This document shows positions 1-64,000 of a stretch of 64,000 bases of DNA, piece after piece. The stretch is from Octopus vulgaris. Taxonomy: Eukaryota. A program made the translations under genes and the position numbers. The DNA lies in NCBI GenBank assembly GCA_951406725.2, contig OX597834.1, positions 434,001 to 498,000 on the forward strand, read 5' to 3'. A model generated the notes under the pieces. It was not told the origin of the DNA and did no database searches. It was given only the letters and a program-made list of their open reading frames with translations. How positions within the stretch are numbered: position 1 is the stretch's first letter; each line of letters begins with the position of its first letter.

Positions 1-370
1 TCTTTATATTTATTTATATCTGGTGGGATTTGGCAGAGGAGGAGGAGAAAAATTTGGTGTTGGGCATTGTTAATTCCTTACAAAGGAAAGAAGGTGAGGA
101 TGAGAGAGAGAGAGAGGCAGAGAGAGAGGGAAAGAGAAATTCAGGAAGGGAGTAATGAGATTTTCTAAAGAACTGTGTGGATCAAAAATCTAATTATCAA
201 TAAAGAAGCTATTTTGTAAAAGCGACATAATTCTTTATATATTGCCAAAAGGACTGGACATATACGGCTACTACTACTACTACTACTATTACTACTACTA
301 CTACTATGGAAATCGAATTTAGATATCATAAAAATCTTCAATCTGTGTGTGTGCATATATATATATATAT

Positions 371-2926
371 GATGGTGGAACAATGTAGTTGACAGGGTCA
401 TTAGGGAAAAGAAACAGGCTTGGAAGGACTGAAAGAATGGTGGTAGCAGGGAATTGTATCAGACTGCCAGAAGGGAAGCTAGAAGACAGGTTTATTTAGC
501 CAGAGGGGAAGCAGATAAGGAAAAATTTGCCAATGTTCTGCGTCGTGATGACCAAAGACTTGAGGTATTTTGTGTTGCAAGACAGTGTGTGAGAGAGAAT
601 CCTGATGTGGTAGGAGAGAAATGTGTCCACATGGATGATGGCTCACTTGCATTTAATGAGGCTGAAAAGAGAGAGACTTGGAGAAGCCACTATGAAAGGT
701 TGCGAAATGAAGAGAATGAATGGGAGAAAGAGAGTCTGTACAATGTCAACCCAACAGAAGGACCAGCTATCCGAGTTGACAGTACCTTGGTAGATAAAGC
801 AATTAAGAGTATGAAGACAAGGAAAGCCCCAGGTCCATCAGGAATTACTGCAGGGATGCTTAAAATATCTGGTAGTGTCGGCTATAGCCTAGTCACCTGT
901 ATAGTTAAGCAGGTGATACACAAAGGAGTCATACCCAATGATTGGTGTAGCAGCATAATAGTCAACTGCTACAAAGGTAAAGGTGACGCTTTAGATACAA
1001 ATAATTACAGAGGTATCAAGCTGTTGGATCAGGTAATGAAGGTCACGTAGAGGGTCATAGCACAACTAATTAGGGAGAGAGTCAGCTTGGATGAGATGCA
1101 GTTTGGTTTCGTGCCAGGGAAAAGCACCACTGATGCCATATTTCTGGTAAGACAGCTGCAGGAGAAATACCTAGCCAAAGATAAACCTCTGTACCTGGCT
1201 TTCGTTGACATGGAGAAAGCCTTTGACAGGGTCCCATGATCCCTTATCTGGCGGTTAATGAGGAAAGTAGGAATAAACGAATGGTTAGTGAGAGCTGTGC
1301 AAGCTATGTACAGGGACACTGTCAGTAAGATGAGGGTTAGCAATGAGTACAGTGAAGAATTCCAGGTAGAGGTAGGGGCCCACCAAGGTTCAGTCCTCAG
1401 CCCCCTCTTATTTATCATAGTCCTCCAGGCAATAACAGAGGAATTCAAGACAGGATGCTCCTGGGAGCTCCTCTGCGTTGACAATCTTGCTCTAATTGCT
1501 GAATCACTATCAGAACTGGAGGAGAAGTTTCAGGTGTGGAAGCAAGGATTAGAATCGAAGGGCCTTAGAGTCAATCTAGCTAAAACCAAAGTCCTAATAA
1601 GTAGGAAGGAAGGCAAAACAGAAATCCCTTCAGGTCGATGGCCCTGCTCGATCTGTAGAAAAGGCGTAGGTAGAAACTCTATAAGATGTACCCAGTGTAA
1701 GCTATGGACACATAAGGGGTGCAGCAATATCAAAGGAAGGCTAACTGGGAAGATAGTTTTTGTATGTGGCAGATGCTCAGGAGAAATAAACACTGAAAGT
1801 GCGCAGAGAACAACTTCCGCCACATTCCAAGGAGAAAAACTAGAAGTAGTTGATAGCTTCTGTTACCTAGGTGACCAAGTCAGTAGCGGGGGAGGGTGCG
1901 CTGAAAGTGTAGCTGCTAGAATAAGAGTAGTCTGGACAAAATTCAGAGAGCTCTTACCTCTGCTGGTGACAAAAGGCCCCTTGCTCAGAGTAAAAGGTAG
2001 ACTGTATGACACGTGTACGAACAGCCATGCTACATGGCAGTGAAACATGGGCTGTGACTGCTGAGGACATGCGTAAGCTTGCAAGGAATGAAGCCAGTAT
2101 GATCAGATGGATGTGTAATGTCAGTGTGCATATTCGACAGAGTGTAAGTACCTTGAGAGAAAATTTGGACCTAAGAAGCATCAGATGTGGTGTGCAAGAG
2201 AGATGACTGTGCTGGTATGGTCATGTGGTGAGAATGGATGTAGATAGCTGAGTGAAAATGTGCCACACCCTAGTGCTTAAGGGAATCTGTGGAAGAAGTA
2301 GACCCAGGAAAACCTGGGATGAGGTGGTGAAGCATGACCTTCAAACATTGGGCCTCACCGAGGCAATGACTAGTGACCGGGACCTTTGGAAATATGCTGT
2401 GCTTGAGAAGACACAGCAAGCCCAAGTGAGACCATAACCTCGTGGCCTATGCCAGGGGTGTAACCAGCCCACTTATGCATACCTTTCCTTCACTGGACAC
2501 TAAACTCGGCTTGCATAGACTTGTTGAGGCAAGTGAAATCGAAATTGAAATCAAATTCAATGATTGGCATCCATGCCAGTGGAGCACTAAGAGTACCATA
2601 CGAGTATGATCCTTGCCAGAGCAACAAACTGGTTTCTATGCTGGTGGCATGTAAAAAGCACCATTCGAGTGTGATTGTTGGGAAAAAACATTTGAGCGAG
2701 GTCGTTGCCAGTGCCGCTGGACTGGCTCCTGTGCAGGTAGCACATAAAAGCACCCACTACACTCTCAGAGTGGTTGGTGCTAGGAAGGGCATCCAGCTGT
2801 GGAAACTCTGCCAGATTAGATTGGAACCTGGTGCAGCCATCTGGTTTGCCAGACCTCAGTCAAATCGTCCAACCCATGCTAGCATGGAAAGCAGATGTTA
2901 AACGATGATGAGGATGATGATGATGA
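371..2926 (+). mobile_element. 5'-truncated, decayed RTE-clade LINE (RT with internal PHD finger, structured 3' UTR, (GAT)n tail)
   Basis: Broken ORFs 454-1050, 1258-2043, 2006-2206 and 2252-2437 give non-LTR RT motifs KAPGPSG, NYRGIKLL, QFGF.PG.ST, AFVDMEKAFD, HQGSVLSPLLF, a degenerate YADD (CVDN), FCYLG and the RTE C-terminal RPRKTW. Several stops and frameshifts. Ends GTTAAAC(GAT)n. Confidence 0.93.
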
Positions 2927-3034
2927 TATATATAAAACATGAATATTATACTGACAGTTACATTATTGAATTTACAAACACATATGCCTGCATATATACT
3001 TACATGCATAATGCATATATAAAATAATATATAT

Positions 3035-3556
3035 ATCTCTATATATATACAACTGAGAATGTGTGTCTGTCTGTCTGTTTGTCTGTCTGTGTGTTTCCCT
3101 AAAACTTGAGAACTACACAACCAATTTCATTCAAATTTTACACATGCCTTACTTAGGGTCCATGTAGTTTCATGGGCAAAAAAAAATGTTCAACTTCCTG
3201 CCTAGAGCGAGCCCATAGCAATATCATATCTTCTCCCCTATTTCAGTATTACGTGTTAAAAGTGAAACAAAAACATTTCTCTATTTTATGTCAGATGCTT
3301 TCACTTTAACAATAAAAATAATAATAACAATTGAATTATATGTAGTAAGTAATAATTAAAATCAAACTAAAGTATAATATAATCATAACATAACAAATGT
3401 AAAAATAGCAATTGGTATAAAATTGCATCAATGACTTGAACTTGAATAAGTGGTTTCACATGAATGGGTATAAATTAAAAATAAAATTAGCGTGCAGAAA
3501 TGGAATAGTCCAGATGGAGCTGTGCTTTTACATTAGATTATCTGCTAATTAGCTAG
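3035..3556 (+). mobile_element. Non-autonomous Helitron/Helentron-like repeat
   Basis: Begins ATCTCTATATATATACAACTG followed by (TGTC)n and AACCAATTTCATTCAAATTT, typical of non-autonomous rolling-circle elements. A related copy lies on the minus strand at ~36690-37020. 3' boundary approximate. Confidence 0.45.
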
Positions 3557-3917
3557 CATTAAGTATCTATATGAAGTTTGGCTGTATGTAATATCTGTTT
3601 TCTCAAACAGCTGGTTCTACTGAGTACTGCTGTTGGTTTATTTCTTATACATAAAGGACTAAAGCTTCAACTGCATCCTGCTTTCTGATTCATCGTAAGG
3701 TTTGTTGTTATTATTATTACTGTTTAACTATTGTTATCACGTTTGTTGGTCCCTCGTAAGGGCAACGTTGTTGTGTTGCATTTGTTAAATAATTGTAAAC
3801 TGTAACCCTCCCCCTTTGGGAGGAGGAGCTTTGGTTATTGTTCAAAAATTGAATTGTGTCCCTGTTTGGGGAAATTGACAATATTTTCACTGTTTACACG
3901 GAAGCATTTTTGTTAGA

Positions 3918-4454
3918 ATGCCTTCGACAGAAGAAAGTCCAAAAATGAATTTCGCTGTAGCCGTCGGTGGACACGAACTCATTGAAATTAAATTGGAAGA
4001 AATAGAAACTTATTTCGGATTGATCACCGACAAAGACGGGGAATCTAGGATAACACCACCAAACGAAATAAAAAATTAAATTAAAGAAAAGACTATTTTC
4101 TATAAAGTATTCAATGTAGAGAAAAAAAAAGATTTGAACACCTGGAGGAGGGCACCATCGAAAAGTGTATTGGTGCGACTATGAAATATATCTAAGTAGA
4201 GGCGGTAAATTCGCCACAATAGAAGCAAGGTTCGAGTCAACGGAGCGTGCAAGGGAGTACTCGACTCGAACCTTGCAAAGTCGAAATATTTTATTTTTAC
4301 CTTTATATCTGGGACGTAGGACGTCCCGGATAAAAATTTAAAATGTCCCCCCAGAAGCAGAGGTAGGCTGGATTGTAGCCACACTTCTATACAAGAGAGG
4401 GGACAAGATACAATTGATCGAAATTGCAAGAGACGGGCCTACAATTCCAGTCTG
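3918..4454 (+). mobile_element. Decayed ORF1 fragment of an L1/Tx1-like LINE
   Basis: Manual translation from ATG 3918: MPSTEESPKMNFAVAV...; after a stop and frameshift RGGKFATIEARFESTERAREY...LPLYLGRRTSRIKI*NVPPEAEVGWIV, resembling the RRM-like ORF1 of Tx1/L1 elements. CpG-rich relative to the flanks. Confidence 0.45.
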
Positions 4455-4801
4455 TTATATATTTTGAGTATTGTTATCACTAACGATATCAAGATATAAC
4501 TTTGTATTTTGTATTTTATGTGTAGATATATATATGTAGATGTACATGTAATATGTACACATATATATACACATATATACATGCACTAGCACTATGACCT
4601 GGCAACGACGGGTCATAATGTTAGTATATATATATATATTTGTGTGTATATAGAAGAAGAAAAATACTGAGTGCTCCATTTCTTGTCCGGCTGCAATCAT
4701 CAGCTTGGTGCTGTGCTTTGCCAAGATTTCGGCCCATTATGCTCAGTATCTCTCCATACGGTGGGTCCACAACAGCTGGACGTACTGCATTGCAACTGGA
4801 C

Positions 4802-5045
4802 TCATGCTAGTTCTGTGGTCTTATATGCTTCCTCAAACCTCCTGGTCATCCAAGCACTCCCCTCAACTGCTTTCTTCCAACATTCCTTGATGATCCACCT
4901 TGCAGCAGATACACCAGCCACCTTCAGAAACCTTCTGAGAGAAGCTGCTGGGAAAGCCCAGCAGCCAACCTTGAACGCAACCAGCTCACAGATGTAACCC
5001 TTCTCCCGAATCTCTACTACCAGATATTACTGCCGAACCTATCCG
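4802..5045 (-). mobile_element. 3' fragment of an RLE-type non-LTR retrotransposon (Hero/NeSL-like)
   Basis: Minus-strand translation YLVVEIREKGYICELVAFKVGCWAFPAASLRRFLKVAGVSAARWIIKECWKKAVEGSAWM matches the C-terminal 'EVGCRGF...SL..FL...S.WIW' pattern of restriction-like endonuclease domains. Confidence 0.6.
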
Positions 5046-5059
5046 CATTGGATGGAGAC

Positions 5060-5447
5060 AGATAATCAACAAGGCGGGGGCAAGGAAATGGTGTGGTGTG
5101 GGGTTTGGCACAATCAAGTAATTGGACCATTTTATTTTGTGGGCTCTGTGATAGGTGGTTCATATCTGGACATACTTGGCAACAAGATGATGCCTCACAT
5201 GCATTCCCGTGGAAGGGGAACTCCTGCCTGGTTTCAGCAGGATGGTACTCTGCCCCATCATGCAATATAGGCTTATGGTTTTCTGAATTCACATTTTTCG
5301 GGGAGATGGCTTGGGCACCACAGGCCAATTGAATGTTTAGAGCTACAAGGACAACACTTGAAACATTTGTAACGGATTACCTACTTCATTGCTAATGAAG
5401 CATATTTACTCTCTCTCTCATGGTGCATGACTTTGTAACCAGCCTGT
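5060..5447 (+). mobile_element. Tc1/mariner-superfamily transposase remnant (3' part)
   Basis: ORF 5052-5270: MVWCGVWHNQVIGPFYF...SYLDIL...WFQQDGTLPH, the classic VW.G..GP.F / FQQDGA.PH catalytic-domain motifs. Ends in a TIR-like ...ACCAGCCTGT before TA repeats. Confidence 0.8.
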
Positions 5448-6484
5448 GTATATATCATCATCATCATCATTATCATCGTTTAATGTCCGCTTTCAATGCT
5501 AGCATGGGTTGATGGACGGAGATTAAACAGCCAGACAGATACATACACATCTATTTACAGATTTGCATATGCATACTTACGTATGATATATATAGGATGG
5601 GTGCATATATATATATATTTCACCATTAAACATCAATGAGAAAATAGAAAGACTGTTGTGCACAAATGAAATCCCTTGTGATATATTTTCTGCACTGAAC
5701 TGTAAACACTCCCTTTGTCATTGTCACCATCGTAAATGTCTGTAACCTTGGAAATCATTGTATGCCAGTTGTGTTTATATATAAAAACAAGACAATTAGT
5801 TGAGGTTTAAAGCAATTACTTGAAGATTAATTATATTCTATAAAGTATATGGTGCATCTATTTCCTGAAGTTATCAATAATGAGATATCAATGAGATTCA
5901 ATCAATACATCCAATGGATATTAGTGATATCATGGGATACAGTATAATGTTGTTCTTGTTCTTGTTACTGACCATCCCTTATAAATCCATTTACTCTGCC
6001 TATATTTTGAAGGATCTGAGATGGATTTGAACATAGCTCGTAAAGGAATGTAACTGAATACCAAACAACGTTTTTCTCATTACCCAACTGATTCTGTTAA
6101 GCTACACTATTTGATCCCAGGATGGTATTAAAGACATTCCAGCCATAAACATCCTGCTATATTTCTTTTTAGACAGTGGATCTAACACTGCATTAGCTGA
6201 TGTTTACTATCTTTTTCATGATGGTGTCATCTGAGGGAGATTTTGCTGCTATTTTTTGCTGGTTTAAGAACCACATAAAAGTTATTATTTTTGTTGTTTG
6301 ACCCAAAGGTTAGAGTTTGCTTCTGTTTTGTTGTTACCAGTGATTAGTTCCAGAGAAAAAGAGTAAATCTGTTACCCAAAGAGATGCAGGACTCTGTGCA
6401 TTGATATCATCATAATCTACACTCTGCTGATAATTGGAGCAACATATTTGCACACACACACACACACATCACTTTTTAAAGTTA

Positions 6485-6864
6485 TCTCTCCAGATTTCCG
6501 ATAGAAACTTGAAGGAGCACTGAAAGTTACGTTTTATATACGAATATATTTATGTAAAGAATGCGACTGAAGATAATAAAATAGTTAATGTAGATATTAG
6601 TTATCAGGAATATGTTTAATATGAAAAAGCAGTGTGTCCAATTGAGTTACACAACTAAATTTGGTGGCTCTTAAAGCAGTGTGTTCATGGATGGTCAATA
6701 ATGGGTTGGATGTAGAGCTGAGGAAAGTGCAATGACACCTGAAATATGTATATACACCCATCACCTACTTTTCTATCTTTAGTTGCATTGTTTACATGGA
6801 GGTATTCATATACGAAACGTCGGCACTTTCAGTGATGGCTCTAGTTTCTATCTCTGGAGGGAGA
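6485..6864. repeat. Imperfect foldback (arms ~6485-6575 and ~6774-6864)
   Basis: CTCCAGA..GATAGAAACT..CACTGAAAGT..ACGTTT..AATGCGACTGAAGATA is mirrored by TATCTTTAGTTGCATT..GAAACGT..ACTTTCAGTG..AGTTTCTATC.TCTGGAG. Confidence 0.7.
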
Positions 6865-7581
6865 CAGTTTAGAAAGGGATTGAATAGTGTTGCTAAGAGG
6901 TGGGATGCACTATTGACTTATAAACCTTGAATATATACTTGATACTATGTTATAGTTGCACAACAAGATGTGATGTCCATACCAACATTTTATATATATA
7001 TATATATATAAACTTACACACACGCACATAAATATATACATGTGTGTGTGTGTGTGTCTGCGTGCATGCATACGTGTATGTATTATGTAGAGACTCTCTG
7101 ATAATCTATGCACTACCTACCGTCAGTTTGTACACGCCTATCCATCACTCCAGATCCATCACTCTTTAGTCTTTTTGTTGACTTACGATGAACAATGCAT
7201 CATACATTCTGTTAGTTGTTTGTAATGTCTTCTTTGCGTCTGATTCTGTGTTTCAAAACGAGTCCTGTCGTGGGCTGCTGCTCCAGACAGGAAAACTTGT
7301 AAAGCACGAGTCATGCAAAGTGTCATTGGCAGGTGTTTGTTGCTTTAAGAAGGCTGGGAGTCATCAGTATGAGTCAATTCAAAGTAATTCAAGACTCATA
7401 CCTGATTTTATTGATCCTGAATGACACCAGACAAAGTTGACCAGAATAGGATTTGAACACACTGTGTAGAGATCTAGAACAAATAGTGCTCTGCATTTTG
7501 TCCGATGCTCTACTGAACATTCTTGCTAAATCACTTTTGCCATTATTTCTTTCCATCAAGTCACAGTTTACTTCATCCAAC

Positions 7582-7648
7582 CTGCGTAAAACATTGAAAA
7601 TTGTGTTGCCAATAGCAACAGTAGTAATAGCGCCAAGAAATTTGTTTG
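7582..7648 (-). CDS. Candidate internal coding exon (NKFLGAITTVAIGNTIFNVLR)
   Basis: Acceptor ttattttgcag and donor CAG|gttgga. Open frame, phase 1 start compatible with the candidate exon at 10541-10669. Non-repetitive sequence; no family recognised. Confidence 0.3.
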
Positions 7649-8385
7649 CTGCAAAATAATTGTGAGGTAACCATAGCAACAATTCATAATATTAGATGAG
7701 GATAATCTAGCTTTATTCCAGTTCTTTGATGTTGGATTCCAGATTAAATTGTTGTCCTTGCCAGTGAAGGACTCAGGCTAAATTTAAATTTTCTCTCACA
7801 AGTTTCAGTTGGAAAAAAAATAGTTGTTGCAGGAGACAAAGAGAATGCCAGGGAGTTGAAGGACTTGTTTAAGGTTGGCATCAATTAATTAGAATCTGTA
7901 ATTTAGGGAGGCAGAAGGGAAATGACCATAGACCCCCACCTGCTCACACATCTTTCAGCCTCCACCACCCCCGTCCCTTTTTTTATCACCACCATCCTCT
8001 TCCTTCCTCAGTCATCCCTTCCCTTCATAAACCCCTGCAACTAACACAAATCTTTAACTGAATAAATCAAATTGGTCAAACAGAATTAGTAAACAACAAG
8101 GGAAACTGAACATGAAAGCCTCACACACACACATCCTAACATGCAAACACCTTAACCTACACACTCACATGATAACACACACACACACACACTCACATCT
8201 TAGCACACACACACACACACTCACATCTTAACACACACATCTAGAAGCTTAGATGTCAAATAAAAGCCAGCAAGACTTGGTCTGTGTCCCCTGCTTTCCC
8301 TAACTGAGCAGTGATGAGCAGACATAGGGACCATCATGGCTCCCATCCTTGATCCAGTGTTACATCAGGGATGTGACAGGCAGAA

Positions 8386-8435
<50 letters not shown>

Positions 8436-8809
8436 GGAGAGACGGGGGTGCTGGTGCTGGTTGATACTTAATTATAGTGGAGTAGCCTGATGCAACATGA
8501 AATGGAGAGCCTTGCTCAAGGACACAATGTGTTACAGGGTCCCAAAACCCATGGCAGTACGATCAGAAACCCAATATGCTGACCACTTGCCATATGCCTT
8601 CATTTATGTCTGTATGTATGCAACTGTTGGGGGTGAGTGTATATATGTACTTGGTGGTGTACGTATATGTGTGTTTGATGGTCTGTATGTGTGTATTTGA
8701 TGATGTGTTTATGTGTGCTTGTTGAAGAGCGCGTGAATGTGTTTGTTGAGGAATGTATGTGTGCATGTGCATACACCCATACATCCATCCACACACACAC
8801 ACACACTTA

Positions 8810-9263
8810 AAGTGGATGGAAATTGTGTGAGCGGGAGACTCAGGAAGACGTTGGACAAAGTACTGAAGGCCAGTCTCTGGACACTGAACTTAAGATGATA
8901 AAGAACTGGGATACCCGGTGCCTTGCTGTTCTCCAAAATACTTGTCCACTGCAGCAGAATTGCTAATGCTCCTCTTCCAGCTGACATGGCTTTTGCCTTG
9001 CAAGTGTCCTATGCTGGTGCCACATAAAAATTAACCATGCCAGCACCATGTGCCACATAAGAAGCACCTGTGTTGGTGCCACATAAGATACCCTCTTCAC
9101 TCTGCCACATAAAATGCATCCAGTTCACTCGATAAAGTCGCTGGCGTTGGGAAGGACATCCAGCCATAGAAACCATGTGAACATGGTTCAACTCTGCATC
9201 TTCTCTGCTCTGGTCAAAACCATGCCAATATGGAAAATTGGCATTAAACAATGATGATGATGA

Positions 9264-9267
<4 letters not shown>
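8810..9267 (+). mobile_element. Old 3' fragment of the RTE family
   Basis: RLRKTLDKVLK-like C-terminus, repeated GTGCCACATAAAA units, GAAGGACATCCAGC motif and (GAT)n tail shared with 2440-2926. Confidence 0.65.
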
Positions 9268-9306
<39 letters not shown>

Positions 9307-9394
9307 TATGTAGGTCCCGGGTTGAGTCGGGGTTAACCACAGTAAATAAGGTACTCAATACATAGCAGAGTAAATTAATTTATTATATAGAAGG

Positions 9395-9445
9395 AGCTTC
9401 TACAGGACTAGAACTGTTTCATTCAAATGAAATCATCAGGAAGCT
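9395..9445 (-). ncRNA. Type I hammerhead ribozyme fold (minus-strand mirror copy)
   Basis: Reverse complement of the plus-strand HHR, with 1 difference in loop II, inside palindrome 9378-9509. Confidence 0.75.
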
Positions 9446-9492
9446 TCCTGATGATTTCTTTTGAATGAAACAGTTCTAGTCCTGTAGAAGCT
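9442..9492 (+). ncRNA. Type I hammerhead ribozyme fold (plus-strand copy in palindrome)
   Basis: Stem I AGCTTC/GAAGCT, core CTGATGA (9448-54), short stem II TTC/GAA, GAAA (9467-70), stem III ACAG/CTGT, cleavage triplet GTA (9484-86). Confidence 0.75.
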
Positions 9493-9503
9493 CCTTCTAT
9501 ATA

Positions 9504-9548
<45 letters not shown>

Positions 9549-10166
9549 TCACATCCCTGGTGGGTGTGGTAGATATGCTCTAACATGTCTACCACACCCA
9601 GCCATTCCATTTTCTCTCACTATGGCTTGCAACAGCCATCTTCTTATCTCTAAACTTCTATCTTTACATTCTTATGGACTATTCCTCTTAATTGCTTCTG
9701 TACCACATTGTTCCCTGTAGATAGGCCCCAATATATCTTCAAAAGCATTTACCTTTCTCTCTCTCTCTCTCTCTCCTTGACTGTCTCTCTGTCTTTCTAA
9801 CTCTCTCCTTGACTGTCTCTCTGTCTTTCTAACTCTCTCTCTCTCTCTATCTCTCTCCTGACTTTCTTTCCCTACAGGTGTAGCTAAGCATCCCCTCCAT
9901 AGTAAGGCAACTATCTCTGTCCCTTTATTAAACTCTAAACTCTCACCTGGCCCACAGTCACTTCCCTAATTCCACTCCTTCTCCTCTCAGTCGAGAGGTC
10001 TTCATCTGGAAAGCTACTTGGCAACCTTGCTGGTGCTGGCGCCACATAATAAGCACCCAGTCCACTTCTGTAAAGTGGTTGGCATCAGGAAGGACATCCA
10101 GCCATTGAAACCATGACAAAACAGACAAATGGAGCCTGGTCCAATCCATGCCAGCAGGGAGAAAGA

Positions 10167-10197
<31 letters not shown>

Positions 10198-10540
10198 CAC
10201 ACCCACCTTGACATATTTAATCAGAATATTAATCAGAATATCTAAAATTGCTCAACAGTGAACAATGAAAATGCAAGGCACTCAAGTCCCTGTCAAATCA
10301 TCAAATTAAGGCCTAAATGAGATTTCAGAATATACTTAAATGAGTATTTTTGTAACAATAATACAGTTTGTGGTCCTAAACGTTCCTGTTGTTGATGTGC
10401 ATGACTTTAATTGGTTCTGTGATGTTCAGTAGTAATAAGTGGGAGTGCTGTCGACTGACAGAGCGTTGCAATGTAAATGCCTCAAGGGTGAGAAGCAAGA
10501 ATCAATAACTATTTGTTGATTGTCATTTGATCAAACAAAC

Positions 10541-10669
10541 CTTTTGGCTTGAATAACGACAAATGTAGTTTCCATGGGTCCCTTGCGGGTTGTTTTGCAT
10601 GATTAATAGAAATAGATTTAGCCTTGAGCATTGCAGACATTGTCCACTGTGGGACAGAAATGGTGAAAC
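10541..10669 (-). CDS. Candidate internal coding exon (GFTISVPQWTMSAMLKAKSISINHAKQPARDPWKLHLSLFKPK)
   Basis: Acceptor tttaactcccag and donor AAG|gtttgt. 129 nt, open, phase 1-1. Joins in frame with candidates 13338-13397 and 7582-7648. Confidence 0.33.
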
Positions 10670-10790
10670 CTGGGAGTTAAATTTAATGTGAAACAGACTT
10701 TCAACATAGGCCAGGCTTGTAAAGAATGTATGTATATATATAGAGAGATATGCACACACACATACAGAAAAATATACATACATGTTTATT

Positions 10791-10836
<46 letters not shown>

Positions 10837-10968
10837 TGAGAGAGAGAGAGAGAGAGAAGGAATAAAAGAGACTAAAAGACAGAGTTGTGTGAGAGGAAGA
10901 GAGAAAATGAGATAAAAAGATAGCCACACAGAGTGAGAGGGAGAGACAGACAAAGAGCAATGTATGAA

Positions 10969-11009
<41 letters not shown>

Positions 11010-11074
11010 CAGACAGACAGACAGATAGAGAGGGTATTCATATGATAGATATGATAGATAGAGAGGGTATTCCA

Positions 11075-11305
11075 GGGCGGCGAGCTGGCAGAACCGTTAG
11101 CACGTCGGGCGAAATGCTTAGCGGTATTTCGTCTGCCGTTACGTTGTGAGTTCAAATTCCGCCGAGGTCGACTTTGCCTTTCATCCTTTCGGGGTCGATA
11201 AATTAAGTACCAGTTGTGCACTGGGGTCGATGTAATCGACTTAATACCTATGTCTGTCCTTGTTTGTCCCCTCTATGTTTAGCCCCTTGTGGGTAATAAA
11301 GAAAT
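11075..11305 (+). mobile_element. tRNA-derived SINE, family A (Nin/Deu-like central domain); well-preserved copy
   Basis: Head GGCGGCGAGCTGGCAGAA with B-box GAGTTCAAATTCC; core GCCTTTCATCCTTTCGGGGTCGATAAATTAAGTACCAG. Other copies at ~7390-7520(-), 16215-16360(-), 25930-26080(+), 29480-29670(-), 30010-30180(-), 31855-32070(+), 43435-43635(-), 56280-56420(-). Confidence 0.85.
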
Positions 11306-12681
11306 AGGTATTCATATGAAATGAAGGCAGAGAGAACAGAAACACAGTTTGTAAAACATCTCAATTAACTGGCACTTAAACTAAAGCAAAAGTTTCCAGA
11401 GAGCCTTGGTTGTTTCTACTGAGTCAGATCCCAATTGAATGAAATCGCTGGACTCAACAAGCATCCATCCATCCATTGAAGTGTGTGTGTGTGTGTGGAT
11501 GGATCCCACATGGCCGTTTGCTGGGGATGATTCATGTAGGAATAAGAAATGCAATGCCAATAAATTCATCTCCAAGTAGATCCACCATTTATTCAAGACA
11601 GCTGGAGAGAAGATGAAGGGGACGGAGGGATGAAGCTCTCCTCAAAGCAGAAATCTGGTCGAAATACTTACAATGGAGGAGATGCTTCTAAGCACTGGCA
11701 AGATTCAGCTGCTCCCCAAATCAGAAACTCCTGACCTACCACAAAACATCCTGCCCGGTGGTACTCTGAGGATTCTCTCTCATCACTGATACATTTCATT
11801 TCATAAATCATTAACAAAATGAAAGGTAAAGTTTACCTTGGCAGGGCTGGCACTTAGGTATTTAGTGTCCCCTTCTCTCAGTTGGGTTGGTTTGGAGAAA
11901 ACAGCTAAGAACAGCAGCTTGTGCACGCGCGTGTGTGTGTGCATGTGTGTGTGTGTGTGTGTGTGTGTGTAGTAGTAGTGTCTATCTATCTATACTATCA
12001 TCACCATTTTAATGTCCTTTTTTTCCATATTTGCATGGGTCAAATGGAATTTGTGAAGGCAGATTGGTTGTATAACCGGATGCCTTTCCTCTCCTCAGCC
12101 TCCACCTGTTTGCATGTGAGGAAATAATGGCTAGACATGTTTGCCCAGAAGTCAGTGGTGATTCCATTTTCTACAAAACCATTTTACAAACAAAACCAAT
12201 TCTTCATAGAGAAATAGGGATTCCAATAATTTTCAGGTGAAGAAAAATATTTTATTACCAAATTTTTACTTTTTGTTTGCTTGTGTTTTTGAGAATACGT
12301 TTTTAGATAAAGAAATGTTCTCAAACGAGTAAAGAATTTGAGTAATGAGCCCTTAGTTGTTCTGTTGTGTGGTGTCAGCTCTGGAGAGCAGGAATAAATA
12401 AGGGGTTCAAATTTAGGCAGAAGGGCAGCAAGTCTAAAGGGAAATTTAGGAAGAAGGGAGCAAGTCATTACATTGCCTCCATTCTGTTCGACTGGTACTT
12501 CTTTTACCAATCCCAACAAGGGTTGAAAAGGGTTGAAAAGAATTTTTTGTATTTTGGTTTTTCATATCATGTGTGTTTGAAAAACTACTGAAAGTGCTTA
12601 CACACAATACTAAATCTATTTTCCATAAGGTTTGTGTTGTTTTGCCTTTCGGTTATTTTTTTAATATTATTGATAAGTTTA

Positions 12682-12774
<93 letters not shown>

Positions 12775-13337
12775 ATATATATATATATATATATATCATC
12801 ATCATCGTTTACTGTCCACCTTCCATGCTGATATGGGTTGCATGGTTTAACAGGAGCTGGCCAGGCTGGAGCCTGCACTAGACTTCTCTGTCTATTTTGG
12901 CAGGGTTTTTACAGCTGAATGCTCTTCCCAAAACCACCCAACAGAGCTCCTACTTTTCCCTTGATTTACAATAATGTTAGTGTGCAGTATAGAGCAATTA
13001 ATAAGGAACTGATGAGTCTTGTTTCCAAGTTGGTTTTAATTACTTCAAAAAATATCAACCTGCAATTTCATTTAATAACAGTGGTTTTTAACAATATGAA
13101 AAAAAAATCAATATATTCTCTAATTTTCATAACCCTAATTAAATACTCAATTAACACATTAATTCTTCATTGATTTTTTTCTTCAATTTTAAATAGAAAC
13201 CACTGACCCTCATTTCCCTATCAGGTTTCTCCTCCTCATCACCAGTTGGCATTGACTTACATATGCAACAGGCACAATGGACGGTTGCACAAGGAGATTT
13301 GCAACACAAACTCATCCGTCCACAGCAACATACATAC

Positions 13338-13397
13338 CTGTCATCCACAATGATAGACACACCTCACATAACATTCCTTCATACATTCGGGTCTTAA
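13338..13397 (-). CDS. Candidate internal coding exon (KTRMYEGMLCEVCLSLWMT)
   Basis: Acceptor tcttttcaatgccacag and strong donor CAG|gtatgt. 60 nt, open, phase 1-1. Confidence 0.3.
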
Positions 13398-15799
13398 CTG
13401 TGGCATTGAAAAGACCTTTTCAGGAGTCTTTTTCCCAGGTAATCATTTGGTTAGCAGGAAACCCTGCTCACCCCAGTCTATAAACCTCACTATCATTTAC
13501 CTTATTTAAGACATTACCCATAAAACAGGGTTAATTAAACAATTAAATTGTATGAAGTTGACTTGATCATCAGTGATTTCTATCAAGGAAGACAATTCTT
13601 ACAAAACATCTGATTGGAAAAATGTTTACAGAAATGGAGACATTAATGTAAGTTTAGGGTCGATGTAAGTAATGTGTACAGAGCCATCTTTAAGCTGACC
13701 ACAGCAGCAGCAGCAGCAGAGGATTGCAACAAATGAAAGACTATCCTAGGCAAGGCAAAACAAATGAAAAGAAAAATGTGATCTAGTGAAGAAGATTGTA
13801 AGAAAGAAAAGAGATTTGATGGAGACAAGGAGAAAGATATGACAGATAAATGGAGAGAGATATGAGAGATAAGGACGGGGAAGTGGAGAGCAACCGAAAG
13901 CATTGTTATATTTGTCACATGACAACATAAGTTTTCGTTAATAATAAATGTTAAGATAGGAGTTAATAATAGGTTAAATTCCAGTTGTGCTTTGAACTAT
14001 AGGGTTTCCAATCTGTTGGTGTTTAAGAGAGGAATTAAATGATTCTTAGACATTTTATTATGCTTGAAAAAATATTTAGAATGGAAAATAATATATATTA
14101 TGTTTTTCTTTTTGTTTCCTTCTTTGATGAAATTAAAAATGAAGAAGTGTCTTGTTTTTATAATTAAATTCTATTCTAAGAAAGCAATGTCACAATCTCC
14201 AGTTCTTTGATACTAATTATTTCATGGTCAACGAACTTAGATAATTGCATTTCTTGATTATGAGAAGGTTATTAATGAATAAAGAATAATTAGTGTATTA
14301 TCAAGTTTCAGTAAAGATGACCAGAATAATCACCTACAAGTGCAATGTCTCATAAATATTAATTTAATTGAAATAATTGAACACCTCTGATGAGTTAACC
14401 TAATTCCCCTCACCCTACAACCATTTCTATCTTTGAAAACAATGTTTCAATTAGTTCTATTTTCTGATCATCTTCAGGTGTGATGTTACCTTCTTTGTAC
14501 AAACTTAACCAAAATGAGTCCCCTTTTACAGCCACTGGCACCATCACAACAACTCGTACCATCACAGCCACCACCACTGCCATAAGCATCACTATAGAAT
14601 TATTTCTTCTGTAAGAGAGACATTTGCAGGATTATCCAAGTGAATGGAGCCAAGTGATGAGAGCTCAACAGTTAAAGTAGCATCCTTAACAGTTTTTATT
14701 ATGATTTGCAGGCGGAACACAATAAGAGGCAAGCATTTTTTGTGAATGTGGTAGACATTTTTGGCCAAGTCATCTCTTTGGCTGTAGCCCTGCATGTTCA
14801 GAAATTATCGAGCAGTCAGAACCTGGGAAACAGCAGTTGATTGTCCAGATTTGTGTTCTACAATCTCTGATGGAAAACTAAAGGCATTTTAGGATCCCTT
14901 CAAAATAAGGATATCTTTGGTCAAGTGGAAGGGATAATAAGTCTGTGGGGCTGAGTTTCTAAAGAGGCTCCGATGACTCAAAGAGATAAAAGGGGAGAGA
15001 GAGTGTGAGATGATATGGTCGTGGTGGTGGGGAATGAGGATGGATAAAATATGAAGAGATTGATAGCTATGAGAGGGTGGTGGTGGAGAGAATAATATAG
15101 ACAGAGAGAAGGAGAGGGGGGTGGAAGGGAGGAAAGACAGAATGCTGTATTGAAATTATGGACAACTGGGTTACAGTTATGTTTGAACACATGACAGATT
15201 GCAACCAGTAGAATGGAGAAGTGAACCAAAATTAGATCTTTAGCAATGTGTAATTGTGTCCAATTTGGCTTGGACACCAGTGTTAATGAGTATAATTAGT
15301 GTTAAGAACAAGTAGGTAGGAACAAATTAACTATTTAGTTTTTATAACATTATTGGCCAACTACAATATTGCTTTTGACAGAGCAGACAAAAACCAATGG
15401 AGCAGCACGAGGTGGATAGAGGCAGAAGTTAATAACAATGAATGAAAAATGACTTTTAAATGATTCTCTTCCTATAATTCATTTGGAAGCTGTCGCAGAA
15501 ACAAGATTTGGTAAAAACAAACAAAACAAAAATAAGATAAAAAGAAAGGGTAAACGTTTATGAAATGGTTTAAAATGAAACTATTTAAATTTGATCAACT
15601 AAAGACAAATGTTTATCTATGAATTAGAGAAAGCAGACTTTCTTTGATAAAAATAGTAAATCTGTGAAATAAAACTATTTTCTCTACAAATATTTTCAAC
15701 ATGTTTCCAGTCAATTTTGGATTTCTGGTCTCCATTATCTGTGATTCACAGACACACAGACAGACAGATAGACAGACAGACACACACACACACACTTAG

Positions 15800-16990
15800 A
15801 ACTTTTCTCTTACAATAAGACCATAATGCACAATACATTTGCAGTACCAGTGATAGTGCCAATGTTTGGGATATTTGACTGGTCCATTCCATAGACATCA
15901 AAACTTGCAAAGTCATGATATCAACTGGAAACTTCCACAGAAGCAGTAAAATCTACCTAAAAGAGAGGATGAAGGTCGAGTCTCTCTCATTCAGCTAAAC
16001 AACAGCAGCAGAAATATATAAACTTTGTACAGGAAAAACTGAGGAGAACATGTCAGCAGTGAGCTCTTCAGGAACCATTCTCTTCCTGACAAACTGCTAT
16101 ACAACCCCAGAATGGCTGGACTAACATACTTCAAAGTAGTCTTGGATGGGAAATGCTCAGCTTATAAAAAAAGACTTGGATATGTTTCCTAAAGATCTGC
16201 AGAAGATTAAAATTGGTTTCAAATTTTGGCACAAGACCAGTAATTTCAGAGGAAGAGTAAGTCAATTCCATTGACCCCACTGTTCAATTGGTACTTATTT
16301 GGTCGACCCCGAAAAGATGAATGGCAAAGTTGACTGCTGCAGAATTTGAACTCAGAACATAGACTATTAAGCAAGAGATTGCAACAAAATATCTAAGGAA
16401 CAAAAGAGAAATTGAAGCTTTGGACCTCTATGATGCTACCAAAAATGTAGATTATGTCACATTTTTGTGGAAGACATCACATCTGTGATAAGCAGCCAAA
16501 AATGTCAGCAAAGTTCTGCTTCCTGCTGCAGCAGAACATTATCTCTGAAACAATTCAATCTGAAACAAAGAAATGGCTGTCCTTGTATAAATATTTAAAA
16601 AATCCCTTTGTTATTGAACATTTACATAAACACGAACACAAAGAATACTGGTGGAACATTCCCATCAAAACTTCTACCAAACGTAAACATAACAGGTTGG
16701 ATTTTGCCATTTGGAACAAGCAAAGAATATGTACCGTCTTAGAGTTCAGCTGCCCTGCTGATGTGAATATCGTTTTGAAAATCAAAGAGAAACAGGACAA
16801 CTGCAAGTAACTGTTTCAAAGCCTCCAAATTCTATGCCTAGATTACATTTATACCAATAATAATTGGTACATTTGGTTTTGTTAGTGGCAGTTTGGAGAA
16901 GCTGGTGTTTACAGAAAAAGAAATTGACCAGTTAATCTGATCCAATCTGTAAGTGGAACAATGGAAAATATGCAAGACTTTTCTCAAGCT
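15800..16990 (+). mobile_element. Decayed R4/Dong-like RLE non-LTR retrotransposon, interrupted by a SINE (~16215-16360)
   Basis: SYNKTIMHNTFAVPV..FGIFDW..DIKTCK..GNFH..IYLKRE.EGR (post-RT region) and EYWWNIPIKTSTKRKHNRLDFAIW..LEFSCPADVN..KEK..IPIIIGTFG (PD-(D/E)xK endonuclease, NRPD motif). Confidence 0.8.
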
Positions 16991-17119
16991 GAGCATGGGA
17001 ATTTGTTTTTACATTTTTACATTTGAACAATGGAGCTTTGTCTCCATTAGAAACCAGCTCCATCCTTACAGGAAGACTTCAAATAATTGATAGTAGAAGG
17101 GAGCATAGATTCATTCATT

Positions 17120-17257
17120 CATACATACACACACACACACATACATACACACATACACACATACATACATACATACATACATACATACATACATACATAC
17201 ATACATACATACATACATACATACATACATACATACATACATACATACATACATACG
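17120..17257. repeat. (CATA)n/(CA)n microsatellite
   Basis: Direct reading. Confidence 0.95.
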
Positions 17258-17965
17258 TATATATGTGTTTGCTTTTATGTTCATAATAGAGATAAATAGT
17301 TCAATATTAAACTGAAGGATCAACCCAAACTCTTGCACAATCAGTTCAATGGTGTCCACACTCGACATATGATGGAAACGCTGAGCTTTATTTCAGTCGA
17401 CTTTTAATGCCAACCACTCTGTGACACTAAAGATTCCTGTGGGGTGGGCACTGTTGGAGAAACAATGTTATTGAAATCTACTTACAACAAAGAATCAACA
17501 AGAATGCCTTGGTTTGCTACAGATGCATGAAGAGAATAATGGCAAACCTGCCGACTGCTCTGAAGGTCACCCATCAGGTGTGTGCAAGTTTAGAAATAAT
17601 GAAGATGTGGCTGTGTGGTTCAGAAGGTCATTCCCCAACCATTTGGCTTCAGATTCAATCCCATTGTGCAGCACTTTCAACAAATGTTTTCTTGTGTATC
17701 CTTGCACTAACCAAAGTCTGGTGGATGGCTTTGGCAGACTGAAACTGAAACAAGCCATTCATATATAATGTGTGTGTGTGAGTGACGAGCTCTTTGCTTT
17801 GTGATAGTTGTAAAAATGTCTGGTCAAGGGGAATATGACCTTGCTTGAAGACAGGGGAGGGTTGGTGACAGAGAGAGCATCCAACTATACAAGATGTGTT
17901 TCGATGCAAAGGGAATGTGAAAATGTTGCTACTGCTAAGGATGATGTGGAGGAATTATGACAAGG

Positions 17966-18006
<41 letters not shown>

Positions 18007-18020
18007 CGCACACACACACT

Positions 18021-18056
<36 letters not shown>

Positions 18057-18299
18057 TGCACACATGTATGGGCTTCTTGCAGTTTCCATCTGCCAAGTCT
18101 CCACTCACAAGGCTTTTTGGTTGGCTTGAGGCTGTAGTAGAAGACACTCAGCCAGGATGTTCAGTGGGGCAGAGTTTAAAGCCGTAAGGTTTTGTGCCTT
18201 ATTTCTGTCGGCTGTAATTAAGCCAGTTATCTGTTTATTATTATAATATTGATTATACCTGTCATTGATTATTAATGACTTGTGTGTCCATAACATAGA

Positions 18300-18446
18300 T
18301 ACGTACACACATACACACACACACGCACATATATATATATATATATATATATACTAAGTAATTAAGGGTTCATTCACTCTTTATTATTATTATATATATA
18401 TATATACACACACACACATTTATATACACACATATACATACACACA

Positions 18447-18500
<54 letters not shown>

Positions 18501-18773
18501 TGTATACATATACATACATACACACACATATATACATATACACACATGCACAGACATATATATACATATACACACATGCACACACACACATATATATACA
18601 CATACACACACACATATATATATACATACAAACACACACATATATATATACATACAAACACACACACATATATATATATATACATACAAACACACACATA
18701 TATATCTACATATACATACATATATACATACACACACACACATACACACACACACACACACGCACACACACAT
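18300..18773. repeat. Compound (TA)/(CA) low-complexity tract
   Basis: Direct reading; source of the spurious Y/I/H/T/C/V-rich ORFs. Confidence 0.95.
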
Positions 18774-19249
18774 ATTGTCCAGATTTACAAATATGATAAA
18801 AATGAAATAAATGATTTTTTATTAATTATGTTGCTTCGATGTATTTTTGTTTTAATGAAAGGAAAAATATTCTGAAAGTGGAAGTAATGAGGTTTGTGTA
18901 GGTGAGGCTGGCATGGAAGGGAACATACCAGTGCGCAAGTTGCAAGGATCACTGTTACACATTGATAACAACAACAACAACAACATCAACAAAAGCAACA
19001 GCCTGGAGATATTTCATTGCTGCTGCTGTTGCTGCTGTGCCGTGTCACTTGCAATATCTCTTACTGCACAACTCGATGCAGTGGCATGTTGATGGTGCCC
19101 CTCGACACAGACTGCAACTGTTGCTGCTACACAATCAGCTGCAGTGGCGTAATAATGCATCTAATGGCTGTTCTACCGATGCTACATCACCACCGCCAAC
19201 ACCAACGCGAACAACAACCTGCTAAAGCTGCAACAGAATAATTGCTAGT

Positions 19250-19281
<32 letters not shown>

Positions 19282-20081
19282 CAGCAGCAGCAGCATGTTG
19301 TCATAATATCAGTTGTTAGTGTTACATCTTCTACAGTAATGGAGCAGGTGTCGTTGGACTTGGCTCCTGCTAGAATTTCGTTTGTATTCAGAGAAATAAT
19401 GGGGGAAAAAATATATACATAATATTGATCTTTAAACTAGGCCAAAGGCTCTGATTTTAGGGGAGACTCTGAGACCCTTACACGTGGGCTTCTTAAAGAC
19501 TGTCTTTCCTGTAGTTCCTCTTCTGCCATCTTTTCATCTTCACTCACTACCCCCTCCCCCACATACATACAAACTGAATGGCTTTGTGTGAAACACATTT
19601 TATTACATAACATTAACATGAACAGGTATCTGTGTGTGTTTATATATATATATATGAACATTTATATGTAAGGATAATTGTATATGCGTGTATGTATGTA
19701 TACATGTATATATGTGTATGTGTGTGTTATGTATGCATGTATTTATAATGTGTTAATGTATATATGTATATTTATATGTAGTATATATGCATATATGTAT
19801 ATGCATCAATGAATGTGTGTTTTTATGTATATTTAACTGTAAGTATGAATGTATATATATGTGTGTGTGTGTGTGTGTGTATTTATATGTAAGTATATAT
19901 CTAACTCCTTCAAGTTTAAGAATTTTGTGTAGAAACAAGCAAAACGAACCCATTGTGCTTCATCCTTTGACCTCTGGAGGATAAACAACAAAATTAACTC
20001 AGAATTAAAAAAGAAAAAGCCCATAAATTTCCAGGGCACCTCGTGATGCTCTACCGATTCTGTCTCCCTCATATATATATA

Positions 20082-20975
20082 TCATCATCCTTATCATTTA
20101 ATGTCCATTGTCCATGCTGGCATGGGTTGTATGGTGTGACTGGGCTGCCATGCTGGAAGGCTGCACCAGACTCCAGTCTGATTTGGAATGGCTTTCCATG
20201 GCTGGATTCCCTTCCTAATACCAACCACTCTGAGATTGTAATGGGTGCTTTTACATGCCACCAACATGGGCGCCATTTGCGTGACACTGGGGTGCATTTA
20301 TGTGTCACTGCATGGGTGCCAATTTGCGTGACATCGATATCTGCCACGACTACGATTTTGCTTGGCTTGACAGGTCTTCTTTTCAAGCACAACATAATGC
20401 CAAAGATCTTGGTTATTGCCTTTGTGAGGCCCAACACTTGAAAGGAACTCAGCCGCTTTGCCTCCGTGAGACCCGATGTTCAAAAGGTGTTCTTTTCATG
20501 CCACCAGTACGAGTGCACTTGGCTTGACAGCTCCTCTTCAGCACAGCACATCACCAAAAATCTTGGTCACCAATCATTGCCTTTGTGAGGCTCAAAGTTC
20601 AAAGATCCTTCACCACCTCATCCTATGTCTTCCTGGGTCCTACCTTTACCAATTGTTCCCTCCACAATTAGAGATTGGCTCTTCTTTACACAGCTGCCCT
20701 CATCCGAACGCATCACATGACCACACCAGTCGTCTGTCTTGCACACCTCATCTGATGCTTCTTATGCCTAACATTTCTCTCAAGATGTTTACACTCTGTC
20801 GAACATGCACACCGACCTTGCACATCCAGCGAAGCATGCTGGTTTCATTTCTCTTAAGCCTAAACATGTCCTCAGCTGTCACAGCCCATGTTTCACTACC
20901 TTGCAGCATGGCTGTTCGCACATAAGCATCAAACAATCGGCCTTTCACTGTGAGGGAGAGGCCTTTTGTTGCCAA
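20082..20975 (-). mobile_element. 3' fragment of the RTE family
   Basis: ORF 20748-20975 (KGRLFDAYVRTAMLQGSETWAVTAED) is paralogous to 1975-2200; 3' UTR and (CAT)n tail at 20082. Confidence 0.9.
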
Positions 20976-22128
20976 TCTTCCCTACTCCTTCCTACTCTGT
21001 TACTTTAACCCCATTCTTACCCTTTCACAACTATAAATCTCATCAGCCCCACCCCCACCTCTCTCATCTATCCCCGTCACTTGAAATGATTGACCCTCTC
21101 TATTCTATTCTGTTTCAGTTGTAGGAGTCACTTCAGGCTGTCAATCTTGAAAGGTGACTTCACTAGGTAAAAAAAAAAAGCACCCAGTACGCTCTGTAAA
21201 ATAGTTGGGCTTCGCGCCATAAAAAGTATGTCGAAGCAGACAACTGGAGCTGAGTGCAGTTCTCTGACCTAATCGCATTCTGTCAAACTGTCCAACCGAT
21301 GCCAGCATGAAAGATGATGATGATGTATGCATAATACACACATTCATATTTACATTGTATCTTGAATATTCATACTTATAAGAATCTCTTTCAATGTTAC
21401 AATATCTCAAATTATTTGAGGGAGGGATGTGCTTCAAGGTGTATTTGACCTCAGCACATGACTGGTATTTATCGAGCAAATGAGAGTGTTTTTAAGTGTT
21501 TGCTCGATCTGCTAGAAATAAGCTATAAAAGCAATCTTCACAACACACTGTACTGTTTTAAAAGAAGGACTTATTAGATAATGTTGTCCTAGATAGATTA
21601 TAGTTGGAAAATTTTGGGCTGGTCATGGCTGGCTTGTCTCTGTTCAATCAATAAGACTGAAGTGGTGAAAATGAAAATATGACTGGTAGAATTTGAACCT
21701 AAGACTGCAGAGGAAATATCTAAATAATATTCTTGATCTTCATCTCTGTTATCTCTGCCAATCTGCAGTCTATATAATGCAACAACAAACAATAACAAGT
21801 TCAAGCTAATCTCTACAACAATTGTCAGCATGGAACCAGTTGGAATGTTATTGCAAGATAGAAGGACACACATTCTTGTGAGCAACAGAGAGAATGTAGA
21901 ACTTATTTCATTGACATCGGAGTTTCACTGGTTGTTTTGTTTATTGCAGTCAGAGAAATGGTCAGAAAAAAAAAGACAAAAAAACCCCCAGTTATTACTA
22001 ATATCAGATTTGTGGAATCATTCTTATATTAGCAGGAGACAAAAATATTGGTTCAAAGTTTCTTTGGCTTTTCTTAATAAATTCTTCCAAGATACTGAAA
22101 TTGTGCAGATTTATATATATATATAGAA

Positions 22129-22184
<56 letters not shown>

Positions 22185-22625
22185 CAGGAGAATAGAGATT
22201 TGTGCATCCAAATGTTATTATACAGTTTATCACTTCATTCTTCATCAAGCGACCTATGTGTATTTCCACTGCAAGCCACTGCACACTTAAGTGTGCATCT
22301 TGATGTTAATTATTGGTCCAACATCACCAGGGTCTGTTATTACTCCTAGCTAGCCAGGGTAATATAAAGGTCAAGAGATATATGACTATTTATAGGAATG
22401 CTAACACCACATAAGCGAATAATTTTGGTCAAGCTCATACTGCCATCAGATGATATCCGATCAACAGTAATAATAGACTCTGATGAAGTTGCACCGATAG
22501 TTAACACCAAAATGCACACTTAACCATGTGCAGTGGCTTGCAGCAGAAATGCATGTAGGTCTTGACAAAGAACAATGTGATTGACTTTATAATAAGACTT
22601 GGATGTGCAAATCTCTGTTCTGCTG
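22185..22625. repeat. Foldback element (~160-bp diverged arms) with decayed HHR-like cores
   Basis: 22185-22345 is the reverse complement of 22466-22625 (e.g. TGCAAGCCACTGCACA / TGTGCAGTGGCTTGCA). CTGATGA at 22480. Confidence 0.8.
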
Positions 22626-22994
22626 ATCCCTTTTAATTTCATTATTTTTTCTCTATGGAAACTATTTAGTCCTTATGAGGATATTTGGATTTACCGACGG
22701 AAGGTTAACTAAGTATAGTAAATTTTAACTAACTTGAGTTTCATCAGTGTTCACTGTGGCCTGCCACCATTGACAACTGATAATACTGAACAGGGTATCT
22801 GCTAGGATTCTATATCCCTTGAAACCATTTTGGTATATACATTACATACATACACACACACATATATATAGACATATGTTAATAAATTATATATTGATTA
22901 ATAAGTAAGAGACTTGGTCTGAGACTGTCTTGAAATGGAAGCAATTACAGCTTTTTGTTTTCAGAAATTCTCTGTGAATTATATACACATGGAT

Positions 22995-23348
22995 AGAGAT
23001 CGTTACCTGCATTTCGTTACTAGCACCTGTGTTGGTGGCACATGAAAAACATTCAAAGTGAGGTCGGTGCCAGTGCCACTGGACTGGCTCCTGTGCAAGT
23101 GGCACATAAAAAGCACCATCTGAGCGTGGCTGTTGCTAGTACCGCCTGACTGGCCCTTGTACCGGTGGCATGTAAAAGCATGCCCTACACTCTCAGAGTG
23201 TTTGGCGTTAGGAAGGGCATCCAGCAGTAGAAACTCTGCCAGATCAGATTGGAGTCTGGTGCAGCCATCTGGTTCGCCAAACCTCAGTCAAATCATCCAA
23301 CCCATGCTAGCAGGGAAAGTGGACGTTAAACGATGATGATGATGATGA
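22995..23348 (+). mobile_element. RTE-family 3' UTR-only copy
   Basis: Matches 2620-2926 including the GTGGCAC-AAAAGCACC units and (GAT)n tail. Similar copies at 10020-10195, 12795-12925(-), 21180-21325, 42428-42620(-), 42870-43065, 49665-49905. Confidence 0.85.
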
Positions 23349-23422
23349 AATATATATAAAATTAATGCAAACATCAGTTTGCAATGTTTCACCAAAGAGA
23401 AGAATTGTAATTGTCACTAAAC

Positions 23423-23890
23423 GTGACCAGGGTGTTAGGAAACACCTACATTGCTAGAAATAAGAGCTAAAATACTCTAATGCTGTAGTTAATGCACATG
23501 AATGAAAACATATACACTAACAGGGACCATAATTGTCCAAAAAATTCTGACTGAGATTTCTTAAGACTGACACATCAGATTTGGCAATTTCTGTTGTTAT
23601 CAGTTAAGCCAGTGAATCACTAAATCATCCATTAATTTGGATGACAATACAACATATGCTAATAAAGAAACAGGTCCAGAAATAACCAAACACTGAGCTG
23701 GCTTAACTGATGATGGCAACAGAAACGGCCAAATCTGATGTGTCAGTCTTAAGAATTCTCTGTCAATATTTTAGGGACGATTATACTCCCCGTTAGTGTA
23801 TATGTTTTCATTCATGTGCATTAACTGCAGCATTAGAGTATTTTAGCTCTTATTTCTAGCAACGTAGTTGTTTTTTAACATCCTAGTCAC
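23423..23890. repeat. Foldback element (~190-bp arms) with HHR-like core
   Basis: 23423-23613 mirrors 23698-23890 (e.g. TTGCTAGAAATAAGAGCTAAAATACTCTAATGCTG, perfect). CTGATGA-TG-GCAA-CA-GAAAC at 23707-23726. Confidence 0.9.
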
Positions 23891-23956
23891 ACACACACAC
23901 ACACAGACATACATACACACATTATCTGCAGTGTACTGTATTATATATCCATCACA

Positions 23957-24040
23957 GCTGATCTTACCGATTGGTTTCATGCTAGGAGTACAATGGAGTT
24001 AATAATCCTATTATATAACTCTACACTCATCAGAGGTAGC
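23957..24040 (-). ncRNA. Hammerhead ribozyme-like fold (Penelope-type)
   Basis: Minus strand: GCTACCT-CTGATGA-GTG(TAGAGTTA..TAACTC)..CAT-GAAA-CCAATCG-GTA-AGATCAGC. Intact core, near-palindromic stem III ACCAATCGGT, GUA site; stem I imperfect. Confidence 0.55.
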
Positions 24041-27000
24041 CGATATATATATACATAGCTTAAATTGTATATATGCATTAATAAATTATATATTGATTAA
24101 TAAGCTTTTTGACACCTATCAAACTATTTCCTTCACATTCTATGCAGATTTTTATGACTCAACCAACTCTACCCACAAGAAAAGTAAGCAGTTCCCTTTG
24201 TACAGAAATATACTCATAGATTTGGTCTTAACCATTTAGGTTAACATTCTCCAGGAGAAATAATTTGTAAATACTTAACAATGACCTGGATGTCATTCCA
24301 AAAGGTTTTTAAAAACTACTTTAGATTTTATCAGTTTTGAAAAGCTAAAATCCCATGATGGGATTTGAAATCAGAAACTAAATGGCCAGAACCAAACACT
24401 GTCAGCATTCTTGTTTAATGTCCTATAAACTGTTCTTTCTACCATCCTGCATCATCAACATTTAGTGCCCATGTTCCATGCTGGAATCGGTCAAACAGTT
24501 TGATCAGAAAGATCAGATTGGTCCAAGGACTGTATTATGTTCCCATGTCCGATTCAGTACAGTTTCTACAGCTGGGTGCACTTCATAATGCCAACCACTT
24601 TATATCCACTGGCAGTGGTGACGTTGCTATTCAGCTCACAAGACTAGAAACTCTGAGGGAAGAAGGGTCAGCTTTGTTTTGTTTTGCTAGAAGGGGAAGG
24701 GCTGGGCAGCAGACAGACTTTTAAGGTCCTCAAGAGGGGTGAGACGAATGTCAGATGTTCACAGACCAAAGAGTTGGCCTGAATCCTTACAAAAGAGTGA
24801 TCCTGGCTCCTAAGCACATCATATGGGGGTGCTAAATTGGATAAAGGATTCATTTCACCCCTCAAACAATCAAGAATGGTTCCTACAACAGTGTTTCATA
24901 TAATTTTTGTTTACTAAAATTTAATTCAGCCAGCATTGGTGAAGCCAAGGAGCCAATGGCAGATGATGCTTGCCCAAAGCGTCATGCAGTAAAGCTGAAC
25001 CGGAAACCTTTTGGCTGGAAAACAAACTGCTTAACCATTCAGCAACAACTGCACCCTATGCTGGCATTTTTTGATATTTCAGTCTCTACACAGTCAGCTG
25101 ATCTGCTAGAAATAGCAGCCAAATCAAATCACAACTACACTACCTTAGAAAAGAGCTCACTAAATAATATTATGTACTTTTAGGTTCCCTGCACACAAGA
25201 ATAAGCTAGGATGGTGATGGACAGAATGGCCACAAAATTAAGACAGACAAAGCAACAACAAATATACAAACATTACAACAACAAAAGAAATAAGTTTGTT
25301 CACAATTTTAAAATATTTCCATCATTTCAGTAAAAAATATTTGAAATTGTTTAATTGCTGTAAATTAATGCAGGTCAATGTTAATTACTTAATTGGGCTA
25401 ATTAGTGTGTGAGTGGGAGGGCGAAGGGTGTGAGATTACAAACCTTTTGGTGAAGAAAAAGATTTGAGTGCAAATCTTTGTTTATAAAGAATATTCTTTG
25501 AATGATGGAGTGTGTGAGTGGAATGGTGGGTGGAAGTGTCTAGGCTGGGGGGGGGGGAGATAGAGCAAGGGGAACAGGAGAGAGAGAAACAGGAAAGGGA
25601 ACACTCCACATGTGAAGATTTTAGAGAGCTTTGAAGATGTTTGCTGCATTTCTCCACCAATCAAATGAACAAATACCCACAGAATTTATTGTTCTATTGT
25701 CCAAAGAATCTCTCAAACAAGAATTTCTCAAAGTGGAGTCCTTGATAAAATCCTGGAGTTCCATAAGAGAAAGGGTTTTAAATAAAATTTAGTGAAATTT
25801 ATTTTTACAAAAAACAGTTTTCACCATTTTTAAAATCATAAGATATGGTAAGTTTTGTTTTGATATGAATAAATTTTCTCTCTAAAATAATTTTTAATTC
25901 ATTTAATGTTTTATTAAAAATAGGATGGTGACTTAGCAGCGTTTTGTCTGTCTTTACATTCTCTGAGTTCAAATTCTGCAGAGGTTGACTTTGCCTTTCA
26001 TCCTTTTGGGGTCGCTGAAATAAGTACCAGTTATGCACTGGGGTCAAACTTGCTGGCTTTGTATCTAGATTTGAAACCAATAGTGGGGGAGTCCTTAAAA
26101 TAAAGGCGGTTCTGCAGTTTCTGAGAAGCCATCTAAGGATTTTTTAACAAAGTAAGTTTGGGAATCATTACCTTCGAGTGTCCATGTAAATCTGCTGGTA
26201 CACTTGTAAGATGTACAGATGGACTCAGAACTAACTGTTCTGCTCTTAAGCAAGGTGGATTCCTGATATTTTAAACCAGAACATGCTTAAATTTGATTAG
26301 AAATCAAAGCCCTGTTGTTAAAGTAGGGTACATCTAAAATGCAGGTACTGTCTTTTTATCTGGGTCTCAGAAAAATGAAAGATTTATACTAAAAGCAGAT
26401 TTATCATTTGTTTTATTTTCTGTATTTTAGCTACATGTTGTCACACTTATAGAAGAGAATCCATTGTACTTGGGGTACAGTTTGTCAGGATGTCTGGTAT
26501 AGCACTCTGCCAAATCACTGGTCAGATGTCCAGATCTACAAATGTAACAGAATCGTTCTGGGGGTGGATGTCTATATGTTGACCCTTGTGCTTTTCTTCA
26601 GTAGTGAGTGTAACTTACAGAAAACCCTTTTGTTGATCAGCCCCAGGTCAACTCTGACTGAGCAGAACTCTGATCAAAAGCACATTATATAGTAATAAAT
26701 ACAACTTCTTAACAACACGGCTGCAAATATATAACCGACGCCTCACACAAACATCATCATCATCATCATTTTCCCATGCTTGCAAAAAGCAGATGGAGTT
26801 CTATGGCTGGATACCTTTCCTGTCACAAACCCTCATCTCTACTCAAGCAAGTTAATATTTTTCCATGACCAAATATGTTTTTCCCAAAAGAATGGAAATA
26901 AGGTGATGGCAAGATGAGGTGACAAACACACACACACATGCATATATGGTGGGCTTCTTTCAGTTTCTGTCTACTAACTTTCCTCTCGAAGCTTCAGTTG

Positions 27001-27434
27001 GCCTGGGGCTAGGTCCGAGGTGCAACATACTGGGAGTGAGCTGAAAATCATGAGGGTGTGAAGCAAGTTTCTCAACTACACAGCAGCCTTGCCAAAGCAT
27101 ATTAATCTTGGTTGATACTAATAGCAGCCAAACCTCTTTCAAATCTTGCTTTGCTATCTTTAAAATGAAGGACAGAGTGGAGACAACATAGATTCAAGTG
27201 GAATATTTTGTGTTGTTGAGAATGTGTCTATCTGATTAATGCTGGTGCCACAAGAAAATGTTGCCAGAATCTTTTGTAAAGTAGTCAGTGTTAAGAAGGA
27301 CATTTTACCATAAAAAGTCAACCAAGAATGAAATGTAAGAGTAACCTGTTGCGGAAGGCAGTAAAGCAAGATCAGAACTCCCTTGAGCTGTTAGTGACTT
27401 GCTTGACCAATGCTAGCAGGAGGGGCAGATAGAT

Positions 27435-27905
27435 CATCATCATCATCATCGTCATCATCGTTTAACATTCGCTTTCTATGCTAGCATGGGTTGGACGATT
27501 TGACTGAGGTCTGGTGAACCAGATGCCTGCACCAGACTCCAATCTGATCTGGCAGAGTTTCTACGGCTGGATGCCCTTCCTAACGCCAACCACTCTGAGA
27601 GTGTAGTGGGTGCTTTTACATGCCGCTGGCACGAGGGCCAGTCAGGCGGTACTGGCAATGGCCACTCTCAAGTAGTGCTTTTTATGTGTCACCTGCACAG
27701 AAGTCAGTCCAGCGGCACTGGCACCGACCTCGCTCTAATGTTTTATCACGTGCCACCAGCACAAGTGCTAGTAAGGCGACGCAGGTAATGATCACGCTCG
27801 AATGGTGTGCTTAACATGTGCCATCGGCACAGAGGCCAGCTTGTTGCTCTGGCAACGATCACGCTCGTATGGTACTCTTAGCACAGATGCCAGTCATCGA
27901 ATTTG
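27435..27905 (-). mobile_element. RTE-family 3' UTR copy
   Basis: Reverse complement of the 3' UTR at 2540-2926, with additional tandem units. Confidence 0.88.
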
Positions 27906-28333
27906 ATATGATGATGATGATGAAAGGATCAGGGATGGGGTTGTTAAACAAGACAAGGATAGAGTAATTCTATGACCAAAGTTCCAAAGGAATCACAGCA
28001 AGAGATTCCAACGGTTTTCTTCTAACAGTAATGGCTGGCAGTTGCTCAAATGGCATCATAGCCAAATCTCCCTCAAGTTACACTGTACTACCTTAAAAAC
28101 TGAGTAGATACATGTTGTCTATGATACTTTATCGAAAAGGCTGGATAGTCATAGTTGGATTGCCTTTAATTATGGGTCTGTTGTAGCTAAACCAAAACAA
28201 CAAGTATAAAAAAAAACACCCAAAATATTTTCTATATTTCTTTTTGGATTTTGTCTCTTTTTGGTCTGTTTCAGTTCCTGGCATTGATTGAGGAGGCTGT
28301 AAAACTGATTAACTTGCTTAAGATATTGAGTAA

Positions 28334-28353
28334 GAGAGAGAGGGAGAGAGAGA

Positions 28354-28409
<56 letters not shown>

Positions 28410-28440
28410 GAGGGAGAGAGAGAGAGAGGGAGAGAGAGAT
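28334..28440. repeat. (GA)n microsatellite
   Basis: Direct reading. Confidence 0.95.
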
Positions 28441-28500
28441 GAGTTGGATCAGAGATTCATCTCTCACTCTCTAAAAGAGAGAGAGAGAGAGAGTGAGAGG

Positions 28501-28533
<33 letters not shown>

Positions 28534-30219
28534 AAGTGAGAGAGGTGGAAGAGATGGAAGCAAATAATCCAAGATTCCCGAAGATGTATAGTGAACTGTT
28601 CCAAAGCAAGTATAGATTTCTTGGATCAGAAAGAAAGAGGTGGGTGAGAGGGAGAAAGAGAAAATGGAGAGAGGAAGAGGGGCAGTAAGAGAGAGAAGTT
28701 GTAGTACTTTAGTTAGTGAGGAGAGTAAGAAAGCAATAAGAGGGAGCAGAGAGAGAGAGAGAGAGGGGGGGAAAGAGAGAGTGATTGCATGCTGGTGTTC
28801 TAACAGCTTATTAACATACATGACGTCATTTGAATCTATTTTTAGACTTCCATTCTCAGTTGTTGAAGGAAACATACCCCCTCCTCCTCCTCCTCCTCCT
28901 CCCCTACAACTTGGGTTGTTTTACAGAAATAACAACAAATTCTGACCTAAAAATCATCCATTGAACCAATGCGGGGAATTAAAAGACACAGACTTAATAA
29001 TAATAATAATGATAATAATAATAATAACAATAAAATGAATAAAAAAAAAATAATAATAATTATAGATATTAATATGAGGTTGACAACAACAATAGCATCA
29101 ATAATAGTAATATATTCACACACTTCAGTTTCACACACAAAATCCAACAATGTAAATCACACACGCACACACACACACACACACACACGCACAAAATGTG
29201 TGTGTGTGCATATATATATATTGTGTGTGTATTTATATATATGAATGTATGTATATAGGTGAGGGTTAATACAAATATGAGTCATTTGACCTGCTAGAAA
29301 CAGCAGTCTAATCTCTCAAATCGCATATATCATCTTTAAGAAAAAGGAAAACACATTCTGTAGTAATAAAGACAGTCATAAAGACGGGATGGTCATGGAT
29401 GGAACGTGTTTAACCATTGGCATGCTTTACACCTCCTGATATGGACATCAGCTCTTTGTATAAGGACAATAATAATAATAATGGTTCTAAATTTTGTCAG
29501 AAGGCCAGCAAGCTTGTGGGTGGGCTAAGCCGATTACATGAACCCCAGTATTCTACTGGTATTTATTTCATTGAAAGGCAGAGTTGACCTTTGCTAGAAT
29601 TTGAACTCAGAATACAAAGGTGTGCAAAATGCTGCCAAACCTTTTGTCTAGTTTGCCCACTGCCTTAATAACAATGATGATGATGACAATAATGATTTTT
29701 TTTTATTTGCCACTAGAGCATGGATGAGGGGGACATCAAAAGCGATGATGTGTGTCTGTGTGGATTTACATAAAAGACAAGGAGAAGGAAATGAAAAAGG
29801 CAATGAAATGTGTGATAAAAAATATATTTTGTGTGATAACACGAATGACACAATCCTTCTGATGCACGAAAAACTCCAGCTGGGGCCAATCAAGGAACCC
29901 CACAGATCCAGAATTACCCTAACCACCAAAGGCATGCTTTGAGTAGGGCCATTCACCATTTTTGCCTCAGTCCCCCATCTTTTCACAAATTCACTGGGAG
30001 GTAGACCTTCTGAGATGATTAAATCAACTCCAATATTTGACTGGTTCTTTATTCTATTGACCCAGGGCGGCTGAAAAACAAAGTTACCCTTGGTGGGATT
30101 AGAACCTACAACATAAAGAACAGGAATAAATACTACAAGGTATTTTGTTTTACACTGAAACAATTCTGATGATCCATCATCTTTAAAAAATGATGATGAT
30201 AATTTTTACCATATTTTTT

Positions 30220-30597
30220 TTCTTTTACTTGTTTCAGTCATTTAACTGTGGCCATGCTGGAGCACCATCTTTAGTCAAGCAAATCGACCTCAGGACTATA
30301 TATTTTGCAACCTAGTACTTATTCTATTGGTCTCTTTTGCCGAACCGCTAAGTTACGGGGATGTAAGCACACTAGCATCAGTTGTCAAGCGATGTTGAGG
30401 AGACAAACACACACACACACACACATATATACGACGGGCTTCTTTCAGTTTCCGTCTGCCAAATCCACTCACAAGGCTTTGGTTGGCCTGAGGCTATAGT
30501 AGAAGACACTTGCCCAAGGTGCCACACAGTGGGAATGAACCCAGAACCATGTGGCTGGTAAGCAAGCTACTTACCACACAGCCACTCCTGTGCCTAT
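30220..30597 (-). mobile_element. tRNA-derived SINE, family B
   Basis: Reverse complement of 62864-63271. Partial copies at ~17605-17760(+), 18070-18180(-), 24900-25060(-), 26945-27090(-), 42255-42400(-), 60270-60365(-). Confidence 0.88.
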
Positions 30598-32297
30598 ATG
30601 TACAAGAATTCAAATACTTGACTGGTTTTTTTTATTCTCTGGAACCCCAGAAAGATGAAAGGCAAGGCTCACCTCAGCATCATTTGATTTCAAGCCATTG
30701 AAAGACACTTTGTGAGATTTTCCAGATGCTCTGCTATTTCTAAGCCTTTCTCATTTTTGACCAAATGTCTACATTTACAGCCCCAACTTGACCAAGACAT
30801 TCTGACTTTGCTGGAAACATTAGGGATAGAGTGTGTGTATGTGTGTGCGTGTGTGGCTTTTTCTGATGTATAGCTGTCAGGTGAGATCGTGGAGGCAGGT
30901 ATGCACCATTGCAGTGCATTGCTTCATTCACCATTTTTTGGTATATTCCTGGATCTTCCTGGTTGACCCATTGGACAGAGTCCCAGTTAGTTCCTATTTC
31001 CACTAGATACCTCTTTGTCCACTATGTGACACATGGCTGACCAACATGAGCTCTCAACCCAACCAGATCCTCAGTGAAGAGAACCCAATAAGCAGGGCTT
31101 TTGAGCAATATGGCTGAAGTTTGAGCTGGTTCTCCTGAATCATACAAGTAAAAGGATGCATCTCAATTTCTGAGCAGAATTGTTGGTTGGATACCATCCA
31201 ACCAATGGCAGCCCATAATCCTGTGAAGTGTCCTGGTATCAAAGTAGTTCAGGTGATCCCTAAGGGTTCCAGACAGTGTTCAAGTCACTCAACAGAGCAA
31301 GACAGAGAAGGCCAGAGACTTAAAGACCAATGAGATGCTGTACAGCAGTGAGAGATATAAACATGGTGGGTGAGGATTGAAAGAACTGATGCTGTACAGG
31401 CCAATCCCTTGAAATAGTTATTCTCCATTGTGTTACAAACACTCCCTCGTCAATCTCGCAAACAGAAATACAGTGAACCAGTAACTGATCCGCTGCTGAA
31501 AACTATTGATCCCCAAATCATGATATAAAATGCAAATAAATATATTTAATCTTGCAATACTAATGCCATGTAACAAACACTGAAGCAACTTTGACACAAA
31601 CATAGAAGTGACTTAAATGTCAGAGTTTTGTAATCTTTGTCTTCCTACATAGAAGACTTAAAAACACATTTCAGAGTTTTCTGTTTCATGGCTTTAACAC
31701 AAGATTTTTTTGTCACATAATTTAACAGTCTTCATAATTTACTTATAAGTGTAATATCAGTGGTTTTAAATACAATTTCATAATAATAGTCAGTGCAAGA
31801 GAAGTTGTTGTTATTATTGTTGTTGTTGTTGTTGTTGTTGTTAATAGTTGTGAGGGTGGCAAACTGGCAGAATCGTTAATGCACTGGACAAAATGCTTAG
31901 TGGCATTTTGCACGTCACTATATTCCGTGTTCAAATTCCACTGAGGTCAACTTTGCCTTTCATCCTTTTGGGGTCGATAAAATAAGTACCAGTTGAATAC
32001 TGGGGTTGATGTAACCTACTCATGCCCACCTCCCACAAGCTGTCCTCCTGGCAAAAATTTGAAGTAATTATTATTAATCGTTGTAGCATGGGTGGATGCA
32101 CCACAACAGGGTGTTACTGCATCCTTATTGTTATTGATTCCCAACTATTCCTGGCAGCTGACACTCTTGCACCACTCAGGTGACAACCCTACAACCCATG
32201 GGTCTGTTTTGGTAGTCTTTGTTGGTGAAGGTTTTTTTTGAGATCAGAGGGCAAATCCTACCTCCACCATTTTTCAGTGACCTTTTATGACATGAAA

Positions 32298-33660
32298 AAT
32301 TCGTCCCCGGTTATTTTGTCGTCAGTTAATTTGTTCCTGGTCAATTCATCCTCAGCTCAATTCATCCTCAGCTCAATTCCCCGTTGGCCAATTTGTCTCA
32401 AAATACTCTTAAATGTGATTTTCAAGGGAAAGTTTAGAACAATCACTTTAGAATAAAAATTGTCATTGGACAGTTTTAAATATTTTTTTCCTTTTCTTTA
32501 GCCCTCCCCTCTCTCTCAACTATGATGCCACCCCACTTACAAATGTTGGGTTTTCCATTCCGAGTGAACACTCCTACCTTGACAATGAGGAAATGTTTTT
32601 ACAGTATGGGGTGGAAGATTCAAAACGAACCCTAATATTTGCAATTGACGAAGAACCGGGCGACTTAGGGAACATTTAAGGGCTGCTCCAGTATATTTTT
32701 CCAGCTATACTTGACATTCAAATTGATAATTTTAATGCCTCCCAATTGTTTGCATTACTCTTCTTCTGATGAAAGTCAAGACGCATAGAGTAGACTTCTT
32801 GCCAAAAGAAATGAATTACTGCAGAATGAGAGACTGGATAATAGAATTATGGATTTCGAAAAGGCAGCTTATAATGGATTTCTGGAATCATTTTCTGGGT
32901 CGAATTTGGCTTGTTTTGTTTAGAACAAAATGTGCAAGAAGGATTAAAATGTTGATATCACAAAGATGACAGTTTTAGCCTAAAAATGTGGTGTTTTTTT
33001 GTGCTTGTTTTCCTGCTGGTTGATGATGTTGTAGATGAATATGAACAACTTGTAGATGATGATGATATTCCACAATCAATTGTATCCTATTTTGAAAATG
33101 ATTATATAGGACCACCTAAAAGAAGAGGAAAGAGGAGGTGATGCCTTAAACCTTCATTTCCATTACTTATATGGAATGTTTGGGATCGATGTAAGACGGG
33201 GATTGTTTAGAAGCCTGCCACAGCTGCTGTAAAATATTAGTCATCCAAATATTTGGGAACTTATTGATGTGATTAAATGTGAGGAAAGGTTTGCCAGGAT
33301 CAAATTGCAGAAGTTTATGGAAGGAGAAGAACCAAACCAAAAGAAAAAATACAGAGATATGAACCTGCGAATAAAAAATGTCATGGAAAAATATGATCCA
33401 AACCCCAAAATTATTTTTCTAAAAGTAATTGCTCACAATCTTAAATTTGAAGGGAAAAATAAATATGGAATGCAGCAAATCTTAAATTAAATGTTTTTTT
33501 AATTCAGATATTTGTTCTATTTTTCCTATGATCTCGACAAATTGACTGACGACAAATCGACTGACGACAAATTGACCTGGGAATGAATTGACCAACGATG
33601 AATTGATTTGGGACAAATTAAACAATGACAAATTGCTGTCAACGAATTGACTGGAGACTG
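32298..33660 (+). mobile_element. Internally deleted Mutator-like (MULE) DNA transposon
   Basis: Broken translation VVDEYEQLV..SYFENDYIG..PSFPLLIWNV..HPNIWELIDVIKCEE..KKKYRDMNLRIKN..FLKVIAHNL, typical of the C-terminus of metazoan MULE transposases. Inverted arrays of ~15-bp units at both ends. Confidence 0.8.
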
Positions 33661-34881
33661 TCACTATACTGATGAATGTATAATGATACCTGAAACATCA
33701 TCATCCAGTTGATGCCTCTTTTCCTATCCATGGTGAGATTGTATAAACAGGGTTGTCTTATGTAATGAATGAGTTTAATGAATTTGTTAAAGCAGTGAAG
33801 GCTTACTATGGGGTATAATAGCCAGATACATTCCCATAGTAAAACTTAGTACGTTTGTTTTAGTTTAGCCATGAGTTAGTCAGAAGAAAAGAGGTGCTGG
33901 GAAGTTTACCCTAGAGCAAAGGTCTGACCTGAGTGTGGATTCAACTAAAAATACCCAAGAAATGGGTGGGGACCCACAACTGACCCTGGGTCTATGATAC
34001 AGACTTCCTGCTTTAAACTGATCTAAATTAAAAACTTAATGCCAATATTTCATTTATGTTCCAGACACTGACTTGAATATGACATTTATTTTTCTAAATT
34101 CTTCATTATTTTCAGGATTAATTGAAATAAAGATGATGTATTTCATTAGGAATATGGTAACAAGAGAGTTAAGTCTGCAAGTGGAATGCTAGTTCTTCTG
34201 ACACATTTCCACACAGTCTCCATGTACCAAATTCCACTCACAAAATAGTTAATCCCCCACTATGTAGTATCATATACAAAATACACATTGTAGATTGAAA
34301 TAAATGTTTCTTAGTTGAGAAGAAAACTTAATAACAAAACAAGCATGCCTGTCCTCACAACTCACACAAAAATGCCACAAAGAATTGCAAAATCAGCAAC
34401 AAATACATTCAGGTGATTCCACCAAAGACCAAATTTCAATAAAAAGAAAATCTGAAACAGTAAAGTCAGTTTTCTGTTATGGTAGAAAGTTGGTTGTATT
34501 ATTTCATGAGCAGAAGAAATTGCCAATATTTAGATAGAGTCTCCACTCAAAGACACATTAGTGTGATATTGATTTTGAGAGAAATGGGTAGGAAGTGGTC
34601 CAAAACTGAGGTTTTATGACTCCAAAACTGAAGTAGATCAGGAAATGGAAATTGTTCAATATTACAACTAAATATGCACATTAAGACTTCACAGGAGACG
34701 AACAGAAAATTTTTGTGTGTATGTGTAGGTTAGAGAACTATACACACACACACACACACATAGAAAGTTGTGTGTGTGTGTGTGTGTGTGAAGGATAGAG
34801 AATTAGATAGATAAATATATACACAAATATACATTCATTAGAATATCAAAAGTGTTAACAAAATGTGTATGTATACATGTT

Positions 34882-36205
34882 TCATCATCATCATTGTCGT
34901 TTAACGTCTGCTTTCCATGCTGGCATGGGTTGGACGGTTTGACTGATGGCTGGCGAGCCAGAAGGCTGCACCAGGCTCCAATCTGATCTGGCAGAGTTTC
35001 TACAGCTGGATGCCATCCTAATGCCAACCACTCCAAGAGTGTAGTGGGTGCTTTTTATGTACTACCAGCAGGAGGGCCAGTCAGGCGGTACTGGCAACGG
35101 CCACGCTCCAATGGTGTTTTTTACATGCCACCAGCACAGGAGCCAGTCAGGTGACACTGGCAATGATCACACTCGAATGGTGTGTTTTACATGCCACTGG
35201 CATGGGAGCCAGTCAGGCGGCACTGGCAATGATCACACTTGAATGGTGCTTTTAAGTGCCACTAGTACAGATGCCAATCAGGCGGTACTGTCATCGGCCT
35301 CGACAGCAATGTTACTTGCCTCAACAGGTCTTCACAAGTGCATTTTATTGCCCAGTGATTGAAGGGTCTTCTCAGATGGGCTGGTTATACTGCACTGGCA
35401 TAGGTCTTCTCAAGCACAGTATATCTCCAAAGGTCTCAGTCACTAGTCATCATCTTGGTGAAGCCCAATGTTCGAAGGTCGTGCTTCACCGCCTCATCCC
35501 AGGTTTACCTCTTCCACAGGCTCCCTCAACTGCTAGGGTGTGACACATTTTCACACAGCTGTCCTCATCCATTCTCGCCACATGACCATACCAGTGCAGT
35601 CGTCTCTCTTGCACACCACATCTGATGCTTCTTAGGTCCAACTTTTCTCTCAAGGTACTTACACTCTGTCGAGTATGCACACTGACATTACACATCCAGC
35701 AGAGCATACTGGCTTCATTCTTTGCAAGCTTACACATGTCCTCAGCAGTCACAGCCCATGTTTCATTGCCATGTAGCATGGCTGTTTGTACACATGCATC
35801 ATACAGTCTACCTTTCGCTCTAAGTGAGAGGCTGTTTGTCACCAAGAGAGGTAGGAGCTCTCTGAACTTTACCTAGGCTATTCTTATTCTTCCAGCTACA
35901 CTTTCAGAGCATCCATTCCCACTACTGACTTGGTCACCTAGGTAATGGAAGCTATCAACTACTTCTAGTTTTTCCCCCTGGAATGTGACAGAAGCTGTTT
36001 TCAGTGTTTATTGCCCCTGAGCATTTGCCACACACAAAAACTATCTTCCCAGTTAGCCTTCCTTTAATATTGCTACATCTCTTATGTGTTCATAGCTTAC
36101 ACTGGGTACATCGTATGGAGTTTCTACCTACGCCTTTTCTACAGATCGGACCTGAAGGGATTTGTGGTTTGTCTGCCTTCCTACTTATTAAGACTTTGGT
36201 TTTTC
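34882..36205 (-). mobile_element. 5'-truncated copy of the PHD-containing RTE LINE
   Basis: ORF 35486-35845 is paralogous to 1960-2330; PHD segment at ~36020-36150; 3' UTR and (CAT)n tail. Confidence 0.93.
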
Positions 36206-36331
36206 ATAGAATTCAAGCTGTAATTAGTGTCAAAGACAGTCCTACCCTATATTAAAATAAATTTGTTTGAAATTTTAAGGTTTTTCCATTATTTTGTCCA
36301 ACCCTTGTATATATATATATATATATATATA

Positions 36332-36542
36332 TAGTAATGGTATTTTTTAATAAGCTTTCAGCTTATGGCGATATCCGTGCAATGAGTAAGGAAAATAATC
36401 TAATAAAGGGGCATAGAAGCACTCGACAAAAAAAAGTAGGCTTTCTGAGGGCTTACATGCCTCATTATTAGACTATTTTCCTTAATCATTTGCAAGGTGG
36501 TCAATATAAGCTTTAAGCTTATTAGAAAATACCATTATTATT
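36332..36542. repeat. Short foldback/MITE-like inverted repeat in (TA)n context
   Basis: TAATGGTATTTTTTAATAAGCTT..AAGGAAAATAATCTAATAA..GGCAT is mirrored by ATGCC..TTATTAGACTATTTTCCTT..AAGCTTATTAGAAAATACCATTA. Confidence 0.8.
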
Positions 36543-36594
36543 ATTATTATTATTTACAGAATTATAAAACTCGGCACTGTTTAACAAAACCATT

Positions 36595-36684
<90 letters not shown>

Positions 36685-36689
36685 TAGTG

Positions 36690-37015
36690 AAACTATTAAA
36701 AGTGAAACTATTATAAGTGAAACAATATAGAAGTAAAACTATTTATAACTGTTACTTCGTGGAAGATTGTGTGGTTAGAATTAAAAGTAAAAGTATAAAA
36801 GTAAAACAATATCTCCCATTACAATATACATGTTATTGTTTCACTTTTATTCTTCGAGTGTTGACGCATAATACGGAACCAGTGCCAATGTTGCATTGTT
36901 TTAATCCAAAAGAATTACATGTTGACACTCACAGGGTCTCATAGTATTACCATGTCAAATTTGAGTTGATTTGGTTTAGCCATTTGAGAATGCATTGGGA
37001 ACAGAGAGACAAGGG

Positions 37016-37020
<5 letters not shown>
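36690..37020 (-). mobile_element. Helitron-like repeat related to 3035-3330
   Basis: Minus strand shares AACCAAATCAACTCAAATTTGACATG and AAAAGTGAAACAATAACAT with the 3035 element. Confidence 0.4.
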
Positions 37021-37076
<56 letters not shown>

Positions 37077-37094
37077 TTATATGTATATATAATT

Positions 37095-37283
37095 ATATAT
37101 TAAATTAGAGACAAAACCACTATTAGGCAAGTCAAACAGTGAAAAATATAAACCAAAACATAGAAATAAAATTAATTAATATAAAATATACAAAATATAT
37201 AAAATATAAAATTCAAAATTTAAATTATTTAAATTTAAAGTTAAAATTAAAAAAAATTTTAAATTATTAATATATACTTATAA

Positions 37284-37326
<43 letters not shown>

Positions 37327-37534
37327 ATTATTTTAATTTTTATTGTTTTTTTAATTTTTTAATTTAATTTTTTAATTTTTTTATTTTCAAATATTATATA
37401 ATTATTTGATTTGAAATTAAATTTAATAATATGAATAGTGATTTTTTTTGTTAAATATTTAGGTAATTAGATATAGACTATAACTGAGATTAGATTATTT
37501 ACCTTATAGTGGCTTTGTCTCTAATTTAATATAT
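37095..37534. mobile_element. MITE-like element: ~35-bp inverted termini around an extremely AT-rich core
   Basis: ATATATTAAATTAGAGACAAAACCACTAT vs ATAGTGGCTTTGTCTCTAATTTAATATAT. Confidence 0.65.
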
Positions 37535-37610
37535 AAATATATATATTTATACTGTAAAATTAGATTTAATTCTAAATCTAATTTTCCCCTGTAAGTTTGG
37601 ATTTACTCCC

Positions 37611-37742
<132 letters not shown>

Positions 37743-38102
37743 AATATATACACATATATTTAGGGTTTAGGTTTTAGAGTTTTGTCTTGGGGGTGAGGGT
37801 CGTAAATCACTTCCTTGTTTCAGTGGGTGAGGTTGAAATTTGATATTGTTGTGATGAGTGGTCAGTCTACATCTATCCATCACTACAGGTTTATAGCTTT
37901 AAGTTTATAGTGTGTGTGTGTGCGCATATACACACATACATACATACATACATACATGCATACACACATACATACACACAGGCATAAGTATGTAAATACA
38001 TACATACATGCATGCATACATGCATGCATACATACATACACACATACATACGTACATGTATATAACGAACTAACTGTTACTTTCTCAGATGCAGCACGGA
38101 TT

Positions 38103-38153
38103 TTTGTCAGTGAACAGGTCGCGGTCTTAAAGCGACGAAAATATTTTGACAAA
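38103..38153 (+). ncRNA. Minimal type I hammerhead ribozyme fold with G3-C8 covariant core
   Basis: Stem I TTTGTCA/TGACAAA; core GTGAACA; extra G; stem II GTCGC/GCGAC; GAAA; palindromic stem III AATATT; predicted cleavage after 38146. Confidence 0.68.
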
Positions 38154-38454
38154 TTAAACTTAAATTTTGAAGTGAATTGAACGGCTTTTGTGTGTTTCTC
38201 GAATGGCTTACAAACACCTTCCACGCTGCAATTGTTTTCGTTTCAGCACACGATCTCAGATCAAATCACTTGCTATGCAAGTACATCTCCGTAATATATG
38301 TATATATATATGCATAAACATAATTACAGGAACCCACACATACACACACACATATATATACCTACACACATATATATATACACATGTACATATGTCTATA
38401 CATATGTTGTATATATATATATACACGCATATACATACACATACATATATACAT

Positions 38455-38495
<41 letters not shown>

Positions 38496-38539
38496 TACAA
38501 ATATATACATACATATATAAATATGGATGTATATATGTA

Positions 38540-39250
38540 TACGTTGGACATAAGAAGCATCAGATGTTGTGTGCAAGAGAGACGACTTTGCTGGTATGGT
38601 TATGCGTATGGATGAGGACAGCTGAGTGAAGAAGTGTCACACCCTAACTGTGGAGGGAACCTGAGGAAGAGGTAGACCCAGGAAGACATGGTAAGAAGTG
38701 GGGAAGCATGTTCTTTGAATGTTAGGCCTCACAGAGGCAATGACAATCAACCAAGGCCTTTAGAAATGTGCCATGTTTGAGAGGACCCATCAAGCCAAGT
38801 GAGATCGTAGTTGTGGCCAATGCCAGTGTCACCTGACTCACCAATTAAAAGCACACTTCAATCGTTGTATAATATGCTGTCCTGTTGAAGACTTGAGTGA
38901 AATCGTAGTCATGTCTGATGCCAGTGCTGTCTGAATGGCACATAAAAAGCACTATTTGAGTGTTGGGCTTCATGGACGCAGTGACAGGGGACCAGAGCCC
39001 TTGGCAATATGTCATGTTTGTGTTGATCTGTCAAATCAAGTGAGATCATAGTTGTGTCTGATGCTGGTGTCAGGTTAATAGGACCCATGCCAGTGGCACA
39101 TAAAAAGCACCTACTACACTCTCAGAATGGTTAGCATTAGGAAGAGCATCCAGCTGTAGAAACCTTGCTAAATCAGATTGGAACATGATGCAGCCCCCCA
39201 GCTTACCAATTTTCAGTCAAAAAGTGAATGTTAAACGATGATGATGATGA
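38540..39250 (+). mobile_element. 3' fragment of the RTE family
   Basis: LDIRSIRCCVQERRLCWYG...GRPRKTW region plus 3' UTR and (GAT)n tail. Confidence 0.88.
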
Positions 39251-39295
39251 TATATACATATACATACATATATACATACATTTTATATGTATATG

Positions 39296-39327
<32 letters not shown>

Positions 39328-39332
<5 letters not shown>

Positions 39333-39722
39333 ACAGGAGTGGCAGTGTAGTAGACAGCTTGTTTACCAACCACACGGTTCCAAGTTCAGTTCCACTGTGT
39401 GGCACCTTGGGCAAGTGTCTTCTACTATAGCCTTCGGCCAACCAAAGCCTTGTGAGTGGATTTGGCAGACAGAAACTGAAAGAAACCCATCGTATATATA
39501 TATATGTATGTATGTGTTTGTGTGTCTGTGTTTGTCCCCTCAACATCGCTTGACAACTGATGGTGGTGTGTTTACGTCCCTGTAACTTAGCGGTTTGGCA
39601 AAAGAGCCCGATAGAATAAGTACTAGGCTTACAAAGAATAAGTCCTGGGGTCGATTTGCTTGACTAAAGGTGGTGCTCCAGCATGGCCACAGTCAAATGA
39701 CTGAAACAAATAAAAGAATAAA
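39328..39722 (+). mobile_element. tRNA-derived SINE, family B
   Basis: Full-length paralog of 62864-63271, flanked by (TA)n. Confidence 0.9.
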
Positions 39723-39732
39723 ATAATATATA

Positions 39733-39789
<57 letters not shown>

Positions 39790-39978
39790 CATTATATAAA
39801 AGGGCTTAGTAAAATAAATTACTTTGCCGCATACTGAACTCATTAGAAATAGCAGCTAAAAACTTTTTTAAAACTATTTCCAATACTTAAAGAAAATCTC
39901 TCTCATATAGTGTTTGCTCAATTCAACTCACGAAAGTATGAGGGTAGAAACATTAAAAAATCAAATGCAAAGGTTATT

Positions 39979-40031
39979 TGAGAACGTACGTTTCAAGATT
40001 AGTCAAACTCGACACTTCTATCATCAGCTCA
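39979..40031 (-). ncRNA. Minimal hammerhead ribozyme fold (Penelope-type)
   Basis: Minus strand: TGAG-CTGATGA-TAGA..GTC/GAC..TCTT-GAA-ACGTACGT-T-CTCA. Canonical core, 8-nt palindromic stem III, 4-bp stem I. Confidence 0.65.
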
Positions 40032-40150
40032 GAACTCCCTGGTTTGGATTTGAATTCGCCTTAAATGGTCCCTTTGCATACTGAATACTTGGTGAAATTG
40101 ATTAATTAATTAATTTTACCCTCAATTGTTGAAATTATATATATATATAG

Positions 40151-40181
<31 letters not shown>

Positions 40182-40358
40182 TATAGCCCCATTATATATA
40201 TATTTCCCTGTTTCTTTCTGTGTTCCTTTTTGTGGAAGAGTGTAGGCTCAAAACGTTTAAGACTTTTTCACATCTGTTTGTTGTCTGCACCACCTGTCTT
40301 TGTCTTTTGTTTTTTTTTTTGTGAATTCTTCCTATATGAATATATATGTGTGTCTGTG

Positions 40359-40405
<47 letters not shown>

Positions 40406-42187
40406 TCATATATACATACATTATATACATATGTATGTACATTATACATATACCTATATATATGTGTGTATGAGCATGTATATGTATAATGGTATATGTT
40501 TTTATTACATATGTGTGTGTGAATGCATGTATGTGTGCTTGTTTATATATATGTGTGTGTGTGTGTGTGTGTTCTGTGTGTTGGCCAGGGTGGGCTGGTT
40601 AGTTTCCAATGAACCAATGACCAGAGAGACTGTGTCCAGCTGCAATGTCAGTTTTGTTGCCCTTTCTAACTCCTACCATTTTACAGAATGTACCGGGTGC
40701 TTCAGAGATGATGCCAGCTAATTGAGGTCATTAAGTAATTCAAAAGACAGGGACAAAAACCCCTGAATTGAATGGAGATGTTGTAGAGAGCCAGTTGGGT
40801 TTGTGCCAGATGTTGAGAGGCTAAAATATGATAGAGGGACAGGGGCAGATATTTCGCTATATAAAAGATACAAGTCTACCCCTCGTAATATAAGGCTCGG
40901 AGGCAGAAGACAATGATGACGGGGCCCGAAATGTCGGAGAATGCTCTCAGGATACAAGAATTTGAGTCTAAGAGTGAATATGGACAAAGAATTGGGAAGA
41001 GTGAGTGGGTGGATAAATTCATTAGAGTGTGAGAGGAGAAATGTAATGTTGTATCTGTCTCAGTGTTATAGATGTATCACTATTGATTTTTTGGCATCAA
41101 GTTGAACCTTGTGATAATGAATAGACTGGAACCAATGGTTGGTGATGCATACATCACAATCTCACACACACATTGATATATGTATGTGTGTATATGTATG
41201 TGTGTATATGTATGTGTGTATATGTATGTGTGTATATGTATGTGTGTATATGTATGCATGTATATGCTAGTGTTTGCTTACGTTACACTAATTCCAACAC
41301 TGACCGACATACTTTACTTTTCTGGAGTTCAATCCAAAAATATTTCGAATCTAAAACTAAAAATGCTTCAGGATTTCTTTCCTCACCAAAGTCTTCCCCT
41401 TTTCTGGTTGACTGGACAGTTTTTCTTTCATTCTTTTGCCCACTCAGGCATCTTCTTCCTTTATGAGTGAGTTGCAGAATATTGCTTTTTATAGAATTTT
41501 GGATGTCTTGGATTACAGATACAAGATTATCAATTGTTTGTGTACATGTCAGTATGTAATGTGTGTTTGTGTGTGTTTATATGTGAGAATGTATGTGTGT
41601 GTGCATGTGTATACATATATGTGTATGTAAGTGTCTGTATATACATGTGTGTATGTATATATATATATATATATACACACATATATATATATACATATAT
41701 ATATATACATATATATATATATGTACGTATGTGTGTGTATATATATACATGTGTGTGTATGTGTGTGTGTGTGCGTAAGAGATGAATGGAGTTCAAACCC
41801 TGTGACAACTGTTTTGCTTGGAATCTTTATTGAATGCAATCCTAGTGCCACATCTTGGATTGCATCAAACCTGTGACTTCTCAGGCATTGTTTAACCCTT
41901 CAACATTCAAACTGGTCGTATCAGAGGCAAATATTCAACCTGTTTCATGTCAAATGAATCAGGTCAGGCCTCTCACACCTATCCTACAATGTCATTAACA
42001 ATCACTTCATCAAAATCTCAAAGCTACAAGATAATGTGGGATTAATTCAAAACAATGTGATTCTAAATTCTAAATTTGATAGAGTAATTCTGAATGCTAA
42101 ATGGTTAAATGTAGCTAATCTGTGACTTGCTGATTAACTTAAATCAGTGTGTGTGTATGCACACATGCATGCACACACACACACACG

Positions 42188-42248
<61 letters not shown>

Positions 42249-42683
42249 CAAGTGTCTTTCAGATTCTCTCAATTAAATCCATTCACATGGTGCAGGTCTG
42301 TAGTAGAAGGCACCTTCTCAAGAGGCTGCTCTGCAGTGGGATTGAACCCAGGACTACATGGTGGGGAAGCTGATTTCTTAATCATACAGCCACACCTGCA
42401 CCTATATATATATATATATATATATATCATCACCCTCATCCTCATTTAACGTCTATTTCCCATGCTGGTATGGGTTGGACAGTTTGGTGCTGGCAAGTCA
42501 GAAGACTGCATCAAGCTCTCATGTCTGTTTTGGCTTGGTTTCTATGGCTGGATGCGCTTCCTAATGCCAACTGCTTTACAGGGTATATTGGGTGCATTTT
42601 ACAAGGCACTAGCAGCAATGAGGTCACCAAATTAACTTTCACACATGCACGCGCACACACACATGCACGCGCACACACACATG

Positions 42684-42722
<39 letters not shown>

Positions 42723-45054
42723 TTACCTGTAAATGTGAGCAGCCATGTAGCAACTCCTCTACAACAAACCTTCTCTGCCCCTCACTGCCTTCCCATACTT
42801 TAACTTTCATCATCTTGCATAAAGCGCATCCCCCGCCAAGTTTTGTAGTTTAGCTTCATGCTAACCTCACCAGTGCAGCCGGCAACAGAAAACGCATCCA
42901 GTCCACACTGTAAAGTGATTGGCTTTAGGAAGGGTAGCCAGTTGTAGAGATCATGTGAAAACAGATACATGATCACGATGCCTTATCTTATACCTGCCAA
43001 ATCCTGTCAAGCTGCCCAACACATGAAGCTTGGAACCTAGACATGTGATGACGATGATGACGATGACAGATACACATTATTTGATGACAGAGGAAGTTAA
43101 GATGGTCAGATAATTTGATATAAAAGTTGTAATATTCTCAGAAATTCTACCATTTTTCTGTTGCATCAGTCAGCAAACATTTGAGGAGGTGAAGAGATCA
43201 GTGACCCCCTAAGAAGTTCTGTTATAAAGAAATGGTAAAATTAACTTTCTGTGGTATTAATTAACCTTAATGCGTCATATTTCATTTTACCCAAATATTG
43301 ATCAAATCATTGTCACTTTCTGCTAATTAAATATATTTTTGTTAATAATTCTTTTCAAACTGTTAATTTAGGGCTGCCAAGTTCCACTGCCTTCTGACAA
43401 TAAGACAATAAAACCAAATTCTACCAAATAATATGGGTTTCAAATTTTGGTACAGGGCCAGCAATTTTGGGGGAGGGTGTAAATGGATTGCATCAACTCC
43501 AGGACTCAACTAGAACTAATTTTATTGATTCTGAAAGGATGAAAGGTAAAGTCGACTTCAGTGGAATTTGAACTCATAACTTAAAGATGGATGAAATGCT
43601 TTTTGCCCAACCTGCTAATGCTTCTGCCAGCTTCTTCTACAAAGTATTCTATGAAAAGGACAGAGAAAGCCATGATATTTCCCTCTGGCACACTATACTT
43701 TTATATAGAGAAGACACAATACTGACACAGCCTGGTAAAGACTTGTCCTTCAATTATCAAATACAGTCTCATTTCTAAAATGGACATTAGCAGACATTGG
43801 TAAAAGAAACTTGTCTCTTAATTATTAATGTGGCATTATGAAGCGTAGTTCCAATAGGCTGTAGTTGGGTTAAAATAAAGTTGGGCAGCCATGCAAAGTT
43901 GGTGGAAGAAAGGACAAGAGGCTGCACTGGAATGTTACTTCGTTTTGGGTTACAGAAGATGCAGGATTCATGTTTCATAGGCAGCCTTCTGTGGTCTTTT
44001 AGGCATCCAAAGGGGTTTTAAGCCAATGTATTAGAAGTAGTGTTTATACCTGATTTCACTTCACATCATAGAATTAACAAAAACGTTTTCACAGATTTCT
44101 CAAGGCTTTTATGTTTGAGATGAAAATGGAAATCTGCTGATTCCGGGCAGAACAATGATGCAGTTTGGTCATTTAAGATAATGCTTAACTCCAAATGAAT
44201 CTGCTCATACATGCACAACCTGTTCTCAGTAAGGGATATTGTGTTTTTATTCAGTATTTAATATATCACCTGCTTATACCATTAGGGGTGTATATGAGGG
44301 TGAGGATGAGGCATTCGATGTATAACCTCGTTTTACACCTCCACCTCATATATTCATTTAAAGCACTCCAATCTGTTTCAAGAGTTTAAATCACATCTCC
44401 TTCGGGGAATACCTATTTCCCTTTCAACCACCAAAGTCAGAGATCTCCTTAATAAAAAAGGGTCACAACTATTGATTGCTCTGCTTCCTTTCACTAAGTC
44501 ACAAAAGTCACAATACAAAAGCAATAAGAACCAGTAGGAAGTGAGCAAGAACATTCTCCACGTTTTTCAGTTTTGTTTCCATCACAGAACAACCACGTCA
44601 ACCTTACAGAGTTTCTCTTTTATTGTCAGAGTGAATTGTCTCTAATTGAAGTTGACTGATTGCATTAATGTTATTAAGGTCATTAGCAGGACACATGTCA
44701 TGAATTAAATATTTTTAATCAATTTTCAGACAAGAAACACACAAACAATCCAAGCTATTATATATTCAACATTTACAAATTTGATGAACTTGGGTCAAAA
44801 GACCAACTGGGGAAAAGGAAAAAGAACAAAAACAATTTCAAAAAGACAAGGTAAAAAATGCAGCTGAATAACAAGGAAGAGAGAGAGAATGGTAGACTGG
44901 ATTGGTGTCTATCAGCGTTAGTAGAGTAGAGTAACAACCATAAAGCTGGCTGTAACATATATAAGTTATATATATATGAATGGTATATGTGTGTGTAACT
45001 AGATAGATTAGGTGGATGGATGAATGGATAGATGGATGAATGGATGGACAGATG

Positions 45055-45158
<104 letters not shown>

Positions 45159-46575
45159 CAGCTACATACAACCCAAAGCTAGATCTGTTTCACTAATATC
45201 AGCTCCCCTCTTTGTCCATTCAATCTGAACAGACACAGACAACCAAACCTAAACATAATATCTCTCTTCTACTCCATAATACTCAAACAAATATCATTTA
45301 TCACCAATCCATGCAATTTTGCCTCTCATTACCACTGCTTAAGTGGGGATAAATGTTACCCTCACTATTAATAATACTGGTCCTGTTGCTAATACATATC
45401 TTGATGCAAAATATTTGCAACGTAGTGAAATTAAATTACATTGATTCAGTTTTATATATTGTTCTGAATACAGACAAATAGCTTGCATTGTATTTATTTT
45501 TTTTTGCATTTGTTGTTGTTGCAGTTGTTTTAGTTTAACCCTAGGTCAGCCCTGAATGAGCAAACATATCACAAGAGACAATCCTCCAGTGACAGTGCTG
45601 TCATTTTTCCACACCCAAAACAACATTGCTCAGTGTAGTCATATTTCACAAGATGATGTAATTTGAAAAAGGATTAGCTGCTATTTCTAGTAGGTTAATG
45701 GATTATGAATTAGTTTCCAGGTCAGATTGTAGATTTGGAATTTACAGAGATTAACATGTTTCTAAGCAACATCATCGCTTCGTAGCACTGCCACCATGTT
45801 GGTTACTTCATGTCAACAGCAATGTCTCAGATACATGAAGCTTTGTCAACAATCTATTAACATGAACATGTTGCCTACATGGTGACCTATTGTCAACAAC
45901 ATTTATTATGTCAACAGTATTATCTTCATTAATTTCTCTCTCTCTTTCTCTCTCTATACATACACACATCTGTCTGTCTGTCTGTTTCTCTTCCTACCTG
46001 TCTATCTAGAGATCAACTTCAACCAGTCTAAAAAAAGGCCCCCATTTTACAGCTGAGTAGCATGATAAAATACTATTTCAAACATCTCTGAAAAAGATGT
46101 CTTTCTTTCTTTCTTTTTCTTCTTTCCTTCCTTCCTTCCTTCCTTTGTTGTTCTTTCTTTCTTCCTGTTTGTCTTTCCTTTTTCCTCCATCTAACCAAGC
46201 CTCCAAAAATTCAACACACATACATACACACACAGAGACACACACACACAAGCATAGATTCAATATAACAAAGAACATTCTCTTTCTAATTCAACTCCAA
46301 ATTTTTCCAACAACTCACAAAAAGCTGCTGCTTCCCATTCATCAAAGATTTGTGATACAGAATGGAGTAAAATTGTGATGACACATGTAACATATGAAAA
46401 TATATATATTAAATAATACATTACGTCTACCATCACAGTTTTATTTCATTCTGTATTACAACTGCCCAATAGAAGAGAATGTGAAACTGTGATTAGCAGT
46501 TTTTGGTGATGTTTTTGCAGCTCTAATAAAATAGTAAATATGTATAACAAAGTAAAGTTGGGGGTTACTGTACGA

Positions 46576-47384
46576 GTAAAAATATAAGGAAAAGAATCTG
46601 AAAATGCAGGAGTCTTTCACAATTACTTATTAACTTAACCAGTTGCACTTATTTAAAAAGATTTTCAAAGGTAAGGTATGAAGCTTTGTGTATCCTCTGT
46701 GTTTTTCAAAAAAGGTGGCTTAGAATTGCCTTCTCTTTAAAAGCAGTGTGGGTGGTTGATCAAAAGGTAGACCCTGATTGCTCTAATTTCAAATAGTTGT
46801 TGTGGAGCCAAGAAAGGCTTGTTTAGTGAGCTGGTTCTGTTATGGTTCAGTAGTTTTGGCTGGTGTTTTGGGGTTCATATGTATGACTAATAAGTAAAGA
46901 ATGGTGTGTATTGCTATCAACTACCCACACTGATTTTAAAGAGAAAACAATTCTAAACCACCTTTTTTAAAAAATAAAACCATCTTTTGATCATGTGACT
47001 GCCATCAACAAATCACATTGTTTTTTAAAAAGAAGGCAATTTTGAATCACCATTTCTGCATAAGAAAGTAGTAACTGTGAAACTCCATCCAGATGTGAGA
47101 TCCTACAGCCAGATCTGAGAACTATAAATGGTCTGTTATTTTTTCGCTTTCAACAATTATGGTTTCTGATCAGAGTGAGACTAAAACTTTAGCATTGACG
47201 AACCAGACACATTTTACCTTCTTCTCAAGGACTCTATTACTTGATTTGGAGATATTTATGTAAATTAATTGTTGATACCACAGAGGATACATGAGGCCTG
47301 ATACCTTACTTTTGAAAATCTTTTTAAACAAGTCAAACCGTTAATAAATTCTTTTAAAAGACTCCTTCATTTTCAGTTCCTTTT

Positions 47385-47390
<6 letters not shown>
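46576..47390. repeat. Nested inverted-repeat (foldback) element
   Basis: Outer arms ~46583-46701 / ~47279-47390 (TTTAAAAAGATTTTCAAAGGTAAGGTAT..GTATCCTCTGTG mirrored); inner arms ~46703-46753 / ~46922-46974, with a further copy at ~47011-47055. Confidence 0.75.
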
Positions 47391-47446
<56 letters not shown>

Positions 47447-47706
47447 GAAATATGTTACGAAAAGAAAATATAAAATACACGTGGAAATGTAAGGGTAAAA
47501 CATGAAAAATCAACGAAAATGCATATTGCAAATAGAAAAAGGCTGTTTATGACAGGTAGTGACAAATATATACATTTAGATTAACTGAAGTAGTAATACG
47601 AGTCATAAAGGTCATTATTAAGAGGTGATTATAAGATGATAATAAAGTAAGAGAAGAAAACGAACCAGTGGTTTACGCCACGAAGGTTATTCATCGTTAT
47701 GTATAT

Positions 47707-47785
<79 letters not shown>

Positions 47786-47794
47786 GTGTGTGTG

Positions 47795-48456
47795 TGTGTG
47801 AAGAAGTGCCACTCCCAAACAGTTGAAGGAATCAGGGGGAGAGGTAGACCCAGGAAGACATGGGATGAGGTAGTCAAGCATGACCTCAGAGTGTTGGGCC
47901 TCACTGAGGCAATGGCGAAGGACCGACATCTCCGGCTCCAGTTCCGCATAGCCCCTGCCCATTCAAAGTACCTTGGATCCCGGAACGTCTCGCTGTGCTT
48001 GAGGAGACCTGTTGAGTCAAGTGCATGTACACGAACATCGAAACAAATATCAATGGAAACAGTAGTCGTGATACCTGTGTCGGTGGCACATAAAAAGCAC
48101 TATCCGAACGTGGCCGTTGCCAGCTCCACCTCGACTGGCTTCTGTGCCGGTGGCACATAAAAAGCACCATCCGAACGTGGCCGATGCCAGCGCCGCCTTG
48201 GCTGGCTTCCGTGCCGGTGGCACGTTAAAAGCACCAACTGATCGTGGCCGATGCCAGACCCCACCCTGGCACCTGTGCAGGTGGCACGTAAAAACCACCC
48301 ACTACACTCGCGGAGTGGTTGGCGTTAGGAAGGGCATCCAGCTGTAGAAACACTGCCAGATCAGACTGGAGCCTGGTGCAGCCCTGGCTTCCCAGACTCC
48401 GGTCGAACCGTCCAACCCGTGCTAGCACGGAAAACGGACGTTAAACGATGATGATG

Positions 48457-48457
<1 letters not shown>
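47795..48457 (+). mobile_element. CpG-intact 3' fragment of the RTE family
   Basis: VKKCHSQTVEGIRGRGRPRKTWDEVVKHDLRVLGLTEAM, then a 3' UTR with 4 GTGGCAC..AAAA.CAC units and (GAT)n tail. Confidence 0.92.
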
Positions 48458-48745
<288 letters not shown>

Positions 48746-48873
48746 ATATACACACATATATACACATACTTCTATCTAAATTACGAACAATTATATTGCA
48801 TGTGGTTAAACGATCTAAAGTATATTTTTCAGCATATTGGCATAGGAAATTTTTTCTTTTGCCCTTATTTATA

Positions 48874-48931
<58 letters not shown>

Positions 48932-49910
48932 TATGTGGGTAGAGGACGTCATGAAACGTGTACAACAAAAAGTACGAAGCACGAGAGTACATGGAACATG
49001 AACTGTTCTTTCAAACAACGAAAGACACAAATGGGAAATAAAAAAACAACATAAAGAATGACCCTTCATCAGTTGCTGGTTGTTTTTCTACTCTCGTATT
49101 TCGAGCATTTAACAACAATATACGTTTTCAAGAAAACAGTTGCTCCCGCAAAGCAAATTAAATAAAATTTAGGATTTTGCGGCGGGTCAAAATAGGTAAC
49201 ACAAACAGGAAGGCCTGCTAAGCCTAAACGAAGTTGTGGTAGCGAACGCGTAAATCACGCTAGGACAGGAGACAAACAAGAACACGTCTTCCTTGTTCCA
49301 GCTACAACGGAAAGAAAGAAAGAAGATAGCCGATGGTCACGTGGGAACCACGTTAACAAGGGAGGAGGAGTGAGGAAGAGAGAATGACAGAATAATGGGA
49401 TAGAAAGGGGGAGAAGAGGAGGTAAAAGAATAAGAGAGAGAAAAACGAAAGAGTAAAAAGTACTTATAGAGTGCGCATCAAACATTCAAATTGTTTGCAG
49501 ATTCTGAGAACAGTGATAGTATTTCTTCCGTTGGGAACTAATCCATACAAGTTTTTTTTTATGTTTTCCTTTTACGTTACCTATTACCAATGCTGGAATT
49601 GGTTGGACACGAACCATTGGAGTAGTATTTTATGGATGGATGCCTCTTCTTGATGCTGAACCTATTTTTCTAGGTGCCACGTAAATAGAACACAGTACAA
49701 TTTGTAAAGTAGTTGGCATTAGGAAAAGCATCCAGTTGCAAAACCATGCCAAAGCAAACAATTTGGAGCCTGACGTGAAGCTCTCTTGTTGCACGTGACA
49801 AATAGGTTTGACAAGGTTTATGCACGGAAATCCTGTCAAACCATTCAATGCATGCCAGCATCATGCGAAACGGACGTTAAGTGATGTTGATATTTAATGA
49901 TGATATTGAT

Positions 49911-50026
<116 letters not shown>

Positions 50027-50037
50027 CACACACACAC

Positions 50038-50126
<89 letters not shown>

Positions 50127-50465
50127 TACATATCTGTGCGTGCCATTACACACGCGCGCGCGTGCATGTTTGACGCTCAAAAGCCGCAACACACGTCCTA
50201 CCTGTTTCGGGTATTACACATGACAAATATGTTCGGCAAGTGTTATACACGTAACTCAAACACCAAAGCAACTACTAGAGCGTGGAATGGTTATTTATTT
50301 TCCCAGCTCTACACACGGAAAGACCGAACGAGGAAGAGCTTGATTGTAAACTGTCATTTTCGATTCTTTTCAACTGCCGAGAGAGAGTATTTCTCACTGA
50401 AGCTAATGCTGTTTATCGATCGAACCAGTTTTACAGAGAGAAAAAAAAATTAAGAGCACAGCTTT

Positions 50466-50518
<53 letters not shown>

Positions 50519-51286
50519 AATAATAACAACAACAACAACAATTATAATAATAACTACCAGAACGAAATAACACAGAAATCAACCTATTTTTTACTGAAAA
50601 CACAACACATGCTAGGCTCTTTAGCAAGTCTAGTTTTCAGGGATAATCACTAATTTTCATCTGCTGAAATACAAATAGAAAAGGAAAAAAATATTGTTCG
50701 ATATTTCTAACGAAAGACCGATCCTTTTACAAGAATGACTAAAATTTCCTTTGAATAAATAGTTTAAAAAAAAAACTTGTTCTTTTTTTCCCCCCCTCTT
50801 CTGATATAGTTTCTAATTTTCTCTATCTCAATAGAGACCCTACCTCCGCCATGTCTCACTCTCTCTCTCTCTCTCTCTCTCTCACGAAAGATTTCACTGT
50901 TCTTTCTTTTACAATAGCGTTCCCAATTATTATTCTGTCGTAGTAGAGGTCCCAGTTCTGTCTGTTATAAAAGTGTTCTCAATTATCTTTCTGTTACATG
51001 AGAGGGGTCCCCGTTCTCTCGGAGAGTTATCCTACTTTAAAGTAAAATTGAAATGCAGTGAGTATTTGAAGACAGAAATTAAAATATTCCGACACGGAAA
51101 ACGTATGAATAATCTGGAAATTGCGTTCTGCATTCGTATTGCATTCAAGTTGTACACGAAATCCAGATCATGTATAAATATCTTCAACCGAAACTGTTTC
51201 CTTTATTCCCTCTTTATTTAGATTTAACTTTGGTTTTGAAGTAGAAGTAAAACGCTCAGAATTCCAGTACTTTTAATACTGTGTGA

Positions 51287-51432
51287 CAAGGCCGGCTCAA
51301 GACACCGGTAACTTGGGCAGTGGCCTGGGGCGCTATGTGCTAGGGGGCACCAAGGAAATGTCCACGACCGTCACCTTGTACATGCCGAAGTCCAGCTTGC
51401 CCGGGGCACTAGCGACCCCAGGGCCGGCCCTG
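51287..51432. mobile_element. hAT-type MITE (146 bp)
   Basis: TIRs CAAGGCCGGCTC / GGGCCGGCCCTG and a perfect 8-bp TSD CTGTGTGA (51279-51286, 51433-51440). Confidence 0.9.
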
Positions 51433-51918
51433 CTGTGTGATTTGGTGTTTTGAGCATATATTAACACATAATACATATATGGCCTTCTTGTCTTTTATAT
51501 ACAAAAAACTAAATAGATTTCTTTGTTTCAGTTTTAAGTTTCAATCTTCGAATTTTATACGAGACTGAATCGCATCTTAAAGTAGGAGTGTGCCCAGCAG
51601 TGCTTCCAGTACCCTCTCTAGTATAATAGGGGTCCTAGATCTGTTTTCTTAATGATACAAATTCCTGTTTCTCCTTTTATATTAGACTTCCTAATCCTCT
51701 GTTATGATACAAACGATGTCACATTACGGTCGGTGTTAGGGATGCTGAGGTTCCTAGATCCGAGAGATCCATGGGTTTATGAATAATACGATTTCGTCAT
51801 AATTCGATGGCGGCGGTCAATATGGGAAAATATTTAGACCCATAAACATCTAAAGATAGTTTTGGGTACAATTATTTTTAATTGCAATCTGTGACGTAAA
51901 TATTTGTCCTCAGAATAA

Positions 51919-52122
51919 GGCGGCGATCTGGCAGAGTCGTTAGCACGCCGGGACAAAATGCTTAGCGGCATTTTGTCCATCTTTACGTTCTGGGTTCAAA
52001 TGCCATCGGAGTCGACTTTGCTTTCATCCTTTCAGGGTCGATAAAATAAGTACTTAGTTGAACAATGGGGTCCATTTACCCGCTCCTCTGAAAGTGGTGG
52101 CCTTTGCCAAAATTTGATATCA

Positions 52123-52125
<3 letters not shown>
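51919..52125 (+). mobile_element. SINE family A copy
   Basis: Paralog of 11075-11305. Confidence 0.85.
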
Positions 52126-52160
<35 letters not shown>

Positions 52161-52190
52161 TGTCTGTCTGTCTGTCTCTCTCTTCCTCTC

Positions 52191-52225
<35 letters not shown>

Positions 52226-52288
52226 CATTAAATTAATTTATAAAACTTCGTTCTTCCTAAGTTTTCTTAATATTTCTTGTTTTTATAC

Positions 52289-52324
<36 letters not shown>

Positions 52325-52979
52325 ACGTGCCTGCTTTAATAAAATGAAACTCCCACCCAACCCAAATCCTTCTTTGTGGCCATTTTTTTTTATTGAAATC
52401 TTTTTATCGTCTGATGAGTCAAATGTCCACCGTCGAAGCACAGCTAGGGCTGAATTGTTGAACCTTTTATGCAATAAACACCTATGGCTGGAGTTCAATG
52501 CCATTGTGCGACAGTTTGGACAAATGTCATCTTATATAGCCTCCGGTTGATTAATAACCAATGGTTGGAATTTGAAAGAACGGAAGGGTTCTATTGAGAG
52601 GAATTAACGAGAAAGAATCTTTTCTGGGTCGTCGACCTGCTAGTAATAACAACTAGTGAAATCATTCCAATGTCACGCCACTCCGGCTTAAACCCAATGC
52701 ATGTCCATTTAACTACGATAGTTGCCTAGGTTCTCTGTGTAGTAGCTTGAGTGTGTGCAGCCCGGGGCAGTCTTGAATCTGCTCCACCTGTGTACAGGTT
52801 TTTACACAATACCCCAAAGCGTCGCTCCCTCACCTCACCCTACTGCTAGTTACGCAGCTGTATTTCCTATTTATACTAATCACGGCTACAACTGTCTGCG
52901 TTGCATATGGCGATACTTACAAACTAAATAGTCAAGGTTTAACTATTCCTTTATCCCCTCCTTCATGCGGTTGTGTTGC

Positions 52980-53810
52980 CATTATCTCTCCCCATCTGAT
53001 TCTGTTGATGCGAGCGCTTCTTTGATGGGAAACACCCTGTCAATATGTACTGGTTGCAACAGGGAGATAAATGTGGTGGGAACCGGGGCCTTTAGTTCTG
53101 CAGCAGAGTAATTCGATTCAGAAAGTTTCAGAGAAGACCGTTTACAGTTCAAACAAAATTCCAACTCACATCAAGGTGCCGTTTACTTTCTACCTGTGCT
53201 AAGTTTTCTAGTGTTAGGGCTGAGGTTTTGCCAGAGGGGAGCATCAGTAACTTACTGAGCTCGGATGGGGTTTACATCTCCATCGCTCTCAGAGTTGATT
53301 CTAGAGGGTCTTCATGAACTGTCATGTCGATGAATGCGAATTAATTTGGTCACCAAAACAATACAAACTTGGTTATTAAACGATTCCTCATCAGGGCAAA
53401 TATTCCTTCAATTCTGGAGCCAATGAGATTGTCCGAAATGATGGGAAGACGTCCAACAGATTTACTCTTTACCTGAGAACTATTCTTTTACGTGACGTTA
53501 CAATTAACGAAGATTTCACTCCATTACGTACCCTGGGTGCCAAAGAGGAAGCGGCGTGGGTTTGCTGCGTCTGTAGCTGAACGGAATAAGATACGGAAAT
53601 ATTGAACTTTGTTGAAAGATTTTATTTTTCTGCCTGAGTCGTATAAAACATTCAACAGAAGCGGGGTCGCTAACACTGAAGGTTTTTAGTCAACTTTGGC
53701 GCTTCGTCTTGCCAAAGAATCAGGTGACACTTGTGAGAGTTTTGGGCTGTTCCGGCATCTTAGCCTCGCCATCACCCATAATGATGTGCTTTGGATTGCC
53801 TCAAAATATT
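52980..53810 (+). mobile_element. Decayed CRE-like RLE non-LTR retrotransposon, 3' end
   Basis: NLVIKRFLIRANIPSILEP..(NDG)RRP..DVT..FAASVAERNKIRKY*TLLKDFIFLP..RLAKESGDTCESFGLFRHLSLAI matches the 'IPSILEP.GLSR.DGKRPD / AE..K..KY / QRLSLAIQRGNA' pattern. 5' boundary uncertain. Confidence 0.75.
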
Positions 53811-54006
53811 TCAGTGCGGAACACCCTGGTTCCATATCAGAGGGGGGGTGTGTGCACATTTCACTTATCTGTTTATTTTGTGTATTTTTTTACTAATTTT
53901 GGCCGTTTGTGTTCATTTAGTAAATAATATTCTCGTATTAATCGATTATTCACATTCATAAGCATAATTATTACAGTGTGAGCACAGTTTATATATATAT
54001 ATATAA

Positions 54007-54039
<33 letters not shown>

Positions 54040-54147
54040 CCTGTGTGTATGCATATATGTGTATATACAAATATATCTGTGTGTGTGTGTGTATGCCTGT
54101 GTGTATGCATGTATGTGTATATACAAATATATCTGTGTGTGTGTGTG

Positions 54148-54429
54148 TATCGTCAGTAGTTCATGTATCAGAAACAGAAGAACAATCTAAAGCATTAGAG
54201 CAGGAATGTGTTTTTAGGAGGTTAAAAGTTCTGTCGGTAATAGAGTGGCATTGGTTTCGCGCCTATGAAGCGCTTTGCAGTATAGGCGACTCATGCGCCT
54301 TCAGCCATCTGAGACGCGAAACCAATGCCACTCTATTACCGGCCAGAACTTTTAACCTCCTAAAAACACATTCCTGCTCTAATGCTTTAGATTGTTCTTC
54401 TGTTTCTGATACATGAACTACTGACGATA
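54148..54429. repeat. Near-perfect foldback (~114-bp arms, ~53-nt spacer) in (TG)n/(CA)n
   Basis: 54148-54261 is the reverse complement of 54315-54429 except at one site. The minus-strand spacer reads CTGAAG-GCGC..GCGC-GAAAC (HHR-like). Confidence 0.95.
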
Positions 54430-54536
54430 CACACACACACACACACTCACACACTCACACACTCACTCGTATAAATCGGAACTATTGTGAGTGTCGGTAG
54501 AAAATAAATGATGGTAGACATAAAAGTCGAACTCAC

Positions 54537-54826
54537 CTCTGCTCCCGCCATTTTGTCAAATTAGAAGCAAATTGTTCAAATTTCTCCCTAAAAGTACGTT
54601 CATCTTTTTCTTCCTCTTCTTCGTCGCTGTCTCCATTTTGGTCCTTTCTCACACATTTATTTGCTTTAATATCCCTTTTCGTTTGTTTTTCTCCACTCTC
54701 TTCCGCGTCTTCGTCTTTCTTCTTCTTCTTCTTCCCTTCTTTCTCCAGTTCATATTCAGTGGCGATTTCCAGTAGCGTCTTTGGCTTCGCCTCCTTAGAT
54801 TCCGTATTGTTTGTAACAAAACTCAT
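54537..54826 (-). CDS. Probable first coding exon of an unidentified protein (K/E-rich N-terminus)
   Basis: ATG at 54826: MSFVTNNTESKEAKPKTLLEIATEYELEKEGKKKKKKDEDAEE...ERTFREKFEQFASNLTKWREQ. Non-repetitive, protein-like composition. Ends at a consensus donor AG|gtgagt (phase 2) exactly where the ORF would otherwise stop. Confidence 0.65.
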
Positions 54827-55577
54827 TGATAACAATATAGCTTATTTCAGCAGTTACTTCTCTCCCTCATGTATACTGCGCGTTAGTCGCAAACATATTA
54901 CTATCGATGTAGACATCTAGTTATGTAATATATATATTATATATTGACAACTTTTTTTTCCGTCTTACAAGGGTAATATATATATATAGGTGGCTTTTTC
55001 GTGAAACTGGAGCAGAACATAGGATCATTTAATTTAATTTGTTAAATAATTTTTGTCTGTCATGAATAATATATAAATTAAACGTTTACTTGTTTAGATC
55101 TACGTTAAAGAAAAAAGCGAGAGATGCCTGTTATATGGAATTGAAAAAATGAAATAAACCTTGTCTGGGTTGCAGTACTTCTCAGTAACTCCGAAGCAAC
55201 AGCTGTAAATGTAATTTGATCTAGCAGTTGAGACAAATTAATCAGACTGATCGAACACCTGTCACCAACTTTAATGAGGTTTTGGCTGCCATCTTGTTTA
55301 ATTTTGTATCCTTTTAGTATGATGTCAACTGATATTCCTCACTGGGCATTTTAAACCATTTTTATATAATTAAAACAACAAAATAAGTTGCTGTAACCAT
55401 CTTATTAATAATTCTGTTTTAATTAAGTTGATATTTCCATTTCTTTTGAATTTTTTCATTTGAACCGACCCCCCTCCCCCCACAAAAAAAGCAAAACAAA
55501 AAGCTAACCAATAACTGTTGATGTGAATGAGTGCTACATATTTTCTGTACGTGTGCTACAATGTCACATCTGTAAAA

Positions 55578-55810
55578 TAGTAATCCCTCGACTATCGCGG
55601 GTGTTACGTTCCACCCCCCCCCCCCCCCGTGATAGGTGAAAATCCGCGAAGTAGAAACAGTACTGTACTGCATATTTTCTTTTACTATTTTTATAATTTG
55701 TATATATTTATCTCTTATTATAAATGCAAAACAACAGAACGGAGGAATCGGCGTAAGCTGGAATGATAAACCGCGATAGGTGAACCGCGATGTGGCGCTG
55801 GATTACTGTA
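55578..55810. mobile_element. Tc1/mariner (pogo/Tigger-like) MITE
   Basis: Termini (T)AGTAATCCCTCGACTATCGCGG / CCGCGATGTGGCGCTGGATTACTG-TA; internal repeated CGCGATAGGTGAA. Confidence 0.7.
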
Positions 55811-56119
55811 TAACGAAACAAAGCCCATCCGTTGATGAGATTAGTCTGAAAATGGCTTCACATGGTTTTGCATTTGAAAAGAAAGCCATTGACGAGAACT
55901 ATTCCAATTTTGGTCAGCATTAGCAATCAAAGGCAACAACAATTAAGTTCTAAACCATATCTTGAGATTTTAGCTTATAAAGTTACGAGATCGGTTCCTT
56001 TCTTGTTGGACTCGTATATTTACAAACGGATTCCAAATTGGTAGAATTCAAATAAATTTTATTATGGATTTCTAATGTTGGAAAAGAGAAAAGCCATAAA
56101 TAATTTTTCGGGGTTTGGT

Positions 56120-56245
56120 TAGAAGCGGCGGGTGTGGCGTAGCGTGTGGTAGGCGGGCCGCACCGGGCAATCAATTTACATACGTAGAGTCAAAGGTATG
56201 TTCCGTTTAAATAATGGAGCAACCAATTTGGTTACCCAATAGGAC
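56120..56245. promoter_or_regulatory. Possible promoter-proximal GC-box/CCAAT cluster
   Basis: Unusually GC/CpG-rich patch (GCGGCGGGTGTGGCG, AGGCGGGCCG) and two CCAAT motifs ~1.3 kb upstream of the 54826 ATG. Motif presence only. Confidence 0.25.
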
Positions 56246-57439
56246 GGCCAAAACCCATGCTGCGTCAGTGAGTTGGGTACCGACAAATCAATTCCAGGAC
56301 ATGACTAGGTCTTTATCAATTCCAGAAGGAAGAAAAGCAAATGTGGTCTCTGTAGGATTTGAACTCAGAGCGTAAAAGGTTAAGTAAACATCACAAGGTT
56401 TTTTGTTGACGTTCTAACGATTCTGGTTAACGTGAAATAATGTTGATCATCTCGTAATATTCATTTAATTCCGGTTAATTTCAGATTCTCAGTATGACAC
56501 AGAAAAGAAAATATTTAAGACGCGGAGGCTTTTGGTCTCAAGTTTAAACTCGCTGAAATTGTGTGCTTTTGTGATGTACATTTGTTGGGGACAGGACTCA
56601 ACGCGAAACAAGCCTGCTATTTGTGACCGGCATGGATGCCTTCTCAAACTACAAGAAATCCGAAGGTTCTTTTAAAAGACGACGCCCGGCAGATAGTCAC
56701 CGTCCTTTCCTTGGCTGTCAGGAGCCCAGATCAGTGCACCTATTGTGTCACCATCTTACAGGCCCTGAGTAGCAGATTATTTTAGAGTGTTACTGCAGAT
56801 AGACTAACCTCGAATCCAGAGGGAGATATATCTCTCATGTTTGATGGATTGATTAGAAGCAAGGTAGCGTCCGTCCGTGACCTCTTTAAGAGACTCACAA
56901 GCTGAATATTTCTGAATGGTAACTTCCAGTTTAGCGTTTCTGTGAAATTCAGCTTTGACTTATGAATATGAGAGCAACACTTCAAGAAAATGATTCGCTA
57001 ACTAAACCTTGCACGAAGTTGTTACATTACCAATCAAAGGCAAACCTACCCGTGAACTTATTTCAAATGACATTTAAGAAGTTCTCTCCCTTGTCACTTT
57101 TGATAGCATTTTTCCTTAAGCCTAATGAATTTTCTTTTCATTATTACATTCCTATCGTTGCTGCTACGTAGCTTTAACATGCTAACTTACGTAACTTAAT
57201 GCGATGCTCGCGTGAACGAAACTTAGGAAAGTGGTCGATAATTCTACACAAGGGATAAGCTATGGAGTTGAATGTCTTTAAAAAATAGTGAAGGACCTCA
57301 TGTGATGAAGGGATTTCTTGGTTAATTATTGTACCAAGAGACTGTAATGAAAGACCCGAATAATTATTTAATAACGACAGCGTGGAAATATACTCTAAGC
57401 CAGCAATGAGTGTACAAAGGCCAAGTAATAACCGTTTAG

Positions 57440-58115
57440 AAGTAATGGCACAAAGTCAGTAATATTTGGTGGCGAGGGTGTGGAAGTAGGTCACATCAAC
57501 CCTTATAACTGACTAGCACTTTATTTTATCGACCCGGGGAGGGGATTAAACGCATGTCGACTTCCTGTATAGTTGAACCCAAAACATAAAGAGTCGGAAG
57601 AAATACTACAGAGCATTTTGTTCGATGCGTTAAAGTTTCTTCCAAATCATTACAAGTCCTGGTAATAATAGTTTCAATTGGTGGCAGAGGCCAGTAACTT
57701 CGGTGCGGAATGTGGGGGGCGGGGGCGATTACAAAGATTCCAGTATTCAACTGGTACTTATTTTATCGACCCCAAAAAGATAAAAGACAAAGTTGACCTC
57801 GAAGGAATTTGAACTCAAAACATAAAGACGGACGAAATGCCACTCGGCATTTTTTTCGGCATGCTATCGATTATGCCCATTATGAATAATGAATTAGTTG
57901 GCAAGCTGGCAGAATTGTTTACATGCCGGACAAACTGCTTAGCAGCATTTTGTCCGTCTTTCAGTTCTGACTTCAAATTCCGACGAGGTCGAATTTGCCT
58001 TCCGTCTTTTCGGGGTCGATAACATATGCACCTGCAGAGCACTGGGGTCGATGTAATGGACTTATCCCCAATTCCTCGAAATTGCTGGTCTTGTGGCAGA
58101 ATTTGAAACTAATTA
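57440..58115. mobile_element. Cluster of three SINE family A copies (-,-,+)
   Basis: 57440-57640(-), 57670-57860(-) and 57898-58115(+) all match 11075-11305. Confidence 0.8.
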
Positions 58116-58399
58116 TAAATAGTAATCTTGGTACAGTGGCATTCGGTAGATGAGAGAGAGTGAGAGAGAGAGGGAAATAGAGAGACAGAAGAAGAGAGAG
58201 ATTTGTCTGATTGATATGTTTTACCCATAAATGCTTCCACAGCGTTGTTGTTGCTATGTTACAAAGCTGGAACAAAATCCCTGCACCCAACTCCGAAATA
58301 TGTTTACTCAAAGAAAAAGTTCTTTATATGCATTGAACTGTCGAGACACGTATATTGTGTTCATTAATAAGGTCGGTGAAACAGTCCCGTCTTTTCTAT

Positions 58400-59330
58400 T
58401 CTTTCGACCGAGGTTTAAAGTAATTTAGGAAAACACGAAAAAACAAAAAGGAACGAATTTTTGATGAACTTACATAATTTCATAAAATCTATCAGCAACG
58501 TGAGAGAAAAAAAATCTGATTCATTTAGAGTTAAGATATTCCTTGTTTATGTTTTGGATAATTTGTAATGCTTGAAATTTCATGCTGAGCTGGCGTTCTT
58601 TTGAGAAGATTTCAACAACAAAAAAATGATTTAAAAGAGATGGAAGAAGAGTATTTTGGCAAAAATGCTAGGATTTATGGTTGGAACAAAGTCATGTCTT
58701 GTGTTGTTTATATATTTCTCTCAGATTTATTAGTTTGGCTTTGAGAACTTGAAAATGATTTTTAAGATGATGAACATTTTCATAATAAATATTTCGATAA
58801 CGTTGTTGCATTCCGTACACACGGTCAGATATATTCTGTAATCTTGTGGAGAAAGAGAACAAAATTGTTTGTACTTAAATGTGTCTAGAGATATTTCCTT
58901 TGGCCAATGTCTAAACTACTTGTACGGGAAAATTAGGCATTTTGCCACCAACGACTACAAAACGGAATTGTTGCTCTGTGAGGAATAATTTTTCCAATTG
59001 AAAGATTCTGAGAAGCTTAGAACAATGACGTCCAGCCCTGAGAAGAACATTTGATTTGTTAAATGTCATTTGGGTTTTGCCTGAATATTGTATGAATCGA
59101 TTCGAGTCGTGCAGTAAGTCCAGTTCTGGCCTTTACAACAAATAATGCTGACCTTACAAGTGCAGCTGGCTTATGTAAATCCAGTTGGCTTTTTTTATTT
59201 TTCTTCTTACAAAAGTGCAACTGGCTTCTATATCATACACAGCTGAGTTTCAGTGGTGCATATCACTTTCACACAAATAAATCTATTTGAATACCAATCC
59301 ATACTCATTCACAGGAATGCAGCAGAAGCC
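58400..59330 (+). mobile_element. Highly decayed hAT (Charlie/SPIN-like) transposase remnant
   Basis: CLYLNVSRDISFGQCLNYLYGKIRHF resembles the 'LLYHTEVRWLSRG.CL.RF' motif; the rest is badly broken. Confidence 0.3.
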
Positions 59331-60734
59331 AAATGCACTTTAAAAAGAGGGGGTAAGCGCGCGCGCACAGAAGAACATTTCTGTAGTTGTGCTATGTGAT
59401 TCAACCTGATGAACACGTGATTCATCAAACACCTAATTAAGGCAAATATATTTTAGGGGGGAAAAAAGGGACAGAAAACTTCTCTGAAAAAGGACAGGGA
59501 AAATTATCTTCAAGGATAAGAGAGGAAACCAAAGTAGAGGTCCTTTTTAAAATGTATGAAAAAGAGAAAATGGAGAGCAAGTGAGACAGGTTCACACAAG
59601 TGGAGGAAGAGAGCAAAGATGAAGATCGATGAATATGTTGGGCGTTGCGTAGATGAGAGTGGTAGAGGGTAGAGAGTGGCAAATAGTACCAACTTAGGGA
59701 GGACACCTTTGTCTTGCAGTGGGCAGATTCTATCTGAGGATGACGACAATTACTATAGTGAAGGTGATGATGATGATGACGACATAGATATATATTTCAA
59801 ATTCTTCCAGTAACCATACAAAGACAAAAATGAACCAGGAAGCGTCTACAATCGACAATTCTCAACCCTTCCTCAGCTTGAATTAAGTTTTTAGTTTTCA
59901 GGTATGATATATATTAATGCTTGTTTTGTAAATTCTAACTTCGTGGAGGTGAAATCTATCCGTCTTTGAGAGTCACTGTTCTATGTTTCTCCCCAAAATC
60001 CAAGATCTGGTCTGATTGCTTGTACCAGACTGGACTCCTCTAATGGTACACAATTATTAGACTTTTGGGGTTGAAGTAATCGGTGGCTGATTACCGTTGT
60101 CATCCTAGTGGACTCCACCAATGCCCTCGCCCTCACCCAAAGGTCAGGCGCTGGTGTTAACCTGGAACCACAATAATTTCTACATACCTAGAACAGAAAC
60201 GATATCTCCAACGGAATTCTTCACAATTTCTGTTTTAAACTTCTTTCGAAAGTCTTTGGCAGACACGGGGTGTTTGGGGATCGAAGACACTGGCCCAGTG
60301 TCCCGCGGGACGAAACCGAAATAGCAAAGCCATACGGAAATGTCTTAACTACATAGCCATGCTTTCTCCCTCTCTAATCAACACCATTCTCCCTCAATCC
60401 CCCCTCTCTCTCTCTTTCTCATTACCTGATGGAACTCAAGAGACTAATTCAATTATACATTAATCAATCTTCACACTAACAGAATTTATTAAAGTCTCCC
60501 GGAATCTCTCTTCTTCTCTAAACGCTGCACACTTACAGCGACACCGCTTATTTTCCATTCCACATTTTACAAGGACTTACTTTCTATGTATGTCAGTCAT
60601 TGTTCAGTTTTATTTCAAGATTTCTTGTCAATAGAGAAAGAGCTGGTTTCTAGCCCAGATTCAAGGCTCCTTCAATCGAATTTCAACATCAACAACAACG
60701 GTATGTATGTATGTATGTATGTATGTATGTATGT

Positions 60735-61250
60735 CATAGATCCGTCTGAGGCACATCTGATGGAAACGTTCCAGTTGTTTAAGGTGGTATCGATACGTGA
60801 CCCACGTCTCGCAGGCATAGAGAAGAGAAGGGAGCACACATGCCTTGTACACCTTTATCTTTGTCATTCTGCATATGTCTCGCCGACTCCAGAGGCGCTT
60901 TTCTAGCCTTCCGAAAGCAACACTTGCTTTCCTAATTCTATATGGAATTTCATCATCCAAATTGCTATATCAATTAATAGTGCTTCCCAGGTAGACAAAC
61001 TGATCAACTACATCAAGTTTTTTACCATACACATAGATATTTGGTACACTATACTGCTTACCAGTAGCAGGCTGATGCATGACAACAGTTTTCTTGAGAT
61101 TGACTGTCAATCCTAAGGCAGTGCAAGCATCAGAGAAGGCATTCAAAATGTGTTGCATATCAATCTCTGTGTGTGCTACTAGCTCACAATCATCTGCATA
61201 CAAAAGGTCTCTCATGATAGAGGTAAATACCTTTGTTTTTGCAGTGATCT
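60735..61250 (-). mobile_element. RTE/BovB-like LINE, inverted 5' segment (RT domains 5-thumb)
   Basis: RDLLYADDCELVAH..LGLTVNLKKTVVM..FVYLGSTI..RIRKASVAFGRL..TKIKVYKACVLPSLLYACETW..LERFHQMCLRRI. Confidence 0.95.
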
Positions 61251-62660
61251 TGAAATATTGGAAGGCTCTCGGTGTGAAAGCACAGAAGCTCTTGTGTTAA
61301 AGCAAAGGCTCAAATGGAGTGGTCATCTGGTCAGGATGAAGGATTCAAGGATGCCAAAACAACTTGTAGTGATCCTATAACGGCGCGCGCTCGCGCACCG
61401 TTCATTTGTATTTCGCGCGTGTTGGTGCCTTCACCAAGGCACAGAAAGGAAGGGCCCTCTCGCGCATGCGCGAAGCACCGGAAGAACCCTTTGCCAAGGC
61501 AGGGGGATCGTAGAACGTTTGACCACTAGCGGCAGTCAGCGGGGACTTGGGACCCAGCGATTGAAGGCGGCGGTCACGATATATTTTCTCTCCGGTTGAT
61601 AGCAGCAGTCGGCCGAATGCCTTTAACCAAATTGTTGCCGACCACATTCAACTTCCCTGTTCGACGCCATCTTGACCCCTTTCTGGTTTAGCGGCTGGAC
61701 ATTGTAAATATTACAATCGATTAACTTTCAGCCTTGCGCGCCCAGAACCAAGGACATCAGATAACACACTTATTGTTATTGTTACCAAGAAAGAGAATAA
61801 AGTAGTTATATGTATATTTTACGTCTGCGTCTTGTTGTTTCTGACGGGCAGAGATTCTGGATTGTTAAAGCAACGGCTAGTGAGTGATTTGCTTTCTTGT
61901 ACCCCGAAAGTACAAGACAAGATATTCACTCACACTAAGTTCGTTACAAACTCTTTTATGGAGAGTTAGCTAAAGGAGAATGACCTTCATATAAACCAAA
62001 GAAGAGGTATAAGGACTTATACCTCTGAAGGCTTCCTTAAGAGATGCTTGTATCTCTCCTGACACATGTGAAGGCATAGCTATTGATAGTAGCAGGTGGA
62101 GAAGGATTGTGTACGAGGAGACAACCACTTTTGAGAAATCTCGAGTTGCACATGAGAAAGTAAGGAGGGATGTCAGGAAGAGCATCGCTGTTACACTTCC
62201 AGAAGGGAAGGATCTTCCTTTGATGCTGACATGCAATGTCTGTGCAAGACCCTGTCTCAGTAAAGCTGGACTCAAGAGTCATCTTCGTAGTCATAAAGCG
62301 AGACAGATGAGTGACAACCTGGCCACTGGTGGTGGTGTAACACACCATACTAATCATATCTGTCGGGCATGTGGAAGAGAGAGCGTAATTCGGCAGGAAG
62401 ACTTAAACGACACGCAAAGGTACATGAAGCCCAGTTACAACTACAGCCGGCTTTTACCGGTGAAGGTTTTAGTTGCCAATTTTGTACAAGACATTGTAGA
62501 TCTTTAGCTGGGCTAAAAAGTCACATTCGATCACAGCACCAGTAACAGTTAAGCTTTGTGCAATGGCTATACTTGATAACGAGGGGGCAGCCATAATGTA
62601 TGTATGTATGTATGTATGTATGTATGTATGTATGTATGTATGTATGTATGTATGTATGTA
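61245..62660 (+). mobile_element. RTE/BovB-like LINE, 3' segment (interrupted by solo LTR), C2H2 finger, (TATG)n tail
   Basis: LEILEGSRCESTEALVLKQRLKWSGHLVRMKDSRMPKQL|FYGELAKG..KPKKRYKD..CNVCARPCLSKAGLKSHLRSH. The frame is restored when 61365-61952 is removed. Confidence 0.92.
61365..61948 (+). mobile_element. Solo LTR (584 bp), Gypsy-like
   Basis: TG...CA ends with imperfect IR TGTAGTGA/TCGTTACA, 4-bp TSD AACT (61361-64, 61949-52), AATAAA at ~61796; splits the LINE codons PKQL|FYGE. Confidence 0.9.
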
Positions 62661-62806
62661 TGTGTGCATGTATGTATGTATATATATATATGTGTTTGTA
62701 TGTAAAGTAAATTGCTTCTTCAGCAAAACAAGTGCATTTGTTTATCAAACTGCTTTAAAAAGCTTTGTAACTAATAATAGCATGGATTGACTGCTACCCA
62801 TACTAG

Positions 62807-62863
<57 letters not shown>

Positions 62864-62867
<4 letters not shown>

Positions 62868-63269
62868 CGCAGGAGTGGCTGTGTGGTAAGTAGCTTGTGT
62901 ACCAACCACATGGTTCCGGGTTCAGTCCCACTGCGTGGCACCTTGGGCAAGTGTCTTCTACTATAGCCTCGGGCCGACCAAAGCCTTGTGAGTGGATTTG
63001 GTAGACGGAAACTGAAAGAAGCCCGTCGTATATATGTATATATATATATGTGTGTGTGTGTGTTTGTGTGTCTGTGTTTGTCCCTCTAGCATTGCTTGAC
63101 AACCGATGCTGGTGTGTTTATGTCCCCGTTACTTAGCGGTTCGGCAAAAGAGACCGATAGAATAAGTACTGGGCTTACAGAAGAATAAGTCCCGGGGTCG
63201 AGTTGCTCGATTGAAGGCGGTGCTCCAGCATGGCCGCAGTCAAATGACTGAAACAAGTAAAAGAGTAAA

Positions 63270-63271
<2 letters not shown>
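62864..63271 (+). mobile_element. tRNA-derived SINE, family B; well-preserved full-length copy
   Basis: A-box-like TGGCTGTGTGGTAAG, B-box-like GGTTCAGTCCC, CORE-like CCTTGGGCAAGT, internal (TA)/(TG) tract, tail (GTAAAAGA)2; inserted in (TA)n. Confidence 0.9.
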
Positions 63272-63342
<71 letters not shown>

Positions 63343-63629
63343 ACATCCAGTGACACTACGTTTATTTGAAAATCTTATCTTTACAGTTTGGTCTAAAATG
63401 TACTTGAAATAGTTATCGTTGACTGAATCGTGTGCACACACGCACGTACACAAGTTCATGCATACACGTATACACATACATTTGCCCACATATACATTCA
63501 TACACATGCACACTCGAACATAACAGACTCATACCCAGAAGAAATAAGCCATCTACTCGCAAACAGATATCTTTTTCACAGATGGATGTATTATATCTGT
63601 ATACAAGCTCACGTAATTGCATACACACA

Positions 63630-63695
<66 letters not shown>

Positions 63696-63887
63696 CATAA
63701 ATAGCCTGTATAACGTTTATTTTTATGTCGTCAATAACATCATTTTCACAATTCAAAGATTTTCTCCAAAAGAATTCAGTTTAAAAAATCCGTTATTTTT
63801 GGACATTCAAAATACTTCGCATCTGTCTGTTGGAGAGGTTCTTTCGTGGAATCATAGAATATGCTGTTGTGATCAAATCATCATTAT

Positions 63888-63922
<35 letters not shown>

Positions 63923-63929
63923 CATCTAC

Positions 63930-63968
<39 letters not shown>

Positions 63969-64000
63969 TTTAAGTATATGCATCACACATACTCATATCG

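What the first reader, a model, noticed from the sequence alone, without database searches (positions are those of the whole stretch)
9378..9509. Loop-less 132-bp palindrome encoding a complete hammerhead ribozyme on each strand
Seen: a palindrome centred on AAGCTT (9441-46) with one mismatch. The centre supplies the 5' strand of stem I for both ribozymes: AGCTTC-CTGATGA-TTTC(T/A)TTTGAAT-GAA-ACAG-TTCTAGTC-CTGT-A-GAAGCT. All core nucleotides and a GUA site are present; the weak point is U.U instead of G10.1-C11.1 at the base of stem II. It is flanked by (TA)n on both sides. Inference: the inversion was primed at the self-complementary stem I strand. Any read-through transcript carries its own antisense copy, so the ribozyme would be locked in a ~65-bp hairpin unless transcription or processing starts at the centre: a self-silenced, strand-symmetric ribozyme cassette.
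Basis: partly seen in the sequence, partly recalled or inferred. Interest (0 to 1): 0.8.

Follow-up and report, generated by a model that had tools for sequence, protein, structure and literature searches.

The report
Mirror-image stub of Penelope retroelement
This palindrome is one of hundreds of mirror-image stubs left by a Penelope-like jumping gene that carries a hammerhead ribozyme motif; the stubs mostly break at one spot that is likely the element's transcription start, which would explain how these elements make their inverted ends.

Summary
The 132-bp palindrome (9378-9509, one mismatch) and both hammerhead (HHR) motifs are real, but it is no special cassette. It is most of a 200-bp insertion (9310-9509) in (TA)n: a 5'-truncated, head-to-head inverted end of a ~5.2-kb Hydra-clade Penelope-like retroelement (PLE) with a 713-aa RT/GIY-YIG ORF. 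The genome holds 654 palindromes with this centre and 5,793 exact hits to an HHR 29-mer. Inverted PLE ends, tails and HHRs are published, and this scan noted similar stubs in two other genomes. The U·U at stem II is usual in Hydra HHRs. What I did not find in print: 49 of 99 tailed copies end within 10 nt of the HHR's first base and 0 of 99 at its cut site. In the parent a TATA box lies 29 nt upstream of that base, and 35 of 48 direct (TA)n joins carry an extra G there. This suggests that cDNAs run off the capped transcript start and are joined head-to-head, anew at each insertion. Cleavage and the start site are untested. New member of a known kind; interest 0.4.

The parts
9310..9509 (.). 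Whole insertion: 5'-truncated, head-to-head inverted end of a Hydra-clade Penelope-like element
   Evidence: Same boundaries in near-identical copies; parent element in L234, L243, L188
9378..9509 (.). 132-bp palindrome, 66-bp arms, T/T mismatch at 9428/9459 (a site that is polymorphic in the family)
9310..9377 (-). 68-nt PLE 'tail' (+24..+91 after the HHR cut), on one arm only; in the parent it runs on toward the ORF start
9395..9445 (-). Type I hammerhead motif of the long (tailed) arm; predicted cut between 9401 and 9400
   Evidence: layout as in the Hydra HHR table
9442..9492 (+). Type I hammerhead motif of the short arm; predicted cut after 9486
9442..9445 (.). AGCT shared by both arms: the junction, at the first bases of the HHR, inferred to be the parent's transcription start
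9493..9509 (+). End of the short arm at +23 after the cut, the commoner end point of inverted arms (28 of 61)
9266..9309 (.). (TA)n target, left; 9306-9309 matches the ATAT that follows the tail end in the parent (microhomology)
9510..9545 (.). (TA)n target, right; no target-site duplication can be discerned

Best explanation
The palindrome is a promoterless stub of a Hydra-clade Penelope-like retroelement inserted in (TA)n, likely made when two cDNAs ran off the capped 5' end of the element's RNA and were joined head-to-head through AGCT. Shown: the parent is HHR - tail - 713-aa RT/GIY-YIG ORF - microsatellite-rich 3' region - HHR; stubs end at the HHR's first base, not at its cut; each stub's two arms share the same alleles; only one arm has the tail. 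Inferred steps: (1) a TATA box 29 nt upstream starts a Pol II transcript at the A of AGCUUCC, the first base of stem I; (2) the PLE protein nicks both strands of (TA)n and primes reverse transcription at two internal sites, +23 and +91 after the HHR cut, on uncleaved RNA; (3) both cDNAs reach the RNA 5' end after about 68 and 136 nt, often adding a C opposite the cap; (4) their 3' ends anneal via AGCT or nearby microhomology and are filled in. The stub has lost the TATA box, and read-through RNA would fold into a hairpin that blocks both HHRs, so it is likely a dead end.
For: Family: 5,793 exact hits to an HHR 29-mer, 3,970 to a tail 25-mer, 654 palindromes with this centre; reversed-pattern controls 0. 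Parent with ORF between HHRs and Hydra motifs. Built anew per insertion: arms differ at 3 of 177 polymorphic positions against 83.7 expected for random pairing (54 pairs); 49 of the first 50 listed centres agree at core position 7, 26 of one allele and 23 of the other. Wall: of 99 tailed copies 49 end at -46..-36 (25 exactly at -45), 0 at -13..+3; rate per base 0.057 against 0.0014 upstream. TATAAAT or CATAAAT begins exactly 29 nt before -45 in 77 of 82 arms that keep upstream sequence, across divergent spacers. Extra base at direct (TA)n joins: G 35, C 8, A 4, T 1 of 48, against 5-7% G background (p 7e-31); the parent has T or C there. An extra G marks cap copying at L1 5' junctions (PMC11702581, passage). 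One tail per pair in 11 of 11 large inverted copies with both arms found; it lies on the ORF-bearing arm in 3 and on the inverted arm in 3 of 6 scorable. A PLE protein nicks and extends both strands, starts at two internal sites that define the tail and does not need HHR cleavage (PMC11167929).
Against: No 5'-end data: the start site is inferred from DNA. Reverse transcriptases can add untemplated C at uncapped ends too (own knowledge), and I did not test whether G is also enriched at other truncation points. The fourth control class (unexplained A at -46) was not searched. Short stubs cannot tell twin priming from snap-back of one cDNA. D. virilis Penelope has a TATA-less internal promoter and an intron ending at helix I (PMC2377424, PMC4209133), and the bases before -43 here read YAG, like a splice acceptor. 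The 99-copy sample comes from the first 70 Mb of one contig, needs an exact tail motif (which misses one subfamily) and holds a few duplicates; the 82 TATA arms are young, non-independent copies. Pfam gave RVT_1 only below cut-off (E 0.0033, a fragment) and no GIY-YIG hit for the parent ORF. Tail is 68 nt, not the published 30-40.
Confidence: 0.7

Rival explanations
1. Same PLE origin and same RNA start, but the second arm arises by snap-back: one cDNA folds on its own AGCT end, copies itself and joins the (TA)n at the AT-rich +13..+23 stretch.
For: Arms carry the same alleles. Perfect AGCT centres are common (654). Snap-back after full-length cDNA is documented for R2 proteins (PMC11371274, passages). 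The short arm's end is spread over +17..+27 (55 of 61).
Against: In L184, L188 and L237 the inverted arm carries the tail while the ORF-bearing arm ends without it; in L188 the forward part begins inside the tail, so the inverted arm cannot be a fold-back copy of it. +23 is also the 3' end of whole elements (L232, L235, L242), so it is a priming site in its own right.
Confidence: 0.2
2. The wall at the HHR's 5' edge is a splice acceptor or other processing site (YAG|CTTCC), or self-priming on an antisense RNA as proposed for rotifer PLEs, not a transcription start.
For: The D. virilis intron ends at helix I (PMC4209133). Polypyrimidine plus YAG precedes -43 in the subfamilies seen. Antisense self-priming was proposed for head-to-head PLE palindromes (PMC3846280).
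Against: Copies keep the AG and stop at -45 (25 of 99) rather than -43 (4 of 99), and no common upstream exon is joined there. Neither version accounts for the extra G at -46 or the fixed 29-nt TATA spacing.
Confidence: 0.07
3. The 200-bp palindrome is a self-propagating or selected unit (MITE-like, or a regulated strand-symmetric ribozyme cassette).
For: At least 40 near-identical 199-bp copies (40 scored of 449 candidates).
Against: That search selects for likeness to the query. In the tail-anchored sample only 8 of 99 have the perfect centre, and arm lengths run from tens of bases to kilobases. Several allele sets are each symmetric. No TATA box in the stub.
Confidence: 0.03

Closest known systems
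Hydra clade of C-terminal EN+ Penelope-like elements (Craig et al. 2021, PMC8557442), including Hydra-1_Obim and Penelope-13_HM
   Same: Single RT + C-terminal GIY-YIG ORF of about 700 aa with RW[KR], DKT, CxCx5C, CxxC and CxH motifs; (TA)n target; HHR with ctga[t/a]gat...tgaa and acag/ctgt stem III. Penelope-13_HM is listed with a 5'-truncated inverted copy and an HHR on both strands.
   Different: Different family from Hydra-1_Obim (other HHR sequence; by eye from the supplement). Unit about 5.2 kb owing to a microsatellite-rich 3' region, against <3 kb. Loop III has 8 nt. Tail 68 nt.
Inverted pLTR plus optional 'tail' of EN+ PLE insertions (Arkhipova et al. 2013, PMC3846280; Craig 2021)
   Same: Head-to-head inverted copy, palindrome at the junction, tail on one end, TATA and Inr-like motif in a pLTR.
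   Different: There the palindromes were read as self-priming on an antisense template. Here thousands of copies show a sharp end point at the HHR's first base, an extra G and no ends at the cut site.
PAc (Poseidon) internal initiation of reverse transcription (Frangieh et al. 2024, PMC11167929)
   Same: AT-rich target, two RT start sites bracketing the tail, uncleaved RNA as template.
   Different: PAc start sites lie in the ORF and lack homology to the target; here they lie before the ATG and show 2-4 nt of AT microhomology.
Minimal and dimer-acting PLE hammerheads (Cervera and de la Pena 2014, PMC4209133)
   Same: Type I HHR in the pLTR; palindromic loop III; pairs on opposite strands noted 100-700 bp apart.
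   Different: Here stem III has 4 bp and the two HHRs overlap by 4 bases; U.U replaces G10.1-C11.1.
L1 twin priming and cap-derived extra G (PMC11702581)
   Same: Two primed cDNAs joined by microhomology; extra G at full-length 5' junctions.
   Different: L1 twin priming inverts adjacent segments of the RNA; here both arms copy the same segment, which gives a palindrome.

Membership tests
Penelope-like element (EN+) | Single ORF with RT and GIY-YIG endonuclease | tested here: met
   713-aa ORF in L234, 718-aa frame in L235; YRDD RT motif and LVY..YIG motif align with 13 relatives, one of which (P0040) passes Pfam GIY-YIG. Direct Pfam support for the parent is weak: RVT_1 E 0.0033 below cut-off, no GIY-YIG. 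The window stub has no ORF.
Penelope-like element (EN+) | pLTR / partial tandem arrangement with HHR | tested here: met
   HHR on both sides of the ORF, 4.8-5.7 kb apart, in L232-L235 and L239-L243
Penelope-like element (EN+) | Inverted 5'-truncated copy and tail at one end | tested here: met
   61 of 78 short tailed copies have an adjacent inverted arm; one tail per pair in 11 of 11 large copies with both arms found; tail 68 nt rather than 30-40
Hydra clade | RWK motif, DKG changed to DKT | tested here: met
   IRWR (RWK in most aligned relatives) and DKT; definition
Hydra clade | CxCX5C linker; CxxC and CxH around E and N; no CCHH inside the EN core | tested here: met
   CNCPDKTTC, CDLC..E, N..CMH; no cysteine pair between the GIY and YIG parts
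Hydra clade | Insertion into (TA)n | tested here: met
   81 of 99 tails are followed by CATATAT and most others by similar AT or CA repeats
Hydra clade | Generally short (<3 kb) | tested here: not met
   Unit about 5.2 kb; the paper gives this as a tendency, and the excess is simple repeat
Hydra clade | RT phylogeny groups with reference Hydra elements | not tested
   No tree was built; the paper's reference proteins were only read
Type I hammerhead ribozyme | Core CUGANGA, GAAA, NUH with three helices | tested here: met
   in 241 arms variation above 10% falls only on position 7 and loops II and III
Type I hammerhead ribozyme | G10.1-C11.1 pair | tested here: not met
   U.U in 241 of 241 arms; the same state occurs in most listed Hydra HHRs
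Type I hammerhead ribozyme | Covariation in stems | tested here: inconclusive
   Stems 96-100% paired but invariant; no compensatory change among 241 arms
Type I hammerhead ribozyme | Rfam model match | tested here: not met
   No hammerhead family at gathering score or at E<=10
Type I hammerhead ribozyme | Mg2+-dependent self-cleavage | not testable with these tools
   needs an in vitro assay
MITE / non-LTR retrozyme | Fixed unit copied whole, or tandem HHR repeats of 150-400 bp | tested here: not met
   Junction and arm length vary; copies are dispersed and inverted. Unit size recalled from own knowledge.

The most novel reading that the evidence does not exclude
In this PLE family the hammerhead is the very 5' end of a TATA-driven, capped transcript, and the long-unexplained head-to-head inverted ends and one-sided tail of PLEs come from twin priming: two cDNAs started at two internal sites on uncleaved sense RNA run off the cap and are joined. 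Hundreds to thousands of genomic stubs record this at single-base resolution, and they show that ribozyme cleavage does not set the template end in vivo.
Probability: 0.55. Interest if true: 0.62.

Novelty: new member of a known kind. Interest (0 to 1): 0.4.

Why it matters
As an object it is ordinary: a dead-end piece of a known kind of retroelement. Its value lies in the population behind it. How PLEs form inverted ends and what their hammerheads do are called undefined in PMC8557442, and PMC3846280 proposed an antisense template. This young, high-copy family gives a base-level record that points to a sense, capped, uncleaved template. It also offers intact-looking 713-aa ORFs, so the model can be tested directly.

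Tried and rejected
Rfam: 0 gathering matches; 66 weak matches, mostly miRNA hairpin models, none a hammerhead. Folding the half units: z 0.09 and -0.49, no support beyond shuffles; only stem I is firm, stem III probability 0.3-0.5, stem II weak. First guess of a non-autonomous, ORF-less parent (L061-L066) was dropped when larger copies showed the ORF. The 781-aa PLE family found with PF01541 is not the parent: 1 of 30 loci held our arm, as a separate inverted fragment. HHR cleavage as the source of the 5' end: 0 of 99 ends at -13..+3 and 15 palindromes at the cut-site AGCT. Expression: no RNA holder listed; four runs guessed to be RNA were laid as contigs, which cannot show starts or strand, so no conclusion. 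One script found no HHR variants because of a pattern error, redone. The junction tally is skewed by de-duplication against selected loci and was not used for frequencies. Three other core-like motifs in the window (14477, 23707, 33669) lack evident stems by eye. Not-in-print searches; none showed a cap-G or twin-priming account for PLEs, but subscription papers are not covered and bioRxiv supplements are closed.

Full report
Observation. The palindrome spans 9378-9509 with 66-bp arms, no loop and one T/T mismatch at 9428/9459. It folds at -102.9 kcal/mol, z about -21, and is the only non-simple palindrome with arms of 20 nt or more in the window. Each strand carries a type I hammerhead layout: stem I AGCUUC/GAAGCU, CUGAUGA, U, a 3-4 bp stem II, U, GAA, stem III ACAG/CUGU with an 8-nt loop, and a GUA site (cut after 9486 on +, between 9401 and 9400 on -). 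Rfam does not detect it. In the full 132-mer neither stem I forms. The half unit folds no better than shuffles. Co-folding two + halves pairs the near-palindromic loop III between molecules, as expected of PLE hammerheads that act as dimers (PMC4209133, parts 1-2 of 4 read). Cleavage is untested. Positions below count from the cut; -45 is the A of AGCTTCC (9442 on +, 9445 on -).

It is a repeat. The window lies in a 2.8-Gb genome (G000:C21; host not given). A search with 9312-9510 scored 40 of 449 candidates, all 98-100% identical over nearly the whole length. The unit is 9310-9509 and sits in (TA)n at nearly all 30 loci read. An HHR 29-mer has 5,793 exact hits, a tail 25-mer 3,970 and the exact centre 654; reversed-pattern controls gave 0.

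The parent. Large inverted copies contain RT and endonuclease reading frames. A protein search scored 125 of 16,345 candidates, and 12 stretches were read in full. L234 has a 713-aa ORF starting 183 nt after -45, with an HHR before it and another 4.8 kb on; other copies give units of about 5.2 kb. The ORF has IRWR, DKT, YRDD, CNCPDKTTC, LVY..YIG, CDLC and CMH, and lacks the CCHH cysteines. These match the Hydra-clade definition (PMC8557442 section 11; alignment with 13 of 120 listed relatives at 40-43% identity). Direct Pfam support is weak, and no tree was built. It also lists Penelope-13_HM with an inverted 5'-truncated copy and an HHR on each strand. Hydra-1_Obim has a different HHR, so this is another family. 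The 68 bases 9310-9377 are the PLE tail: in the parent they run on as CCTACATATCC toward the ATG, while 81 of 99 insertions continue CATATAT.

Built anew at each insertion. Of the first 50 exact centres listed, 26 have one allele at core position 7 on both arms, 23 the other and 1 is mixed. In 54 arm pairs, arms differ at 3 of 177 polymorphic positions, against 83.7 expected if arms were drawn at random; at other positions they differ at 28 of 2,548. Junctions vary, and arms range from tens of bases to kilobases. The window's mismatch lies on a polymorphic site, but discordance is not enriched at such sites.

Where copies break. I took the first 100 tail-motif hits on C1 and recovered 99. The 5' end of the tailed arm lies at +4..+37 in 7, at -13..+3 (the cut) in 0, at -35..-14 in 14, at -46..-36 in 49 (25 exactly at -45), at -59..-47 in 3, at -199..-60 in 5, and beyond -200 in 21. 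The rate per base is 0.057 at the HHR's 5' edge against 0.0014 upstream. Of the 78 short copies 61 have an adjacent inverted arm, ending at +17..+27 in 55 (28 at +23); 8 of 99 have the perfect AGCT centre. The sample includes a few duplicates and misses a subfamily with a variant tail. A control: the second AGCT, beside the cut, is the centre of only 15 palindromes. Neither AGCT alone nor ribozyme cleavage sets the break.

Why there. In 77 of 82 arms that keep upstream sequence, TATAAAT or CATAAAT starts exactly 29 nt before -45, although the spacer differs between subfamilies (copies not independent). That is the usual TATA-to-start distance (own knowledge), and -46/-45 is pyrimidine-A. Where (AT)3 is followed by one base and then -45, the base is G in 35 of 48, C in 8, A in 4 and T in 1. 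Background G after ATATAT is 5-7% (p 7e-31). The 8 C cases all fit a short fold-back. Junction classes not explained by parent or arm number 263 for G, 37 for C and 34 for T (A class not searched). In 20 of the 263 read, 3 were plain (TA)n-G joins and 7 showed the extra base on both arms. An extra G marks cap copying at full-length L1 junctions (PMC11702581, passages). I infer that -45 is the capped transcription start. Untemplated C addition at an uncapped end is not excluded.

Mechanism. A PLE protein nicks and extends both strands of AT-rich DNA, starts at two internal sites that bracket the tail, and uses uncleaved RNA (PMC11167929, parts 1-2 of 4). Here +23 and +91 behave as such sites. 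All 11 large inverted copies with both arms found (of 12 examined) have one tail, on the ORF arm in 3 and on the inverted arm in 3 of 6 scorable. In L188 the inverted arm cannot be a fold-back of the forward part. I therefore favour two cDNAs that run off the RNA 5' end and anneal through AGCT. Snap-back of one cDNA, as seen for R2 (PMC11371274, passages), remains possible for short stubs. A splice acceptor at -43, or antisense self-priming (PMC3846280, passages), fits less well: ends keep the AG and carry the extra G. D. virilis Penelope uses a TATA-less promoter (PMC2377424, passages), so the promoter type is not general. The window stub has no TATA box and is likely inert.

Ribozyme conservation. 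Among 241 ungapped arms (both arms of palindromes and selected loci included; filter allowed 2 mismatches per motif), variation above 10% falls only on position 7 and loops II and III; stems are 96-100% paired with no compensatory change. This is consistent with an HHR but does not test it.

Known and new. Inverted PLE ends, junction palindromes, tails, pLTR hammerheads and (TA)n targeting are all published. The retrozyme preprint (10.64898/2026.07.22.740005, passages) deals with tandem units and added nothing on inversion. Earlier notes of this scan report like stubs in two other genomes (unchecked). I found no cap-G or twin-priming account for PLEs in the searches; subscription papers and bioRxiv supplements were out of reach. 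Verdict: new member of a known kind, interest 0.4; the mechanistic reading has probability about 0.55 and would deserve about 0.6.

Noticed in passing
G000 copies of the parent ORF (L213, L214, L216-L218, L223-L226; L232, L233, L239-L241): The same frame break at a C run between RT and endonuclease gives a 506-aa open frame in 9 of 126 matches; assembly homopolymer error, a broken subfamily or a frameshift site.
   Followed up: no
L065:4849-5502; L061:4292-4606: A second TA-flanked inverted repeat with 298-bp arms, 99% alike, lies inside or beside large copies at two loci; perhaps another PLE family's inverted end.
   Followed up: no
L073, L078, L192, L193, L197: A young, intact 781-aa RT + GIY-YIG PLE family with many near-identical copies; not the parent of this stub.
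   Followed up: partly
L187:2593-5868: A 1,092-aa open frame with RVT_1 over cut-off and a weak GIY-YIG match, nested between two inverted HHR arms 14.7 kb apart.
   Followed up: no
window 9561-9600: Small hairpin with 13-bp arms just right of the (TA)n tract; weak miRNA-model matches only.
   Followed up: no
window about 9000-9265 and 10030-10197: Two copies of another dispersed repeat ending in (GAT)n; the (TA)n that took the insertion follows the first copy's tail.
   Followed up: no
window 433-2043: Broken RT-like reading frames of a LINE-type element (family not tested).
   Followed up: no
L285 (G000:C1:65713300-65713730): A palindromic copy with the tail on both arms, one running on into the element, both arms ending at -45 with an extra base and a short filler between.
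   Followed up: partly
L013:1740-1790 (minus): One near-identical copy abuts about 90 nt of a different TA-flanked repeat end instead of (TA)n.
   Followed up: no
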